Below, piece by piece: positions 1 through 64,000 of a stretch of 64,000 nt of DNA. Origin of the DNA: Candidatus Bathyarchaeia archaeon (GTDB lineage Archaea > Thermoproteota > CALKCG01 > B24); contig JAVZJD010000001.1 of NCBI GenBank assembly GCA_038870975.1, forward strand, positions 128,001 to 192,000, written 5' to 3'. Within the stretch, counting starts at the first letter, position 1. Every line of letters begins with the position of its first letter. Below the pieces are notes generated by a model. The model worked only from the letters and a program-made list of their open reading frames with translations, did not search any database and was not told where the DNA came from. The position numbers were made by a program, and so were the translations under genes.

Positions 1-1129
1 AACCAGGGGCCGCTGATTGATCAAACGTACTTTTAACGCTGTAAGTAGCAAGATCCTTACTATACAGCGAGTAGTTAGACATTCTCGAAACAACTCTTAA
101 TCCTCCCTTATAAAGCTTCAGTCTAACCCATCCTTCAACAAACCTCTGAGTACTATTGATAAATTCTTCCAAATCCCGTTTGAGAGGCTCATACCATAGA
201 CCAGCGTAAACTAGAAAACTCCATTGTCTATCTACAAGCTCTTTAAAATTCAATTGACTCGGCGTTAAAACAAGTTTCTCAAGGTCTTTATGTGCTTCAA
301 CTATACAGATGGCAGCTGGACATTCATAGACCTCTCTAGTTTTGATTCCCACAATTCTATCTTCAATATGATCTATTCTGCCCACGGCATTTCTTCCAGC
401 GATCTCATTCAACCTCATTACTAATGAAACACCATCTAAGACTTCTCCGTTGAGTGAGGTGGGTACTCCATTCTCAAAGCCTATAGTCACATACTCGGGT
501 TTATCAGGAGCCTTCTCCGGGTCTACAGTCCATTTGAAAACCTCACTTAAAGGTTCAACTTCGATATCTTCTAGCGGTCCACACTCTATACTTCTACCCC
601 ATAGGTTTTGATCGACGCTGTATATCTTCTCCCTGGTAAAGGGTATTCCATGCCTCTTAGCGTATTCGAGTTCAAACTCTCTATCTAAACCCCATTCTCT
701 TACTGGAGCTAAAACCTTTAAGTTTGGGCTTAACGTTTTAACTGTTGCTTCTATTCTGACTTGATCGTTACCCTTACCAGTGCATCCATGTGCCACTGCA
801 TCAGCTTTAACAGCTTCAGCTACTTCAACAACATTCTTGGCTATCAACGGCCTAGAAAGTGCGCTACTGAGGGGATACTTACCCTCATATAATCCATTAG
901 CCTTGATACTTGGAAAAACATAGTTCTCCACAAACTCCTTCTTAGCATCTATAAAGAAGTGTTTTACAGCACCCAGCTTGTAAGCCAATTCCTCTATGGA
1001 TTTGAAGTCACTGCCTTGACCTACATCAACAGTAACCGTGTAGACTTCTGCGTCGTACTTCTCCTGAAGCCATATTATTGATACAGAGGTATCTAGACCT
1101 CCAGAGTATGCGAGTACAATCCTATTCAA
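1..1129 (-). CDS. argG: Argininosuccinate synthase (3' end runs off the window)
   Basis: Not in the ORF track. Manual translation from TTG at 1129 gives MNRIVLAYSGGLDTSV...AVAHGCTGKGNDQVR...YSVDQNLWGRSIE, the ArgG signature motifs. An AGGGAG SD-like sequence lies upstream. Confidence 0.96.
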   Translation of the reverse strand, partial: MNRIVLAYSGGLDTSVSIIWLQEKYDAEVYTVTVDVGQGSDFKSIEELAYKLGAVKHFFIDAKKEFVENYVFPSIKANGLYEGKYPLSSALSRPLIAKNVVEVAEAVKADAVAHGCTGKGNDQVRIEATVKTLSPNLKVLAPVREWGLDREFELEYAKRHGIPFTREKIYSVDQNLWGRSIECGPLEDIEVEPLSEVFKWTVDPEKAPDKPEYVTIGFENGVPTSLNGEVLDGVSLVMRLNEIAGRNAVGRIDHIEDRIVGIKTREVYECPAAICIVEAHKDLEKLVLTPSQLNFKELVDRQWSFLVYAGLWYEPLKRDLEEFINSTQRFVEGWVRLKLYKGGLRVVSRMSNYSLYSKDLATYSVKSTFDQSAAPG

Positions 1130-1202
1130 AGCCGCTCCCTCGTTCAAACTCTTCAATTGAATCCAAGCATTAAGTTATGGAATCTTAACATAAATATAAA
1201 TT

Positions 1203-1601
1203 TTACTGAGAATCTTGAATTCTCTCCCTTAAATATTCTGAAAATTCCTTAACTCTACCTTTTCTCTCAACGTATATTTTTGTATCTAATCTAACTTTAA
1301 TGCCGAGGCTTAGGAGGAGCTGATAAAACTCACCACCACTTATTTCGGTAGGTATTCTATGGTCTAATATCGCCTTACCAAGGGCATTAATTATAGCATA
1401 TGCCTCTTCTGGATACTGGCTTTTAAGAGCCGATAGAACTCTTAAACCTAAGCTGTCTAAAGCATTTCTAACAATACTTTCATAATCTGGCGTCTTATTC
1501 TCCTCAGAAGAGCCTCTTAGAGTTTTAGCCATAAGCTTACGTTGAATTTCTAAATACTTTTTCCTCATCAGCATGTTTAATTCATTATCTTCGCCACTCA
1601 A
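1203..1601 (-). CDS. PDCD5-like double-stranded DNA-binding protein
   Basis: N-terminal 'DNELNMLMRKKYLEIQRK' helix, then a helical core 'QYPEEA...ISGGEFYQLL', and a size typical of archaeal PDCD5 homologues. Confidence 0.65.
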   Translation of the reverse strand: MSGEDNELNMLMRKKYLEIQRKLMAKTLRGSSEENKTPDYESIVRNALDSLGLRVLSALKSQYPEEAYAIINALGKAILDHRIPTEISGGEFYQLLLSLGIKVRLDTKIYVERKGRVKEFSEYLRERIQDSQ

Positions 1602-1711
1602 GGTATCCCCTCTAGGAGAATAATGCTTACAAGGTTTAAACGTGACTATTCAGGCTAAAGAAGCTTTCTCTTTTTGCGTAGTTTAAACCCATAGAAATAG
1701 GAGCTAGACAA

Positions 1712-1724
1712 GAAAAGGTTAAAT
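1712..1724 (+). promoter_or_regulatory. Putative BRE/TATA promoter of lysY-lysJ
   Basis: GAAAAGGTTAAAT about 35 nt upstream of the TTG start, followed by SD-like GAAGGGGTG. Confidence 0.5.
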
Positions 1725-1757
1725 GTTAAATCCTACTCCATTCTGAAGGGGTGTTCT

Positions 1758-2810
1758 TTGAAAGTAAGTATCATAGGAGGATCAGGGTATACAGGTGGAG
1801 AGCTGTTGAGAATACTAGCGACTCATCCCAATGTAGAGATAAAAATGGTCACTTCTAGGAGATATGTAGGAGACTATGTTCATAGGGTTCATCCAAATCT
1901 CAGAAGAATACTCGATATTCAATTCACAGACCCAGACACTTCGAAAATAGCTGAAGAGAGCGATGTAGTATTCCTATGCACGCCTGCTGGCGTCTCTGCA
2001 AAAATATCGCATGAATTTCTGGAGAGGGGGGTTAAGGTTATCGATTTAAGCCCAGACTTTAGACTTAAAGATCCAAAAGAGTATGAACGATGGTACGGTT
2101 GGAGACACCCCAGACCAGACCTTTTAGAAAAGGCTGTCTACGGTCTACCGGAACTCCATAGGGAAGAGATACGGAAGGCAGATTTAATAGCATGCCCAGG
2201 CTGTATGTCAACAGCTGGTATACTAGCCATGGCACCTCTAGCTAAAGCAGGTTTCATCAAGCAGAATACCGTCGTAGTAGATGCAATGATAGGTTCTTCA
2301 GGAGCAGGTGCTACACCTTCTCTTGCAAGTATACATGCTGAGCGGTATGGTGTCATAAGACCGTACAAGCCAACTGGACATAGACATACGAGCGAAATAG
2401 AGCAGGAGCTTAGTCTATTGGCTGGTGGGTGCATCAAGGTTGCATTCTCAGCTACCTCTGTTAACATAGTGAGAGGTATTCTCGCAGTATGTCACTGTTT
2501 CACCGAAAAGAGTTTAACAATTCGAGATCTTTGGAAGATCTATAGACAATTTTATGGAGATGAGCCCTTCATAAGACTTGTCAGAGACGTTAAAGGGATC
2601 TTCCGATATCCAGATCCAAAGCCTATAGTAGGCTCGAACTTCTGCGATGTGGGATTTGAATTCGACCCTTATACCAATAGGATAGTTGCCCTAGCAGCCA
2701 TAGATAATCTCGTTAAAGGCGCTGTTGGAAATGCTGTTCAAAGTCTAAACATAATGTATGGACTAGATGAAAAGACAGGTTTAATGTATCCTGGTATCCA
2801 TCCTGTTTAG
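1758..2810 (+). CDS. lysY: N-acetyl-gamma-glutamyl-phosphate / LysW-aminoadipyl-phosphate reductase (ArgC/LysY)
   Basis: GGSGYTGGE Rossmann motif, catalytic PGC, GSSGAG, HRH and IDNLVKGA motifs. Confidence 0.92.
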   Translation: MKVSIIGGSGYTGGELLRILATHPNVEIKMVTSRRYVGDYVHRVHPNLRRILDIQFTDPDTSKIAEESDVVFLCTPAGVSAKISHEFLERGVKVIDLSPDFRLKDPKEYERWYGWRHPRPDLLEKAVYGLPELHREEIRKADLIACPGCMSTAGILAMAPLAKAGFIKQNTVVVDAMIGSSGAGATPSLASIHAERYGVIRPYKPTGHRHTSEIEQELSLLAGGCIKVAFSATSVNIVRGILAVCHCFTEKSLTIRDLWKIYRQFYGDEPFIRLVRDVKGIFRYPDPKPIVGSNFCDVGFEFDPYTNRIVALAAIDNLVKGAVGNAVQSLNIMYGLDEKTGLMYPGIHPV

Positions 2811-2821
2811 GAGGCACGGTA

Positions 2822-4006
2822 TTGGATACGCAGACGATAATTCAGCTCGAAGAAAAATATATGGTTAATGTCTACTTCAGATACCCAGTGGTTATTGTAA
2901 AAGGCAGTGGCGCAGTACTATGGGATACTGAAGGAAGGCGCTACATAGACCTAATGGGTGGATACGGCGTCGCGATAGTTGGCTACTCACACCCAAAAGT
3001 TGTTGAAGCGGTTAAAGAACAGCTCGGTAGACTTACGGTATGCCATCCGAGCTTATATAACGACGTGAGAGCCTCTCTATTAGAGAAGCTTGCAGCAGTA
3101 GCTCCAAATGGCTTAGACAAGATCTACTTATGCAACAGTGGAGCTGAAGCTGTTGAAGCAGCTATTAAAATGGCTAAGAAGTTTACTGGTAGGTCCAAAT
3201 TGGTATCGACAATTGGAGGATTCCACGGAAAAACACTAGGTGCTTTATCTTTGACGTGGAATCCTAAGTATAGAGAGCCTTTTAAAGACCTTTTAATTAA
3301 AAACGTAGAATTCGTACCCTATGGAAGTCTTGAGAGGTCAGAGGCAGCGGTCGATGAGAACACCATAGCATTTATAGTAGAGCCGATACAGGGCGAGAGT
3401 GGTGTAAGAATACCGCCGGATGATTATCTGAAAGGCTTAAGAGAGATATGCGACAGAAGGGGAAGTCTACTCATAATTGATGAGATTCAGACAGGATTAG
3501 GTAGAACTGGAGCCATGTGGGCCTGCCAACATTGGAATGTAAAACCAGACATCATGTGCATTGGTAAAGGTTTAGCGGGAGGAATTCCAATGGGCGCGGT
3601 ATTAGCAAGAGAAGATATAGGCAGTAGTCTTAAGCTTGGGGAACATACGAGTACGTTCGGTGGGAACCCTCTTGCATGCGCAGCTGCTTCAGCTGTAATA
3701 GATTTGATAACCAGTGAGAAACTGCCTGAAAGAGCGAAAAAACTGGGAGAGACATTTAAACTGGGGTTGGAGAAGATTAAGCAAACCCATTCATCCATAA
3801 GAGAAGTTAGAGGCTTAGGTTTGATGAGGGCAGCGGAGCTCAGATTCGACGTAAAAGACGTTATTGTTAAAAGCCTCGAAAATGGACTTATAACCTTATA
3901 CTCTAGTAGAAACATATTAAGGTTCCTACCCCCTTTAGTTATAGAAGAGGCGCAAATAGTAGAGGCCTTAGAAATCCTAGATAGAGTACTCACCTTGGTC
4001 TCTTAA
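2822..4006 (+). CDS. lysJ: Class III PLP aminotransferase, acetylornithine / LysW type (ArgD/LysJ)
   Basis: NSGAEAVE, FHGKT, EPIQGE, DEIQTGLGRTG, PLP lysine in GKGLAGG, HTSTFGGNP. Adjacent to lysY. Confidence 0.88.
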   Translation: MDTQTIIQLEEKYMVNVYFRYPVVIVKGSGAVLWDTEGRRYIDLMGGYGVAIVGYSHPKVVEAVKEQLGRLTVCHPSLYNDVRASLLEKLAAVAPNGLDKIYLCNSGAEAVEAAIKMAKKFTGRSKLVSTIGGFHGKTLGALSLTWNPKYREPFKDLLIKNVEFVPYGSLERSEAAVDENTIAFIVEPIQGESGVRIPPDDYLKGLREICDRRGSLLIIDEIQTGLGRTGAMWACQHWNVKPDIMCIGKGLAGGIPMGAVLAREDIGSSLKLGEHTSTFGGNPLACAAASAVIDLITSEKLPERAKKLGETFKLGLEKIKQTHSSIREVRGLGLMRAAELRFDVKDVIVKSLENGLITLYSSRNILRFLPPLVIEEAQIVEALEILDRVLTLVS

Positions 4007-4019
4007 ACCTATATGGAAA

Positions 4020-4322
4020 TCACAGTCTCTTCCTACCGTGTTTATAGGGTCGAGCTTTATTCACAGACATTTTTACTCTGATGGAGTTTGAAATGTCTAT
4101 TTTAAGGTCTCCGCAGATGTGGAAAATCCTGATGAGTGTATCAGCCACTTCTTCTTTAAAAGCCTCAAAATCATCGTCCCTCCAAGCCTCCATAGCTTCA
4201 GAAAGTTCGGTCACTACAAGCATTAAATATTTTGGCACGTTGTCCCATGTTACGTGGAAGCCCTTTGAATTTGCTATTTCCGTAGCTTCTCTAACGAGTT
4301 CCTCAATCGCCTGCGAGCTCAA
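4020..4322 (-). CDS. MazG-like nucleotide pyrophosphohydrolase
   Basis: 'TELSEAMEA...EEVAD' acidic motif and C-terminal 'KMSVNKARPYKHG'. Confidence 0.8.
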   Translation of the reverse strand: MSSQAIEELVREATEIANSKGFHVTWDNVPKYLMLVVTELSEAMEAWRDDDFEAFKEEVADTLIRIFHICGDLKIDISNSIRVKMSVNKARPYKHGRKRL

Positions 4323-4430
4323 GTTATCAGGTAGACATATCTGTTTAGAACTCTAATAAACGTAGCTTTCAACTTCTCAGGAAACTCAGCATTAATTTAT
4401 ATAATTTTGCTACATCAATAAAAATCCGGA

Positions 4431-5783
4431 GTGGAAATGGAGGTTTTAATTAAAGATTGCAGCTGGATAGTTACTCAAGATGACCATAGAAGGCTGTTAA
4501 AGAAGACATCTGTGCTAATAAAAGATGGAATTATTGAAGATATAGGCCGTGATTTAAACGGTGGAGATATAGTAGTCGATGGAAAAGATAAAATTTTGAT
4601 GCCTGGCCTCATAAATACGCATACACATCTTTCCATGAGTCTATTCAGAGGCTATGCTGAAGATCTACCGTTGGATAAATGGCTTAGAGAGAAAGTGTGG
4701 CCTTTGGAACGAAAACTCGACGAACAACTCTGCTATATAGGAGCCCTGCTCGGATGTTTGGAAATGGTGAGGACGGGTACAACTTGTATGGTTGACATGT
4801 ATTATCATGCTGGAGCTGTAGCTAAGGCTGTCGGAGAAGCCGGGTTAAGAGGGTTTATAGGTCAAGGTCTAATGGACACGATGACAGATGATAGAACTCC
4901 GAGTGAAAGTTTAAGAAAAAGTTTCCTAGAAGCAGCTCATAAAGCACTTAAAGCCATTCAAGAATTAAGTGATCCAAAGGTCAAGTTTATAGTAGCTCCA
5001 CATGCCCCATACACTTGTTCAGACGAACTCCTCATAGAGGCGCAAGCGATGGCCGAAAAGATTGACACACTCGTACATATACACATAGCTGAAACTAGGA
5101 GGGAGCAGGCTGTGTTTCAGAGAAACTATGGATGTAGCGTCTTAGAATACTTGGATAAAATCGATTTTCTAAATAAGAGGGTTTTAGCTGCACACTGTGT
5201 TTGGCTGACAAGAAGGGATATAGAAATATTGGCACGTAGAGGCGTTAAGATTTCTCACTGCCCTATTTCAAACATGAAACTTGGAGTTGGAGGAGTATCG
5301 CCAATTCCAGAACTAGTGGAAGCTGGAGTACTAGTAACGTTGGGAACGGATGGACCAGCAAGTAATAATACGTTAGACATGTTTGAAAGTATGAAAATTG
5401 CAGCTTTGCTTCAAAAACATAACCGTTGGGATCCGAGTGTAGTAAACGCTCAACAAATCCTTGATATGGCTACGGTTAACGCAAGTGAAAGTCTAGGTCT
5501 TGGAGGAATTGTTGGACAGGTTAGAGAGGGTTTCGAAGCAGACTTGATATTGGTGGACGTTAGAAACCCTAGTCTTCAGCCAGTTCACAATCCAGAAAGC
5601 TTAGTGGCAAACCTTGTATATGCCGCTAAAGGTTTAAGCGTCAATTCCGTGTTCGTGAAAGGTGAACCTCTACTGCTAGATGGAGTCTACCAAACTCTCG
5701 ATGCAGATAGGATATACAGCTTAGCTGAAGAGGCTTTAGAGGAACTCGGTATTAAGCTTTCTAACTGCACCGGAGATGTATAA
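4431..5783 (+). CDS. Amidohydrolase, MTA/SAH deaminase (MtaD/DadD)-like
   Basis: PGLINTHTH, APHAPY, HIHIAET, AHCV, HCPISN and GTDG motifs. Confidence 0.85.
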   Translation: MEMEVLIKDCSWIVTQDDHRRLLKKTSVLIKDGIIEDIGRDLNGGDIVVDGKDKILMPGLINTHTHLSMSLFRGYAEDLPLDKWLREKVWPLERKLDEQLCYIGALLGCLEMVRTGTTCMVDMYYHAGAVAKAVGEAGLRGFIGQGLMDTMTDDRTPSESLRKSFLEAAHKALKAIQELSDPKVKFIVAPHAPYTCSDELLIEAQAMAEKIDTLVHIHIAETRREQAVFQRNYGCSVLEYLDKIDFLNKRVLAAHCVWLTRRDIEILARRGVKISHCPISNMKLGVGGVSPIPELVEAGVLVTLGTDGPASNNTLDMFESMKIAALLQKHNRWDPSVVNAQQILDMATVNASESLGLGGIVGQVREGFEADLILVDVRNPSLQPVHNPESLVANLVYAAKGLSVNSVFVKGEPLLLDGVYQTLDADRIYSLAEEALEELGIKLSNCTGDV

Positions 5784-5806
5784 TACACCACTCATCTACC
5801 GAACTA

Positions 5807-6508
5807 TTAGAGTTCACAGTAAACACTTTTATCTTCCAGACAGGCTTCATCTATTCTCAAGTAGCCAGAGCCGCCCAGCCATATCGGTTCAGCTTTTCTA
5901 ATGTGTAAACGTTTCCTGAAGAATGGCGCATCGAGGACAAGCGTCTCATATTCACCGCCCTCCCCAAGTAGGCTGAAACGGTGCTTATAGGCTAGGCGGA
6001 TAAAATCCATGAGAGAATCGGCATCTAGAATTTTCCCTAGCCATTCCATTGTCAATCCTTCAGCTGCTACACCTACGATAATCGCTCGAAAACCAAGCTC
6101 TAAAATCTCTCTCAAAATCAGCTCCGCGGTTTTACTCCATAAAGGTGTGAAACTCTTCAGGCCGAGTTCTTCACATACCGAATCGATTATACTCTTCTGG
6201 TAATAACTCGCCGAAACACCCGAAATAACAGAACAAATGTGGAAATCTTCGATGGCTTCTCTGAGAACGTAAGAAAGGGCTTTTAAACTACTATGCACGG
6301 AGTCTCCAGTTCTTCTCAGGAGAAGGGGTTTACCCATTGCTTCGGCTTGAAGCCTTGTAAGCTCTACGGCTGGATAATGGAAAATCCAAGACTCAAAACT
6401 TTCAGGTATAAGAGTTATAAGACAGGATATTTCAAAACCTTGATTTGAGGAAATCCATAGAGCGTAAAGACTATCCTTACCGCCTGAGGAGAGTACAGCG
6501 CTTTTCAA
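5807..6508 (-). CDS. Diphthine--ammonia ligase (Dph6 family)
   Basis: PP-loop SGGKDS and GEGGEYET motifs. Start moved from the track's 6553 to the TTG at 6508, just after the upstream gene's stop. Confidence 0.88.
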   Translation of the reverse strand: MKSAVLSSGGKDSLYALWISSNQGFEISCLITLIPESFESWIFHYPAVELTRLQAEAMGKPLLLRRTGDSVHSSLKALSYVLREAIEDFHICSVISGVSASYYQKSIIDSVCEELGLKSFTPLWSKTAELILREILELGFRAIIVGVAAEGLTMEWLGKILDADSLMDFIRLAYKHRFSLLGEGGEYETLVLDAPFFRKRLHIRKAEPIWLGGSGYLRIDEACLEDKSVYCEL

Positions 6509-6512
6509 ACCA

Positions 6513-7034
6513 CTAAATCTTACCAGGTCTAGATTCTTTAAGTTTTGCTCCACAATACGGACAGTAAACAGCTCCCAGAGGAATTTTAGCCTTACAATAG
6601 GGGCAGACGTTTAAAGGCGGTGGTTGTTTTGGAGGAGCCAAGCGGTTTTTAATATAGGAGCCGATGAATCCTCCTCCGAATCCCACGCCAAGTTGTATTA
6701 GAAAACTTACTATGTATAGGAGGAGGAGCAACGGTAAACCTAAAGATGCCATCTCTGAAATCTCTGGTGGTATTTCTAGGAGACCCATCTGAAGTAAGAC
6801 GGTTTGTATAGATTGTCTCACCAGTAGGATATCTATAACCGCCGTTATAGCCCCGATTTTACCTCCATCTTTCAAAGGCTCGATGAAGAAACTTCCAGCA
6901 ACCAAGCCTCCTAAAAATGGAGAGATGAGAATTAGGTCTGAAAGGCCAGCTGTTAGCAAGACTACTAGGTCTAAAATGGCACATGTTACGATACCTAAAA
7001 GCACAGCTAGTCCAGTTCTAGGCTTCATTTCCAA
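6513..7034 (-). CDS. Membrane protein with C-terminal zinc ribbon
   Basis: About four Gly-rich hydrophobic segments, a Pro linker, then CPYC-x10-CPYC. Confidence 0.75.
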   Translation of the reverse strand: MEMKPRTGLAVLLGIVTCAILDLVVLLTAGLSDLILISPFLGGLVAGSFFIEPLKDGGKIGAITAVIDILLVRQSIQTVLLQMGLLEIPPEISEMASLGLPLLLLLYIVSFLIQLGVGFGGGFIGSYIKNRLAPPKQPPPLNVCPYCKAKIPLGAVYCPYCGAKLKESRPGKI

Positions 7035-7306
7035 AATTTAAAGAGAAATCAATGATTTAAGTGTTTAGGTTCATCTATTAGTGAACCATTTTTACCGAGT
7101 TTTGGAATGATATTGAACCATCGAAGCTGTTTTATTAGGCTCCATAGATTTTGAAGCAACCTCTATTGCTAAAGATATAGTGTAGACGCCGAGGATGTAA
7201 CGGTGGAGTTCTAAGGTAAAAGCACTAAGACAGTAACAGTAGGTTTCAATTGAAAACGTTTAAGTCTTCTTGCAAATGAAGTTTTTAATTGGTGCTTAGC
7301 TATTAG

Positions 7307-8692
7307 ATGGAGATTATAAGAAACTTTGAAAGTTTGATTTATAATGGTTTAACTGATGGAGATAGAAGAGCCAGAGCCATTTGTTTAAACATTCTTAATA
7401 GGGTGTTGGAGGGGATAAATCCAGTCAATATGATAAAGTCAAACGTTACTAGAAACGGCTCAATGTTGAATGTGTGTGGTGTAACGTTTAATCTCGACGA
7501 TTTTCAACACATCTATTTGGTTGGCTTTGGCAAATCTAGCCACGTCATGTCTTTAATTATGGAACAGCTCATAGGAGATAGAATCAGTAAAGGCTTTATA
7601 AATGTATATAGAGGGGTGAAGTTTAAATCTCTAACAGGTAAAGTTGAGTTCATAGAAGCTGGTCATCCAATACCTGATACCAATGGACAGAAAGGCGCTG
7701 AAGAAATCGTGAGGATTGTCTCAGAGGCTTCGGAACATGACTTAGTGATATGCCTTATTTCAGGTGGTGGTTCGTCTATGACTCCATTGCCAGCAGATGG
7801 AATATCGCTCGAGGAAAAACAGCAGGTTACACAGCTTCTTCTCAAAAGTGGGGCCACTATAGAGGAGGTTAACGCGGTTAGAAAGCATATATCAGCATTT
7901 AAAGGTGGGTTATTGGCTAAATACGCATATCCGGCTAGAGTCGTGAGTCTAATAATTTCTGACGTCGTTGGAGATAAATTAGACGTTATTTCATCTGGAC
8001 CTACATCGCCAGATTCTTCAACTTTTCAAGACGCTTACCGTGTACTCGTCAAGTACAATTTGTGGCATCACATACCCGAGGCAGTCAGGAGAAGAATAGA
8101 AGCTGGCTTGAATGGGGAAGTGGAAGAAACACCTAAACCAAGAGATATAGTCTTTGAAAAAGTTCACAATTTCATAATTGGAAGTAATAGATTAGCCTGT
8201 AGAATAGCCGCTAGAACTGCTGGTGAAATAGGCTTAAACTCAACTATTTTATCCTCAGTGATTGAAGGGGAAGCCAGACATGTGGGAAGTGTCTACGGTG
8301 GTATACTCTTTGAAGAAGCTTTAGAAGGATGCCCTATCAAGAAGCCTGCAGTCTTAATAGCCGGTGGTGAAACTACGGTTACAGTTAGAGGATCTGGAAT
8401 TGGCGGTAGAAATCAAGAGCTTGTTCTTGCAGCCTGTATGAAAATACGAGGCCTTAGAAGTGTTGCAATTGCCTCCATAGGAACAGATGGAGTTGACGGT
8501 TTAACAGATGCAGCTGGAGCTATAGCTGACGGTAAAACTGTCCAAAGGGCTTTTGAAGCAAATTTAGACCCTGAAGAATACCTCAATAATAATGACTCCT
8601 ATAGATTTTTTAAGGAGCTAAATGACCTAGTTTTCACAGGACCTACGGGTGTAAACTTAATGGATATAGCGGTTATGGTCGCATTAGAGTAA
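7307..8692 (+). CDS. Glycerate 2-kinase (MOFRL family)
   Basis: GFGK, GHPIP, LISGGGS, KGG, ISDV, GGETTV, GGRNQE, TDGVDG and TGPTGVN motifs. Confidence 0.93.
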   Translation: MEIIRNFESLIYNGLTDGDRRARAICLNILNRVLEGINPVNMIKSNVTRNGSMLNVCGVTFNLDDFQHIYLVGFGKSSHVMSLIMEQLIGDRISKGFINVYRGVKFKSLTGKVEFIEAGHPIPDTNGQKGAEEIVRIVSEASEHDLVICLISGGGSSMTPLPADGISLEEKQQVTQLLLKSGATIEEVNAVRKHISAFKGGLLAKYAYPARVVSLIISDVVGDKLDVISSGPTSPDSSTFQDAYRVLVKYNLWHHIPEAVRRRIEAGLNGEVEETPKPRDIVFEKVHNFIIGSNRLACRIAARTAGEIGLNSTILSSVIEGEARHVGSVYGGILFEEALEGCPIKKPAVLIAGGETTVTVRGSGIGGRNQELVLAACMKIRGLRSVAIASIGTDGVDGLTDAAGAIADGKTVQRAFEANLDPEEYLNNNDSYRFFKELNDLVFTGPTGVNLMDIAVMVALE

Positions 8693-8715
8693 TTTATGAC
8701 TCAGGTGGCTCCCAC

Positions 8716-9684
8716 ATGTTTACTAGTTGCGTAGGTAGTTTTCCAGCGGAATTCCATAGAAAATCTGTAGAAATGATCGCAGAAGACATGGATAGTATAG
8801 GTTTAACCTATCCTAGCTATCCGCAACTTAGAGACTTCATAGCTATGTTTCTCGACCCACTGTGTTCTCAAGGACTCATCTACAAAAGTGGCTTAGAATA
8901 CGTACTTTCTCCCGATAATGCTGAAGACATAGAGAAGGCTGATATGCCCATACCTTTCGAAGCTCTATGGTTTATAGATTACGTTAGAAGTCGCAAATTG
9001 AATTTCATAGGTTTAAGAGCCCCTGTAACAGGGGTCTTCACATTGGCTTCACAAATCTATCGAACTAAGAAAACACACTCAATAAGAGAATCGTTGATGA
9101 ACGATTTAACGTTTCTAGAGAATTTAGCCTCCCTAGTATCAAAATTAATACGTAAACTCGAGGATTTAGGATATAGTCTAATAGTGATTGACGAACCTAT
9201 TCTTTCGACCGTTTACGGTAGCGGAGTAACGCTGATCAAACATAACAGTGAAGATGTTTTAAGAATATTTGGAAAACTCAAGCCGCATAAGTCTGTTGGA
9301 GGTATACACATATGCGGTAAAATCTCACAACCTCTGTTTAGACTTCTTTTAAGATCAGATTTTACTCTACTAGACCATGAATTTAAAGACATTCCAGAGA
9401 ATTTTAAGAGTCTAAATCCAGAGGAGTTTAAGAAATCCGATAAACTGCTTTCCGTTGGTTGCACATCATCGAGGAACGTAAAAGTTGAGACAGTTGAAGA
9501 CGTTTTAAGTGCATTGAATAGAGCTGTAGACCTCTATGGTGATAAAGTCTACATGGCTAAGCCGGACTGTGGATTCAGAGGCTTTAGGGGCGTTTTACCT
9601 GAGGATGAAGCATATAGAGTTAGCATTTTGAAGCTTAAAATGATAGTTGAGGCTGTGAAAAAACTTAATTACTTAAAGTCCTGA
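8716..9684 (+). CDS. Single-domain (core) cobalamin-independent-type methionine synthase
   Basis: VGSFP, IDEP, Zn ligands HIC...E...PDCG. 322 aa corresponds to the MetE catalytic half only. Confidence 0.72.
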   Translation: MFTSCVGSFPAEFHRKSVEMIAEDMDSIGLTYPSYPQLRDFIAMFLDPLCSQGLIYKSGLEYVLSPDNAEDIEKADMPIPFEALWFIDYVRSRKLNFIGLRAPVTGVFTLASQIYRTKKTHSIRESLMNDLTFLENLASLVSKLIRKLEDLGYSLIVIDEPILSTVYGSGVTLIKHNSEDVLRIFGKLKPHKSVGGIHICGKISQPLFRLLLRSDFTLLDHEFKDIPENFKSLNPEEFKKSDKLLSVGCTSSRNVKVETVEDVLSALNRAVDLYGDKVYMAKPDCGFRGFRGVLPEDEAYRVSILKLKMIVEAVKKLNYLKS

Positions 9685-9705
9685 TTATGGTTAAATGTGA
9701 TCTAA

Positions 9706-10188
9706 ATGGTTAAGGTTATCGTTATTTATTATTCACGGGGAGGAAATACTCGAAGGGTTGCAGAAATGCTTACTACTACACTCAAAGAGGAAGACTTGGA
9801 GGTATGTATGAAAAACGTGTCTGATGTGAAAGTTGAAGAGCTAATTCAGTACGATGGAATCGCTATAGGCTCTCCAACTTACTATGGTCAAATGGCAGGT
9901 GAAGTTAAAACCTTTCTAGATGAAACCGTTAGACTTCATGGAAAGCTTGACGGTAAAGTCGGCTTGGCTTTTACAACATCTGGTGGATATGGAACTGGGG
10001 GGGAGACAACTATACTGTCCATCATTCAGGCTATGTTAATACACGGCATGATCGTTCAAGGGGATCCCGATGATCTACATTATGGTATTATAATCAGAGG
10101 AATGCCTAAAGATGAAGATCTTAATCTTATTAGGGTTAAAGCTAAAAGATTTTCCACACTACTTAAGAAACTTAAGACCGCCGCGTAA
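9706..10188 (+). CDS. Flavodoxin / WrbA family NAD(P)H:quinone oxidoreductase
   Basis: YYSRGGNT, GSPTYYG, FTTSGG and GGETT motifs. Confidence 0.88.
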   Translation: MVKVIVIYYSRGGNTRRVAEMLTTTLKEEDLEVCMKNVSDVKVEELIQYDGIAIGSPTYYGQMAGEVKTFLDETVRLHGKLDGKVGLAFTTSGGYGTGGETTILSIIQAMLIHGMIVQGDPDDLHYGIIIRGMPKDEDLNLIRVKAKRFSTLLKKLKTAA

Positions 10189-10286
10189 CGACGGTAGATT
10201 TTTTAATAGTACAATCATCTGATAAGAGAAATATTTATTAAAGACTAAGTATAATCTAGCTTAGCACTTTCTAAGCAGGTTTAAAT

Positions 10287-10541
10287 ATGAGCGCACAACA
10301 AAAAGTTAAACTTGATATATTTCGTCATGAGCTTGTTCCTAAACACAGCATATTAGTTAAAGATGAAGTAGATGAGCTTCTAAGAAGATATCATATTGAG
10401 AAGTATCAGCTCCCTAGGATTAGAGTTCGAGACCCTGCCGCCGTGCTCATAGGCGCTAAACCTGGAGATGTAATCAGAATTGTCAGAAGAAGTCCCACAG
10501 CTGGACTATCTGTATATTATAGATTTGTTGTAGGTGGTTAA
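10287..10541 (+). CDS. rpoH: RNA polymerase subunit Rpo5 (H)
   Basis: HELVPKH, QLPRI, DPA, GDVIRIVRRSPTAG, YYR. Confidence 0.97.
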   Translation: MSAQQKVKLDIFRHELVPKHSILVKDEVDELLRRYHIEKYQLPRIRVRDPAAVLIGAKPGDVIRIVRRSPTAGLSVYYRFVVGG

Positions 10542-13500
10542 ATGTATACGCAAGAAGATATGTGGCTTTTAATGAAAGCCTTTTTCTTGGAAAAAGGCTT
10601 AGTTAGACAGCATTTAGACTCCTACAATGAATTTGTTGAGAAAGAGTTACAACAGATTGTAGATTCTATAGGTGGAGTTGAAATACCTATTAGTAATGGC
10701 AATCTCTATATTAAGTTTGGTGAAATTAGCATAGGTAATCCAAGAGTTACAGAAGTCGACGGTTCATCCCATGAAGTTTATCCGCTTGAATGCAGACTTA
10801 GAAATCTTACTTATGCTGCACCCCTCTTCCTAGAAATGACGCCAATACTAAACGGTAAGACCATAACTACGGACACTGTTTACATTGGTGATTTGCCAGT
10901 CATGCTTAAATCTGAAATCTGTCCATTAAGTAGAATGACTAGAGAAGAGCTTTTGGAAGTCGGTGAGGACCCAGACGACCCAGGCGGCTACTTTATAATA
11001 AACGGCTCTGAGAGACTTATTGTAGGTCTTGAGGATCTTGCTCCTAACAAGGTCATTGTAGACATTGATAGAAGTACTTCTAGGTTTGTCTATAGAGCTA
11101 AAGTTTTCTCTACAACCGTTGGCTTTAGAACAAGAGTTGAAATCAAACTCAAACCTGATGGAGCTATATACGTTTCAATACCTGGTGTGTCAGTAGAACT
11201 TCCATTTGTAGTTTTAATGAAGGCTCTTGGAGTTGAAAAAGACAGTGAAATCGCGGAAATGGTTTCGCCAGACCCCACGATTATAGAGCAACTTGAACCC
11301 TCATTTGATAAAGCTCCTAAAATTGACACCACTGAAAAAGCCATAATTTTCATAGGAAACAAAATCGCCTATGGACAAGAGGAGGCGCGTAGGATACAGA
11401 GGGCTAATTCAATACTCGATAATAACCTGTTTCTACATTTAGGCACATCTCCTGAATCTAGACTCATCAAAGCCAGATACATGGCTGAGATAGCTTGTAG
11501 ACTTATAGAGCTTAAACTCGGCCTCAGAGCAGAGGATGATAAAGACCATTACGCCAATAAGCGTATTAGACTTTCAGGCCCCTTACTCGCAGACCTATTT
11601 AGATCCATATTTCGAGATATGATTAAGGATATGAGTTACCAACTTGAACGTCTATCCACTAAGAAGCTTGTAAACGAATCTATTAAATTAGCCATTAGAC
11701 CCGGCATTCTAACGGAGAGGCTACAACATGCTATCGCTACAGGCAACTGGGGGAGGAATAGAGTCGGCATCAGCCAACTTGTGGATAGAACGAATATACT
11801 TTCAACACTCAGCCATTTACGCAGACTACAATCTCCATTAAGTAGAAGTCAACCAAACTTTGAAGCTAGAGAGTTGCATTCAACACATTTCGGGAGATTG
11901 TGTCCTGTTGAGACTCCAGAGGGCTCAAACTGTGGCCTTGTCAAGAACTTGGCTCTCATGGCTACTATATCCGTCTCGGCTGATGTAAGTACCGTTTCTA
12001 AGGTTTTAGAAGGTCTGGGATGTATCCCGGTTGAAAATGCTGATAGGGAAACTCGTATTAAAGGTGTGAAAGTCTATGTTAATGGAACTTTAAGCTTCTA
12101 CACTTTGAAGCCTGAAAAGCTTGTAAAAGATTTCATACGGTATAGACGTAGAGGGCGCGTAAGTACAGAGGTAAACATAGCATATCTTAAGGCTAAGAAC
12201 GAAGTCCAAGTTAACTGTGATGCCGGTAGATGTAGGAGGCCTCTGATAGTAGTTGAAAATGGTGTTCCGCTCCTTAAACGCGAACATCTAAACAATTTGA
12301 AAAAAGGATTATTAAAATGGGAAGACTTAGTAAAGATGGGTGTTATAGAGTATTTAGACGCTGAAGAAGAGGAGAACGCCTACATAGCCATGAGAATCGA
12401 AGACATTAAACCTGAAACCACTCATTTAGAGATTTGTCCATACACCATGCTTGGGATTTGCGGTTCAATCATTCCTTTTGCTGAACATAATCATTCACCC
12501 AGAAACAGCTACGAAGCAGCTATGGCAAAACAAGCCATAGGTGTATATGCAATAAACTACTTTCTGAGGATGGATTCTAGAGCACACTTTCTACATTATC
12601 CTCAGAGACCCCTAGTGGAGACTAAGTCTATGGAAATTATGGGCTTCCATAAAAGACCAACTGGCCAGAATATGGTGGTTGCCATCTTGACAATGGGTGG
12701 ATACAATATGGAGGATGCTATAATATTCAATAAACATTCTATAGAGAGGGGATTAGCAAGGTCTTCATTCTTTCAACTCTATGAAGCCGAGTGCTACCAG
12801 TACATGGGAGGGGAGAAAGATACAATAGAAATACCATCTAGCGGAATGAGAGGCTACATGGGTGAGGAATACTATAGGGTTTTAGAGGAGGATGGAATGG
12901 CTAGCGTTGAAAGTGAAGTCCAAGGTGGTGATGTCCTAATTGGTAGGACAAGCCCACCTAGATTCATAGAGGAGTATAGAGAGTTAGAAGCTAAAGGACC
13001 GTCTAGAAGAGATACCTCAGTAACGTTACGACCCTCTACACGAGGAATTGTAGACACTGTTATACTAACTGAAAATTCTCAGGGCAATAGAATAGTTAAA
13101 GTGAAAGTTAGAAGCAATAGGGTACCCGAGATAGGGGATAAGTTTGCTTCTAGACATGGCCAGAAAGGTGTCATAGGAATGATATACCCATCTGAAGATA
13201 TGCCTTTCACAGAAGATGGGGTTGTCCCCGACGTTATCATAAATCCGCATGCTTTTCCATCTAGGATGACTGTAGGTCAGCTTTTAGAGTCATTATTCGG
13301 TAAAGCTGCCGCTCTCACAGGTAGACCCATAGACGGTTCTGCATTCCAAGAGGAAAAAGTTGAAGATGTTGAATCTGTGTTGAAACGTTATGGATTCGAG
13401 CCTACAGGCAAAGAAATCATGTACAGTGGGTTAACTGGTGAAAAACTCGAGGCTAAGGTATACATAGGTATTGTCTATTACCAAAGACTACACCATATGG

Positions 13501-13871
13501 TAGCCGATAAAATCCATGCTAGAGCTAGAGGACAAGTTCAAATGCTCACAAGACAACCAACAGAAGGTAGAGCGAGGGGGGGTGGATTGAGATTTGGAGA
13601 AATGGAGAGAGATTGTTTAATAGGCTATGGTGCTGCAATGCTCATTAAAGATAGAATGTTAGAGGAATCGGATAAATTTACGGCATATGTTTGCGGAAAA
13701 TGTGGACTTTTAGCCTACTATGACTCTAAGACCAGTAGGTATATTTGTAGGATCTGCGGAGATGACGCTAAAATCTATCCAATAGTTATGCCCTACGCAT
13801 TCAAACTTCTCCTTCAGGAGCTTATGAGTATGTGCGTTGCTCCTCGGATCGTAGTAGAGGAGGGGATTTAA
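10542..13871 (+). CDS. rpoB: RNA polymerase subunit Rpo2 (B, unsplit)
   Basis: GYFIINGSE, CPVETPEG, GDKFASRHGQKG, GLRFGEMERD and a C-terminal Zn finger. Confidence 0.99.
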   Translation: MYTQEDMWLLMKAFFLEKGLVRQHLDSYNEFVEKELQQIVDSIGGVEIPISNGNLYIKFGEISIGNPRVTEVDGSSHEVYPLECRLRNLTYAAPLFLEMTPILNGKTITTDTVYIGDLPVMLKSEICPLSRMTREELLEVGEDPDDPGGYFIINGSERLIVGLEDLAPNKVIVDIDRSTSRFVYRAKVFSTTVGFRTRVEIKLKPDGAIYVSIPGVSVELPFVVLMKALGVEKDSEIAEMVSPDPTIIEQLEPSFDKAPKIDTTEKAIIFIGNKIAYGQEEARRIQRANSILDNNLFLHLGTSPESRLIKARYMAEIACRLIELKLGLRAEDDKDHYANKRIRLSGPLLADLFRSIFRDMIKDMSYQLERLSTKKLVNESIKLAIRPGILTERLQHAIATGNWGRNRVGISQLVDRTNILSTLSHLRRLQSPLSRSQPNFEARELHSTHFGRLCPVETPEGSNCGLVKNLALMATISVSADVSTVSKVLEGLGCIPVENADRETRIKGVKVYVNGTLSFYTLKPEKLVKDFIRYRRRGRVSTEVNIAYLKAKNEVQVNCDAGRCRRPLIVVENGVPLLKREHLNNLKKGLLKWEDLVKMGVIEYLDAEEEENAYIAMRIEDIKPETTHLEICPYTMLGICGSIIPFAEHNHSPRNSYEAAMAKQAIGVYAINYFLRMDSRAHFLHYPQRPLVETKSMEIMGFHKRPTGQNMVVAILTMGGYNMEDAIIFNKHSIERGLARSSFFQLYEAECYQYMGGEKDTIEIPSSGMRGYMGEEYYRVLEEDGMASVESEVQGGDVLIGRTSPPRFIEEYRELEAKGPSRRDTSVTLRPSTRGIVDTVILTENSQGNRIVKVKVRSNRVPEIGDKFASRHGQKGVIGMIYPSEDMPFTEDGVVPDVIINPHAFPSRMTVGQLLESLFGKAAALTGRPIDGSAFQEEKVEDVESVLKRYGFEPTGKEIMYSGLTGEKLEAKVYIGIVYYQRLHHMVADKIHARARGQVQMLTRQPTEGRARGGGLRFGEMERDCLIGYGAAMLIKDRMLEESDKFTAYVCGKCGLLAYYDSKTSRYICRICGDDAKIYPIVMPYAFKLLLQELMSMCVAPRIVVEEGI

Positions 13872-13872
13872 C

Positions 13873-16800
13873 ATGATTTTAGAGGCTTATAAAAACGTAA
13901 GTGGAATAAAATTCGGTCTATTATCACCACATGAAATTAGGAAAATGTCTGTTGTGGAGATTCGGACAGCTGACACATATGATGAGGATGGTTTACCCAT
14001 CCCAACTGGACTTATGGATAGCAGACTCGGCACTTTAGAACCTAGGCAGAAATGTGCAACATGTGGAAATACCGCAGCCTCATGTCCTGGGCATTTTGGC
14101 CATATTGAACTTGCAGTCCCCATAATTCACGTCGGTTTTGTAAAGTATATTCAAGAACTTCTAACGATAACCTGTAGAGAATGCGGTAGAATCCTTATAC
14201 CAATGGAGAAGATCGAAGAATTCCAGGGTAAAATAGAGCAACTTAAGAAGACAATGGGAGAAATCCCAAAAGATTTTTCCGATAGCATTAAAAAAGAGGC
14301 TAGGAAGAGGTCAGAGTGCCCTCACTGTGGGGCTACACAGTACCGTATAGAGCTCGTAAAACCCACTTCTTTTTATGAATATCCAATAGAAGGAGGAGCT
14401 GTAAGACTTGACCCAGGCGTCATAAGAAGTAGACTTGAAAGGATACCTGACGAGGATCTTAAACTCTTAGGGTATGATCCATCCTTAGCACGACCAGAAT
14501 GGGCGATCCTCCAAGTGCTTCCAGTTCCACCTGTCTATGTTAGACCATCTATAACGCTTGAGACAGGCATAAGATCAGAGGATGATTTAACGCATAAACT
14601 TGTGGACATCATACGTATAAATGAAAGGCTTAAAGAGGCTATTTCAAGTGGAGCGCCTACCGTTATAAGGGAGGAGCTCTCAGACCTTCTCCAATACCAT
14701 GTAACTACTTACATAGATAATGAAACTTCGGGAATCCCTCCATCTAGGCATAGGTCTGGTAGAGCACTTAAAACTTTAAGTCAGAGGCTCAAGGGAAAAG
14801 AGGGGAGGTTTAGACTAAACCTCACTGGTAAAAGAGTTGATTTCTCAGCTAGAACTGTCATATCTCCCGACCCATGCTTAAGTATAGACGAAGTGGGGGT
14901 TCCAATAGATATAGCCAAGAAGCTCACAGTTTCAGAAAGAGTTACTCCTTGGAATATAGAAGAAATGAAGAAGCTTGTCATTAACGGTCCAGATAACTAT
15001 CCTGGAGCATTATACGTAATTAGACCTGACGGAAGGAAAATTAGACTCGATTTCGTAACTGATAGAAGCAAGTTGGCAGATGAGCTTCAAGTCGGCTATA
15101 TTATTGAACGACATATCAGGGATGGCGATATTGCATTATTCAACCGACAGCCATCACTTCATAGAATATCGATAATGGCTCATAGAGTTAAAGTTCTACC
15201 TTACAAGACGTTTAGACTTCACTTAGCGGTATGCATACCATACAACGCTGACTTCGACGGAGATGAGATGAATCTTCATATCCCTCAGAGTGAAGAAGCC
15301 AGATCTGAAGCGCGTTTACTCATGCAAGTTCAAGATCAAATAATATCACCAAGATATGGGGCGCCTATAATAGGCTCAACTAGAGATTTTCTGACAGCGG
15401 CGTATCTTCTTACCCAGAGAGATACGTATGTCAACAGGGAGCAGCTTTATACTCTTCTAGCTGCCATAGATTATGATGGTGAGATACCACCACCAGCTAA
15501 GAAAGAACCAGAACCACTGTGGAGTGGAAAACAAGTCTTCAGCTTACTTCTACCTAAGGATTTTAACTACTTTGGAAAAGCGGCTGTGTGTAAGCATAAG
15601 CATACATCTCCAGATGAAGACTGCCCACTAGAGGGTGTAGTTGTCGTCAGGAATGGGCAATTGATTAAGGGGGTTATAGATAAGAACTCCATAGGAGCTG
15701 AAAAAGCTGAGACATTGTATCATAGGATAGTTAGAGATTACGGCACGGCTTTTGCAGCCGATTTTCTGAATAAACTATGCCGACTGCTGAACACTTTTAT
15801 AACGATTAGAGGATTTAGCTTTTCTCTAGATGAACTTAGTTTACCCGACGATGCTAAGGAAGCTATACGGCAAGTTATAGAAGAGGCTGAAGAAGCGGTT
15901 CACCAGTTAATAAGTGAATATCGGAAAGGCACGTTAAGGAGGATACCTGGAAAGACTCTGGAGGAATCTCTTGAAATACTTATAATGAACGAACTTTCTA
16001 AAGCTAGAGACCGTTGCGATGAGATAGCTTCATCTTCATTAAGTTTAGACAATCAAGGCATAATTATGGTTAAATGCGGGGCGAGAGGCTCAGAACTTAA
16101 TATTGGCCATATGACTGCCTGTCTTAGCCAACAGTCAGTGAGAGGAAGGAGAATCCCATGTGGATTAATTGAAAGAGCCCTACCCCACTTTAAGTGGGGT
16201 GATCAAAGCCCAAGAGCCAGAGGATTTATAGCGTCATCTTTCTATAAAGGTTTATCCCCAATAGAGTTCTTCTTCCACTCTATGGCGGGTAGGGAGGGAT
16301 TAATCGACACAGCCGTTAGAACTCAGCAGAGTGGTTATATGCAGAGAAGACTTATTCATGCGCTAGAATTTCTGAGGGTTGAGTACGATGGGACTGTTAG
16401 AACAACAGATGGGGAAATAATACAATTTAAGTATGGTGAAGATGGGGTAGATCCATCTAAGAGCGACCATGGTAAAGCTGTAAACCTGCAACGTCTCTTG
16501 GAAAGAATGAATATCAAAGAGGGGGTTGCTCCTCTTAAACTTAGCGAGATTAATGAGATTTTAAATAGATATCGTAGTAGACTTACGCATTTCTACATTT
16601 CCAGTCTCAGAAAGCTGATACGCGATAAGCACTTAACCAGAGAAGACGCTATTAGACTCGTAGAAGCTACTGTAGAAGAATTCGAAAAGTCTCAAGTAGA
16701 CCCTGGAGAAGCGGTTGGAGTTGTAGCTGCTCAATCTATAGGTGAACCAGGTACTCAAATGACTCTTAGAGTGTTCCACTTTGCGGGTGTCAGAGAAAGA

Positions 16801-17703
16801 GATGTAACTCTAGGGCTACCTAGGCTTCTTGAAATTGTTGACGCTAGGAAAAATCCTTCAACTCCAATAATGACGATAAGGCTCGATGAAGAACACAGAG
16901 CTGATAGAGATAAAGCTTTAAAAGTAGCCCAATCTCTCACCTATACTACTATAGGCGACTTAACGGCTAAAGGAGAATATAGAATAGACTTGGAAGAGGG
17001 GGTCATCAGGATTAAAATAGATAGGTCTATCATGGAAAACAGAGGGGTAACAGTCGAAGACTTGGAGAATTTAACAGTTGCTAATGCGACGTTAGAATTT
17101 TCCGGCGATGAACTCATAATTAAACCCAAATCCACAACGGATATTTTATGGCTAAAGAGACTTATTAGTAGAGTTATGAAACTTGGTGTAAAAGGAATAC
17201 CGGGAATAAATAGAGTGCAAGTTGTTATGGAAGGTGATGAGTGGGTTATCCAAGCAGATGGGTCAAACCTGAGCAGAGTTATCCAAGTTCCGGGCGTAGA
17301 TCCAGCTAGGACATTAACTAATAATATATATGAAATCTATGAGACGCTAGGTATCGAAGCCGCAAGAAATGCAATTATAAGGGAGGCTAAGGATGTTTTC
17401 GAAGGTATAGGTGGTGGTTTAGACCTTGACATTAGACATCTCATGCTTGTAGCAGACGTCATGACAGCTACAGGTAGGATACGTCAAGTTGGTAGACACG
17501 GTGTAACTGGCGAAAAATCGAGTGCACTGGCTAGAGCAGCGTTTGAAATAACTGTTTCAAGTATTATAGATGCCGCAGTGAGAGGTGCTGAAGACACACT
17601 TAAAGGTGTTACGGAGAATATTATAGCTGGGCAAAATATGAAAGTCGGAACGGGAATAGTGGATATTTATATGACCCCAAACCCGCCTCCGGGTGGTGAG
17701 TGA
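13873..17703 (+). CDS. rpoA: RNA polymerase subunit Rpo1, fused A'+A''
   Basis: CPGHFGH and catalytic NADFDGD, continuing in one frame into the A'' motifs GEAVG, AQSIGEPGTQMT and LARAAFE. Confidence 0.98.
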   Translation: MILEAYKNVSGIKFGLLSPHEIRKMSVVEIRTADTYDEDGLPIPTGLMDSRLGTLEPRQKCATCGNTAASCPGHFGHIELAVPIIHVGFVKYIQELLTITCRECGRILIPMEKIEEFQGKIEQLKKTMGEIPKDFSDSIKKEARKRSECPHCGATQYRIELVKPTSFYEYPIEGGAVRLDPGVIRSRLERIPDEDLKLLGYDPSLARPEWAILQVLPVPPVYVRPSITLETGIRSEDDLTHKLVDIIRINERLKEAISSGAPTVIREELSDLLQYHVTTYIDNETSGIPPSRHRSGRALKTLSQRLKGKEGRFRLNLTGKRVDFSARTVISPDPCLSIDEVGVPIDIAKKLTVSERVTPWNIEEMKKLVINGPDNYPGALYVIRPDGRKIRLDFVTDRSKLADELQVGYIIERHIRDGDIALFNRQPSLHRISIMAHRVKVLPYKTFRLHLAVCIPYNADFDGDEMNLHIPQSEEARSEARLLMQVQDQIISPRYGAPIIGSTRDFLTAAYLLTQRDTYVNREQLYTLLAAIDYDGEIPPPAKKEPEPLWSGKQVFSLLLPKDFNYFGKAAVCKHKHTSPDEDCPLEGVVVVRNGQLIKGVIDKNSIGAEKAETLYHRIVRDYGTAFAADFLNKLCRLLNTFITIRGFSFSLDELSLPDDAKEAIRQVIEEAEEAVHQLISEYRKGTLRRIPGKTLEESLEILIMNELSKARDRCDEIASSSLSLDNQGIIMVKCGARGSELNIGHMTACLSQQSVRGRRIPCGLIERALPHFKWGDQSPRARGFIASSFYKGLSPIEFFFHSMAGREGLIDTAVRTQQSGYMQRRLIHALEFLRVEYDGTVRTTDGEIIQFKYGEDGVDPSKSDHGKAVNLQRLLERMNIKEGVAPLKLSEINEILNRYRSRLTHFYISSLRKLIRDKHLTREDAIRLVEATVEEFEKSQVDPGEAVGVVAAQSIGEPGTQMTLRVFHFAGVRERDVTLGLPRLLEIVDARKNPSTPIMTIRLDEEHRADRDKALKVAQSLTYTTIGDLTAKGEYRIDLEEGVIRIKIDRSIMENRGVTVEDLENLTVANATLEFSGDELIIKPKSTTDILWLKRLISRVMKLGVKGIPGINRVQVVMEGDEWVIQADGSNLSRVIQVPGVDPARTLTNNIYEIYETLGIEAARNAIIREAKDVFEGIGGGLDLDIRHLMLVADVMTATGRIRQVGRHGVTGEKSSALARAAFEITVSSIIDAAVRGAEDTLKGVTENIIAGQNMKVGTGIVDIYMTPNPPPGGE

Positions 17704-18013
17704 AACGATAAACGTAGATAAAGCCATATATAGTGCTGTAAAAACGGGGAAAGTTGTATTAGGCTCTAAGAGGACGCTTAATCTTCTCAAGATGGGGAAA
17801 ACTAAACTCGTTGTGGTCGCATCGAATATTCCAAAAGATTTAAGAGAAGTTATTGATTACTATACTAAGCTGACGTCAATACCAGTTTACACGTATAAAG
17901 GCACTAGCATAGAATTGGGACGCTTATGTGGTAAGCCGTTCCCCATCATGATGATCGCCGTTAGAGACCCGGGAGATTCAAATATAATGGAGTTGGTGAA
18001 GCATGAAGAGTGA
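17693..18013 (+). CDS. rpl30e: Ribosomal protein L30e
   Basis: KTGKVVLG, ELGRLCGKPF, DPGDSNI. Canonical position after rpoA. Confidence 0.97.
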   Translation: MVSETINVDKAIYSAVKTGKVVLGSKRTLNLLKMGKTKLVVVASNIPKDLREVIDYYTKLTSIPVYTYKGTSIELGRLCGKPFPIMMIAVRDPGDSNIMELVKHEE

Positions 18014-18443
18014 TAGTATTAGACTTACGGCTGAGGAAATGGGCCTAATAAACGTAGTTGAAAGTTTAACCGGAGCTAAGTGTAGAGATTGTCTGATAGA
18101 TTCTAGTAACGGTAAAGTCACGTTTATAGTTGAAGAAGGGGACTTAAGACTTGCTTTAGGTAAGAAGGGTTCCAACGTTAGACTCCTACGGAGACTTCTT
18201 AAACGTGACGTAGAGTTTATAGAGTATTCTTCAATCCCCGAAGTTTTCATAGCTAAATCACTTACACCTGCTAGAATTAGAGAAGTCAGAATAACAGAGA
18301 AGCCTAACGGTGAGAAATTGGCGGTAATAACCGTTGAGCCTAAGGATAAGGGTCTCGCCATAGGTAAAAACGGTAGAGTTATAGAGAGAACTAGAAAGTT
18401 GGCTCGGCGGTACTTCAACATAAGCCATGTTATAGTGGTGTAG
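18003..18443 (+). CDS. nusA: Archaeal NusA (two KH domains)
   Basis: ALGKKG and AIGKNG KH loops. Canonical position. Confidence 0.95.
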   Translation: MKSDSIRLTAEEMGLINVVESLTGAKCRDCLIDSSNGKVTFIVEEGDLRLALGKKGSNVRLLRRLLKRDVEFIEYSSIPEVFIAKSLTPARIREVRITEKPNGEKLAVITVEPKDKGLAIGKNGRVIERTRKLARRYFNISHVIVV

Positions 18444-18564
18444 GCGAGCGATTAATCTAAACCCAACCGCAATATTCTATCGGCTTCTCCTTTAAAGTCG
18501 AATTGGAAAACCAATAAGGACATTTAAACTTTAAATAGTTGTTAAAGTAGTTATGCTATTCGCT

Positions 18565-18990
18565 ATGCCTGGTGAATTCGCCGCTAGATCGCTTAAAAAG
18601 AGGAGGAAAAAGTTTAGGTGGAGCTATAGGTATTATAAGCGTAAAATGCTTGGTTTAGATATAAAAGCAGACCCTCTTGAAGGGGCACCTATGGCAAGAG
18701 GCATAGTACTTGAAAAAGTAGGAGTCGAATCTAAGCAACCAAACTCGGCTATAAGAAAATGTGTCCGTGTCCAGCTTATAAAAAATGGGCGCGTTGTAAC
18801 CGCTTTCTTACCCGGTGATGGAGCCTTAAACTTCGTAGATGAGCATGATGAGGTTTTAATTGAGAGCATCGGAGGCACGAGAGGTAGATCCATGGGCGAC
18901 ATACCGGGTGTTAGATTTAAAGTTATAGCTGTTAATGGTGTTCCTCTAAATAGGCTTATAATTGGTAAGGCGCAAAAACCGACTAGGTGA
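18565..18990 (+). CDS. rps12: Ribosomal protein uS12
   Basis: [23 protein letters not shown] at 18565 preferred over the track's 18553. Confidence 0.97.
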
Positions 18991-19007
18991 TATTGGGAGG
19001 GGAGGCG

Positions 19008-19577
19008 ATGCCTGAAGAGGTCAGACTTTTCGGAAAATGGCCATATGATGGTATTGAAGTTAAAGACCCGAGTCTTAAATCGTACATATGCCTTAAACCA
19101 GTCCTATACCCTAGAACTGGTGGTCGACATGCACGTAAATCGTTTGCACGGATAAATACTCCCATCGTTGAGAGACTTGCAAATCAACTTATGCGTCCTG
19201 GTGAGAACGGCGGTTTGAAAGCGAAAGCTTTAAACATTGTGAGAAATGCATTTGAAATAATTAATCTTAAGACTGGAGAGAACCCACTTCAAGTTCTTAT
19301 CAAAGCTTTAGAGAATGCCGCTCCCTGTGAAGACGTTACACGCGTTGCCTATGGAGGTATAGTGTATCATAGAGCCGTCGATGTAGCTCCCTCTAGAAGG
19401 CTAGACTTAGCTTTAAGATCCATCGTGGACGGCGCTAGACTCAAAGCCTTTAGTAATCCTAAAACAATAGATGAGTGTTTAGCCGATGAGATAATAAACG
19501 CAGCTGAAGGTTCACAAGACTCATACGCAATACAGCGTAAAGATGAGCTTGAACGGATAGCATTAGCGTCAAGGTAG
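19008..19577 (+). CDS. rps7: Ribosomal protein uS7
   Basis: LFGKW, ENAAP, VDVAPSRR, C-terminal ERIALASR. ATG at 19008 follows GGAGG. Confidence 0.97.
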   Translation: MPEEVRLFGKWPYDGIEVKDPSLKSYICLKPVLYPRTGGRHARKSFARINTPIVERLANQLMRPGENGGLKAKALNIVRNAFEIINLKTGENPLQVLIKALENAAPCEDVTRVAYGGIVYHRAVDVAPSRRLDLALRSIVDGARLKAFSNPKTIDECLADEIINAAEGSQDSYAIQRKDELERIALASR

Positions 19578-19828
19578 TATGTCTTCAACTTTCTAACCCT
19601 CAGCGAAAGAAAATTCTCAAATGTATTTTTGAGAAACACCAAGTAGATAGTCTAAAGAAAGGATTAGAAGCGAAAACCTCAGACTGAACACATAAGCTAA
19701 AACTATTACAACCTCTTGGTAAAGCCCTCCAACAAAATCCCCATTTTTCCCTCTTAAGCCTCTTCTTAGAGGATGTCTGTTTGAGGCTTTATTTCTATTC
19801 CATGTAAGGGCATCCTCTACACGGTTCC

Positions 19829-20065
19829 GTATGTCCACGATGTGAGGGAGGAACCTCTGAAGTAGTAAAACTGAGGTGAGAACGGGAAGTCTTCTGCGAT
19901 AAATGCTTCGAAAGACTCTCCAATATGGAGTCTATTTTGGGCGATGCGAAGTCTAAGCTCACTATTACTGAGCCAGCTATTTTGAAAATTAGAGCAATAT
20001 TCGAAAAGTATGGAATTCTAGGTAAAGGCTATGTTGAAGAATCTCTATTTCAATCGGGAGCTTAG
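19829..20065 (+). pseudogene. Decayed Zn-finger ORF
   Basis: Frame reads VCPRCEGGTSEVVKLR*EREVFCDKCFERLS...GA*. It has paired CxxC motifs, an internal TGA at 19877-19879 and no usable start codon. Confidence 0.5.
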
Positions 20066-20122
20066 AAAGGTTTTAATGATTAAGGTTCAAGGGAGATTTC
20101 TAAAATGGAGCACGTGATAGTT

Positions 20123-20386
20123 ATGAAGGGAACTCTACGTTTTAATCTAAATAGACATAAACCTTGAGCATAAATCGCTTTTCGATAGGCTGAAACGTTG
20201 CATAGAATTTTGCGAGCGTATCTTCGAAGACCCGAGCCTGACTATACTACTAAGCTTAAAACCGCGGCTGTTTCAGCCCAGCTCGCCTCAAGGGCTTCGA
20301 AGGTCATAACGGAGATACAGCTGGAGGATATAGAGCGTAGAATCAAAGAAATTGAGGAAGTGGGAGATACACTTGAAAATCCATAA
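20123..20386 (+). pseudogene. Frameshifted small helical / coiled-coil ORF
   Basis: Joining three frames gives MKGTLRFNL/IDINLEHKSLFDRLKRCIEFCERIFEDPSL/DYTTKLKTAAVSAQLASRASKVITEIQLEDIERRIKEIEE. Only the last part appears in track ORF 20198..20386. Confidence 0.42.
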
Positions 20387-20404
20387 AAATTCATGTAAAT
20401 TAGA

Positions 20405-20607
20405 TGGAGGAAATATAGACCGAAACTGAACAAGGTTATGGATGCCCTCCTCCGACTCTTCTGCATGAGGTGCCTACGCATCAGAGGCGTTAGGCGGGGT
20501 TTAAAATGCTTCGGAATAAGTGTGGCGGATGCCTGGTTTTCAAGGCGCTTTCAGCTGTAAACCCTAGTCTGAAGAAGGTGAGGGTTGAGCTTAAGCAGTT
20601 GAAGTAG
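20405..20607 (+). pseudogene. Frameshifted Cys-rich basic ORF
   Basis: WRKYRPKLNKVMDALLRLFCMRCLRIRGVRRGLKCF then, in another frame, NKCGGCLVFKALSAVNPSLKKVRVELKQLK*. Confidence 0.33.
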
Positions 20608-20761
20608 ATGCGTAGGGCGGTGAGGAATATCTAAATTGGTTGAAGAATGCTTACGTAGAGGCTTTAACATGTAACTTTAAAAAGCCCACTATAGGCGTAT
20701 ACTATCCAAGCCTACCATTGTCATGCTTGCTCAAGTAGTATTAAAAACGAAAGTAAGTGGT

Positions 20762-20775
20762 AAAACTTTTTATAA
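20762..20775 (+). promoter_or_regulatory. Putative BRE/TATA promoter of tuf
   Basis: AAAACTTTTTATAA about 40 nt upstream of ATG, followed by SD-like AGGTGG. Confidence 0.55.
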
Positions 20776-20813
20776 CGGATACTTGAGTTAATCTTTAGAA
20801 AGGTGGTCATTGT

Positions 20814-22112
20814 ATGAGTCAGAAACCCCATTTAAACTTAGTAGTCTGCGGACACGTAGATCATGGGAAGAGCACTCTAACAGGACACCTGTTATACTTA
20901 ACGGGTGCTGTAGATGAGAGAACGATAAAGGAGTATGAAGAGCAGGCTAAAGCCCTAGGTAAGGAGACGTTCAAGTATGCTTGGGTTTTAGATACGCTTA
21001 AGGAAGAAAGAGAGAGAGGACTAACGATAGACTTAGAGTTTGTAAAATTTGAAACAGATAAGTTCTTCTTCACGATCATCGATGCCCCAGGACATAGAGA
21101 CTTCATTAAGAACATGATTACTGGTGCAAGCCAAGCAGATGCCGCATTATTAGTGGTTTCAGCGAAGACCGGCGAATATGAAGTCTCAATACAACCTGGT
21201 GGGCAAGCTAGAGAACATGCCTTTCTGCTGATGACCCTAGGTGTTCGACAAATGGTTGTCGCTATCAACAAAATGGATGACGTTACTGTCAATTGGAGTC
21301 AGAAGAGGTTTGAAGAGTGTAAAAATGGAGTAATAAGACTCTTAAAGACAATTGGTTATAACGTTGAGAAAATACCAATAGTGCCGGTTTCAGGATGGAC
21401 TGGAGACAACATAGTCAAGCCTAGTGAGAAAATGCCGTGGTATAAAGGTCCAACACTTCTAGAAGCACTAGATGTATTCGAAGTCCCACCGAAACCAGTA
21501 GATAAGCCTTTGAGAATACCTATTCAAGACGTGTATACAATAACCGGTGTAGGAACTGTTCCAGTTGGAAGAGTGGAGACGGGGATTCTGAAAGAAGGCC
21601 AGACCGTAATATTCATGCCTTCCGGTGCTAAAGGAGAAGTCAGGTCTATTGAGACACACCACGTCAGAATTAAAGAGGCGTATCCAGGTGACAACATAGG
21701 CTTTAACGTTAGAGGCGTTTCTAAAACCGATATTAGGAGAGGAGATGTCGTTGGACCAGTTGATAATCCACCTACGGTAGCTAAAGAACTCATAGCTAGG
21801 ATAATAGTGGTCTATCACCCTACGGCTATAGCGGTAGGATACACACCAGTGATGCATATTCACACTGCCCACGTTCCATGTAAATTTGTCGAATTAATTA
21901 GGAAAATAAACCCGAGGACTGGTGAAACGATCGAAGAGAATCCTCCATTCCTTAGAACAGGTGAGTGCGCAATAGTAAGACTGCAACCTCTTAAACCCGT
22001 TGTAGCTGAAGAGTACACTGTTATCCCTCAACTCGGTAGATTTGCGATTAGAGACATGGGTACTACGATTGCAGCGGGCATAATTGAGAAGATAACTATA
22101 AAAGGACCATGA
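20814..22112 (+). CDS. tuf: Translation elongation factor aEF-1alpha
   Basis: GHVDHGKST, RERGLTI, DAPGHRDF, NKMD, GRFAIRDMG. Confidence 0.99.
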   Translation: MSQKPHLNLVVCGHVDHGKSTLTGHLLYLTGAVDERTIKEYEEQAKALGKETFKYAWVLDTLKEERERGLTIDLEFVKFETDKFFFTIIDAPGHRDFIKNMITGASQADAALLVVSAKTGEYEVSIQPGGQAREHAFLLMTLGVRQMVVAINKMDDVTVNWSQKRFEECKNGVIRLLKTIGYNVEKIPIVPVSGWTGDNIVKPSEKMPWYKGPTLLEALDVFEVPPKPVDKPLRIPIQDVYTITGVGTVPVGRVETGILKEGQTVIFMPSGAKGEVRSIETHHVRIKEAYPGDNIGFNVRGVSKTDIRRGDVVGPVDNPPTVAKELIARIIVVYHPTAIAVGYTPVMHIHTAHVPCKFVELIRKINPRTGETIEENPPFLRTGECAIVRLQPLKPVVAEEYTVIPQLGRFAIRDMGTTIAAGIIEKITIKGP

Positions 22113-22186
22113 TATACTTGCATGGAAGTCGTTTAACTCTTCTCAAGTATTTTTCTCTATTAGACGAAGGGTTTGGAGGTTAATGT

Positions 22187-22579
22187 TTGAAGTTTAAATT
22201 CCCCAAATATTTTTTAGCGATAATTTTGATAGGCGTATCACTCTACTTAAGTTGTGGGGGATTATACGTATTAATCGAAGGGCGGGAAGAGAACATTGTA
22301 ACTCAACCTTGGGTTGTAGTACAATGGGGGCAATCTCAAAGGATATCTTTGACAATACCTGGGTTAAGGAGTCAAACATTGGGTGAGGGTTATATCGTAG
22401 TTATCATATTCACATTATTCGCCTTAGGACTTTCCATGCCTTACCTATGTTTAAAATTTAAGGTTGATGTGAAGACTATGAGAAATATAATCATGGCTTC
22501 TATGATTCTTCTAATCGTATCGGCATATTTAATTTTCAGTATATACTTCTCTAAGTATTGGGGTGTGCCGTGGCCTTAA
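22187..22579 (+). CDS. Three-TM protein resembling oligosaccharyltransferase accessory subunits OST3/OST6 (TM part) and DC2/OSTC
   Basis: TM1 ending GGLY, a loop, QTLGEG at the start of TM2, and TM3 ending SIYFSKYWGVPW. These match remembered DC2 (GGIIY...QYIMEG) and MAGT1 (SIFRSKYHGYPY) patterns. Confidence 0.62.
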   Translation: MKFKFPKYFLAIILIGVSLYLSCGGLYVLIEGREENIVTQPWVVVQWGQSQRISLTIPGLRSQTLGEGYIVVIIFTLFALGLSMPYLCLKFKVDVKTMRNIIMASMILLIVSAYLIFSIYFSKYWGVPWP

Positions 22580-23241
22580 ACTTCTTCAACCCCCTTAGAC
22601 GTGATTAAAACAGTAGTTGTAGCCATTTTACCCGTAATTTCGTTCTTCTCAATAGTTATTCTCCTTAGATTTGGTTTACCCGTTAGCTCCATTCTAATAA
22701 CTACTGGCGACCAAAATTTTAAAACCCTGCTAGCGACAGGTTCTAAGCCTCTTTTCTCTAAACTCCTAGCCTGACTTATAGATAAGCAAGCTATGTTAAA
22801 CACTTTTGCCATTTTACTTAGATACGCCATCTGCCTATTAAGCTCCCTATTGAGACCAAATGAATCTTTAGTCTGTGAAAGTTCAATTCTGTATAGTTTC
22901 GTGATTGAGTCAAGGATTAGTAATGCTACACCTCTACTAATGTAGCGGTCAAGAGATTCTACTATATGGGTCTGCTCACTGAAAGACGTAGGACGTAGTA
23001 TCGCTATCCTCTGTAGGACTTCATCTGTAAGACTTTCATCCATTTGTAAAAGCCTCATTGAACTGAGTCTTTCGTCAGAATCTATGTATATCGTCTTAAA
23101 CCCTTTTAGTGCGGCTTTAACCACAGTTTGGAGGGCTAACGTGGATTTGCCCGAGCCAGCTTCACCGTAGATAAGTGTTATACTACTCCTAGGGAATCCT
23201 CCTCCAAGTGTTGTATCTAAAGTTCGACACCCAGTGGGCAA
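22576..23241 (-). CDS. radB: RadB-like RecA/Rad51 paralog
   Basis: TGCRTLDTTLGGG, Walker A GEAGSGKS, LLILDS, SQ. ATPase core only, 221 aa. Confidence 0.8.
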   Translation of the reverse strand: MPTGCRTLDTTLGGGFPRSSITLIYGEAGSGKSTLALQTVVKAALKGFKTIYIDSDERLSSMRLLQMDESLTDEVLQRIAILRPTSFSEQTHIVESLDRYISRGVALLILDSITKLYRIELSQTKDSFGLNRELNRQMAYLSKMAKVFNIACLSISQARSLEKRGLEPVASRVLKFWSPVVIRMELTGKPNLRRITIEKNEITGKMATTTVLITSKGVEEV

Positions 23242-23361
23242 ACTCAGGATGAATACGCCTCCAATAGCTTACAATTACTCTTAAAATTTAGGTTTTTATC
23301 TTCCATCATGGTACTGTGAAAAGATAAATTCCCCCTTATCTAATAGTGTTAAGAGATTAAT

Positions 23362-24678
23362 ATGGAGAAAAGCAGATTAAGACGTTTTGAAATCGAAGCT
23401 GGAGAGTGTTTACTGATAGGTGGACCAGCACAGTTGAAGATAGTTGAAGGAAAAATTGAAGCATTAGGGGTTGAACTGAGCAGAGGAGGGAGGGTTGTTG
23501 TAAGAGTTTTCAGAGCTATCCCCATCAGAGGCCTTGAAAAAAGTCTTCTCGAAGTAGAACACGGTCTCAATGGGTTTATTGAACGTATAGATAAGCCTTA
23601 CCCTCCTGAGTGGGTACAAGTAGTTGATAAGGTTTTAGAGGTCAAGGGTACCGTGCTAATTGTAGGCGCAGTAGATGTCGGAAAATCCACTCTCTGCACT
23701 CTCATCACTAATCGTATGCTATTAAAAGGCTTAAAAGTCGGCGTTATAGAGGGCGACGTCGGTCAAGCTGAGATAGGCCCGCCAACAACCGTAAGTCTTG
23801 CCATACCTAAACTACCATCACCCGACTTATTTAGACAAGACCCCATGACTTCTGAATTCATAGGGTCTACAAGCCCCATGGGTTTTGAAGAAGAGATAAT
23901 AGAGGCTATACGTAAACTTAAGAACGAGGCTGAAAACTTAGGGGTGGACTTACTAGTAGTCAATACGGATGGTTGGATTGAAGACGAGAAAGCCGTAACG
24001 TATAAAGTCAAATTAGCAGATACATTGAAACCTTCACTAGTAGTCGTTCTTAGCAACGAGGAGGAACTAGAAGAGCTTAAAAGAAGACTTTCCGAAAAAT
24101 TTAACGTCATCATAGTTCCGCAGTTATCTAGAGCTAGGAAAAGAAGTAGAGAAGCGCGTAAGGAGTTGAGAGAGCTTAGCTATCAGAAAAATTTGAGGGG
24201 GTCTACCGTAAGATCGATACCTATAAGCTGGATAAGGATTTTAAACCACGACCTAGGTACTGGAGTTGTTTTGAGCGATGATAGATTTAAGAAACTTAAT
24301 GAGCAACTCAATGGGGGACTGGTTTACGGGGAAGAAACACCCAATGGTCTACTCTTGGTTTTAAACGGAAGATTTGTCTCTTCTAAAGACTCCATTAAAA
24401 GGGTATTCGAAGGACAAAGCCGACCTGTAAGCATTATATGGCTTGGGTCAGAAAGAGGACTCATAGTTGGCCTATATAATAGGGAGGGGAAGTTTATCGG
24501 CATAGGTGTCATAGAGGAGATAGATTATAAAAGAAGGATTTTAAAGATTCATACACCATGCCAACAGACGATAGGGATGATAAAGTTAGGTTGCATTAAG
24601 CTTGTAGAATCTTGGAAGGAAGTTGAGAAATACCCTAGTTGCCCCTTAAAACCCGTGAAACTGAATGATGTTCAATAA
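23362..24678 (+). CDS. Clp1/Nol9-family polynucleotide 5'-hydroxyl kinase
   Basis: GAVDVGKST, DVGQ..IGPP, VNTDGW and the Arg-rich lid 'RSREARKELRE'. Confidence 0.9.
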   Translation: MEKSRLRRFEIEAGECLLIGGPAQLKIVEGKIEALGVELSRGGRVVVRVFRAIPIRGLEKSLLEVEHGLNGFIERIDKPYPPEWVQVVDKVLEVKGTVLIVGAVDVGKSTLCTLITNRMLLKGLKVGVIEGDVGQAEIGPPTTVSLAIPKLPSPDLFRQDPMTSEFIGSTSPMGFEEEIIEAIRKLKNEAENLGVDLLVVNTDGWIEDEKAVTYKVKLADTLKPSLVVVLSNEEELEELKRRLSEKFNVIIVPQLSRARKRSREARKELRELSYQKNLRGSTVRSIPISWIRILNHDLGTGVVLSDDRFKKLNEQLNGGLVYGEETPNGLLLVLNGRFVSSKDSIKRVFEGQSRPVSIIWLGSERGLIVGLYNREGKFIGIGVIEEIDYKRRILKIHTPCQQTIGMIKLGCIKLVESWKEVEKYPSCPLKPVKLNDVQ

Positions 24679-24708
24679 CCCGGCAAATGCATCATCCATA
24701 GGATATAC

Positions 24709-25266
24709 CTAGATTAATTTTGCGCTTTTTAACGTATCTACGATCACCGTGGCAATATTATTGGGCAATTCATCTCTATTCGTAAATGAAACTTGAAATA
24801 TAATCGGGTTTTTACTGTTTAAAAGTTCTACTAAAGGATCGCTAATTTTATGGTGTAAAACGGCTATCACCAGTTTAGGGCTTCTAATTATATCTACGAC
24901 TGCTTCTCGGAAACGTCTACTTTTCAGCTCCATGGGTCCTATCTCGTCCAAAGCTACCACAGGTATACTTTCGCTTACCAATGCTCTTCTCAATGCCGCA
25001 ACTCCTATTTCTTCAAGGTCTTCTATCTTGACCCCATACCTACCAACTTTTATACCAGTTTTAAAGTCTGCTTTGGCAAGCCATCCCCATCGACCACTCT
25101 CCAAATCTTCAACTTTAAATCCAATTCTAACACCATCAACTCTTACCTCTCGACATATCATACCTCCAACCTGTAGACCTCTAGTTCTAAGTATCTGAAT
25201 AGTCTTCAATAAGACTGTGGTTTTACCTACTCCAGGCGGTCCTGTTATCACGATCTTTTTAGTCAT
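24709..25266 (-). CDS. THEP1/NTPCR-family NTPase
   Basis: ITGPPGVGKTT, VGRYGV, LDEIGPME. Confidence 0.93.
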   Translation of the reverse strand: MTKKIVITGPPGVGKTTVLLKTIQILRTRGLQVGGMICREVRVDGVRIGFKVEDLESGRWGWLAKADFKTGIKVGRYGVKIEDLEEIGVAALRRALVSESIPVVALDEIGPMELKSRRFREAVVDIIRSPKLVIAVLHHKISDPLVELLNSKNPIIFQVSFTNRDELPNNIATVIVDTLKSAKLI

Positions 25267-25353
25267 CTAGTCTTTTAAAACCCGAGAAAAGTTCTTAAAG
25301 TTAGTTGTATCAGGCTAGAAATGTTTTTAGCAAGCAACGGGGTTTATAGACTT

Positions 25354-25995
25354 ATGAGCTATCTAGAGGAGGAAGATATTAAAAAAGAGCTTATAGAAGT
25401 AATGAAGGTAATGCACGATAAAGGCTTGATGACGGGCATAGGTGGGAACGTTTCATACAGAATCCCTGAGACTAATGAGGTTTGGATAACGCCATCTGGG
25501 CTGTACAAGCCTAAACTAAGTACTGAAGACCTCGTTAAAATAGACTTAGATGGTAATTTATTGGAGGGTATCTACAAACCATCTATGGAATGGCCTATTC
25601 ACACATCAATATACAGACGGCGGGTTGATGTAAACTGCGTTCTCCACTGCCACCCACCATATGCAACTGGTTTAGTATTGGCTGGCGTAGAATTTAGACC
25701 CATAACTTTAGAGGCTGCTCTGATGATAGCTAGAGCGCCTATCGTTCCATTCATATATCCTGGAACTAAAGAGTTGGGTGAAGCTGTAGCCGAAGCCGCC
25801 ATGGGTAGCCGTATAATACTTCTTCAAAACCATGGAGCTATAACACTAGGCTATGACATCTATGAAGCAGTGACCGCTATGGAAATTTTAGAAGAATGTG
25901 CAAAAATGACTTTCGTAGCCAGATGTATGGGTGTTAAACCAGCCGAAATAACCGAACGGGATATTGAACTTCTAAGGAAGCTCTACAAGCTTTAA
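25354..25995 (+). CDS. Class II aldolase/adducin family protein (fuculose-1-phosphate aldolase-like)
   Basis: GGNVS, ITPSG, PSME..IH, HCH and NHG metal ligands. Start moved to ATG 25354. Confidence 0.88.
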   Translation: MSYLEEEDIKKELIEVMKVMHDKGLMTGIGGNVSYRIPETNEVWITPSGLYKPKLSTEDLVKIDLDGNLLEGIYKPSMEWPIHTSIYRRRVDVNCVLHCHPPYATGLVLAGVEFRPITLEAALMIARAPIVPFIYPGTKELGEAVAEAAMGSRIILLQNHGAITLGYDIYEAVTAMEILEECAKMTFVARCMGVKPAEITERDIELLRKLYKL

Positions 25996-26014
25996 AACGT
26001 TCAGACCGTAAATT

Positions 26015-26509
26015 CTAAGCCAAATATGTGACGTTCTCAGAGTCAAATCCTTTTATAAATTCAATGTTCTTAGGTTTCATTCTTACAGGGCGATTTAAGT
26101 CTTCATCGATTTCTTTAACCGATTGAAGAATCGACCGTATACCGTACTTGGATATCTTAGTTGCTGGATGGTCCTCGCCAAGGTTATTTTTACAAATTAT
26201 GTAGGCGAGTTCACTCGTGTAGGCTTCATCATAACCTAATGAATGGAGATATTCGTGTAATAGTACTTCAAATATGTAGCTTTTAATGATGTTTTCGTCA
26301 TCAGCTTCTCGTTTAAGTTTTTCGATAAGTTTCCGGTTTAAAACAATGATGTTTGGAGAATAGTATGCCGCCACTGTAGATGGCATATCTGATAAACCCA
26401 GCATTAGACCTACCCTACGTCTACCTAGAGTTCTATACACGGCCTTCTTAACTAAGAGGAAAATGTCGTTGAATTCACGGCTTTTAACTAATTCTTCAGC
26501 TATAGACAT
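26015..26509 (-). CDS. Minimal zincin-like metalloprotein
   Basis: VLLHEYLHSLGY (HExxH), preceded by beta-strand-like 'AAYYSPNIIVLN'. Confidence 0.65.
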   Translation of the reverse strand: MSIAEELVKSREFNDIFLLVKKAVYRTLGRRRVGLMLGLSDMPSTVAAYYSPNIIVLNRKLIEKLKREADDENIIKSYIFEVLLHEYLHSLGYDEAYTSELAYIICKNNLGEDHPATKISKYGIRSILQSVKEIDEDLNRPVRMKPKNIEFIKGFDSENVTYLA

Positions 26510-26563
26510 AGTCTTGACTATGGAGAGACAACTTCTCTATTAAACTTTACTCGCTTCTTAAGG

Positions 26564-26836
26564 CTAACGGTACAAGTGAGACTCTACAACTATTGTTGGA
26601 TCTATACGCTTGATTAATGCAACTATTCTTCCGAAGTTTCTTTTAAACTCCTCTTCATTCCATTTAAATCCCGTTATAACGGCTAGATTCCGTGAAGGCA
26701 TCAACTGAATGAAGGCTATGAAATGTTTACCTCTTATGAAGTATTCATAAGCGTGCATTCTAACGCCATAGCCTTCTTCTCTTAGAGAATTCAGTAGTTT
26801 AAGTCTACCAGTTTGCGACTCAAATATTTTACTCAT
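26564..26836 (-). CDS. Hypothetical protein
   Basis: 90 aa ORF starting 4 nt after the HMG-CoA synthase fusion, same strand, filling the gap. Confidence 0.6.
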   Translation of the reverse strand: MSKIFESQTGRLKLLNSLREEGYGVRMHAYEYFIRGKHFIAFIQLMPSRNLAVITGFKWNEEEFKRNFGRIVALIKRIDPTIVVESHLYR

Positions 26837-26839
26837 GGA

Positions 26840-28351
26840 TTAGAGTCCACTCGACTCTTTCCACTTTCTATAAGTTGAGTAGTCTACATACTGACGTTTC
26901 GGATTCTTCACCTGGGAAAGTACAGGTATACACCTCTCCCGTTTTTCTTCAATCTTCTCAGTAACCGTGAAAATATATGCATCACTGCCAGCACCAGACC
27001 CATAGCTAACCATTAAAATTCTACAGCCCGGTTCCGCAATGTCGAGTAATGCTGCTAAAGCCGTCGGACTTGACCCAGAGTACAAATTGCCTATATACTG
27101 TGCTACAAGACTTGGCTTAATTTGGTCCATAGAGAAGCCTGCGTCTAAAGCTGCCCTCACAGGAAATTTCACATTGGGAGAGTGTAAGGCAACGTAGGAT
27201 ATATCGCCTGGTGTTAACCCCGACTCTTTCAATATACCTTTTATGGCCGATAGTATGTGCTTAAAGTATGCTGGTTCTCCAGTAAATCTCCCCCCATGCC
27301 TAGGATACTTTTCGCCCTCCCTTCTGTAGAAGTCTGGAGTATCAGAGGTATATGATACATAATAATCGAGCGTAGCAATTACATCTCTCTTACCGAATAT
27401 GTATGCTGCAGCTCCAGCTCCAACTGTATAATCTAATGGATCTCCAGGAGCCGCCTGAGAATTATCGGCTCCTATAACCATTACGTATTCTCCCCTAAAT
27501 ACTGGAGATTCAACTAAGGCTACGGCATCTATGAATAAGTCTGTGGCGGCTTTACACGCAAACTGCGTATCCAAACCACCGGAAAAGAAGCCGTCTTCAT
27601 ACGGTTCTCCGATCTTCAGAGCCTGTATAACCGTGGAAGCCGAAGGTTTAACAGCGTATGGCGTAGACTCAGAACCTACGTAACACTTTTTAATGTAACG
27701 TCCGTCTAAAGCGGCATGTATTAAAGCTCTTCTACCCGCTTCTACGGCAAAAGTCGTCGCATCTTCATCTGGAAAAGGCACCGCCCTCTCTAATATACCT
27801 GCACCTATAGAGGGGTCTTCATTTTTAATTCTAAACTTAGGTATGTATATTCCATAGCCTACGATGCCTGGTTTTTCGGATTTCTCTGAAGGTTTTAGAG
27901 GCCTATAGTCTTTAACCTCGTAATAATCTTCTACGAAAGAGAAGACTAAGCTTGAATAGTATATTAATCCACTTTCGCCGTCGACGTAAAGTCTTCTAAA
28001 TCTAGGTATCACCTCCTTACCTATAAACTCAGATATGTCAACCTCTGAATCGTCTACCACAAAATCCGTGATCCTACCTGGAACTTTAACCTCTCCGTTA
28101 AAATCGATGATCCCGGTAACAAATGAACCTAAATACAAAAACTTATTTGTAGGCCTCCTTATGACGGTCCCAGCATAAAACACTCCTTTACGATGGAAAT
28201 ATTCTTCATAGGTTATTCTGCTTTTCCGCCCTTCAACATCGCAGAATGGTTTGGGTGGAAAATACCGCCTACCGCAGATTTCACATCTACTTATCCTAAT
28301 GCCATAATCCACTGTAATTTTCCTTCTAGTTATAGGCTCACTCATAATCAA
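26840..28351 (-). CDS. DUF35 (Zn-ribbon/OB)-HMG-CoA synthase fusion
   Basis: About aa 1-140: CEIC..YFPPKPFC, then OB strands 'VIPRFRRL...GLIYY'. From about aa 160: HMGCS motifs GSES, FACKAAT, GAGAAA, RFTGEPAYFKH, HSPN.KFP, IGNLYSGS, SYGSGAGSD. Confidence 0.92.
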   Translation of the reverse strand: MIMSEPITRRKITVDYGIRISRCEICGRRYFPPKPFCDVEGRKSRITYEEYFHRKGVFYAGTVIRRPTNKFLYLGSFVTGIIDFNGEVKVPGRITDFVVDDSEVDISEFIGKEVIPRFRRLYVDGESGLIYYSSLVFSFVEDYYEVKDYRPLKPSEKSEKPGIVGYGIYIPKFRIKNEDPSIGAGILERAVPFPDEDATTFAVEAGRRALIHAALDGRYIKKCYVGSESTPYAVKPSASTVIQALKIGEPYEDGFFSGGLDTQFACKAATDLFIDAVALVESPVFRGEYVMVIGADNSQAAPGDPLDYTVGAGAAAYIFGKRDVIATLDYYVSYTSDTPDFYRREGEKYPRHGGRFTGEPAYFKHILSAIKGILKESGLTPGDISYVALHSPNVKFPVRAALDAGFSMDQIKPSLVAQYIGNLYSGSSPTALAALLDIAEPGCRILMVSYGSGAGSDAYIFTVTEKIEEKRERCIPVLSQVKNPKRQYVDYSTYRKWKESSGL

Positions 28352-29580
28352 ACCTCCTTAGCTAATATGTGGACGTTTGCTATTCCACCGCTACCACCTA
28401 TGTTATGGCATAGCGCGTAGTTAATGCCCCCTTCAATGCTAACTTGGTTTTCACCGGCTTCATTTCGCATCTGTTTAAAGCATTCATAGATTTGTCTGAG
28501 CCCAGTGGCTCCAACAGGATGCCCATCAGCTTTAAGTCCACCTCCTACATTTACGAAGAGTTCCCACCCATCTCCTACATACGGTATGTGCTTTGAGCCG
28601 CTGAATGAATCTATGCTTTCGTATATTCCTTTCCAGCCTTCGCCTTTACGGTAGAAGCCTGAATCCTCCATAAATAGACATTCCTCTATTGTGAAACAAT
28701 CGTGAGCCTCAGCTATTCGAACATCTTTAAACATTATACCAGCTTCTTTCAAGGCTTTAGTTACAGCAAGCCTAGTGGCTCTAATCTCTAACGTAGATAT
28801 CCTACTGAATAGTGATACATGGTCTGTGGCCTGTTGAGAAGCAACCACGTAAACTGGGTCGTCTGTATACCTTCTAGCGATCTCTGGATTACACAATACT
28901 ACGGCTACGGCTCCGTCCGACACCGGGCTGCAGTGTAGTAATCTTATTGGGTCGGCTATCAGTACAGATTTAAAAACATCCTCAACTCGTATTTCGCTTC
29001 TAAATTGTGCGTATGGATTCCTTACGGCGTGGTGATGGTTCTTCACGGCTATTTGAGCTAGTGCTATTCTACATTTATCATCGTTCCTTCCAAACTCGTA
29101 AATATACCTAGCCATCATCGTCGCGTATAAGCCTGAAAAAGTGAACCCAGAATCGAATTCGTGCGGATCAGCTGCGAACATGAGGTCGTCTACGATTTTC
29201 CCATATCTATCGGTCATTTTCTCAAACCCGCCAACTAGCACGACATCATAAATACCAGACTTTATAGCTAAGCAAGCATTATGTAGAGCTGAGCTACTTG
29301 AAGCACACGCCGCTTCTGTCTGGGTCATAGGCACATTCAGACCGAGCTCTCTAGAGATGTAGCCTGGAACTAGGCCTAGCTTATTCGTAACTTGGTACAT
29401 GAAGCTTCCAAAGTAACATGCTTGAATATCAGCTCTATGAAGGCCTTTATCTACGGATTCTAAAGCGTCTAAGCCAGCTTTAACAACCATACTCTCTGGG
29501 TTTTCATACCAAAGCTCTCCAAACCTCGTTCTACCAACTCCTATGATAGCGGCATAAGGCTTTCCAGTCATAGTTAACAA
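28348..29580 (-). CDS. Archaeal acetoacetyl-CoA thiolase
   Basis: EAACASS (catalytic Cys), GFEKM, CSPVSDGA, HDCF, GGLKADGHPVGATG, HNIGG. Confidence 0.93.
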   Translation of the reverse strand: MLTMTGKPYAAIIGVGRTRFGELWYENPESMVVKAGLDALESVDKGLHRADIQACYFGSFMYQVTNKLGLVPGYISRELGLNVPMTQTEAACASSSSALHNACLAIKSGIYDVVLVGGFEKMTDRYGKIVDDLMFAADPHEFDSGFTFSGLYATMMARYIYEFGRNDDKCRIALAQIAVKNHHHAVRNPYAQFRSEIRVEDVFKSVLIADPIRLLHCSPVSDGAVAVVLCNPEIARRYTDDPVYVVASQQATDHVSLFSRISTLEIRATRLAVTKALKEAGIMFKDVRIAEAHDCFTIEECLFMEDSGFYRKGEGWKGIYESIDSFSGSKHIPYVGDGWELFVNVGGGLKADGHPVGATGLRQIYECFKQMRNEAGENQVSIEGGINYALCHNIGGSGGIANVHILAKEV

Positions 29581-29821
29581 TGAAACATAGCGTATTTCCG
29601 ATTTAAAAGTTTCCTATGCATCGGGTGAGTACCCTTAAACTTCTTATTGGAAATAGGGCTACAGTGAATTAAAATAATCATTATATTCAAGGTTTTTAGG
29701 AAGAACCTGAATATGTCTACAATTAGACAATAGTGCGAAGTTAAAGCAGAGGACTGGAGGACAGTATTTCTTGGACAGTTAGAGTTCCAAGATAACCATT
29801 CTGAAAAAATGGGGAGAAGTT

Positions 29822-31834
29822 TTAGAATGGGAAGAACCATCGGTATATACCTATTATTCCACCTATGAAGCTTATCGATACGAAGCCTATGGCGAAACCT
29901 GCCGCAATTGGTATACCGTATTCTTCATAGAGTTTAGAGCCACCTATTCTAAGCGTTAGATATTTAAGTATCCATGCTATGAGCGCTGGAAGCCACATTC
30001 CGAAGAATAAGCATGCTTCGCTGAAAGCCATCAAGAAACCTATAGGCTCAAACGGGAACCAGATGAACCTCGCGTGAAGATATGATATAGCACCTAACGC
30101 TATGAAACCCATAGCGAATATATGAACCCAAGGATCTGTCCCCGGAAGTCTATTCCAATTATCTGGATTGGCACATCTCTCTAGAGGCGGTGAAGAAGCA
30201 GAGATGCCCCACCCGACTCTAGCACCACCGAACAAGTGAAAGCCCCAAATGTAAGTGATAGTGCTTATTAATGGTGTAATGGCTTGAACTACTATGAGTA
30301 CTTTAAATACATTTCTCGTATCGACTTTAAGTAAGTCTGCGAGTTTGTATGATGCAAAAGCCGAGAAGTATGAGCCTGCATTTTGATTCTCTGGGCAGTC
30401 CACATTAAATTCGCTGAGGTGAGCAGCCATGACGAAGCCTGGGTACTCTGTGATTGGTTCGGGTGCTCTAGGCCATAATAAGAGCCTATAGAGAGCATGT
30501 CCATGTTCAGCAGCTCTTATGTATGTTCCAGTCATACCCCATATTCTTGTCTTGGTCGTCCAGAAGACAAATATTGTTATAGGTAGTAAGAGTGCCTCTA
30601 CGGGGCCCATACCGGCCACCATCCACACAACCATTATAAGAATCAATCCGCCTATAAATAGTATCCAAGCAACTCTATAAGATGTTGGTTCGCCTTTTTC
30701 AAACTCTTTATACGCTCCAGTTGCTGCTCGAAGAGTATCTCTAATATAGCGCCATCTTATGAGTAGGTAGAAGAAGGTTAAAGCAACCATTCCCCCAGAT
30801 GCAAAGGCATTCCACTTAAACGGTTCATCCATTCTAACGTTTACTGGACCCCAACATCTACAGCATCCTGTTGGCTCATCCCTTAGACCAGTGTAGTAGC
30901 CCATGATATACGCAACTTGCATTAGAATGAGGTATACAAAGTACCAGAACCATATATTGAATATTATACTTAATGGAGCTAGATACATGACACTGACGGC
31001 AATTGGATGCTTATTGACCATTGTTATTCCGACAAGCTCCCAGAATGGAGTACCCGAAAGACTTGTTATTGAGCCGTGTCCACACGTATTTGTCCTCCAT
31101 GCGTAAATGTCTGGAAACCATGGAAACAGATACGTTAAGAGGATTGGAAGATTGAATATTATTCCGAGCAGTATACCTATGCTAAATGGCGACGTGGGAG
31201 TTAATTTGAACTTTGGTTTCTCAGGTGTAGGCATTCTCCTAATGGCTTCATAGAGTATCATGGCCTGTTGGAAAGGTACTCTTTCAACTTCTATCCAGTC
31301 TTTCCTCAAAATGGTAGCGGCGGCCGTTAGGAAAAGCGCTACGCCATAGAGGTATAGCCACCAAAAGACTATGAAAGGGAGCCATGCATCCCATGGGACA
31401 GCCGCACCTCCCGTTAACATAGGACGGCAGAATTCGATGTCTGGAGCTACAAACGTCGGAAATAATCTCGCAGCTTCAGTAGGATAGGAAAGCCTTGTCC
31501 CTATAAAGGCACCATAAGCTTGCCATGGTAGGCCAGTAGGCGATATAAACCATGCTACACATGAGCCCACTACGAACAGATAAACCATATTCTCCTTTGT
31601 GAGTTTAGATGCAAGCCACTTAGAGCCTGTTAGTTGCGTCAGACCTCCTAGAAGAATATGTAATATGTAGAAGGATGTGGCAAATGCTATGCTACATAGT
31701 ATTATACCTAAACTGTAGAAACTTCGCATGTTTCCAGTCAACATAACCCATAATCCACCTATGAAGGTCAGTACTACCGTCGCTGAAATTATAGGAATCC
31801 AGGGAACTTTGCCGACTCTTATCTCTTCGCTCAT
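29822..31834 (-). CDS. Large polytopic membrane protein (DUF6785/DUF6784, OPT-like)
   Basis: Many TM segments, with VPWDAWLP, WIEVERVPF, RFIWFPFEPIG and W.LKYL.LRIGG..LY..P.AAG patterns. Start moved to ATG 31834. Confidence 0.65.
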   Translation of the reverse strand: MSEEIRVGKVPWIPIISATVVLTFIGGLWVMLTGNMRSFYSLGIILCSIAFATSFYILHILLGGLTQLTGSKWLASKLTKENMVYLFVVGSCVAWFISPTGLPWQAYGAFIGTRLSYPTEAARLFPTFVAPDIEFCRPMLTGGAAVPWDAWLPFIVFWWLYLYGVALFLTAAATILRKDWIEVERVPFQQAMILYEAIRRMPTPEKPKFKLTPTSPFSIGILLGIIFNLPILLTYLFPWFPDIYAWRTNTCGHGSITSLSGTPFWELVGITMVNKHPIAVSVMYLAPLSIIFNIWFWYFVYLILMQVAYIMGYYTGLRDEPTGCCRCWGPVNVRMDEPFKWNAFASGGMVALTFFYLLIRWRYIRDTLRAATGAYKEFEKGEPTSYRVAWILFIGGLILIMVVWMVAGMGPVEALLLPITIFVFWTTKTRIWGMTGTYIRAAEHGHALYRLLLWPRAPEPITEYPGFVMAAHLSEFNVDCPENQNAGSYFSAFASYKLADLLKVDTRNVFKVLIVVQAITPLISTITYIWGFHLFGGARVGWGISASSPPLERCANPDNWNRLPGTDPWVHIFAMGFIALGAISYLHARFIWFPFEPIGFLMAFSEACLFFGMWLPALIAWILKYLTLRIGGSKLYEEYGIPIAAGFAIGFVSISFIGGIIGIYRWFFPF

Positions 31835-32161
31835 CTTTCCCACCGAAGAAAGGTTACTATTGAGGATGTATTTAAAAGTTAACATGGAACCTTTCTATAT
31901 TCACACGCCGCAGTTTAAGATTTTTGCTTGAAAATTAGAGTTTGAAAAATTCTCAATAATTCACTTGTTTCAGCATTATTAAGAGCTTACCCGCGCCAAG
32001 AATCAGGGTTCTAAGATTAGAGGATTTAACAAAAACCTTTCTAATTTAAAAAGTTGAAATGGAAGCACCATACATCAATATATGGCATCCGACAGGTATT
32101 CTACAGAATAATCTTGACTAAGTTTAACTAAGCTACCTCTCCCATGAGGAGAATGAATTCC

Positions 32162-33502
32162 TCAGAAAAATGTAAGCTTTCTTTGATGTAGAACCTGTTT
32201 AAGTAAAGTGCTTTTACGTATCCATACATCCCTCGGTATACTAAGTTTAGAGAATAGGTATTCAAGAGCGTCTTCAAGCTTGTTGAACTTTAGAGGAGGC
32301 CTTCTAAGGGCATTTCTAACGTTTTCCCTAACCTGCCAGACGCCGACTGGCATTATATACCCTGGATGCGCCTCCCTAAGTACCAATATTGAGGCTTGAC
32401 GTCGTTCTGCAACAAGCCTTTCCGTGACAGCAAGTCTAGCTGCATAGTAGCATCCACCCATGTCAGCATATGTAGTCCTCCCATAGAAGCCTTCATAATC
32501 ACCAAACATAACTACTCTATCTCCCCGAGGATTCCAGACGGTTCCTGGATACCACGCTTCTATGCTTTCATAACTCCAAGCGTCTGGAATCATAAGTATT
32601 TCAAACCTATTATCTAAGTAGTCAGATTCATACACCCTATATTCGTTTATAATCGGGTTTTCTCTAACATTTTCCATTAAAGCATTTGAAATTATACTAT
32701 CAACAGCCGTTATACTCCATCTAGTCGGTACAAGTCTTCTACGTTTATACTCTCCAAAGACTCCTACGCTGAAGGCCCTCTGGATTTTGGAAACAGGCAC
32801 ACTATTCTTATAAAGCTCTAAAACAGCGTCCGAAGCTTTCAAATCGTAGTCATTATAGGCTTTTTCAATCCTGTAATCTATTTTGAGAGAACCAATTTTA
32901 AGCGACTCCACTGGAGCTGAGGCCCCGAAAGGCTGAACTTCATCATCAACTAGAAAAACGCCACTCGGCTTCCTTCTGAAAAACATCTCGACTTCAACTG
33001 GCAGGTTTGAAATTGCTAAATCTCTAACTTCATCTAGAAGTCTATTCGAGCCGATTGGCTGATCAACTCTAACCTTAAAATTGCCTCTAATGAGACTCAA
33101 TCTGATTTCAGCGATCTCATCTATAGACTTTCCAAACCAAAGCTCAGGGGTATCCATTATAGAGGTGTCTCCATGAACTGGAGGAGTTAAAGGTCCAACG
33201 AATACGTATGGATATCCAAATCTACCCACGAATACAGAGGGTGGACTTGACCCATCTAGATTCAAACCTTTGATTTTAACCAGAGTTTTAACATAGTGGT
33301 AGAGCCTCACAATTATTGGACATCTAGATTTGCCACATAGCATTCTAGCCCCCTTACATAGAACGCACAAACTACCGTTCGGAACTTTATAAGAAATATC
33401 CACCTCACTCGGATTCAACTCAGCTATCAGCTTAGGTTCAGCTATAAGATTTGCAAGGTCTAAGCCAAATTTAGACCTTGAAAACACTGTAACTTTACCC
33501 AT
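32162..33502 (-). CDS. nreA: DNA repair protein NreA
   Basis: C4 Zn motif CVLCKG..LCG..RCP, SPPSVFVG, LVPTRWSITAVD, GGCYYA and a C-terminal PIP box QRKLTFF. Confidence 0.93.
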   Translation of the reverse strand: MGKVTVFSRSKFGLDLANLIAEPKLIAELNPSEVDISYKVPNGSLCVLCKGARMLCGKSRCPIIVRLYHYVKTLVKIKGLNLDGSSPPSVFVGRFGYPYVFVGPLTPPVHGDTSIMDTPELWFGKSIDEIAEIRLSLIRGNFKVRVDQPIGSNRLLDEVRDLAISNLPVEVEMFFRRKPSGVFLVDDEVQPFGASAPVESLKIGSLKIDYRIEKAYNDYDLKASDAVLELYKNSVPVSKIQRAFSVGVFGEYKRRRLVPTRWSITAVDSIISNALMENVRENPIINEYRVYESDYLDNRFEILMIPDAWSYESIEAWYPGTVWNPRGDRVVMFGDYEGFYGRTTYADMGGCYYAARLAVTERLVAERRQASILVLREAHPGYIMPVGVWQVRENVRNALRRPPLKFNKLEDALEYLFSKLSIPRDVWIRKSTLLKQVLHQRKLTFF

Positions 33503-33552
33503 TCTTCCACTGGAGAATATTATAATAGGTATGTGTAAAGCCCTTTAAATGT

Positions 33553-34686
33553 TCACTGCTGTTTTTCAAAGTCTTCGAAGCTCATAATTTTAAGATCCTT
33601 AGGCTTCTTAGTGATGTCTGAGATTCTACAACCTATTAGTAGGCTTATACCTTTCTCAGAGGCTATATCTACAATTCTCTGGGTAATAACGCCGTCGAAT
33701 ACCACTGCCATAACACCATCCATGTTTTTAAGCTCTTCCGCTAGACTGCTTACAGGTATTCGTGCAACAACATCCATATTGCTGTTAAAGAGTACAGCCT
33801 CTAGACTATTTCGGAGCTCTTCAATTGTTGCCTTAATACGATCCATGGGGATGGTAAGCTCAGCTGTTTCAGTAGGAGGTTTTTTAGCTTTATCAAGTAA
33901 CTCCAAAATCTCTTTAGGTGTTAAATCTTCCACTTCCATATTGGGCGGTGCTCTAACAACATACGTTATTGGGATCGTTTGCATAAGCTCTTTGAGTATC
34001 AGATCTCCGCCTCTATCTCCATCCAAGAATACTGTAACCTCCTTCTTCGTCTTCGCAAGTTTTATAACGCTTTCAGGTATCTTAACACCCTCAATTGCTA
34101 TAACGTTTCTTATTCCAGCTCTGAGTAAAGCTAAAACATCCGCACGCCCCTCAACTATGATTATAGAGTCCGAAGATTTTACATCTGGTCCTGCTGGTAG
34201 TTCCTCAGGACCGTATTTGACAACTTCATACTCTCTAGATTCTTCTAGGAGTTTCTTAAGTAACTTCTCCGTGTCAGATGCTAATTCCATATCCCACTTT
34301 CTCAAGATTTCACGAGATCTTTCAATTATACGTTTTCTCTTAATTTCCCGTAAATCTTCAATTTTCTCTAAAGATACTTTAGCATTGCAAGGTCCAATCC
34401 TCTCAATACTTTCAAGTGCAGCGGCTATAAGTGCAACCGAGGCTCTGTCTAAGCTGGTTGGAATTATTATCCTACCCTGTGTTTTATCCTGTTTAGTGGA
34501 TAGCTGGATTTCTATTCTACCTATCCTACCAGTTTTCTGCAACTCTCTAAGCTCAAGCTCAGGTCCGAAAAGCCCCTCAGTCTGGCCGAATATGGCACCT
34601 ACTACATCAGGTTTTTCAACAATTCCATCCACTTCAAACTTAGCGTAAATAACATATTTAGTTGTTCCAGGTTGAGTTTGCTCCAT
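33553..34686 (-). CDS. dnaG: Archaeal DnaG-like protein (exosome-associated)
   Basis: KPDVVGAIFGQTEGL, IIVEGRADV, DGDRGG, FDGVITQR. Confidence 0.96.
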   Translation of the reverse strand: MEQTQPGTTKYVIYAKFEVDGIVEKPDVVGAIFGQTEGLFGPELELRELQKTGRIGRIEIQLSTKQDKTQGRIIIPTSLDRASVALIAAALESIERIGPCNAKVSLEKIEDLREIKRKRIIERSREILRKWDMELASDTEKLLKKLLEESREYEVVKYGPEELPAGPDVKSSDSIIIVEGRADVLALLRAGIRNVIAIEGVKIPESVIKLAKTKKEVTVFLDGDRGGDLILKELMQTIPITYVVRAPPNMEVEDLTPKEILELLDKAKKPPTETAELTIPMDRIKATIEELRNSLEAVLFNSNMDVVARIPVSSLAEELKNMDGVMAVVFDGVITQRIVDIASEKGISLLIGCRISDITKKPKDLKIMSFEDFEKQQ

Positions 34687-34772
34687 GACTTACAACACCT
34701 CAAACTTTTTAAGCCTTCATAAAATATGAATAAGCCAACATATTAAGATTTCAGGTTTTTTAATTTTTAATA

Positions 34773-35861
34773 CTAAAACTCTGAAAAACGGTTAAAAGGC
34801 GACGTTATAAATAGACCTATGAGAAAACCAGCTACCATATCTGAAAACCAATGGTTTCCGAGAGCTAAAGCTTCAAAAACTGTTAAAACAGACAACGCGT
34901 AGATAGAACCAGACAACCATTTAGAGGAATTGTAAAAGAAACCCGTAAAGGTGCCAGCCCATGTAGCATGATTGCTTGGAAAACTATAATCTTGCTTGAT
35001 TGCAGTCGGTGGCCTATGTCTCCTGAAGGAATTCTTAATACAGCTAACTAGTGTGAAAGTACTAAGCGTAAGCGTTGTCAGAATTAGAATACCATTCAGT
35101 TTTCCACGTTTAATTAGCGTGAAAAAAGCGATTGCAAAATACGTCAGAGGTAGAATCGTATCGAAAATTACAAGCAAAGGTGTGAGAGAGCTTACTGGGG
35201 TGTTTAACCATAGTTCTCTTATGGTTAAATACATGGAGATATCTAGTCCTTCTATAAGATTCTTTAGAGTTAAGTTTAAGCCTATATGTTTAGAGCCATA
35301 AGTGAGCATACCTGCAGTAAGCGGTACTGATACATTATCATCGATCTTAAGAATCAAAGCTTCTACTATGCTAGAGGCTGAACATGCTACAAGTACAGTA
35401 TAGGGTTCATAAAAAAGGCTCACGGCTAATGTAGCTAATGTGAAGCCCGCTAGAGATGTTTTAATTCGCCAGAGATTTTTTGAATCCTTCGGTACTCCAA
35501 TCCTTAGAATACCAGTAAATCCATCACCTAAACCAGTTATCAGCACAGCTATTGACGCCTCTTCAAATGGTAAAACGCCCATTAAAACCAATACGGATAG
35601 GCCCAAGAATAATGGAGACTTTGCTATGCACCTTTTTTCTCTATTATTGAGTAAATGTCTATAGAGCTTAGTTAGAGGTGTCGTAAAGCCTTTAAGTCTC
35701 ATGTATTCGTTCAGGAGATACGTCATTAATAGGGTAGCTGAAAGAAGCGAACCCAAGGTGACGCCGAAGACGCCGTATATGATTACTGATGCTATACATA
35801 AAGTTATGTGGACGGCCTCCCTTAGAAATTTATATAGTACATCGGCTACTTCATCCTTCAA
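34773..35861 (-). CDS. Polyprenol (dolichol/phytol) kinase-like domain fused to a PAP2 phosphatase domain
   Basis: N-terminal half: REAVH, GDG, KT, VEA, DDNVSVP. C-terminal half: KNSFRRHRP, SFPSNH, H(WFS)D. Confidence 0.72.
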   Translation of the reverse strand: MKDEVADVLYKFLREAVHITLCIASVIIYGVFGVTLGSLLSATLLMTYLLNEYMRLKGFTTPLTKLYRHLLNNREKRCIAKSPLFLGLSVLVLMGVLPFEEASIAVLITGLGDGFTGILRIGVPKDSKNLWRIKTSLAGFTLATLAVSLFYEPYTVLVACSASSIVEALILKIDDNVSVPLTAGMLTYGSKHIGLNLTLKNLIEGLDISMYLTIRELWLNTPVSSLTPLLVIFDTILPLTYFAIAFFTLIKRGKLNGILILTTLTLSTFTLVSCIKNSFRRHRPPTAIKQDYSFPSNHATWAGTFTGFFYNSSKWLSGSIYALSVLTVFEALALGNHWFSDMVAGFLIGLFITSPFNRFSEF

Positions 35862-35867
35862 AGTATT

Positions 35868-36287
35868 TTACTCACCCATCACTTGGACTACTACCGTTCT
35901 ATTTCTTGGATGCGTATCAGCCTCTACGAATATTATAGACTGCCACATACCAAGGAGAAGCTTACCATCCATTACAGGCACGGTTTTAGATGGGTTTATG
36001 AGTATAGATCTCAGATGGGAATGTGCATTCACGGGATGCTCATATATTCCTTTTTTAGGGGCTAAACGTTCAAGAAGGGCTTCAAAGTCTCTGAGCAAGT
36101 CTGAAGTATATTCATTTAATGTTATAAGCGCCGTAGCATGAGGGGCAAAAATGTGGACTAAACCATTTCTAACTCCGGATTTTCTGACAATATCGGCTAT
36201 TCTATCTGTCAAATCTATGAAGTCTACTTCCCCTTTAGTGTTAAATCTTATCGTTTCGACATATACTCTCAAACCTTTACTGTTCAT
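35868..36287 (-). CDS. YjbQ/UPF0047 family protein
   Basis: HATA..TLNE, YEH..NAHSHLR, LGMWQ.I..VE.D. Confidence 0.92.
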   Translation of the reverse strand: MNSKGLRVYVETIRFNTKGEVDFIDLTDRIADIVRKSGVRNGLVHIFAPHATALITLNEYTSDLLRDFEALLERLAPKKGIYEHPVNAHSHLRSILINPSKTVPVMDGKLLLGMWQSIIFVEADTHPRNRTVVVQVMGE

Positions 36288-36434
36288 AATTTTTAATATT
36301 TACCGTTTGACACTTTAACTTTAACTCTTCAAATCGATCTCTGCCAACACTCCATTTTCACCACACACTTAATACGTCAAGATTTATATTGTTCTAATCT
36401 CTCCACCTATAGATAGCGGGAGGTCTGGTCTTAA

Positions 36435-36749
36435 CTGGGCAAGAGAAAAGTCATCAGCGAAGAAGAAATTAAAACTCTTGTACTACCTAGTCCAGGTGAA
36501 GTTTTAGGAATAGTTGAGAAGCTCCTCGGCTACGATAGGCTTGTCGTTCGATGCGTAGACGGACATACAAGATTGTGTAGAATTAGAGGAAAGATGAAGC
36601 GTAAAGTTTGGATTAAAGAGGGTGATGTAGTGCTCGTTTCACCTTGGGATTTTCAATCCGATGCTAGAGGAGATGTGACATGGCGTTACACGTATAATCA
36701 AGTAGACTGGCTTGCCAAAAATGGATACATTCCTCAAGACTGGGTGTAG
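36435..36749 (+). CDS. eif1a: Translation initiation factor aIF-1A (CTG start)
   Basis: Missing from the ORF track. Translates as (M)GKRKVISEEEIKTLVLPSPGEVLGIVEKLLGYDRLVVRCVDGHTRLCRIRGKMKRKVWIKEGDVVLVSPWDFQSDARGDVTWRY..., 104 aa. Canonical position upstream of rio1. Confidence 0.96.
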   Translation: MGKRKVISEEEIKTLVLPSPGEVLGIVEKLLGYDRLVVRCVDGHTRLCRIRGKMKRKVWIKEGDVVLVSPWDFQSDARGDVTWRYTYNQVDWLAKNGYIPQDWV

Positions 36750-36775
36750 AGAGTAGATTGTAGAAGGTTTGTAAT

Positions 36776-37567
36776 TTGGAGAAAGAAGATTTTCTTAAAC
36801 ATGAGAAGAAACTTCTTCTTAGAGAAAAGAGATATATAGTTGAACAGCTTTTCAAAGTTAAACGCTCTGAAGAATATGAGGCTCTTGAGGAAGTTTTCGA
36901 TAAGCCTACTCTTTTAACTCTCTATAATATGATTAGACAGGGAACGATCTCTGAAATATATGGTGCTATTAAGGCTGGAAAGGAGAGTAAAATATTTTGG
37001 GCAAAGGGTCCGGAGAATGAAGACTTAGCTGTGAAAATCTACCTGACAGTCGCATCCGAGTTTAGAACAGGTATGCTTATGTATATAGAGGGTGATCCGA
37101 GGTTTAAAAACGTAAAGAGGGATCGGCGGGGACTTATTTATCAGTGGGCTCTAAAGGAATTTAAAAACCTTAAAGAAGCTTACGACTGCAATATAAGAGT
37201 GCCCAAACCTGTTACGGTTAAAAATAACATTTTAGTTATGGAGTTCATAGGACATAAAGGTGTACCAGCCCCACTTATAAAAGACGTTGAAATAAAAAAT
37301 CCAACAAGAATTTACAAGATGATACTGAACGACATTAGAAAGCTGTATAGGGAGGCTAAACTCGTCCATGGAGACCTCAGCGAATACAACGTCATGTATT
37401 GGAAGGGCTTACCTTACATGATAGATTTATCACAGGCGGTTTCACTCGACCATCCTCTAAGTCATGAGTTTTTGAAGAGGGATATTAAAAACATTAACAG
37501 GTTTTTTAGAAGACTAGGAGTTGATACTTTAGATGACGACGAGCTCTATGAATGGATAATTTCTTAA
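36776..37567 (+). CDS. rio1: RIO1-type serine/threonine kinase
   Basis: GKES, AVKIY, LVMEFIG, VHGDLSEYN, IDLSQAV. Confidence 0.95.
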   Translation: MEKEDFLKHEKKLLLREKRYIVEQLFKVKRSEEYEALEEVFDKPTLLTLYNMIRQGTISEIYGAIKAGKESKIFWAKGPENEDLAVKIYLTVASEFRTGMLMYIEGDPRFKNVKRDRRGLIYQWALKEFKNLKEAYDCNIRVPKPVTVKNNILVMEFIGHKGVPAPLIKDVEIKNPTRIYKMILNDIRKLYREAKLVHGDLSEYNVMYWKGLPYMIDLSQAVSLDHPLSHEFLKRDIKNINRFFRRLGVDTLDDDELYEWIIS

Positions 37568-37599
37568 TCTTTTTCTTAAAGTATAAATAATAATTAGTT

Positions 37600-39027
37600 T
37601 TGAAGGGGGAAAGTTTGGACATCAATTCCACACAACCTTCTTTTGGAACCGCTGGGATAAGGGGGATAGCTAATAGGGATTTAACTCCCCAGTTAGCTAT
37701 TAAAATCGGCCTTTGCATGGCTAGATACCTTGGAGCCGATAGACGTGTTCTAGTTGGTAGAGACACTAGAGTATCATCTGATATGATTGCAATGGCCGTT
37801 ATATCTGGTCTCCTAAGCGGAGGATGCAATGTTGAAGACTTAGGAATTGTTGCAACACCAGCTTTATCCTTCGCGATTAAAACGTTAAAAGCAGATGGAG
37901 GGGTTATGATAACCGCATCCCATAATCCGCCTGAGTGGAACGGAATTAAACTATGGAATTCCGATGGAACGATATTCACAAGAAGGCAAGATAGGGAAAT
38001 TGAGGAGCTACTATATGATTATGAGGGCTATCATGTATCTTGGAGTAGAATAGGTAGTTTTAGGAGGATAGAGGGCATTCCAGATCTCTATGTGAGGGCG
38101 ATTTTGAGTAGAATAGATGTAGAAACTGTGAAAAGTAGAAACTATAGTGTTGTCTTAGATTGCGGAGGTGGAGCGACATGCTTCTCCTCTCCAAAATTAC
38201 TGAGAGAGTTAAACTGTGAGCTTACTACTCTGGGCTGTGAACCAGATGGTTTTTTCAGATTAAGGAAACCCGAACCCAGACCTGAAAACTTAACGAAGCT
38301 TATGGAGGTTGTCAAGTCTACATCGTCAGACTTGGGAATTGCACACGATGGAGACGGAGATAGGACTTCATTCGTTGATGAAAACGGCAATTACATTCAA
38401 GGAGATAAGATATTGGCACTCATATGCTTGAATTACCTTAGAAACAAGCCTAGAAGCGTGATTGTTACAACCATAATAACGAGCAATGTGGTATTCGACG
38501 TTGCTGAGAAAATCGGAGCTAAAGTGGTTTTGACACCTGTCGGAGAATCCTGCGTCGTAGAGAAGATGAAGGAAACTGAAGCCGAAATAGGCGGAGAGGA
38601 AAACATAGGTTTGATTGTTAAAGATTGGGTTTGGAGTAGAGAAGGCCTATATGCTGCAGCTTTAGTTTTAGATATAATGGCCAGGGAGAAACGCCCACTT
38701 TCTCAACTCATAAGCGAACTACCGAACTATGAACAGGCTAAAATGAGCGTGAAATGTGATGAAAACATTTATTCACGTATTAAGCATGAAGTAATTAGAG
38801 TTGTAAAAGAAATGTTACCAAGGGACTATGATAAAATCATCACCATAGATGGAATTAAAGTCTACTATGGACGAAGCTGGATATTGATAAGACCATCTGG
38901 TACAGAACCACTCTTCAGAGTTTTCGTCGAAGCAGAAGATAAGACAACACTTGAGAAATTTAAGAAGATTGCTATAGAGGCTACTAACAGTGCTATTCAA
39001 GAACTTTCTGAAAAATTACAGAATTAG
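37600..39027 (+). CDS. Phosphohexomutase (GlmM or PMM/PGM)
   Basis: FGTAGIRG, TASHNP, DGDGDR, GEEN, RPSGTEP. Confidence 0.92.
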   Translation: MKGESLDINSTQPSFGTAGIRGIANRDLTPQLAIKIGLCMARYLGADRRVLVGRDTRVSSDMIAMAVISGLLSGGCNVEDLGIVATPALSFAIKTLKADGGVMITASHNPPEWNGIKLWNSDGTIFTRRQDREIEELLYDYEGYHVSWSRIGSFRRIEGIPDLYVRAILSRIDVETVKSRNYSVVLDCGGGATCFSSPKLLRELNCELTTLGCEPDGFFRLRKPEPRPENLTKLMEVVKSTSSDLGIAHDGDGDRTSFVDENGNYIQGDKILALICLNYLRNKPRSVIVTTIITSNVVFDVAEKIGAKVVLTPVGESCVVEKMKETEAEIGGEENIGLIVKDWVWSREGLYAAALVLDIMAREKRPLSQLISELPNYEQAKMSVKCDENIYSRIKHEVIRVVKEMLPRDYDKIITIDGIKVYYGRSWILIRPSGTEPLFRVFVEAEDKTTLEKFKKIAIEATNSAIQELSEKLQN

Positions 39028-39063
39028 TAAAGCTAAATTAGAAGCTCTTATAGTAATTTAATC

Positions 39064-39393
39064 GGGGGTGGCGGGTTAAGGATCGGGGAGCTAGCCCTGC
39101 CCTGTAACCCGAAACGGGCTATATGCGGGGATCCGTTAACCATCAAAGGCGGCAGCCTGAACAGCCAGATGAGGTTTCACAAGCTAACAATGAGGCTTCG
39201 TCTCGTAGGGCTCGGTTGGAGACAGCCTCCTTGAAGGAGGGGGTGGAGTCTCTCCACCGCCGAACCGGGTCAGGCCGGGAACGGAGCAGCCCTAAGGCGG
39301 GCAACCGAGCGTTTGCGAGGGCGCGGGGTTGAGAAGGCTTGTGAAATACTCGGGCTGGGAGGGTGTCCACTTTGATGGGATGCCGCCATCCCC
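39064..39393 (+). ncRNA. ffs: Archaeal signal recognition particle (7S) RNA
   Basis: GC-rich. 5' GGGGGUGGCGG pairs with 3' CCGCCAUCCCC. Alu UGUAA motif. Helix-5 pairs (CCAUCAAAG/CUUUGAUGG, UUUCACAAGC/GCUUGUGAAA, GCUCGGUUG/CAACCGAGC). Helix 8 CAGG-CCG-GGAA-CGG-AGCAG. Followed by a T tract. Confidence 0.95.
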
Positions 39394-39397
39394 TCTT

Positions 39398-40465
39398 TTA
39401 AGATATCGGGTATCTTAAAATTGCTACGATCCCTCCTAAACCAAGTATTCTATCGTTTTCAAGCCCTGAAGATATGAATACTACTTCACCTTTTCTCTGC
39501 TCAACTTCTCTTATGGCTTTGAGAAGTTCGTCTAATTCCCCATTTGATAGGTTTTTCAAAAGCCTTTCAGAAACTAAAAGTCTCTTTATGGCACCTGTTG
39601 AGGAAAGGTCTTTAATAGGTTTAATTCCATATGTGACCATGTTAGGTTTTTCTGAGAGAGTTTTAAACGCTTCATCCAAGAGTTTGGCCTCGTATATTAG
39701 GCGAATTTCGCCTAAATAGTTTTCTATTAAGCCAGATCTTAAAGCTTCATAAACTCCCGAGACACCTCCAACACTAACTTTACCAGTTTTTACTCTACCT
39801 TTAAATTGCGATTCTTTATTTAGATAGTCGGCCAATTTCTCGTATAAAAAGCCTGGACCTACGACTAGAATAAAAACCTCTTCACTAAAACTTAACCTAC
39901 TGAGGGTCTCTGAAATTGCTTTTAAGTTCTCTCTGACATTATTCTCCCATTGTCCCTTGTTTCTTTTACCTGGAATTTTAAGGGGAATCTCTGCTTTAAT
40001 ATCCAATCCATGTTCTCCAACAACCGCTATACAACACTCGTCTCTATCTATGGACACGACTACTATGCTTCTGCTTTTAGTTGATTTAGCCCTTTCGAGC
40101 CTTTCAAGCTCATTCGGGAGCCACTTATCTTTAAGCAGAAGTATTGGCTCACCTATCTTAAGATTGATGGAGTGGTGTCTGCCCTTTAGACCTTCTACAT
40201 CTTTAGAGTCTTCAATAATCCCGTAGATTTTCAGACGTTTAACGTACAAGTCGAGCTGAGCGGCTTCAACTCTAAGTCTAATATCTAAGCTAACCCTAGA
40301 TCTTCCTTCAACTTCACCCATAGAACTTCTGATCTTCACAATCCTACTGGTTCTAGCCTCTACTAAGTCACCGGGGCTCAGTATATTCACCAAATGCCAT
40401 AAGTCATCGATATTTTCAGGCACAAGCATGACGCCTTCTTTAAGGTTTAAGTTTAAAATCTTCAT
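39398..40465 (-). CDS. pelA: Pelota (Dom34) ribosome rescue factor
   Basis: PENIDDLWHL, GRHHSI, PGK, GPGF, TYG, GGIVAILRYPI. Confidence 0.93.
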   Translation of the reverse strand: MKILNLNLKEGVMLVPENIDDLWHLVNILSPGDLVEARTSRIVKIRSSMGEVEGRSRVSLDIRLRVEAAQLDLYVKRLKIYGIIEDSKDVEGLKGRHHSINLKIGEPILLLKDKWLPNELERLERAKSTKSRSIVVVSIDRDECCIAVVGEHGLDIKAEIPLKIPGKRNKGQWENNVRENLKAISETLSRLSFSEEVFILVVGPGFLYEKLADYLNKESQFKGRVKTGKVSVGGVSGVYEALRSGLIENYLGEIRLIYEAKLLDEAFKTLSEKPNMVTYGIKPIKDLSSTGAIKRLLVSERLLKNLSNGELDELLKAIREVEQRKGEVVFISSGLENDRILGLGGIVAILRYPIS

Positions 40466-40506
40466 TCTGTATAATGTAAAAAAGTCATTTCCTAATAAGA
40501 GTTGAT

Positions 40507-40953
40507 TTGGAATTGAACAATTTAGTAATCAGAACAGTTAAAGATGGGGATTTAAAAAGTATTTATCTTATTGAACGACTTTCGTTTGAAAGACCATACC
40601 CATCTTCATATCTCGAGACACTTGCATACTTAAGCCCTGAAACATTTCTAGTGGTTTCCTTAAACGGTTCCATAGTAGGATATTCTGCATCTGTTTTAAG
40701 AGGCTCTGAAGGACACATAATCTCTATAGCTGTCCATCCAGATTATAGAGGCATCGGTATAGGTGAGAAACTTCTAAGGGAGAATATTAAAAGACTTAAA
40801 GATTCAGGCGCCAAAAGAGTGGTTCTCGAAGTTAGAATAGACAATATTCAAGCTTTAAAGCTTTATCAGAAACTCGGCTTCAAAATCGTTAAAACCTTAA
40901 AAAACTACTATTGGGATGGGGCCGACGCTTATAAGATGGTTTTAAACGTTTAA
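40507..40953 (+). CDS. RimI/Ard1-family N-terminal acetyltransferase
   Basis: GHIISIAV, RGIGIG, LEVR..N..A..LY..GF, YY..DA..M. Confidence 0.92.
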   Translation: MELNNLVIRTVKDGDLKSIYLIERLSFERPYPSSYLETLAYLSPETFLVVSLNGSIVGYSASVLRGSEGHIISIAVHPDYRGIGIGEKLLRENIKRLKDSGAKRVVLEVRIDNIQALKLYQKLGFKIVKTLKNYYWDGADAYKMVLNV

Positions 40954-41022
40954 TCTTTAAAATAGAGTTTGCAATTCTTAAGAAGCCTTTTATATACTTC
41001 AACAAGAAAATATTACTTCAAT

Positions 41023-41889
41023 ATGTCCGTTAAAGTTTCAGCAGTCGATTTCCATGTTCATCCGGTCGTAATAGAAGAGGCTCTTCCAGTAGATAGATAT
41101 CTGGAGAAAAAAGTTAGAGAAGTATATCACATAGGTACAGCTATACAACCTTTAGATGCGCTTATAAAGATGTTGAAGGCCGCAGGGATAGATAAAGCTG
41201 TTCTACTTTCAATAGCCACACTGGAAGATACTATGCCTCCTAACGAATCTATTAAAACTCTTGTAGAGAAGGGTAAGGGTATGTTTATAGGTTTTGCTGG
41301 CTTAAACCCAGCTAAGGGAGATGAGGCTATAGATGCACTGGAGAAGGCTCATTCAGAAGGATTTAAAGGTGTTAAACTTTATCCGCCACTTCAAGGTTTT
41401 AAACCAAACGATAGAAAACTCTACACGTTCTATGAAAGGGCTCAACATCTAAATATGCCGTTACTATTCCACACGGGAGTTTCATGGATTAGAAGAGTAG
41501 AACTAGCCCACTGCCACCCTCTTGAAATTGAAGACGTAGTAGTGAACTTCCCCGACCTTAAAGTGATCTTGGCACATATGGGTTTTCCATGGGTTTGGGA
41601 GGCTGCCATGATCGCTGTAAAATACGAAAACGTTTACTTGGATTTGAGCGGAGTTTTTACTGGAACACCTAAAGAGCACATATTCTACGTCTTTAACAAG
41701 ATTTTAACACCAGGTTTTGTTTCACGTTTTCTTGCAGATAAGATAGTCTTCGGATCCGACTGGCCTAGGATGGAGCCTTTTAAAATGGCTGAAGCCGTTC
41801 GAAGTCTGCCCATTGAGAAATCGGTGATAGATAAGATTATGAGACTAAACGCTCTGAGGATTCTAGAGATAGAGGAGGAGTTGACATGA
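41023..41889 (+). CDS. Amidohydrolase_2 family metal-dependent hydrolase
   Basis: DFHVH, GVKLYP, FHTG, LAHMG, FGSDWP. Start moved to ATG 41023. Confidence 0.87.
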   Translation: MSVKVSAVDFHVHPVVIEEALPVDRYLEKKVREVYHIGTAIQPLDALIKMLKAAGIDKAVLLSIATLEDTMPPNESIKTLVEKGKGMFIGFAGLNPAKGDEAIDALEKAHSEGFKGVKLYPPLQGFKPNDRKLYTFYERAQHLNMPLLFHTGVSWIRRVELAHCHPLEIEDVVVNFPDLKVILAHMGFPWVWEAAMIAVKYENVYLDLSGVFTGTPKEHIFYVFNKILTPGFVSRFLADKIVFGSDWPRMEPFKMAEAVRSLPIEKSVIDKIMRLNALRILEIEEELT

Positions 41890-42317
41890 GAGTCTTTACG
41901 AAGACTATAGATGTCATTTCCGAGAAGCCCACACACCTCATAAACTTATCGAATGAAGTTTGCAATATCTTAAAAGAGAGCCGTATCAAAGATGGACTTG
42001 TACATGTTTATACTATGCATACTACGACAGGGTTAACTATAAACGAAGACGAGCCTGGCTTGGAACAGGATATTCCAAAGTTCCTCTCCACGCTTATTCC
42101 AGAAGAGGGCGATTACTACCATCACCACTATTTCGCTAAGGATGGTAGACTTGCCGTAAATGCCTGGGCCCACATAAGGGCTAGCTTACTCGGAGGGCAT
42201 CTCACAATTCCAGTCGTGGATGGAAAACTTTTAATTGGGTCTAGACAGAATATCTATCTCGTCGAGCTCGACGGGCCACAAAGAAGACGAGTGGTCGTAC
42301 AGGTTATGGGCGAGTAA
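41886..42317 (+). CDS. YjbQ/UPF0047 family protein (second paralog)
   Basis: HTTT..INE, NAWAH, GSRQ.I..ELDGP. ATGA overlap with the upstream gene. Confidence 0.9.
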   Translation: MRVFTKTIDVISEKPTHLINLSNEVCNILKESRIKDGLVHVYTMHTTTGLTINEDEPGLEQDIPKFLSTLIPEEGDYYHHHYFAKDGRLAVNAWAHIRASLLGGHLTIPVVDGKLLIGSRQNIYLVELDGPQRRRVVVQVMGE

Positions 42318-42328
42318 AATTTGTCGGG

Positions 42329-43282
42329 GTGAGGTTTTTGCCCGATGTGATAACCCTTGGAGAGCCGCTTGTAGAGTTCATAGATAAAAATAAAAGGGGA
42401 AGTTTCACACAACTCACTGAATTTATAGGGCCTTTTCCAAGCGGTGCACCAGCAATATTCGCAGATGCTGTAGCTAGACTCAAAGTCTCATCAGCTTTAA
42501 TAGGAGTTGTTGGAAAAGATGAATTCGGCATACTTTTATTAAATAGACTCAGAAGCGATGGAGTCGACATATCACATATGAGAGTCGCTGAAAACTATAC
42601 AACTGGAACTGCTTTTGTAACATATTCACCTTCTGGAAGCCGCAAGTTCATCTTCCACTTAAGACACGCTGCAGCTGGACAGCTTTCACCCGAAGACGTA
42701 GATGAAGCATTTATAAAGTCCGCCAAGTTTCTTCACATAATGGGCTCTGCTCTATCGTTAAGTCAATCTAGCAAGGAGGCCTGTTATAAGGCACTAGAAG
42801 TAGCCGTCGAACACGGCGTTAAAATTTCATTAGACCCAAATATTAGACCCGAACTTCTTAACGTGGAGGAAATCAGACGAATATGTAAACCAGTTCTCGA
42901 TGGAGCCTATCTTGTACTACCCAGTGGGGAGGAAGCTATGATGCTTACAGGTGGAAAGTCTCCCGACGAGGCTTGTAAAATGCTTATAGACATGGGGATT
43001 AAAATAGTTGGACTAAAAAGAGGGGCGGAAGGTTCTACTATTTATACCGAAGAGCAGGTAATACAAATACCAGCTTTTAAAGTTGAAGAAGTTGAGCCTA
43101 CTGGAGCTGGAGACATTTACGACGGCGCCTTTATAGTCGGTTTGATAAATGGATGGCCTTTAAATAAAGTCGGCTTATTTGCAAACGCTGCTGGTGCCAT
43201 ATCTGTCACAAGAATCGGTCCCATAGATAGCTGCCCATACCTAGAAGAAGTTGAAAAATTTATTTCATCAGGACGATTATAA
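42329..43282 (+). CDS. PfkB/ribokinase-family sugar kinase
   Basis: SGAPA, VGKDEFG, DPNIR, KRGAEG, PTGAGD, ANAAGA. Confidence 0.92.
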   Translation: MRFLPDVITLGEPLVEFIDKNKRGSFTQLTEFIGPFPSGAPAIFADAVARLKVSSALIGVVGKDEFGILLLNRLRSDGVDISHMRVAENYTTGTAFVTYSPSGSRKFIFHLRHAAAGQLSPEDVDEAFIKSAKFLHIMGSALSLSQSSKEACYKALEVAVEHGVKISLDPNIRPELLNVEEIRRICKPVLDGAYLVLPSGEEAMMLTGGKSPDEACKMLIDMGIKIVGLKRGAEGSTIYTEEQVIQIPAFKVEEVEPTGAGDIYDGAFIVGLINGWPLNKVGLFANAAGAISVTRIGPIDSCPYLEEVEKFISSGRL

Positions 43283-43306
43283 GTTCAATTCAATTAAAGT
43301 AAAGTT

Positions 43307-43507
43307 ATGGTGATAGTTTTGACTTCAAAACTTAAAATAGGCTACATAGTTTTATCGGCATTAGTTATCATTCTATCATTTCATTTAATGCTTTGGGATA
43401 GCAATCTGCCATATTTTGTTGCGCTACTTTTTATTGGCTTAGGAATACTCGTAGCTATAGCTGTCTGGTATGGAATTGTTCGACCGCTTTCTAAGGATAT
43501 GGATTAG
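43307..43507 (+). CDS. Small two-TM membrane protein
   Basis: 66 aa with two hydrophobic segments. Fills the intergenic space on the operon strand. Confidence 0.55.
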   Translation: MVIVLTSKLKIGYIVLSALVIILSFHLMLWDSNLPYFVALLFIGLGILVAIAVWYGIVRPLSKDMD

Positions 43508-43553
43508 CTGAGAGAAAACTTTATATTATCCATTGTTGGATAATTATCCAACA

Positions 43554-44081
43554 ATGGAAACAAAAAGACTGGCGTTAATATCTACCTTAACCGCGTTAGC
43601 TGTAGCGTCAAGGATTGTTTTATCGATCCTCCCAAATATTAAGTTAAACTCGTTTCTTACGATGACGGCAGGTATTCTAACAGGTCCCTACAGTGGTTTT
43701 CTAATAGGTGCTTTATCTATGCTGATCTCAGATGTATTATTCTTCGGTTTAGGGTTTTGGAGCCCTATAACAGCCTTCTTTATGGGTTTAAACGGTTTTC
43801 TAGCAGGCTTATTCTGGCATAATAAGAGCCAACTATCTAGGCTGGAGCTAGCCTCTGGAGGCCTCCTTCTTACGGTTTTCTACGACTTAGCTACTTCCAT
43901 ATTCACTATGATACCTTTTGTTAAATCTAGCGTTTTACTTTACACGGTTTTAATCGGTCTTTTTATTCCATCACCATATCCCATGGGTCCTGCCCATGAA
44001 CTTACTACATCCCTTCTCATGGGCACTCTTGCACCACCCATAGTACGATCTGTCAGGAGGAGTGGATTTGGGGAAAAGTAG
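43554..44081 (+). CDS. ECF transporter S component (CbrT-like, possibly cobalamin)
   Basis: ALAVASR...PNIK...G...GP..G...S pattern, about six TMs. ATG 43554 lies about 27 nt after the TATA-like AACTTTATAT. Confidence 0.75.
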   Translation: METKRLALISTLTALAVASRIVLSILPNIKLNSFLTMTAGILTGPYSGFLIGALSMLISDVLFFGLGFWSPITAFFMGLNGFLAGLFWHNKSQLSRLELASGGLLLTVFYDLATSIFTMIPFVKSSVLLYTVLIGLFIPSPYPMGPAHELTTSLLMGTLAPPIVRSVRRSGFGEK

Positions 44082-44535
44082 ATTTTTAATGGCGTTGGTC
44101 TTAGCTTTAGCAGTATGGGCAATAGTGGCTTCAAGCATAGCAGTCTACTACTACTCAGAATACGTCAAGACTACATCTCTTCTGGAGAATCTGGAGGCTT
44201 CATTAGAAAGCTTAGAAGCTTCAACAGTTAAAGTAAATGTCATCATAGACTATGGAAATAATACTATTCAAGAGTTTAGAGATGTTATTCTAGATGTTAA
44301 GGGAGCAACGGCTTTGAACGCTTTAATGGTAGTGGCTAGAGTTGAATACACCGTATATCCATTTGGCATATTCGTTGATTCAATAAATTGCGTTGAAAAC
44401 TCTAGAGAGCTTAACTGTTGGTGGCTTTACAGTATTGTAAAGTCTAATGGCGAAGAGATTTCACCAGAAGTTGGAGCAGACCAATATAGAGTTTCCAATG
44501 GCGACACAGTAGTATGGCGATATACAAAGTTTTGA
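44062..44535 (+). CDS. Membrane-anchored DUF4430 (transcobalamin-like) protein
   Basis: N-terminal TM, coiled coil, then IDYGN, TALNAL, FGIFVDSIN, WWLY, GADQY..NGD..W.Y. Confidence 0.8.
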   Translation: MDLGKSRFLMALVLALAVWAIVASSIAVYYYSEYVKTTSLLENLEASLESLEASTVKVNVIIDYGNNTIQEFRDVILDVKGATALNALMVVARVEYTVYPFGIFVDSINCVENSRELNCWWLYSIVKSNGEEISPEVGADQYRVSNGDTVVWRYTKF

Positions 44536-44544
44536 AGAATACCT

Positions 44545-45264
44545 CTATTTTTTTCTTTTCGAAAGATCATCTACAGTCAACCATTTTACGTATTTTAAAA
44601 TGTTAAGTCTCTTAAGAGTCTGAAACTGCCAATCGTATGCACCTATGCTACTTAGTATATGTCCATCAGATACTGGTGTGAGCGTTACATCAGTTTCTAT
44701 ACATGCTTTTATAAACTCGTCTGATGGACTTTTATGATTTGCGTTAAGCTCTATAGCTATTGAATTTTCACGGGCCTCCTCACAGACCTCATAGATAAGT
44801 TCTATTGGAAGATTAATATTCTGCATATTCACATAAGTCGGATGTGCTAGTACATCGAACCAATTACTCCTCAAAGCCCTTACCATAATGTCTCGGTAGG
44901 ATTCCACAGAAGACTTTACATATGGAAGATTATGCAGAGCCCCGATAACTACATCTAACTTCTTCAGTAACCTTCGGCTCAACTCAGGTTCCCCATCGAG
45001 TTTTATATCGACTTCTAGACCAGTTAACACTGTTAAACCCGTAGAATTGGATTCCCTTAGAGTTAGAATTTTCTCGATATACTTTTCAAAACCAGCTTCT
45101 AATACATGCCGCGCATGGTCTGTTATAGCTATCACTTCTAGACCCTTTAAAGTAGCCGCTGTTATGTTACCTAGCACGGTAGTGTCTACACTACACTTGG
45201 AAAACTCACTATGTGTATGAATATCTGTCCTAGGCAGAGGGGCGTAGGGCCACTTCATTAGCAT
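44545..45264 (-). CDS. PHP-domain phosphoesterase
   Basis: DIHTHS, AITDH, GLEV, LH, LAHP, ELN, SDGH. Confidence 0.9.
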   Translation of the reverse strand: MLMKWPYAPLPRTDIHTHSEFSKCSVDTTVLGNITAATLKGLEVIAITDHARHVLEAGFEKYIEKILTLRESNSTGLTVLTGLEVDIKLDGEPELSRRLLKKLDVVIGALHNLPYVKSSVESYRDIMVRALRSNWFDVLAHPTYVNMQNINLPIELIYEVCEEARENSIAIELNANHKSPSDEFIKACIETDVTLTPVSDGHILSSIGAYDWQFQTLKRLNILKYVKWLTVDDLSKRKK

Positions 45265-45695
45265 TAGCCTCTGTCTCTCAACAGAGGAAGTTTAAACTGT
45301 TGGGAAATCTTGGAAATTAAAGGTTCAAGCTCTTCTAATCCTTTAATCGCTCCACCTAACAGAAGTAGAAGTTTCTTCCTGACTTCTAAATTTATTCTAA
45401 CATTTCGGCTTTTGAGGGCATTATAAAGCCTTGTGGCAAGTTCTTCACCTTCATTATCAAAATCCGTTAAAATTATAATCTGTTCTTCGCTGGATATACT
45501 TTCAACAATAGAATCTAAACTTCGGTTTAATGTTTTAAGTGCTATTATTTTCCCTTCAAAACCTAGCTTCCTAAGAGCGAATTCATCCCTTCTGCCTTCA
45601 ACAATGCAGACACCGTGTTCAGACAGTTCATAGAGTTCTTCAAGGATCGATGTTAAAAGTTCTAGACGTTCATAGGTCCACTTCAACATGGTCAC
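45264..45695 (-). CDS. Stand-alone Toprim protein (RNase M5-like)
   Basis: IVEGRRD and LTDFDNEG Toprim motifs. Confidence 0.88.
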   Translation of the reverse strand: MTMLKWTYERLELLTSILEELYELSEHGVCIVEGRRDEFALRKLGFEGKIIALKTLNRSLDSIVESISSEEQIIILTDFDNEGEELATRLYNALKSRNVRINLEVRKKLLLLLGGAIKGLEELEPLISKISQQFKLPLLRDRG

Positions 45696-46774
45696 CTCGT
45701 TATAGCTAAACTCTTCAACCTGATGTAAAGTTCATGCGCTTCAGTTACATGTTCGAAGTATTTTCTAACAGGTTTAAGACACTCATTTAATGATTTAGAC
45801 ACAGCTTTCTTCAAATCTAATGGATGTAATTCTCCCTTGAAGTAGAGGTCTTCAAGCTCCCGATAACTTTTAACTTCAATATCACCACCGTGACGCATTT
45901 CCCTTTCAATCTTAAGAATAAAGCCTGGTTCTGAGAAGAGAATCAGCCTACATATTTCGAGAACTGGGTTATTCTCCACCATTCTAGCTGGACAGTAGGC
46001 TTTCATAATCTTTTTCTCTATTTCATCTTCTTCATCATGTATAAATATGGCCGTTTCAGGCTTAGATTTACTCATCTTAAACTCATATATCATCTCTCCT
46101 TTAACACTTCCCTCCATCCTACCTAAACCAGCTAGACCTATGAGGATAGGAGTATGTAGTGCCACAGGTTTTTTCATGCCAAGTTTATCGGCTACTTCTA
46201 TTGCAAGAACATGCGCCCTCCTTTGATCCATACCACCTAGGCATAGATCAAGGTTGAGGTAGAATATATCTGCTACTTGCATGCATGGATATATGAGCTT
46301 AGAGAAGTCGACAACAGCTTCATCAGTTCTACGTCCCATTATTGTCAAAGCCCTTTTAACCCTATTCAATGTGAGGGACTTTGCTATTTTCAGCACTAGG
46401 CTCCAATAATCTCCTGATGAAACCAACTCATCGGCGTAAACTGTTTGATAACGATTCTTAGGAATTCCTAAAGCCTCTAGACAATGCTCTATGTATGCAG
46501 AGCACAACCTTATGTTTTCCATACTCCCGCCGAGTTTATCGTTTATCCATGCGTGCCATGTAGCTTGAAGGAGAATAGTTTCGACACCAGAGACTATAAG
46601 GTCTTTAAATTTGCGAGCCCATATCATCCATCCAATTGTAAATAAACCAGATGGTTCAACACCTATATAGGCCCTTAAAGGCTCATTTTTTTTGAGAAGA
46701 GAGTCGAGTCGTTCTTCAGTTATAATTTCTTCAAGCCCCCGCTTTATGATGGAACTATTCTTCAATGGTATCAT
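45692..46774 (-). CDS. tyrS: Tyrosyl-tRNA synthetase
   Basis: YIGVEPSG, YPCMQVAD, GGMDQRRAH, KMSKS, AYCP, LHPLDLK. Confidence 0.96.
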   Translation of the reverse strand: MIPLKNSSIIKRGLEEIITEERLDSLLKKNEPLRAYIGVEPSGLFTIGWMIWARKFKDLIVSGVETILLQATWHAWINDKLGGSMENIRLCSAYIEHCLEALGIPKNRYQTVYADELVSSGDYWSLVLKIAKSLTLNRVKRALTIMGRRTDEAVVDFSKLIYPCMQVADIFYLNLDLCLGGMDQRRAHVLAIEVADKLGMKKPVALHTPILIGLAGLGRMEGSVKGEMIYEFKMSKSKPETAIFIHDEEDEIEKKIMKAYCPARMVENNPVLEICRLILFSEPGFILKIEREMRHGGDIEVKSYRELEDLYFKGELHPLDLKKAVSKSLNECLKPVRKYFEHVTEAHELYIRLKSLAITR

Positions 46775-46888
46775 CCTTACTTGGAATGGAAATTGTATCC
46801 AAAATTTATAGGAGAGGTAAACTTAAACTTTTTCATAAACTTAACCCGACTGTTGATTAAAACTTTAAATCCAATTTTAACTTTTGAC

Positions 46889-46999
46889 TAGTGGGTGTCA
46901 GGTTACGCTATATCCCATATGACTAACACCAAGCGTCATAGATAAGGCGTCTACGCCTTACTTAGCTGGCTCTCTCCATATGGGACCTGACACCCACTA
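46889..46999. repeat. 111-bp element with long terminal inverted repeats (MITE or hairpin ncRNA)
   Basis: TAGTGGGTGTCAGGT (46889-46903) / ACCTGACACCCACTA (46985-46999) is a perfect 15-bp IR. TCCCATATG/CATATGGGA and the apical TAAGGCG/CGCCTTA are further IRs. Confidence 0.75.
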
Positions 47000-47078
47000 A
47001 GTTAAATGAAGACCTAGCTTTTTATTAAGGATTTTTCTTTGAAAACTTTAGACTTGTAGAAGCGTTAATCAATCTAGA

Positions 47079-47238
47079 TTCTATGTGAGGAACTGGAGGC
47101 CTGGGGTACAGCCCTTGGAGGCCTGTCCCATGCTTGGGTTAACCCTATCCTCATAGTAAGCCAGACGGCTTCTCAGACGGGTCCGTCAGCATGGGCCCGT
47201 TAGGGTTTCTGTCCAAACCCCTTAAGCCTCACAATAGA
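47079..47238 (+). ncRNA. Candidate orphan structured RNA
   Basis: 71 of 120 bases are G/C in 47081-47200, against AT-rich flanks. Several nested helices (see findings). No ORF and no family recognised. Strand inferred from G-U versus A-C pairs. Confidence 0.5.
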
Positions 47239-48894
47239 CATCAAGTTTATTTCAAAACCTGCTGAAGGATTTTCAAGTCCAAAGTTTTCAAGAACCTCTG
47301 GATGTATTTCACCTAGAAATCCTAGATTTTCACCAGTTGTAGCCTCTATGAATCCTATTCGTCCTTCTATGAAACTTGGGTGTTCACCAGGTTTTATGTA
47401 AAATTTTACGTCCAGAATCTTAAGTAGAGTATCTACCACGGCTTTAATTTCAGCATAGTCTGCTTCGGAATGTATTGAAACGGCGGCTAGTTTCCTAACG
47501 TTAATGGCTCCTGTTTCAGAATTTTCATCTAAGATTACAACATCATCTACTTCAAATATTCTCTGTGGATACTCTCTATGCCTATTTCTGGACAGTATCT
47601 TCATAAGACATGGCATAAGCCAATTCCTACAAACCGTATATTCAATTGTCTTAGGGTTTTCCAACTCCACGACTGGCTCTGGCTTAACTCTCATCGCTGT
47701 GAATAACTCGTATGGATTTGTTAAGACGTCTGTTATAACCTCTTGAAAACCTAAACCCACCATGACGAGTCTAACTTTTGCTGAAAACCTCTCCATATAG
47801 CTTTCACCACCTCTCGTGAAGACTTTAGGGATTTCTGGCTTTATACGGTCATACCTATATGCTATAGCTACATCCTCTACTAAATCTACTGGATGCATTA
47901 TATCGACTCTATAAGCTGGTACTTTTACTAGGACTTCTTCTTCAGAATATTCAGTAGCATCGTACCTCATCTTATGTAAGAACTCTAAAACTTCACTTAT
48001 AGTTAGCTTTTCGCCGAGAATCTTATTCACAAAGTCTAGGGAAAGTTTTACTTCTTGAATTTTTAAGTCAGGGGATTCGAAAACCTTTCCAAAAGGTGTT
48101 TCAACTGGATATAAGACTTTAACTCTGTATATCTCACCCCCTCTTTCAGCTAGTGAAGTAACAATTATATTCAACACGGAGTTCACTATTTTCCAATCTA
48201 AGCCAGTACAGTCTATGAAGATATTTCTCGTATTTGTATCAACTTTAGTATAATCTGAGTTTATTATAGGGGGCATTGAAAGCACTAACCCTTGTGAGTC
48301 TTCAATGATGGGGTATCTATCGAATCCAGCAAGAATGTATCCGTATTCTAAACCTTTAGGGTGATTTTCTAAAATTTCTTTAAGCGTCATCTCTCTACTG
48401 TGGTCTAAAGGTCTAAATTTGAAGTCTGAAGCTTTAACCGTGTATCTAACTGGAGGCTTGAATTTATCTAAGTCGTGAACTCCAATGGATGCTTTCCTAC
48501 GATTTCTACAGTAGGAAACATGAAGCTTCTCTTGTAGTTGGATGATACTCTTTAAAACCTCCTCGTCCATTGGTATATTTTTTACAACAGCGAATACTGA
48601 ACACGGTCGTATTTCACATACAGCCCTATCAACGTAAACGTTGAAAAAACTTGAATTAACGATATAATGAGGGGCACCTTTACTAAGACCCAAAAAACCT
48701 CTATACGCTCTTGCAAGCCCTTCGGGACTCAGCATGTCTGGTCTATTGGGAAAAATTTCTACTTCAAAGCCTTCACTATCGTCCCGTTCCCAGCCTAGAC
48801 CGATCATGGGGAGTTCATTTCTAAGACGGGTTAATGATAGGGTTAAACCTACAAGCCTTTCAAAATCTTTCAAGCCTACTCTTATCACAGGCAT
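47200..48894 (-). CDS. pheT: Phenylalanyl-tRNA synthetase beta subunit
   Basis: NRPDMLS.EG, QEKLH, SIGVHD, SMPPIIN, R.DIMHPVD.VED, GEIHPEVL. Confidence 0.97.
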   Translation of the reverse strand: MPVIRVGLKDFERLVGLTLSLTRLRNELPMIGLGWERDDSEGFEVEIFPNRPDMLSPEGLARAYRGFLGLSKGAPHYIVNSSFFNVYVDRAVCEIRPCSVFAVVKNIPMDEEVLKSIIQLQEKLHVSYCRNRRKASIGVHDLDKFKPPVRYTVKASDFKFRPLDHSREMTLKEILENHPKGLEYGYILAGFDRYPIIEDSQGLVLSMPPIINSDYTKVDTNTRNIFIDCTGLDWKIVNSVLNIIVTSLAERGGEIYRVKVLYPVETPFGKVFESPDLKIQEVKLSLDFVNKILGEKLTISEVLEFLHKMRYDATEYSEEEVLVKVPAYRVDIMHPVDLVEDVAIAYRYDRIKPEIPKVFTRGGESYMERFSAKVRLVMVGLGFQEVITDVLTNPYELFTAMRVKPEPVVELENPKTIEYTVCRNWLMPCLMKILSRNRHREYPQRIFEVDDVVILDENSETGAINVRKLAAVSIHSEADYAEIKAVVDTLLKILDVKFYIKPGEHPSFIEGRIGFIEATTGENLGFLGEIHPEVLENFGLENPSAGFEINLMSIVRLKGFGQKP

Positions 48895-48900
48895 CTTGGC

Positions 48901-50406
48901 TCACCTAATCCAAACTGGCGCATTTCTAAGAAAGTCAAGGTCATTCATGACGAGGTCTCTCATATCTTCAAGACCGTAATTTAGCATTATGATTCTACCT
49001 GGACCTAAACCCCATGCTAAAACTGGTATCTCTCTTCCAAGAAGAGGTTTAACTACTTCTGGCCTGAAGATCCCAGCTCCAGCTAATTCAATCCATTTAT
49101 CCATAGCAGGATAATAAACTTCAACTTCAAGCGAGGGCTCGGTATAAGGAAAATAGGCGGGTCTAAATCTAGCATCTGGAAATCCAAGCTTTTTAAAGAA
49201 TTCTTTAAGATATCCTATGAGGTGCTTCATACTTGCGTTTTCATCAACTACGATTCCCTCGGTCTGATAGAATTCGCAGAGGTGAGTACGATCAGGTTTT
49301 TCATTTCTAAAAACTTTACTTACAGCGAAGAATTTAGCTGGAAGCTCTGCATCCCTGAGAACAGCTAATGTCCTAGCTGATAGACATGTTGTGTGTGTTC
49401 TTAGAAGTGTTTTCTTGGATTCCTCGGGATCCCAATGATAACCCCAACCCCTAGAACCTGTTGTCCATCCGGATTCATGAGTTTCCTCAATCTTTTTAAC
49501 TAGATCTTGATCTTGCAGTCTACCGAATTTAGGAGTCTTAACGTAGAATGTATCTTGCAGGTCTCTAGCTGGATGATCTTGAGGAACGTATAGAGCATCA
49601 TAATTCCAGAAGCATATTTCAAGTATGGGTCCCTCCATCTCCATGAAGCCCATTTCAATCCACACCTGTCTTATGTAGTCTAACACTTCTCTTACAAAGT
49701 TCAGTCTGCCAATCGGTATTCTATAACTTGGAAGTGTAACATCGTACTTCTTAAAAAGAACATTCCTCCATTTACCTGAAACTATTAGTTCTCTAGTTAA
49801 TCTAGAGACTTCTTCTAGGATTTCAACCTCACCTTTTAAAGCCTCTTCTCCAAGGGTACTCAAAGAAATGAATCTAGCGGAAGATTTCTCTATTTTAATG
49901 AGTTTCCTTTCTTTTAGAATATCAATAGCCTCCCTTAATTCCGGAGGGAGGCTACTCATGTAAATTCTACCTTCTGAGGCTATGAGCTCTATGAGTTTTT
50001 CATCAGCACCTTTAAAAGCTTCAGTCAATATTTCTACTTTTCCGGCTTTTACAATACCCCAGCCCTTCTTTTTAAGCCAAGCGAGGCCTATTGGCTTCTC
50101 CCAATCTTCGAGATTTACAAGCTCGGATATGCTTATGACACGTTTGACCCTAGCTTGCTCTACTACACGTCTCTCAGGCAGACCGAGTTTGAAATATCTA
50201 AACCCTTCATCTGTGAGTGTTATAACACTATCTTCTTTCGTTCTTATGCTAAGAAGACCCTTCAAACTCAGGTTTAAAGCTAACGTAAAAACCTTATCCG
50301 AAGGAAGTTTCATTTCCGATGCCACAAGCTCTACAGGTGCATCTTTACCAAGCTTCTCGAGAACCTTAAGGAGCCTTGCCTCATCTTCAGAAAGCCTAAA
50401 CTTCAA
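48901..50406 (-). CDS. pheS: Phenylalanyl-tRNA synthetase alpha subunit
   Basis: PQDHPARDLQDTF, LRTHTT, FRNE, EFYQTEG, FPYTEPS, GAGIFRPE, AWGLG. Confidence 0.98.
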   Translation of the reverse strand: MKFRLSEDEARLLKVLEKLGKDAPVELVASEMKLPSDKVFTLALNLSLKGLLSIRTKEDSVITLTDEGFRYFKLGLPERRVVEQARVKRVISISELVNLEDWEKPIGLAWLKKKGWGIVKAGKVEILTEAFKGADEKLIELIASEGRIYMSSLPPELREAIDILKERKLIKIEKSSARFISLSTLGEEALKGEVEILEEVSRLTRELIVSGKWRNVLFKKYDVTLPSYRIPIGRLNFVREVLDYIRQVWIEMGFMEMEGPILEICFWNYDALYVPQDHPARDLQDTFYVKTPKFGRLQDQDLVKKIEETHESGWTTGSRGWGYHWDPEESKKTLLRTHTTCLSARTLAVLRDAELPAKFFAVSKVFRNEKPDRTHLCEFYQTEGIVVDENASMKHLIGYLKEFFKKLGFPDARFRPAYFPYTEPSLEVEVYYPAMDKWIELAGAGIFRPEVVKPLLGREIPVLAWGLGPGRIIMLNYGLEDMRDLVMNDLDFLRNAPVWIR

Positions 50407-50409
50407 AAT

Positions 50410-51498
50410 CTACACTTCCCCGTAAACAATTCTCTTAGCTATTTCGACTGCAGTCTTAAGTTTTTCGTGGTGTTTTTCTAGGAATGCTTCAACGAAGTCG
50501 GCTGCTAACAGTTTGCACTCGCCACAGATTATCCTTCCAGCAATGCAATCTTCATATAATTCCGTAAGTTTACCGCTGAATGGATAGTTAAATTTGAGAA
50601 ATTCATAAACCTTGCATAGGTTTGGATTTCCACCAAATTTCTTCTGCTCTGCAATCGTAGGCTGCCCTCCGGTGAAAGCATTCATGATTTTTCCAGCAGC
50701 GACTTTAGGTGGATCGCCTAAGAATATACAAGTTTCTGGGTCGCTCTTAGACATCTTCTTACCAGCCTTAAGTCCAGATAAATGGACTATTATGAGGGCT
50801 GAGGGGAGTTCAAAGTCGTAGGATAGACGTGCCGCTAAGTCTCTAACGGCTCTTATATGCGGATCTTGTTCAGCTGCAATTACGGTAATCGAGGGCATCC
50901 TCCCTTCATACTCTGGAAGCTGAGGATGAAGAATATCTGCATACTGAAGTAGATTTGCAGCAATCTTACCGATGTCTAAATGCCCATAGATGGCTCTAAA
51001 CGTACTTTCAGTTATCTTTTTAGAAACCTCAAATGCAAATTCGTAGTACCGCCTCTCTTTTCTACTTTGAACATAAACGTCTTTCTCATCCAAGCCCAAT
51101 GCCAATACGTGCGATAAATTTTCAACAGCATATTTCTTAGCTACTTCTAGTGATGGAATCCTGCTGTCGGGTCTACTCACATAAGCATCTATATCGCATA
51201 TGGCAAAATAGTTCCTTCCACCATTATCTTTGAAGAACTTGAATACATCTACGATTATCTTATGACCGAAGTGCAGTTCGCCTGAGGCAGCTATCCCAGT
51301 CATATTTATAAAAGGTCTCTTGGATATAATACGGTCGTATACTTTTTCAAAGTCTCTTTGACCGATGACTATGTTTCTTTCGAAGCTCAAATGTTTAAGA
51401 TTGGATTTAATCTCTTCGGAAATCCTCTTTAGACCAAATTCTGTAAAAAGCTTTTCATAATCTTCTATGACCTCGGAACCCCATGGGTCTATAGTCAA
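50410..51498 (-). CDS. trpS: Tryptophanyl-tRNA synthetase
   Basis: IDPWGS, HFGH, QYADIL.PQ, QDPH, KMSKS, AFTGG, CGECK. Start moved to TTG 51498. Confidence 0.95.
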   Translation of the reverse strand: MTIDPWGSEVIEDYEKLFTEFGLKRISEEIKSNLKHLSFERNIVIGQRDFEKVYDRIISKRPFINMTGIAASGELHFGHKIIVDVFKFFKDNGGRNYFAICDIDAYVSRPDSRIPSLEVAKKYAVENLSHVLALGLDEKDVYVQSRKERRYYEFAFEVSKKITESTFRAIYGHLDIGKIAANLLQYADILHPQLPEYEGRMPSITVIAAEQDPHIRAVRDLAARLSYDFELPSALIIVHLSGLKAGKKMSKSDPETCIFLGDPPKVAAGKIMNAFTGGQPTIAEQKKFGGNPNLCKVYEFLKFNYPFSGKLTELYEDCIAGRIICGECKLLAADFVEAFLEKHHEKLKTAVEIAKRIVYGEV

Positions 51499-51701
51499 GG
51501 AGACACCATACCCTCTGAAACTTAGGAGTTTACTAAGCACTCGGATTATTTAAATGTGCCACTTTTTAAAGTATTCAGCCTCTTATAAAAATTCTTACCG
51601 TAGGCGTAAACCATTTTAAACTCCTTAATCTGCAACGAAGTTTAAGAATATTCAATGAAAAACCTTAAGACTCCAATGTGTATAATTTTGAAGGTGATTT
51701 T

Positions 51702-52502
51702 GTGAAGATATACATCCTAACTGATTTAGAAGGCATCGGCTATATCGTTAGAGAAGAGCAAACAAATCCAGGTAGTAGCGAGTATCAGGAGGCCTGCTTA
51801 CTGCTAACCAGAGAAGTCAACGCGGCCATAGATGGTGCATTAGATGGAGGGGCGACGGAGATAATTGTCAACGATTTGCATGGGGCACGTGGTGGCTTCA
51901 ACCTTGTACCTGAGGAATTACATGAGTGTGCTAAGTATGTTGCAGGTGGACCGAGGACCCGCAGAGTAGCTTGTATAGATGAATCTTTCGACTTAGCATT
52001 TATGATAGGTTATCATGCTATGGCTGGCACCCAGGGAGCCGTTCTAGACCATACGATGTCAACTAGAGTTATAGTCGATGCTTACATAAATGATCGTAGA
52101 ATTGGAGAGATAGGGATTGACGCCTCTATACTTGGATATTTCAACGTACCCGTAGGCTTGGTCAGTGGTTGTAGAATGGCTGTAGAGGAAGCTAAGGCAT
52201 TGTTAGGCAACGTTGAAGGGGTGGTTGTTAAAGAAGGGCTTAGCAGAAACTTCGCGGTATGCCTACCTCCCGTAAAATGTAGGAAGCTTATTCGAGAGGC
52301 GGCTAAAAGAGCTATACAAAGGGCGGGAGAGTTTAAACCGTTTAAAGTAAATCCACCGATCACTGTAAAAGTAAAGTATTCTCATCCAAGTTATGCAGAT
52401 ATACAGGCTAGGATTCCAAAAGTTGAACGGGAGGATTCTAGGACCATAGTAGTACGAGGGGAAGACCTATTGGAAGTTCTACACGTATTAGGATGGTATT
52501 AA
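51702..52502 (+). CDS. M55 family D-aminopeptidase (DppA-like)
   Basis: DLEG, DLHG, GYHA, HT, GEIG. GTG at 51702 follows GGTGA. Confidence 0.9.
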   Translation: MKIYILTDLEGIGYIVREEQTNPGSSEYQEACLLLTREVNAAIDGALDGGATEIIVNDLHGARGGFNLVPEELHECAKYVAGGPRTRRVACIDESFDLAFMIGYHAMAGTQGAVLDHTMSTRVIVDAYINDRRIGEIGIDASILGYFNVPVGLVSGCRMAVEEAKALLGNVEGVVVKEGLSRNFAVCLPPVKCRKLIREAAKRAIQRAGEFKPFKVNPPITVKVKYSHPSYADIQARIPKVEREDSRTIVVRGEDLLEVLHVLGWY

Positions 52503-52681
52503 AGGCTAATCACAGTATGCATTAGTTAACTATCAACCAAGAGGAATATTAGTTAGTAAACCATACCCTATTTTATCTTAAATTTTTACGCGGAAGCGTA
52601 CTGAGGTTCTTTACGCTTGATCAGAATGCGTTAAAAGAATTTAAAGTAGAAGTTTAGAGAAGTAAATATCGAGGGAATTCC

Positions 52682-53608
52682 TTGCCTTCAATTAAGGGAA
52701 GAGATGTAATATCCATAATGGACTTTACAAAAGAAGAGATAGAATATATACTCAGCAAGACTGACGAAATTCAAAGACTTTCACTCGAAAGAAGGGAGCT
52801 ACTTAAAGGAAAGGTAATGGCCATACTTTTCTTTGAACCTAGTACGAGAACTCGAATAAGCTTTGAAGCAGCTATGAAGAAACTTGGCGGAGAAACTGTA
52901 GACATGTCTGAGCCGAAAAGAGCTTCCATAGAAAAGGGAGAAAACTTGACAGACACTATAAGGGTTATAGATAACTATGTGGATGTTATAGTGATTAGAC
53001 ATCCATTAGAGGGATCTGCTAGACTCGCCGCTGAAGTAGCGGAAAATCCAGTTATAAACGGAGGATCTGGAGCTGAAGAACACCCAACACAAGCACTTTT
53101 AGATCTTTACACAATCAAGAGAGAGAAAGGGAGAATAGATGGGTTAACAATAGCGTTTGTAGGAGATTTGAAGTATAGTAGGACTGTACATTCGTTGAGC
53201 ATAGCTTTGACAAATTACAATATCAAAAAAGTGTACTTTATCTCACCATCGATCCTTAAAATGCGTAGGGAAATCCTAGAATACGTTTCAAATAGACTGC
53301 CGATTGAAGAATTAGATGATGTAAGCGATGTAATAGAAGAGGTAGATGTACTTTATGTTACGAGGATTCAGAAGGAGAGGTTTAGCGATATATCTGAATA
53401 CATGAGGGTTAAAGGTAGTTACAAGATCACATTAGACCACGTTAAGAAAATGAAGATGGACGCGATAATAATGCATCCTCTGCCTAGAGTGGATGAGATA
53501 GACTATTCAGTCGATCAGATGCCTCAGGCTAAATACTTTAGACAGGTATACTATGGACTTCTAATTAGAATGAGCTTATTGTCTTTGATACTGGGGGCTG
53601 TAGAATGA
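52682..53608 (+). CDS. pyrB: Aspartate carbamoyltransferase catalytic subunit
   Basis: FFEPSTRT, KGE, HPTQ, GDLKYSRT, TRIQKER, HPLPR. Confidence 0.98.
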   Translation: MPSIKGRDVISIMDFTKEEIEYILSKTDEIQRLSLERRELLKGKVMAILFFEPSTRTRISFEAAMKKLGGETVDMSEPKRASIEKGENLTDTIRVIDNYVDVIVIRHPLEGSARLAAEVAENPVINGGSGAEEHPTQALLDLYTIKREKGRIDGLTIAFVGDLKYSRTVHSLSIALTNYNIKKVYFISPSILKMRREILEYVSNRLPIEELDDVSDVIEEVDVLYVTRIQKERFSDISEYMRVKGSYKITLDHVKKMKMDAIIMHPLPRVDEIDYSVDQMPQAKYFRQVYYGLLIRMSLLSLILGAVE

Positions 53609-53877
53609 TGGTTGATGTAAACCTAGACCCCAAGGTTCTCATAAATTTTCTACAAGTGCTATACGGTCTATTAAAAGACGGGTGTACGTATGTTTTCAAA
53701 GCTATTTTAGGAGAGTCTTTCCCAAGATATGGAGAAATCCTAATACCATTAACTGTCTTAACGCTTATCTACTTACTATTAGAGCTGTCAAACGCATTTA
53801 GAAAAGTACTCGGAGTTATACTTGCATTATCTTGGGCGATTTTCATAACGTCACTTTTACTTGAAAAATTTCTATAG
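53605..53877 (+). CDS. Small hypothetical membrane protein
   Basis: Two hydrophobic segments. ATGA overlap with pyrB. Confidence 0.6.
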   Translation: MMVDVNLDPKVLINFLQVLYGLLKDGCTYVFKAILGESFPRYGEILIPLTVLTLIYLLLELSNAFRKVLGVILALSWAIFITSLLLEKFL

Positions 53878-53882
53878 AAAGG

Positions 53883-54398
53883 TTAAATTATTTTCATAAG
53901 TTCTTCTTTACTCTTCCTGTCAAGCTTTTCATAATTCTCTATTAGGTATAGATTTTCATCAAAGTCAAATATTACTATAGTATTACCAATCCTGAATACA
54001 TTTCTTCTACTTCGTACTTTGAAAGACCTATCTCCCCTATTCGTCTTAACATTACATATAAAGAATTCTCCAGTATATGTTATCTCTTTTATCTTCTCTA
54101 TAAGTGGAATAAAATATTTTTTGTTTATAACATACTCTAAACATTTAATGGAATCTTTATCAAGCATACGAATGTCAGATATTACACACAAGTCTTCTCC
54201 AGAGGATTTTAATCTAAAGATTACATAATTTGGGTTTGATAAGGGGAATGGTTTAATTGGATCAATATCTCTGTACGCCACTCCATCTATGTAAAGGATC
54301 AACGTATCGTTGGAAGTATCATAATCAATTCTCACTCTGCTAGGGTCTATAACCTTAAGAAGTGCTTTTGCATAGTACTCTATACTCGTCATGGACAT
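53883..54398 (-). CDS. DUF1854 family protein
   Basis: P.KPFPLSNP, YFIP.I, V.TNRG...F, D..N.Y.I...LD..S. Coupled to the ABC gene. Confidence 0.75.
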   Translation of the reverse strand: MSMTSIEYYAKALLKVIDPSRVRIDYDTSNDTLILYIDGVAYRDIDPIKPFPLSNPNYVIFRLKSSGEDLCVISDIRMLDKDSIKCLEYVINKKYFIPLIEKIKEITYTGEFFICNVKTNRGDRSFKVRSRRNVFRIGNTIVIFDFDENLYLIENYEKLDRKSKEELMKII

Positions 54399-56524
54399 TA
54401 CACCCGCACTTCAACTGGCTTCTCGAGAAACTGAGTATTCCAAAGTTTAGCGTATAATCCATTTCTTCGAAGAAGCTCTTCGTGCGTCCCAACTTCGACT
54501 ATTTTTCCATTATCTACGACTATTAATCTATCGGCGTCTTTCACAGTGCTGAGTCTATGAGCTATTATTATCGTAGTTCTTCCTCTCGATAACTCATCTA
54601 GAGCCTTTTTAATAGAATCTTCAGTAATAGTATCAACACTACTTGTCGCTTCATCTAAAATCAATATCCGCGGATCAGATATAATCGCTCTAGCAATAGC
54701 TATTCTCTGCTTCTCCCCACCGGACAACATACTTCCACCTTCGCCACACGGCATATCATAACCCAAAGGTTTCTGGATTATGAAATCGTGAGCTGCTGCT
54801 ACTTTGGCCGCAGCTATTATCTCTTCTAAAGATGCATTGGGCTTACCGTAACGTATGTTGTTCGCTATAGTATCATTGAATAATCTAGGTTCTTGACTAA
54901 CTATACCTATTTGTCTTCTAAGACTCTCGAGTCGAATCTTCTTTATATCTATGCCATCTATCAATATTCTACCTTCGTCTACATCATAGAATCTCATGAG
55001 AAGCTTTACAATCGTCGTTTTACCCCCTCCAGTTGGCCCAACAATACCTATCTTTTCACCTGGCTTTATTTCAAAGCTCACATTCTTTAAAACATACATG
55101 TACGGTAGGTAGCCGAAAGAAACATTATCAAATACAACACTACCCTTGATTTTCAGATCTTTACAATCTACTTCATCTCGAATCTTAGGTTCCATATTCA
55201 TAATACTTTGAATTCTTTCAGCAGCAGTACTGGCTCTCTTCATCGGTTCAACCATGCTAACAAGATTCCACACTGGACCATAAAACTGGCTAACGTATGA
55301 AATAAAGGCTGATAAAGTTCCAAGAGTTAAAGTACCTCCTAAAACTTCATATCCTCCAATCCACCAGATCACCGCCGTTCCAACAGACATAACTAGGCCC
55401 AACATTGGAAAGAACTGCAGGTTAAGTTTCGTAGACCTTAAACCTGCTACGATAACGTCACGGAGTTTAAGCTTAAGCTTTTCTTCCTCAGTCTTCTCCA
55501 TAACGTGGGATTTAACCGTTGAAAAACCAGGTATGACATCTACAAGTAAAGCTGATACATCGGCCCATCTTCTCCATTCATAATGGTATACCCATGTAGA
55601 TTTCTTATTGAATAGGAAGACCCCAAGACCGAGTATAGGTAGGGGGATTAAAGCAATTAAGCTTAATCTGGGTTCCAATATGAGTATCATCATTGCTACT
55701 GATGCAAGGGACACTATACTCCTAAGAAGCTGTTCAAGTCCCCATGATAAAAACCAGTTAACCCTACCAACATCATCTGTTATTCTCGATATTAAACGTC
55801 CAGCTTCATAAGTATCTAGTATACTCGGCTGGAAACTCATTATATGGTTAAACATCTTAACCCTTATATCGTACATTGCTTTGAGGCTAACATAGGATAG
55901 ACTGTAACTACGTATTATCCCAAGTATCGTACTTACCACTTGGGTGAGTATTATCGCGATTATTACTTGCGATAGAAGTTCCTTCTTATGCCCTAGGATA
56001 ACGTCATCTATGAGCATTCTCATAAAGTATGGTGGTAAAAGCCCTAAGAAAATACTAGCAATCCCAGTTAATATTCCCATAGTAAGGAGAAATTTATATG
56101 GAGTGACGAATTTTAGAATATACAATATGGGGCCTGTTTTAAGCCTAGGTTTTTCTTCCTTTTCCTCGGAAAGCTCTTCCTGTTCAACCCCTCTTAGAAG
56201 CGTTAGATTTTCTATAAGTTTAACGGCATCTCCAAACTTTTTTCTTAGAGAACGCGAGAATCTTATAATCGAAGTGGTCGAACTATCTTTTAAAACAATC
56301 TTAAGCTCAGCATTTCCAACATAGTCTTCTATTTTGACGGAGCTTATATCCATCAGATTTACTGACTTTTCAACCATAAGATTAGCATCGGTTGTTACTA
56401 CTCTTCTGTCTGTGATTATGAGAAAACTGCGACCAAACATCCCGCTTTTAGTGAGGTCGCTTTCAAAGCATGCAAGAAACTTTTCCCCTTCTTGAAGTAT
56501 ATTTTTAAAGTCCTTATGTTGCAT
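54398..56524 (-). CDS. ABC exporter (permease + ATPase) with an N-terminal PH-like extension
   Basis: Six-TM domain, GPTGGGKT, LSGGEKQR, ILDEATS, IAHRLST. Extra ~120-aa N-terminal domain. Confidence 0.93.
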   Translation of the reverse strand: MQHKDFKNILQEGEKFLACFESDLTKSGMFGRSFLIITDRRVVTTDANLMVEKSVNLMDISSVKIEDYVGNAELKIVLKDSSTTSIIRFSRSLRKKFGDAVKLIENLTLLRGVEQEELSEEKEEKPRLKTGPILYILKFVTPYKFLLTMGILTGIASIFLGLLPPYFMRMLIDDVILGHKKELLSQVIIAIILTQVVSTILGIIRSYSLSYVSLKAMYDIRVKMFNHIMSFQPSILDTYEAGRLISRITDDVGRVNWFLSWGLEQLLRSIVSLASVAMMILILEPRLSLIALIPLPILGLGVFLFNKKSTWVYHYEWRRWADVSALLVDVIPGFSTVKSHVMEKTEEEKLKLKLRDVIVAGLRSTKLNLQFFPMLGLVMSVGTAVIWWIGGYEVLGGTLTLGTLSAFISYVSQFYGPVWNLVSMVEPMKRASTAAERIQSIMNMEPKIRDEVDCKDLKIKGSVVFDNVSFGYLPYMYVLKNVSFEIKPGEKIGIVGPTGGGKTTIVKLLMRFYDVDEGRILIDGIDIKKIRLESLRRQIGIVSQEPRLFNDTIANNIRYGKPNASLEEIIAAAKVAAAHDFIIQKPLGYDMPCGEGGSMLSGGEKQRIAIARAIISDPRILILDEATSSVDTITEDSIKKALDELSRGRTTIIIAHRLSTVKDADRLIVVDNGKIVEVGTHEELLRRNGLYAKLWNTQFLEKPVEVRV

Positions 56525-56649
56525 TCCTTTCTTTTGGAAGAAAGAAAGAGGCTTTTAAACTTTATTGTAGCATATCTTGGTCAAATATTGGGTTAAGAAG
56601 AAAACATTTATACCATTAGATAAGCTGTCATTCTAATTTGAGGACCTAC

Positions 56650-57192
56650 ATGACTGAGGCTTACATAAAGGGTGTTAAAATTGAAGTCAAACATGGAAGT
56701 CTTCTAGAACTTGAAGTAGATGCTATTGTAAATCCGGCCAATAGTATGCTTATCATGGGAGGTGGAGTAGCCGGTGCAATTAAACGAGCAGGTGGAGAAG
56801 AAATAGAGAAAGAAGCAGTCAAAAATGCCCCCATTCCAATTGGTAAAGCCATAGTGACAACGGCGGGTAGGCTTAAAGCCAAAAATGTAATACATGCTCC
56901 AACTATGGAAAGACCCGGGCCTACAACAACTGAAAACGTCTATAGAGCTATGTATGCAACTTTAGAATTAGCGCAAAATATGAACTTTAGAAGTATTGCG
57001 ATCCCTGGTATGGGTACAGGTGTTGGAGGACTGTCTCCTAATGAAGCAACTGAAGCTATATTTAAGGCTTTAGAAGAATACTTGAATAGAGGTTTAAAAG
57101 TTAAAAATATAATCTTTGTAGATTTGAATGAAGAAGTTGTTGATGCTTTCAAAAGGGCGCTTAATGAGCTCATAGAGAAATATGGAAAATAG
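56650..57192 (+). CDS. Macro domain protein (ADP-ribose binding / hydrolase)
   Basis: AIVNPAN, GGGVAGAI, VIHAPT, PGMGTGVGG. Start moved to ATG 56650. Confidence 0.93.
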   Translation: MTEAYIKGVKIEVKHGSLLELEVDAIVNPANSMLIMGGGVAGAIKRAGGEEIEKEAVKNAPIPIGKAIVTTAGRLKAKNVIHAPTMERPGPTTTENVYRAMYATLELAQNMNFRSIAIPGMGTGVGGLSPNEATEAIFKALEEYLNRGLKVKNIIFVDLNEEVVDAFKRALNELIEKYGK

Positions 57193-57748
57193 GGCGACTA
57201 CTCCTCACTCTATCTGTAGAAGCTAGGGTTTTAATCCTCTCAACCCCTCCAATTTCCTTGATATATTCTGCCACTGGTTCTGGTACTAGTTCTTCCCAAT
57301 TATCACCTGTGGTAATCCTCCTACGTATCTCCGTAGCACTGTAAATCTCACGTCTAAAAAACGGGATTGAAGAAACCTTGAATCTTCCGTCTTCCTCAAA
57401 AAGCCTTCTAGTTAAAGGCTCATTCGTAAAAACTACTTGAAAACTAGGTGTCAATGATACTACGTGCTTAACCCATAAGGAATGCGTATGAATATCTGGA
57501 ATTGGAAGTATTAGAAACTTTTTCCTCTCTATTCCAGCCCACTCTAAAGCTCTGATTATCATAGTTATCCTCTCCCCGGCTGTGAATGGATTTTTTAAAG
57601 AGTGACTATATTGGGAACTTCCTACACCTATTATGATTTCACCAACTCTTTCAAGCATCCATTTAACTGCTTCAAGATGCCCTAAGTGGAAGGGCTGAAA
57701 ACGTCCTATGTAAAGACCTCTAAGAAGAACATTCAATTGCATTTCCAC
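57170..57748 (-). CDS. nadM: Nicotinamide-nucleotide adenylyltransferase
   Basis: GRFQPFHLGH, NPFTAGER, SATEIR, WEELVP. Confidence 0.95.
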   Translation of the reverse strand: MEMQLNVLLRGLYIGRFQPFHLGHLEAVKWMLERVGEIIIGVGSSQYSHSLKNPFTAGERITMIIRALEWAGIERKKFLILPIPDIHTHSLWVKHVVSLTPSFQVVFTNEPLTRRLFEEDGRFKVSSIPFFRREIYSATEIRRRITTGDNWEELVPEPVAEYIKEIGGVERIKTLASTDRVRSSRPIFHISL

Positions 57749-57766
57749 CTTAAAATGGGGAAAATT

Positions 57767-58162
57767 CTACTTGAGGGGAACGTACATGCTAGATCTCGAA
57801 GCACCTATACCTGGGCTCCCGTGTATAACGCGCTTATTCGTATATGCAAATTCTCCAAGTTTATGACCTATCATTTCAGGTATTATCTTAATTGGTGTAA
57901 ACTCCTTCCCATTATGTACAGCTATAGTAAGTCCAACCATTTCGGGAAGTATAACCATGTCTCTGCAATGCGTCTTAATGACTTTAGTAGACCCTGTTTT
58001 AGTGGCCTTCCTAACTTTTTCTAGTAGGGCACTCTGCTCTTTAGATAACCCTCTTAAAAGAGAACGTCTTGCTCTAGACGGCAAGAGCATTATGAATTTG
58101 TCTACGGGCATTTTCCTAAGTTCGTCGATTGTATAGCCCCTGTATGTAAATTCCTTTGGCAT
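57767..58162 (-). CDS. rps19: Ribosomal protein uS19
   Basis: [34 protein letters not shown]. Confidence 0.98.
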
Positions 58163-58290
58163 TAAAACACCTAGATACCAGAAGATTAAGCATCAATAAA
58201 AGGTTTACTACTCACGTATCGTCTTCTATGAGAATCAAGGTTGGATGTGGAAGCGGGAAAGATAATCCCATATCTATTGAAATCTGTATT

Positions 58291-60051
58291 CTAAAGAAGC
58301 CCAAAGTTTCTAAGGAGTATTTCTTCGTTGTTTGGAGCTCTTATGAAAATAGGTACGTTTCTACGTTTTGTAGCCTTGTATGATACGAAAAGCCACTCAC
58401 CCACGTCTAATGTTGTAGTTTTCTCAAGCACGTCATAGCTCAAGGAAAACGCATCTGCGATTACCATACGGTCGTAAAACCTAGGAAGAGTGCTTACAAA
58501 GTAACTATGTAGTTGCTGTAGCGCATTAACGTTTAGATGAGCAACACGTTGAGTTGCAAGCCAACAATGGGCTCTATATTTACGTCCCTGTCTCAACAAC
58601 ATTTCAACCGTCCTATTTGAGTCCTCTGTTTTATCTTCGCTTCGAACTCTGTCAGGTATATACTCTTGTGCTTCATCTAAAACTATTAAAACGCGAGAAC
58701 CCAACCCACTTGTCTTCTTAAATAGAAGCAACCTATCTATGAATCTTGAAACGGCTATCCTTGCTTGCACAGGCTCAGGAACATAAACTATGGTAAGTTT
58801 TGGGGCACTCCCACTCCATATGTTAAAAGCAAGTTCTTCAGGTGTCGTTATGGTTCTCTCAAAGGTGGTATGATCGTATTCGACGAATTCCAGTATAGAC
58901 TCTAACTCTGTTCTTAATCCCGCTCTATCGGAAAGGCTTAACGCTAACTTTTTTAAGACATCTAAGAAAATATCACAAGCTTCTTTATCTGCAAGTATTT
59001 CTCTTAAGGGGATGTCCTCTCTTAAACCTTTATTTATAATCAGTAGATTGAGGAGAACACTATAAGCTCTTTTAGCGGCTATAGCACCCGATCTTCCAGA
59101 TTCAAAAGTATTTCTAAGAGAGTTAAGTATATCGTTTAATGTAAGTTCATAAGACTCGAAGATCGATAGAAGTTTTAAACGGTTTTCACTCATAAGCCTT
59201 TCATAGATGATCTCTATAAAACGGCTATCAATTCTCCCCTCAAGTGTTTCAGGTATAACCTGTGATTGTATGAGTCTTTCTAGATTCAATAAACTTCTCT
59301 CAGACACATAAAACTGGCCGTTTTGCAAGACGTCTAAGAAGTGAGTAGAGTATTCACCAGCGACGTCGAAAATGATTACTTTAAGGTCGGAGATAGATTC
59401 CATAGCTCTTCTAACGAGAAATGCAGTTAAGTTAGATTTGCCTACACCCGTGAAACCGAAAACACCCATGTGATATCTGACGAGGTTTACTATATTGATC
59501 TTTAAAGCTATGTTTAAACCTAACAGGAAGCCAACTTCAACACCATTATCATAACTTAGAAACATTTTAACAGCGTCTTCTGAAAGTAGATGTACATACG
59601 CTCCTGTGAGAGGAGATAAGGGGGATTTTACAAACTTCAATTCGCCGTTTTCCACGTCAAGTTTATACCCCGTAGGGACTGCGTATATGTCTATCCAAGC
59701 TTCTTCGCTTTTTCCCCATCCTTCTCTGACTTTATCCAGAAGCTCAAGCCTTATTACCTTAGGCACTGAAGAGTCTATACTAGGCATTTGGAAATGGGTG
59801 GCTTTTAAACCCACTATTTCATATATAAGATAGCTACGCCCTTCTGATGTTTCTCTCTCGATAGCTACAAAACACGGATTGTGAAGTTTATCAAAAACCT
59901 TATAGGAGAACTTCGCCTCTATGCTAGCCAATTGACTTGAGAGAGCTATTTCGCCTTCTCTAAGCCTAGTAGACCTTACAATAGTCTTAACATCTTTTAA
60001 TCTCGCTTCAAATGAGCCATCTATATCGTCGAATAATTTTAATCTATCCAA
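58291..60051 (-). CDS. HerA/FtsK-family ATPase (DNA translocase)
   Basis: N-terminal barrel-like region, HMGVFGFTGVGKS, IFDVAGEY, VLDEAQ, RQGRKY, ATQR. Confidence 0.88.
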   Translation of the reverse strand: MDRLKLFDDIDGSFEARLKDVKTIVRSTRLREGEIALSSQLASIEAKFSYKVFDKLHNPCFVAIERETSEGRSYLIYEIVGLKATHFQMPSIDSSVPKVIRLELLDKVREGWGKSEEAWIDIYAVPTGYKLDVENGELKFVKSPLSPLTGAYVHLLSEDAVKMFLSYDNGVEVGFLLGLNIALKINIVNLVRYHMGVFGFTGVGKSNLTAFLVRRAMESISDLKVIIFDVAGEYSTHFLDVLQNGQFYVSERSLLNLERLIQSQVIPETLEGRIDSRFIEIIYERLMSENRLKLLSIFESYELTLNDILNSLRNTFESGRSGAIAAKRAYSVLLNLLIINKGLREDIPLREILADKEACDIFLDVLKKLALSLSDRAGLRTELESILEFVEYDHTTFERTITTPEELAFNIWSGSAPKLTIVYVPEPVQARIAVSRFIDRLLLFKKTSGLGSRVLIVLDEAQEYIPDRVRSEDKTEDSNRTVEMLLRQGRKYRAHCWLATQRVAHLNVNALQQLHSYFVSTLPRFYDRMVIADAFSLSYDVLEKTTTLDVGEWLFVSYKATKRRNVPIFIRAPNNEEILLRNFGLL

Positions 60052-60103
60052 GTTCTACGGTTTAAAATGCACTTTACAAATCCATAAATCTTTCTAAGTT
60101 ACT

Positions 60104-61867
60104 TTAGCCACCAAGTCTCCGGCTTACTTCCAGTATTCTACGTAACTCTCGATAGCTTCTAAAGGTGAACAATCTTCTTCTGGAAGCAAGAGGGGCGAGT
60201 TCAAGTTCGGCTATTGTCCTTAGAGAGCCTTTCATAAATTCAACCTCAACTTTAACAGCTTTATCGGCTAAGTAGAGAAGCTGATTATATCCATAAGCTT
60301 CTAAGACTTCAGCATTATCCATAAGTGACAGCAAATAAAGTATCAAGTCGTCTAGAAAACTACGCTCTTGACCTTCAAAAAATGGTCTAATCGTTACAGT
60401 GCCTCCACCATCCCTAAGGTTAAAAGAGTCCCAAAGTTTATCAAACAATGGATTGAAAGGTCGATCATATAAGAAAACCAGGGAACGGACTGCATTATCA
60501 GCCTCAAGACTCCTAAGCTGGAAGTTTACTCTAACAAACAAAGCTTCTCTAGAGACGACTTTTCTAGCGGGTTTAAATCCTTCAACATTGGAAAAACTGA
60601 TAGTTGTAAAGCATGAGTCGTAGCAGATAGTCCTCCAAGGCGTTTTAATAAATTCATAGTTTAAAGAACTTAAAAGACCTAAGAAACGCCTATTGTTTCT
60701 TATAGATGGAACTGGCTGTTCAGTATTAATAAATCCTTTAAAACACATAAACGGAATTACAGACCTCACGATTTCAGAGGCTTCCGTATCTTTAGCTACA
60801 CCGACTAAGATAATGCGGTTAACCAACGCTCTACGTAAAAGCTCATAGAGTAAAAACAGATTTAGAAGATTTACATCATGAGAGGTCAGCCAGGATTCTC
60901 CGATCTTCAGAGGATAGTCAACACCTTTAAAGATTCTATTAGAAATCTTAATAGATGCCTCGTAGACCCTATCCCAATATCCTAAAACCTCATCTCTCAA
61001 TTTAAGTGTACCTTCAAGTTCGTCGATTATCTTAGACTTAAATGACTTTTCTCTAAGACGGATATGCTTTAAGATTTTCTCAAGCTTTGTTCTGTCTACG
61101 TTTAAAATTCTACACGCTTCTTCTTTAGAGAGTTCACATCTATCGAAAAGTGCTTTAATAAGAGCAAATTCTGCATATGGTTTTCTTGGAGGAACGTAAA
61201 AGCATCTGGGTCCAAGTATGCTAGCAATCCAAATATCTGCGAGTGATATTTTTCCTTTAGTTGTTTCCATAGATATTAATACAGAATCTCTAGAACTGAG
61301 GATTATTCTGGAAGATTTCAGAAGAGAAGGATAAGTTCCAGATAAAGGTCTATCCAGAAGCAGAAGTTTTACTGAAGAGTTTTCAGTGGACTTTAAAGCG
61401 AGAGAAAGCTCGGCCATGGTCATGATAGATATTGGTATAGCTTCAGCAACACGTTGGACTTCATATTCGAAGCTTATAGACATTCCATGTGAAACGTTTA
61501 ATAGGTCTTCTACCCAGAGCGGTATAGCTACTGATGCTGAAAGTTGCAGATCTCTAACTGCATTTTGGGTATCTACAGAAACCCTGTCTTGTCCAATGTA
61601 GAGGGGACACTTATAGCCTGTAGCATAAACGTAGAATAGTAGCAGATCCAAGTGTTCATCGAAATCCATAGAGCCATCTATACCTACTACTGTCCATTCA
61701 CCTTCCCCTATCAACTTCTTAGCGGTCTCCAAACACTCTCTGTAGTTTATACCCCGGAATATCTGCAGGAGACCTTTATGCGTTTTAAGAACTTTAACTC
61801 TATCCTCAAAGAGCTCTACCACTTGTTTTGTTTGAAACCTAAGCTTCTTTGAAGCCTCAGAACTCAT
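60104..61867 (-). CDS. Enlarged NurA-family nuclease
   Basis: GIDGS, AE, LLLDRPL, GVAKD, GYNQLL..AD. Directly upstream of the HerA ATPase. Confidence 0.75.
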   Translation of the reverse strand: MSSEASKKLRFQTKQVVELFEDRVKVLKTHKGLLQIFRGINYRECLETAKKLIGEGEWTVVGIDGSMDFDEHLDLLLFYVYATGYKCPLYIGQDRVSVDTQNAVRDLQLSASVAIPLWVEDLLNVSHGMSISFEYEVQRVAEAIPISIMTMAELSLALKSTENSSVKLLLLDRPLSGTYPSLLKSSRIILSSRDSVLISMETTKGKISLADIWIASILGPRCFYVPPRKPYAEFALIKALFDRCELSKEEACRILNVDRTKLEKILKHIRLREKSFKSKIIDELEGTLKLRDEVLGYWDRVYEASIKISNRIFKGVDYPLKIGESWLTSHDVNLLNLFLLYELLRRALVNRIILVGVAKDTEASEIVRSVIPFMCFKGFINTEQPVPSIRNNRRFLGLLSSLNYEFIKTPWRTICYDSCFTTISFSNVEGFKPARKVVSREALFVRVNFQLRSLEADNAVRSLVFLYDRPFNPLFDKLWDSFNLRDGGGTVTIRPFFEGQERSFLDDLILYLLSLMDNAEVLEAYGYNQLLYLADKAVKVEVEFMKGSLRTIAELELAPLASRRRLFTFRSYRELRRILEVSRRLGG

Positions 61868-61974
61868 TCTTCCAAAAATATGAAATACTCATAATCCTTA
61901 TAAAACGTTTGCCGAAAGCTATACCTTTGGATTAGTTACCAATGGTTTTTATAATCTCCGTTTATTGCAATCCC

Positions 61975-62072
61975 TCCATGTAATCTATTCGTATTTTCCA
62001 TGAAATTGCATTTTTTAAAAACATTGAATCTTGTTTTTTCAGAAATTTTAGACTTCTAACATTCCATGTAAT
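61975..62072. repeat. Three TCCATGWAAT direct repeats with 22-bp phasing
   Basis: Copies start at 61975, 61997 and 62063 (spacings 22 and 66) in an AT-rich intergenic region. Confidence 0.5.
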
Positions 62073-62180
62073 TTCTAATCTCATGCGACTAATTAAAAAG
62101 GTAGGCTTCGCATACAAACTTCTTTAACGGCGTAATAATCTACAAACTAAAAATACCAGTTAAAATTGTCCTTCTATAGA

Positions 62181-62939
62181 TTATTGAACAGGAGATTTAA
62201 TGGTTTTTCGAACTCTGGCCCCTCTTCCAGCCTTCTTAGCAGCTATAAGTCCAACTTTAGCACCTGGTGGAGCGGTTTTGCTAACCGTTGATGGTTTACC
62301 TGGGTGTTGATGTCTACCACCACCATGTGGATGGTAGACGGCTGCCATAGCGACCCCTCTAACAGTTGGATATTTACGTCCTCTAGCCCTCATTAACTTA
62401 AGCTTTGCACCAGCCTTTAAAAATGGTTTTTCAATTCTACCTCCTCCAGCAACTACACCAATTGTTGCTCTACACATCTCATCTAATACTACAGTTTTAC
62501 CTGATGGCATTTTTACTACAACGCCATTGGATGTGTGCGCTAAAATTACCCCATAACTTCCAGAAGCCCTCAGAAGTTTACCCCCATCGCCGGGGTTTTT
62601 CTCAACATTACATACTATAGCACCATCAGGAATATCTGACAGGAATAGGGTATTTCCAATTTTAAATGAAGCTTTAGGTCCCATTTCGATAACATCATTA
62701 ACACCTAAACCCTCGCACGCAACTACATGATAACGTAAGCTGTTTTCGAGTTCTATTAATGCTAATGGAACGCCTCTGCCAGAGTCGTGGAGAAGATCTA
62801 TAACAACACCCTTAATTGGGCCATTTTCAGGCAAGATCGTTAAAGGTGGATATTTAGAGGGTGAAATTCTCCTATGAGTGGGCGCTGTGAAAGTTTGCGA
62901 GCCTCTACCTCTCCTTTGAACGAGAAGCCTTTTACCCAT
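62181..62939 (-). CDS. rpl2: Ribosomal protein uL2
   Basis: MGKRLLVQRRGRG, VRGVAM, HPHGGG, PPGAKVGLIAA. Start moved to ATG 62939. Confidence 0.98.
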   Translation of the reverse strand: MGKRLLVQRRGRGSQTFTAPTHRRISPSKYPPLTILPENGPIKGVVIDLLHDSGRGVPLALIELENSLRYHVVACEGLGVNDVIEMGPKASFKIGNTLFLSDIPDGAIVCNVEKNPGDGGKLLRASGSYGVILAHTSNGVVVKMPSGKTVVLDEMCRATIGVVAGGGRIEKPFLKAGAKLKLMRARGRKYPTVRGVAMAAVYHPHGGGRHQHPGKPSTVSKTAPPGAKVGLIAAKKAGRGARVRKTIKSPVQ

Positions 62940-62952
62940 CTTGCAATCACCA

Positions 62953-63249
62953 CTAGAGTATTCCAAGTCTAACCGCTATGTCTGAGGCATTATACTCAGG
63001 GCTAAGTTTTATATATGCTTTTTTACGTCCATCAGGCATTATGACAGTTCTAACTTCAGATACTTTAACGTTAAAAAACCTTTCAAAGGCTTTTCTAATA
63101 TCATTTTTTGAAGCTTTAATGTTAACTATAAAAGTCAATTTATTCTGAGATTCAATCATATTTATAGCCTTTTCTGTCATAAGAGGATATAAAAGAATAT
63201 TAGATAACCATACATTTTCTGCAAATTTCATATCAATACTTTTACTCAT
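62953..63249 (-). CDS. rpl23: Ribosomal protein uL23
   Basis: P..TEKA, NKLTFIV, KKAYIKL. Confidence 0.97.
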   Translation of the reverse strand: MSKSIDMKFAENVWLSNILLYPLMTEKAINMIESQNKLTFIVNIKASKNDIRKAFERFFNVKVSEVRTVIMPDGRKKAYIKLSPEYNASDIAVRLGIL

Positions 63250-64000
63250 GACTTCACCTCTTCTTTCAATATGGACCTTAAAGCAACTATACTAGATCTA
63301 TCCCATATTGTAAGTCTACCAGGATTACCTCCAGGTGCTAAAAGCTCCACATTAATATTTTTAAGCTCAACTACGTCAACACCTGGAATATTTCTAGCAG
63401 ATAGCCCTATACCATTATCTTTAGCCACAATAAGCAGTGGTCCTTTACCGCCCTTATACCTTCTACCTCTCATTTTGCCTTTACCAGCTCTGATTTTACC
63501 TATGCTTTTCTTAACTCTTAAGACGTCATCCCAAATACCTAAACTTTTGAATAGATTGACAACATCTTTCGTCTTCTTTAAAGATTGAATATCATCTACT
63601 ACTACCAGTGGAAAGTATTTTACTTTTTCAATTCTATGTCCTCTAGCCTGAACGTATTCTTTAGATGCCGTAGCAGCTATTGCCGAATTTAACGCCAGAA
63701 GTTTCTCTTTCCTATTCACTTTCTTATAGATGTCTTTTTCAGGTGTAGGTGGATGTGTAACTCTACCACCTACAGCAAAAGGTACAAATGAAGCTCTACT
63801 GGTACCTTTAAGCCTTGGCACTCTTGAAAGACCCCTACCTACACCCAGGTATTCAACTACGTGTCGTTTACCTGCTAATTCATCTCTACCTTTTCTTTGA
63901 AGCCTGTGGGTTTGGAGCGCTACAACAACCTTACGTATTAAATCAGGGCGAATATCCACTGTAAAGGCTTCTGGAGTTTTCACTCTGCCAACAACTTTAC
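63246..64000 (-). CDS. rpl4: Ribosomal protein uL4 (5' end runs off the window)
   Basis: RPDLI, GRG.SRVPR, VGGR..HPP, RAGKGKMRGR, LAPGG.PGRL. The frame stays open to the window edge. Confidence 0.97.
   Translation of the reverse strand, partial: KVVGRVKTPEAFTVDIRPDLIRKVVVALQTHRLQRKGRDELAGKRHVVEYLGVGRGLSRVPRLKGTSRASFVPFAVGGRVTHPPTPEKDIYKKVNRKEKLLALNSAIAATASKEYVQARGHRIEKVKYFPLVVVDDIQSLKKTKDVVNLFKSLGIWDDVLRVKKSIGKIRAGKGKMRGRRYKGGKGPLLIVAKDNGIGLSARNIPGVDVVELKNINVELLAPGGNPGRLTIWDRSSIVALRSILKEEVKS

Follow-up and report, generated by a model that had tools for sequence, protein, structure and literature searches.

The window analysed here is a 64,000-nt stretch of the genome of a Candidatus Bathyarchaeia archaeon. 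On its forward strand, positions 36435–36749 encode the initiation factor aIF-1A, with 104 codons followed by a TAG stop codon (36747–36749). The frame opens with CTG (36435–36437), continues as GKRKVISEEEI... from the second codon onwards, and is closed directly 5′ of the CTG by an in-frame TAA (36432–36434); a further in-frame stop is found at codon −7. The CTG stands where the conserved GKRKV N-terminus of aIF-1A has its Met, aligns with the ATG, TTG and GTG starts of orthologues, and is preceded, at a distance of 10 nt, by the Shine-Dalgarno (SD) sequence GGGAGGT (36418–36424, forward strand). From the TAA to the conserved N-terminus, the frame has no canonical start codon. The first one in frame is a TTG at codon 47 (36573–36575, forward strand), from which a truncated product of 58 aa would be made that lacks half of the OB fold, and the first in-frame ATG is codon 54; both lie inside the OB domain. 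Thus, no canonical start yields the full protein, and what the earlier note on this DNA had read from the letters (the TAA, the CTG at the Met position, the spacing of GGGAGGT and the want of a usable canonical start) holds in every detail.

The 104-codon product is a full-length member of the aIF-1A/eIF-1A family. It matches the Pfam eIF-1a profile PF01176 over residues 21–84 (E = 2e-24; 85.3 bits against a cut-off of 30.2), as well as NF003084 (E = 1e-40; 137.5 against 91) and TIGR00523 (E = 9e-35; 118.7 against 102.9), and the NCBIfam IF-1A models cover it from profile position 4 to the end. The gene is present in a single copy in the 1.85-Mb genome, which consists of two contigs (C1 and C2), and each of 40 relatives likewise gave one match. 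In the protein collection searched, neither the exact 104-aa product nor the exact 58-aa product had an entry. An open reading frame for a RIO-type kinase follows in the same direction (36776–37567, forward strand). This neighbourhood is conserved: RIO1 (PF01163) lies directly 3′ of aIF-1A in relatives, and the kinase orthogroup is present in 14 genomes. Elsewhere in the window, an archaeal SRP RNA (RF01857, 172.7 bits) lies at 39069–39388 on the forward strand, and uL2 lies on the reverse strand (62280–62663 and onward) together with uL3, uL4 and uL23 at the window end. Since uS19 lies about 4 kb further on, the long operon in which ribosomal-protein genes usually lie is broken up in this genome.

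The 16S rRNA of this organism ends in ...GGATCACCTCCT, with which GGGAGGT can form seven pairs, one of them G-U. GGAG-type motifs are found at a similar place in all relatives of the clade that carries the CTG. The spacing is long, with GGAGG starting at −16 before aIF-1A versus a genome mode of −12 to −14; SD use is widespread in the genome, and the aIF-1A spacing falls at the long end of the distribution but is workable. Further upstream, the TATA-box-like sequence TTTATATT (36383–36390, forward strand) is a probable aIF-1A promoter element, and the 13 loci examined from the CTG clade keep the motif GTTTATAT at 52–67 nt before the CTG. In the usual geometry of archaeal promoters, the TATA box is centred near −26. 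Given this geometry and the conserved position of the motif, GTTTATAT/TTTATATT would be the promoter of an aIF-1A mRNA with a leader of about 22–40 nt that contains the SD sequence. Several Nitrososphaeria relatives carry a TATA-like motif about 27 nt from the aIF-1A start codon, suggesting that their aIF-1A mRNAs are leaderless. The genome encodes one ordinary initiator tRNA, with A1:U72, three G-C pairs in the anticodon stem and the anticodon CAU. A search for an initiator-like tRNA with another anticodon found none, and tRNA-Leu(CAG) and tRNA-Thr(CGU) are ordinary elongators. Neither was a conserved RNA structure detected around the start codon: RNAalifold predicted no pairs, and the single-sequence fold had a z-score of 0.54. 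The 16S rRNA match itself (C1:504336–505972, reverse strand) spans 1637 nt, compared with 1478 positions in the model, and may hold an insertion or an intron.

The earlier note had proposed comparing aIF-1A start regions across related genomes, and had named a sequencing error, or ATG and TTG in relatives, as findings that would speak against its idea. We compared the locus across its GTDB order, which comprises 17 species genomes in four families (f1–f4). The aligned codon is CTG in all 13 genomes of families f1, f2 and f3. These genomes are of species level and come from different studies, and the related loci are mostly from hot-spring assemblies; a sequencing error is not what the independent assemblies indicate, since they agree on the same CTG. 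The four genomes of f4, all of a single genus, have ATG, TTG, GTG and GTG, and most other Bathyarchaeia have TTG. Among 80 further loci from Bathyarchaeia and Nitrososphaeria, the codon is TTG in 46 (two of which are without the Gly codon), ATG in 19, GTG in 9, CTG in 5 and ATC in 1, and the five CTG loci all belong to this same order. The canonical starts of f4 and of about 100 other loci share the alignment column of the CTG. Because TTG is the majority codon among the outer loci and CTG is confined to the order, the ancestral start was probably TTG, and CTG would be a retained T-to-C change.

In the other members of the genus, the codon before the CTG is TAG, TAA, or TAT with a stop 2–5 codons further upstream, with no canonical start in between. 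Other codons near the N-terminus could nevertheless act as extra starts in particular relatives, though not in the genome studied here. Two genus-mates carry GTG at codon 6. The sister genus (loci L006, L007 and L033) has an in-frame TTG eight codons before the CTG and about 27 nt past the TATA motif; public calls start there (112 aa), and this TTG may offer that genus, and no other, an alternative start, possibly a leaderless one. Two further loci are unusual. In a Bathyarchaeia metagenome-assembled genome (MAG) outside the order (L039, CAYYPV010000068.1), aIF-1A has an ATC start behind GGGGTGAGGGGAG, an independent non-canonical start. In a fragmented MAG of a genus-mate (G004, locus L012), aIF-1A is without 14 codons of the OB fold, leaving a 90-codon frame that may be an assembly artefact.

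Codons 2–46 of aIF-1A are under strong purifying selection, with pN/pS of 0.03–0.05 within the family and 0.20–0.25 between families, at pS values of 0.5–0.94 (half-saturation within the genus, with about 90% of synonymous sites changed between families). Codons 2–5 keep G-K-R/K-K in all relatives while their third bases vary. Given this selection, translation must begin at or before codon 2. As there is no canonical codon at or before that position, the CTG is the only start available in this genome. We then considered the first base of the codon itself, any substitution of which yields a canonical start. Yet the C is kept in all 13 genomes. Among the genomes of the CTG clade, none of 17 fourfold-degenerate sites in aIF-1A is invariant, and in 14 other orthologous genes only 3 of 496 are; pooled, 3 of 513 sites (about 0.6% of neutral sites) are unchanged, a figure that serves as a guide and not as a formal P value, owing to the kinship of the genomes. 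Start codons of other genes are labile: for Trm56, LeuD, uL2 and RpoF, and for aIF-1A itself in f4, the start alternates between ATG, GTG and TTG among members of one genus or family. With neutral sites saturated, other start codons labile and the C unchanged in 13 of 13 genomes, the C is under purifying selection, and a weak start seems to be selected.

We searched this genome for conserved genes with a profile-matched N-terminus upstream of the first canonical start, and aligned the candidates to the 16 other genomes of the order. Cases were accepted on full-length profile coverage and alignment with the canonical starts of sister taxa; a codon-usage coding score for the stretch upstream of first canonical starts discriminated weakly and was used for ranking candidates. 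Four genes start at CTG behind an SD sequence: a leuB-like dehydrogenase (C2:510929–511978, reverse strand) in six of six species of the genus, with TTG in the sister genus and GTG in f2; MCM (C1:770634–772658, reverse) in five of six genus members, with ATG in the sixth and GTG in the sister genus; a GPN-loop GTPase (C2:301863–302621, forward) across the genus, with TTG or ATG elsewhere; and aroA (C2:260727–262016, forward) in this species only, its genus-mates having GTG or ATG. CTG is a probable start for cdhD (C1:825801–826745, forward) and for an etfA-like gene (C1:916478–917467, forward), both on profile coverage and an SD sequence alone. Three genes have other codons at the start position. 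aMBF1 (C1:348094–348615, forward) has ATC in all eight f1 genomes and TTG or ATG elsewhere; eL21 (C1:257346–257633, forward) has ACG in the f1 and f2 genomes sampled and ATG in f3 and f4; and uL11 (C2:531725–532210, reverse) has TTA at the Met position across the genus, TTG in the sister genus and ATG in f2 and f3. The uL11 TTA, which mismatches AUG at two positions, sits 2 nt past the spt5 stop codon, and uL11 may be translated by termination-reinitiation coupling.

A sample of neighbouring genes that was not picked by start codon gave one more case: uS19 has ACG in three of three f2 genomes (L249, L255 and L257) and ATG in all other families of the order. With the ribosomal-protein cluster fragmented, this sample comprised about 10 orthogroups with a usable start column; the RIO, IDH2, Spt5, NMNAT, uL23 and PsmB groups were left out since their automatic start column fell on an internal Met. 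Non-canonical starts are nonetheless rare, at about 10 of roughly 1,700 genes. Consistent with this, SD sequences were not enriched before CTG codons genome-wide, where 5.6% of the CTGs upstream of the first canonical start have one, a figure equal to background, and there was no enrichment either when only long pre-start stretches were counted. We conclude that CTG does not serve as a fourth general start codon but is used in rare, exceptional cases; the noise of the SD test makes it unsuitable for counting them, and they were found singly by profile coverage and alignment. Family f4 has canonical starts only, in every gene examined, a comparison biased by the fact that this genome was where most cases were first found. 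By these alignments, the aIF-1A start is one case of a wider habit in which the order, and f1 especially, uses CTG, ACG, ATC and TTA in housekeeping genes, and no older non-canonical start has been found in the clade so far. The earlier note had counted common CTG starts elsewhere in the genome against its idea, and that is partly what we found: at least four other genes start at CTG and two more probably do, in addition to the ATC, ACG and TTA of aMBF1, eL21 and uL11.

Several explanations would dispense with initiation at a near-cognate codon. If mRNAs were subject to C-to-U editing, CUG would become UUG and ACG would become AUG, so that the starts that are translated would be canonical. Of the 10 unusual starts here, editing of this kind would rescue eight (the seven CTGs and the one ACG), as it would the ACG of uS19 in f2, and it fits a probable ancestral TTG in aIF-1A; however, the ATC of aMBF1 and the TTA of uL11 are beyond its reach, and the bias towards CUG and ACG has a simpler explanation, in that these are the best-tolerated near-cognates in eukaryote-type initiation. 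We know of no mRNA C-to-U editing in archaea, and consider this explanation very unlikely. Translation might instead begin elsewhere, whether further upstream, at codon 6 or at a canonical codon inside the gene; in various relatives, public callers have indeed picked the GTG of codon 6, the ATG of codon 26 or the TTG at −8. In this genome, however, codons 6 and 26 read GTC and ATA, respectively, and stops stand at −1 and −7; furthermore, codons 2–5 are conserved with synonymous changes in all relatives, and an internal start would remove part of the OB fold. A start elsewhere is therefore highly improbable. That the CTG reflects an error of sequencing or assembly, or a gene in decay, is next to inconceivable, given its presence in 13 species-level genomes from different studies and the strong purifying selection on a single-copy, essential gene.

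The earlier note had gone on to suggest that aIF-1A feeds back on its own translation. According to this idea, aIF-1A would set start-codon stringency and thereby act on its own CTG mRNA, as IF3 does on the AUU start of infC or eIF1 on its poor-context AUG. The persistence of the CTG under selection over three families is consistent with such a loop, and loops of this type exist for IF3, eIF1 and eIF5 (PMC3326321, PMC5472188). In addition, aIF-1A stands alone among the initiation-factor genes of this genome in its non-canonical start. The start is ATG in aIF1 and aIF5B and probably in aIF2-beta as well, and canonical starts are available in the other two: the aIF2-gamma frame opens with ATG, and in aIF2-alpha a TTG lies close to the 5′ end of the frame. 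(The aIF2-gamma match, at C1:668878–670047 on the reverse strand, lies inside a 1055-codon open frame, and the sequence preceding it ends in ...CHNT, which suggests an intein insertion.) As with infC and eIF1, the gene for the factor itself carries a suboptimal start that is conserved, but this start is not nearly peculiar to it: at least nine unrelated genes, with ribosomal-protein, replication and biosynthetic genes among them, have CTG, ATC, ACG or TTA, and a weak start is therefore no signature of a factor-specific loop. There is also no conserved RNA structure or other operator around the aIF-1A start. Moreover, the archaeal factor that rejects non-AUG complexes, by destabilising them, is aIF1 (PMC6237735), the gene for which has ATG here. 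Yeast eIF1A does influence near-cognate use, its basic N-terminal tail stabilising the closed complex and promoting near-cognate and poor-context starts (PMC5756025). If this property carries over to archaea, the feedback predicted is positive rather than homeostatic. We conclude that the earlier note was right about the CTG, which is real, conserved and selected, whereas a loop specific to aIF-1A finds no support in these comparisons and is unlikely. It is equally doubtful that the CTG is a selected control point that ties the aIF-1A level to start-codon stringency, in an order whose essential genes include several (those for eL21, uS19, uL11, MCM, the GPN-loop GTPase, aMBF1 and the leuB-like dehydrogenase, for instance) that depend on near-cognate starts. 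Such an arrangement would be an archaeal counterpart of the eIF1 and eIF5 stringency circuits.

Known systems resemble the aIF-1A start in part. Bacterial infC is likewise an initiation-factor gene with a conserved non-canonical start behind an SD sequence, and its AUU is repressed by IF3. However, aIF-1A is the homologue of IF1 and not of IF3, the known archaeal discriminator of start codons is another factor, and at least nine unrelated genes here also have an unusual start. In eukaryotes, eIF1 (poor-context AUG), eIF5 (upstream ORFs) and BZW1/2 are factors of the eukaryotic/archaeal type with a suboptimal start in their own mRNA (PMC3326321, PMC5823381). Those loops have been demonstrated experimentally and are based on scanning, whereas initiation on aIF-1A is SD-led; furthermore, the tail of eIF1A promotes suboptimal starts and does not reject them (PMC5756025). 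A third likeness is to the rare near-cognate starts of prokaryotes (CTG, ATT, ATC and ATA in NCBI table 11; GTC in Streptomyces sigR, PMC5472188), which are also SD-led, have a single mismatch and are canonical in orthologues. Unlike these, the aIF-1A CTG has persisted through the depth of three families in a gene that is both universal and essential, beside ribosomal-protein and other core genes with ACG, ATC and TTA.

The reading that we favour for these observations (the position of the CTG, its conservation, the constraint on its C and the other non-canonical starts) is that aIF-1A is made from the CTG at 36435, as a selected, weak, SD-led start within a lineage-wide habit of near-cognate initiation. 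We consider this likely. On this model, the duplex between the SD and anti-SD sequences would place the 30S subunit over the CUG, which the initiator Met-tRNA (CAU) would read with a first-position mismatch, and the protein would begin Met-Gly-Lys-Arg-Lys. The CTG would have arisen from TTG in the ancestor of the three families and would have been held by purifying selection. Initiation at this CUG would be inefficient, and the trait under selection is most likely a matter of dosage, the weak start and the long SD spacing together giving a low, fixed rate of aIF-1A synthesis.

We found no paper on Bathyarchaeia start codons or on a non-canonical aIF-1A start. The start codons given in reviews of archaeal initiation are AUG, GUG and UUG (PMC7531240), and in ribosome profiling of Haloferax about 30% of putative alternative initiation sites were near-cognates, which were set aside (PMC7261190). 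In public gene calls for relatives, the aIF-1A products are 99, 79 or 112 aa long instead of 104. The expectation that standard callers would miss or truncate the gene was accurate for calls of the Prodigal type, which truncate or extend it, but not for the NCBI annotation of two f3 assemblies (GCA_018396595.1 and GCA_018396395.1), which already starts aIF-1A at the CTG with Met. Lengths called wrongly in this way affect marker-gene sets and protein databases for Bathyarchaeia.

On our best reading, the CTG start of aIF-1A would be real, ancient and selected, a conserved near-cognate start in a tolerant lineage. A universal initiation factor would thus be made from CUG over the depth of three families, with the C under selection, as against the AUG, GUG and UUG that reviews list. 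What aIF-1A contributes to the set of non-canonical starts is a gene for an initiation factor, and a C whose constraint has been quantified. The genes described here provide a concrete set of natural mRNAs for probing the action of aIF1, aIF1A and aIF2 on near-cognate codons. More broadly, these comparisons suggest that archaeal lineages may differ in start-codon stringency, and that selection can favour weak starts.
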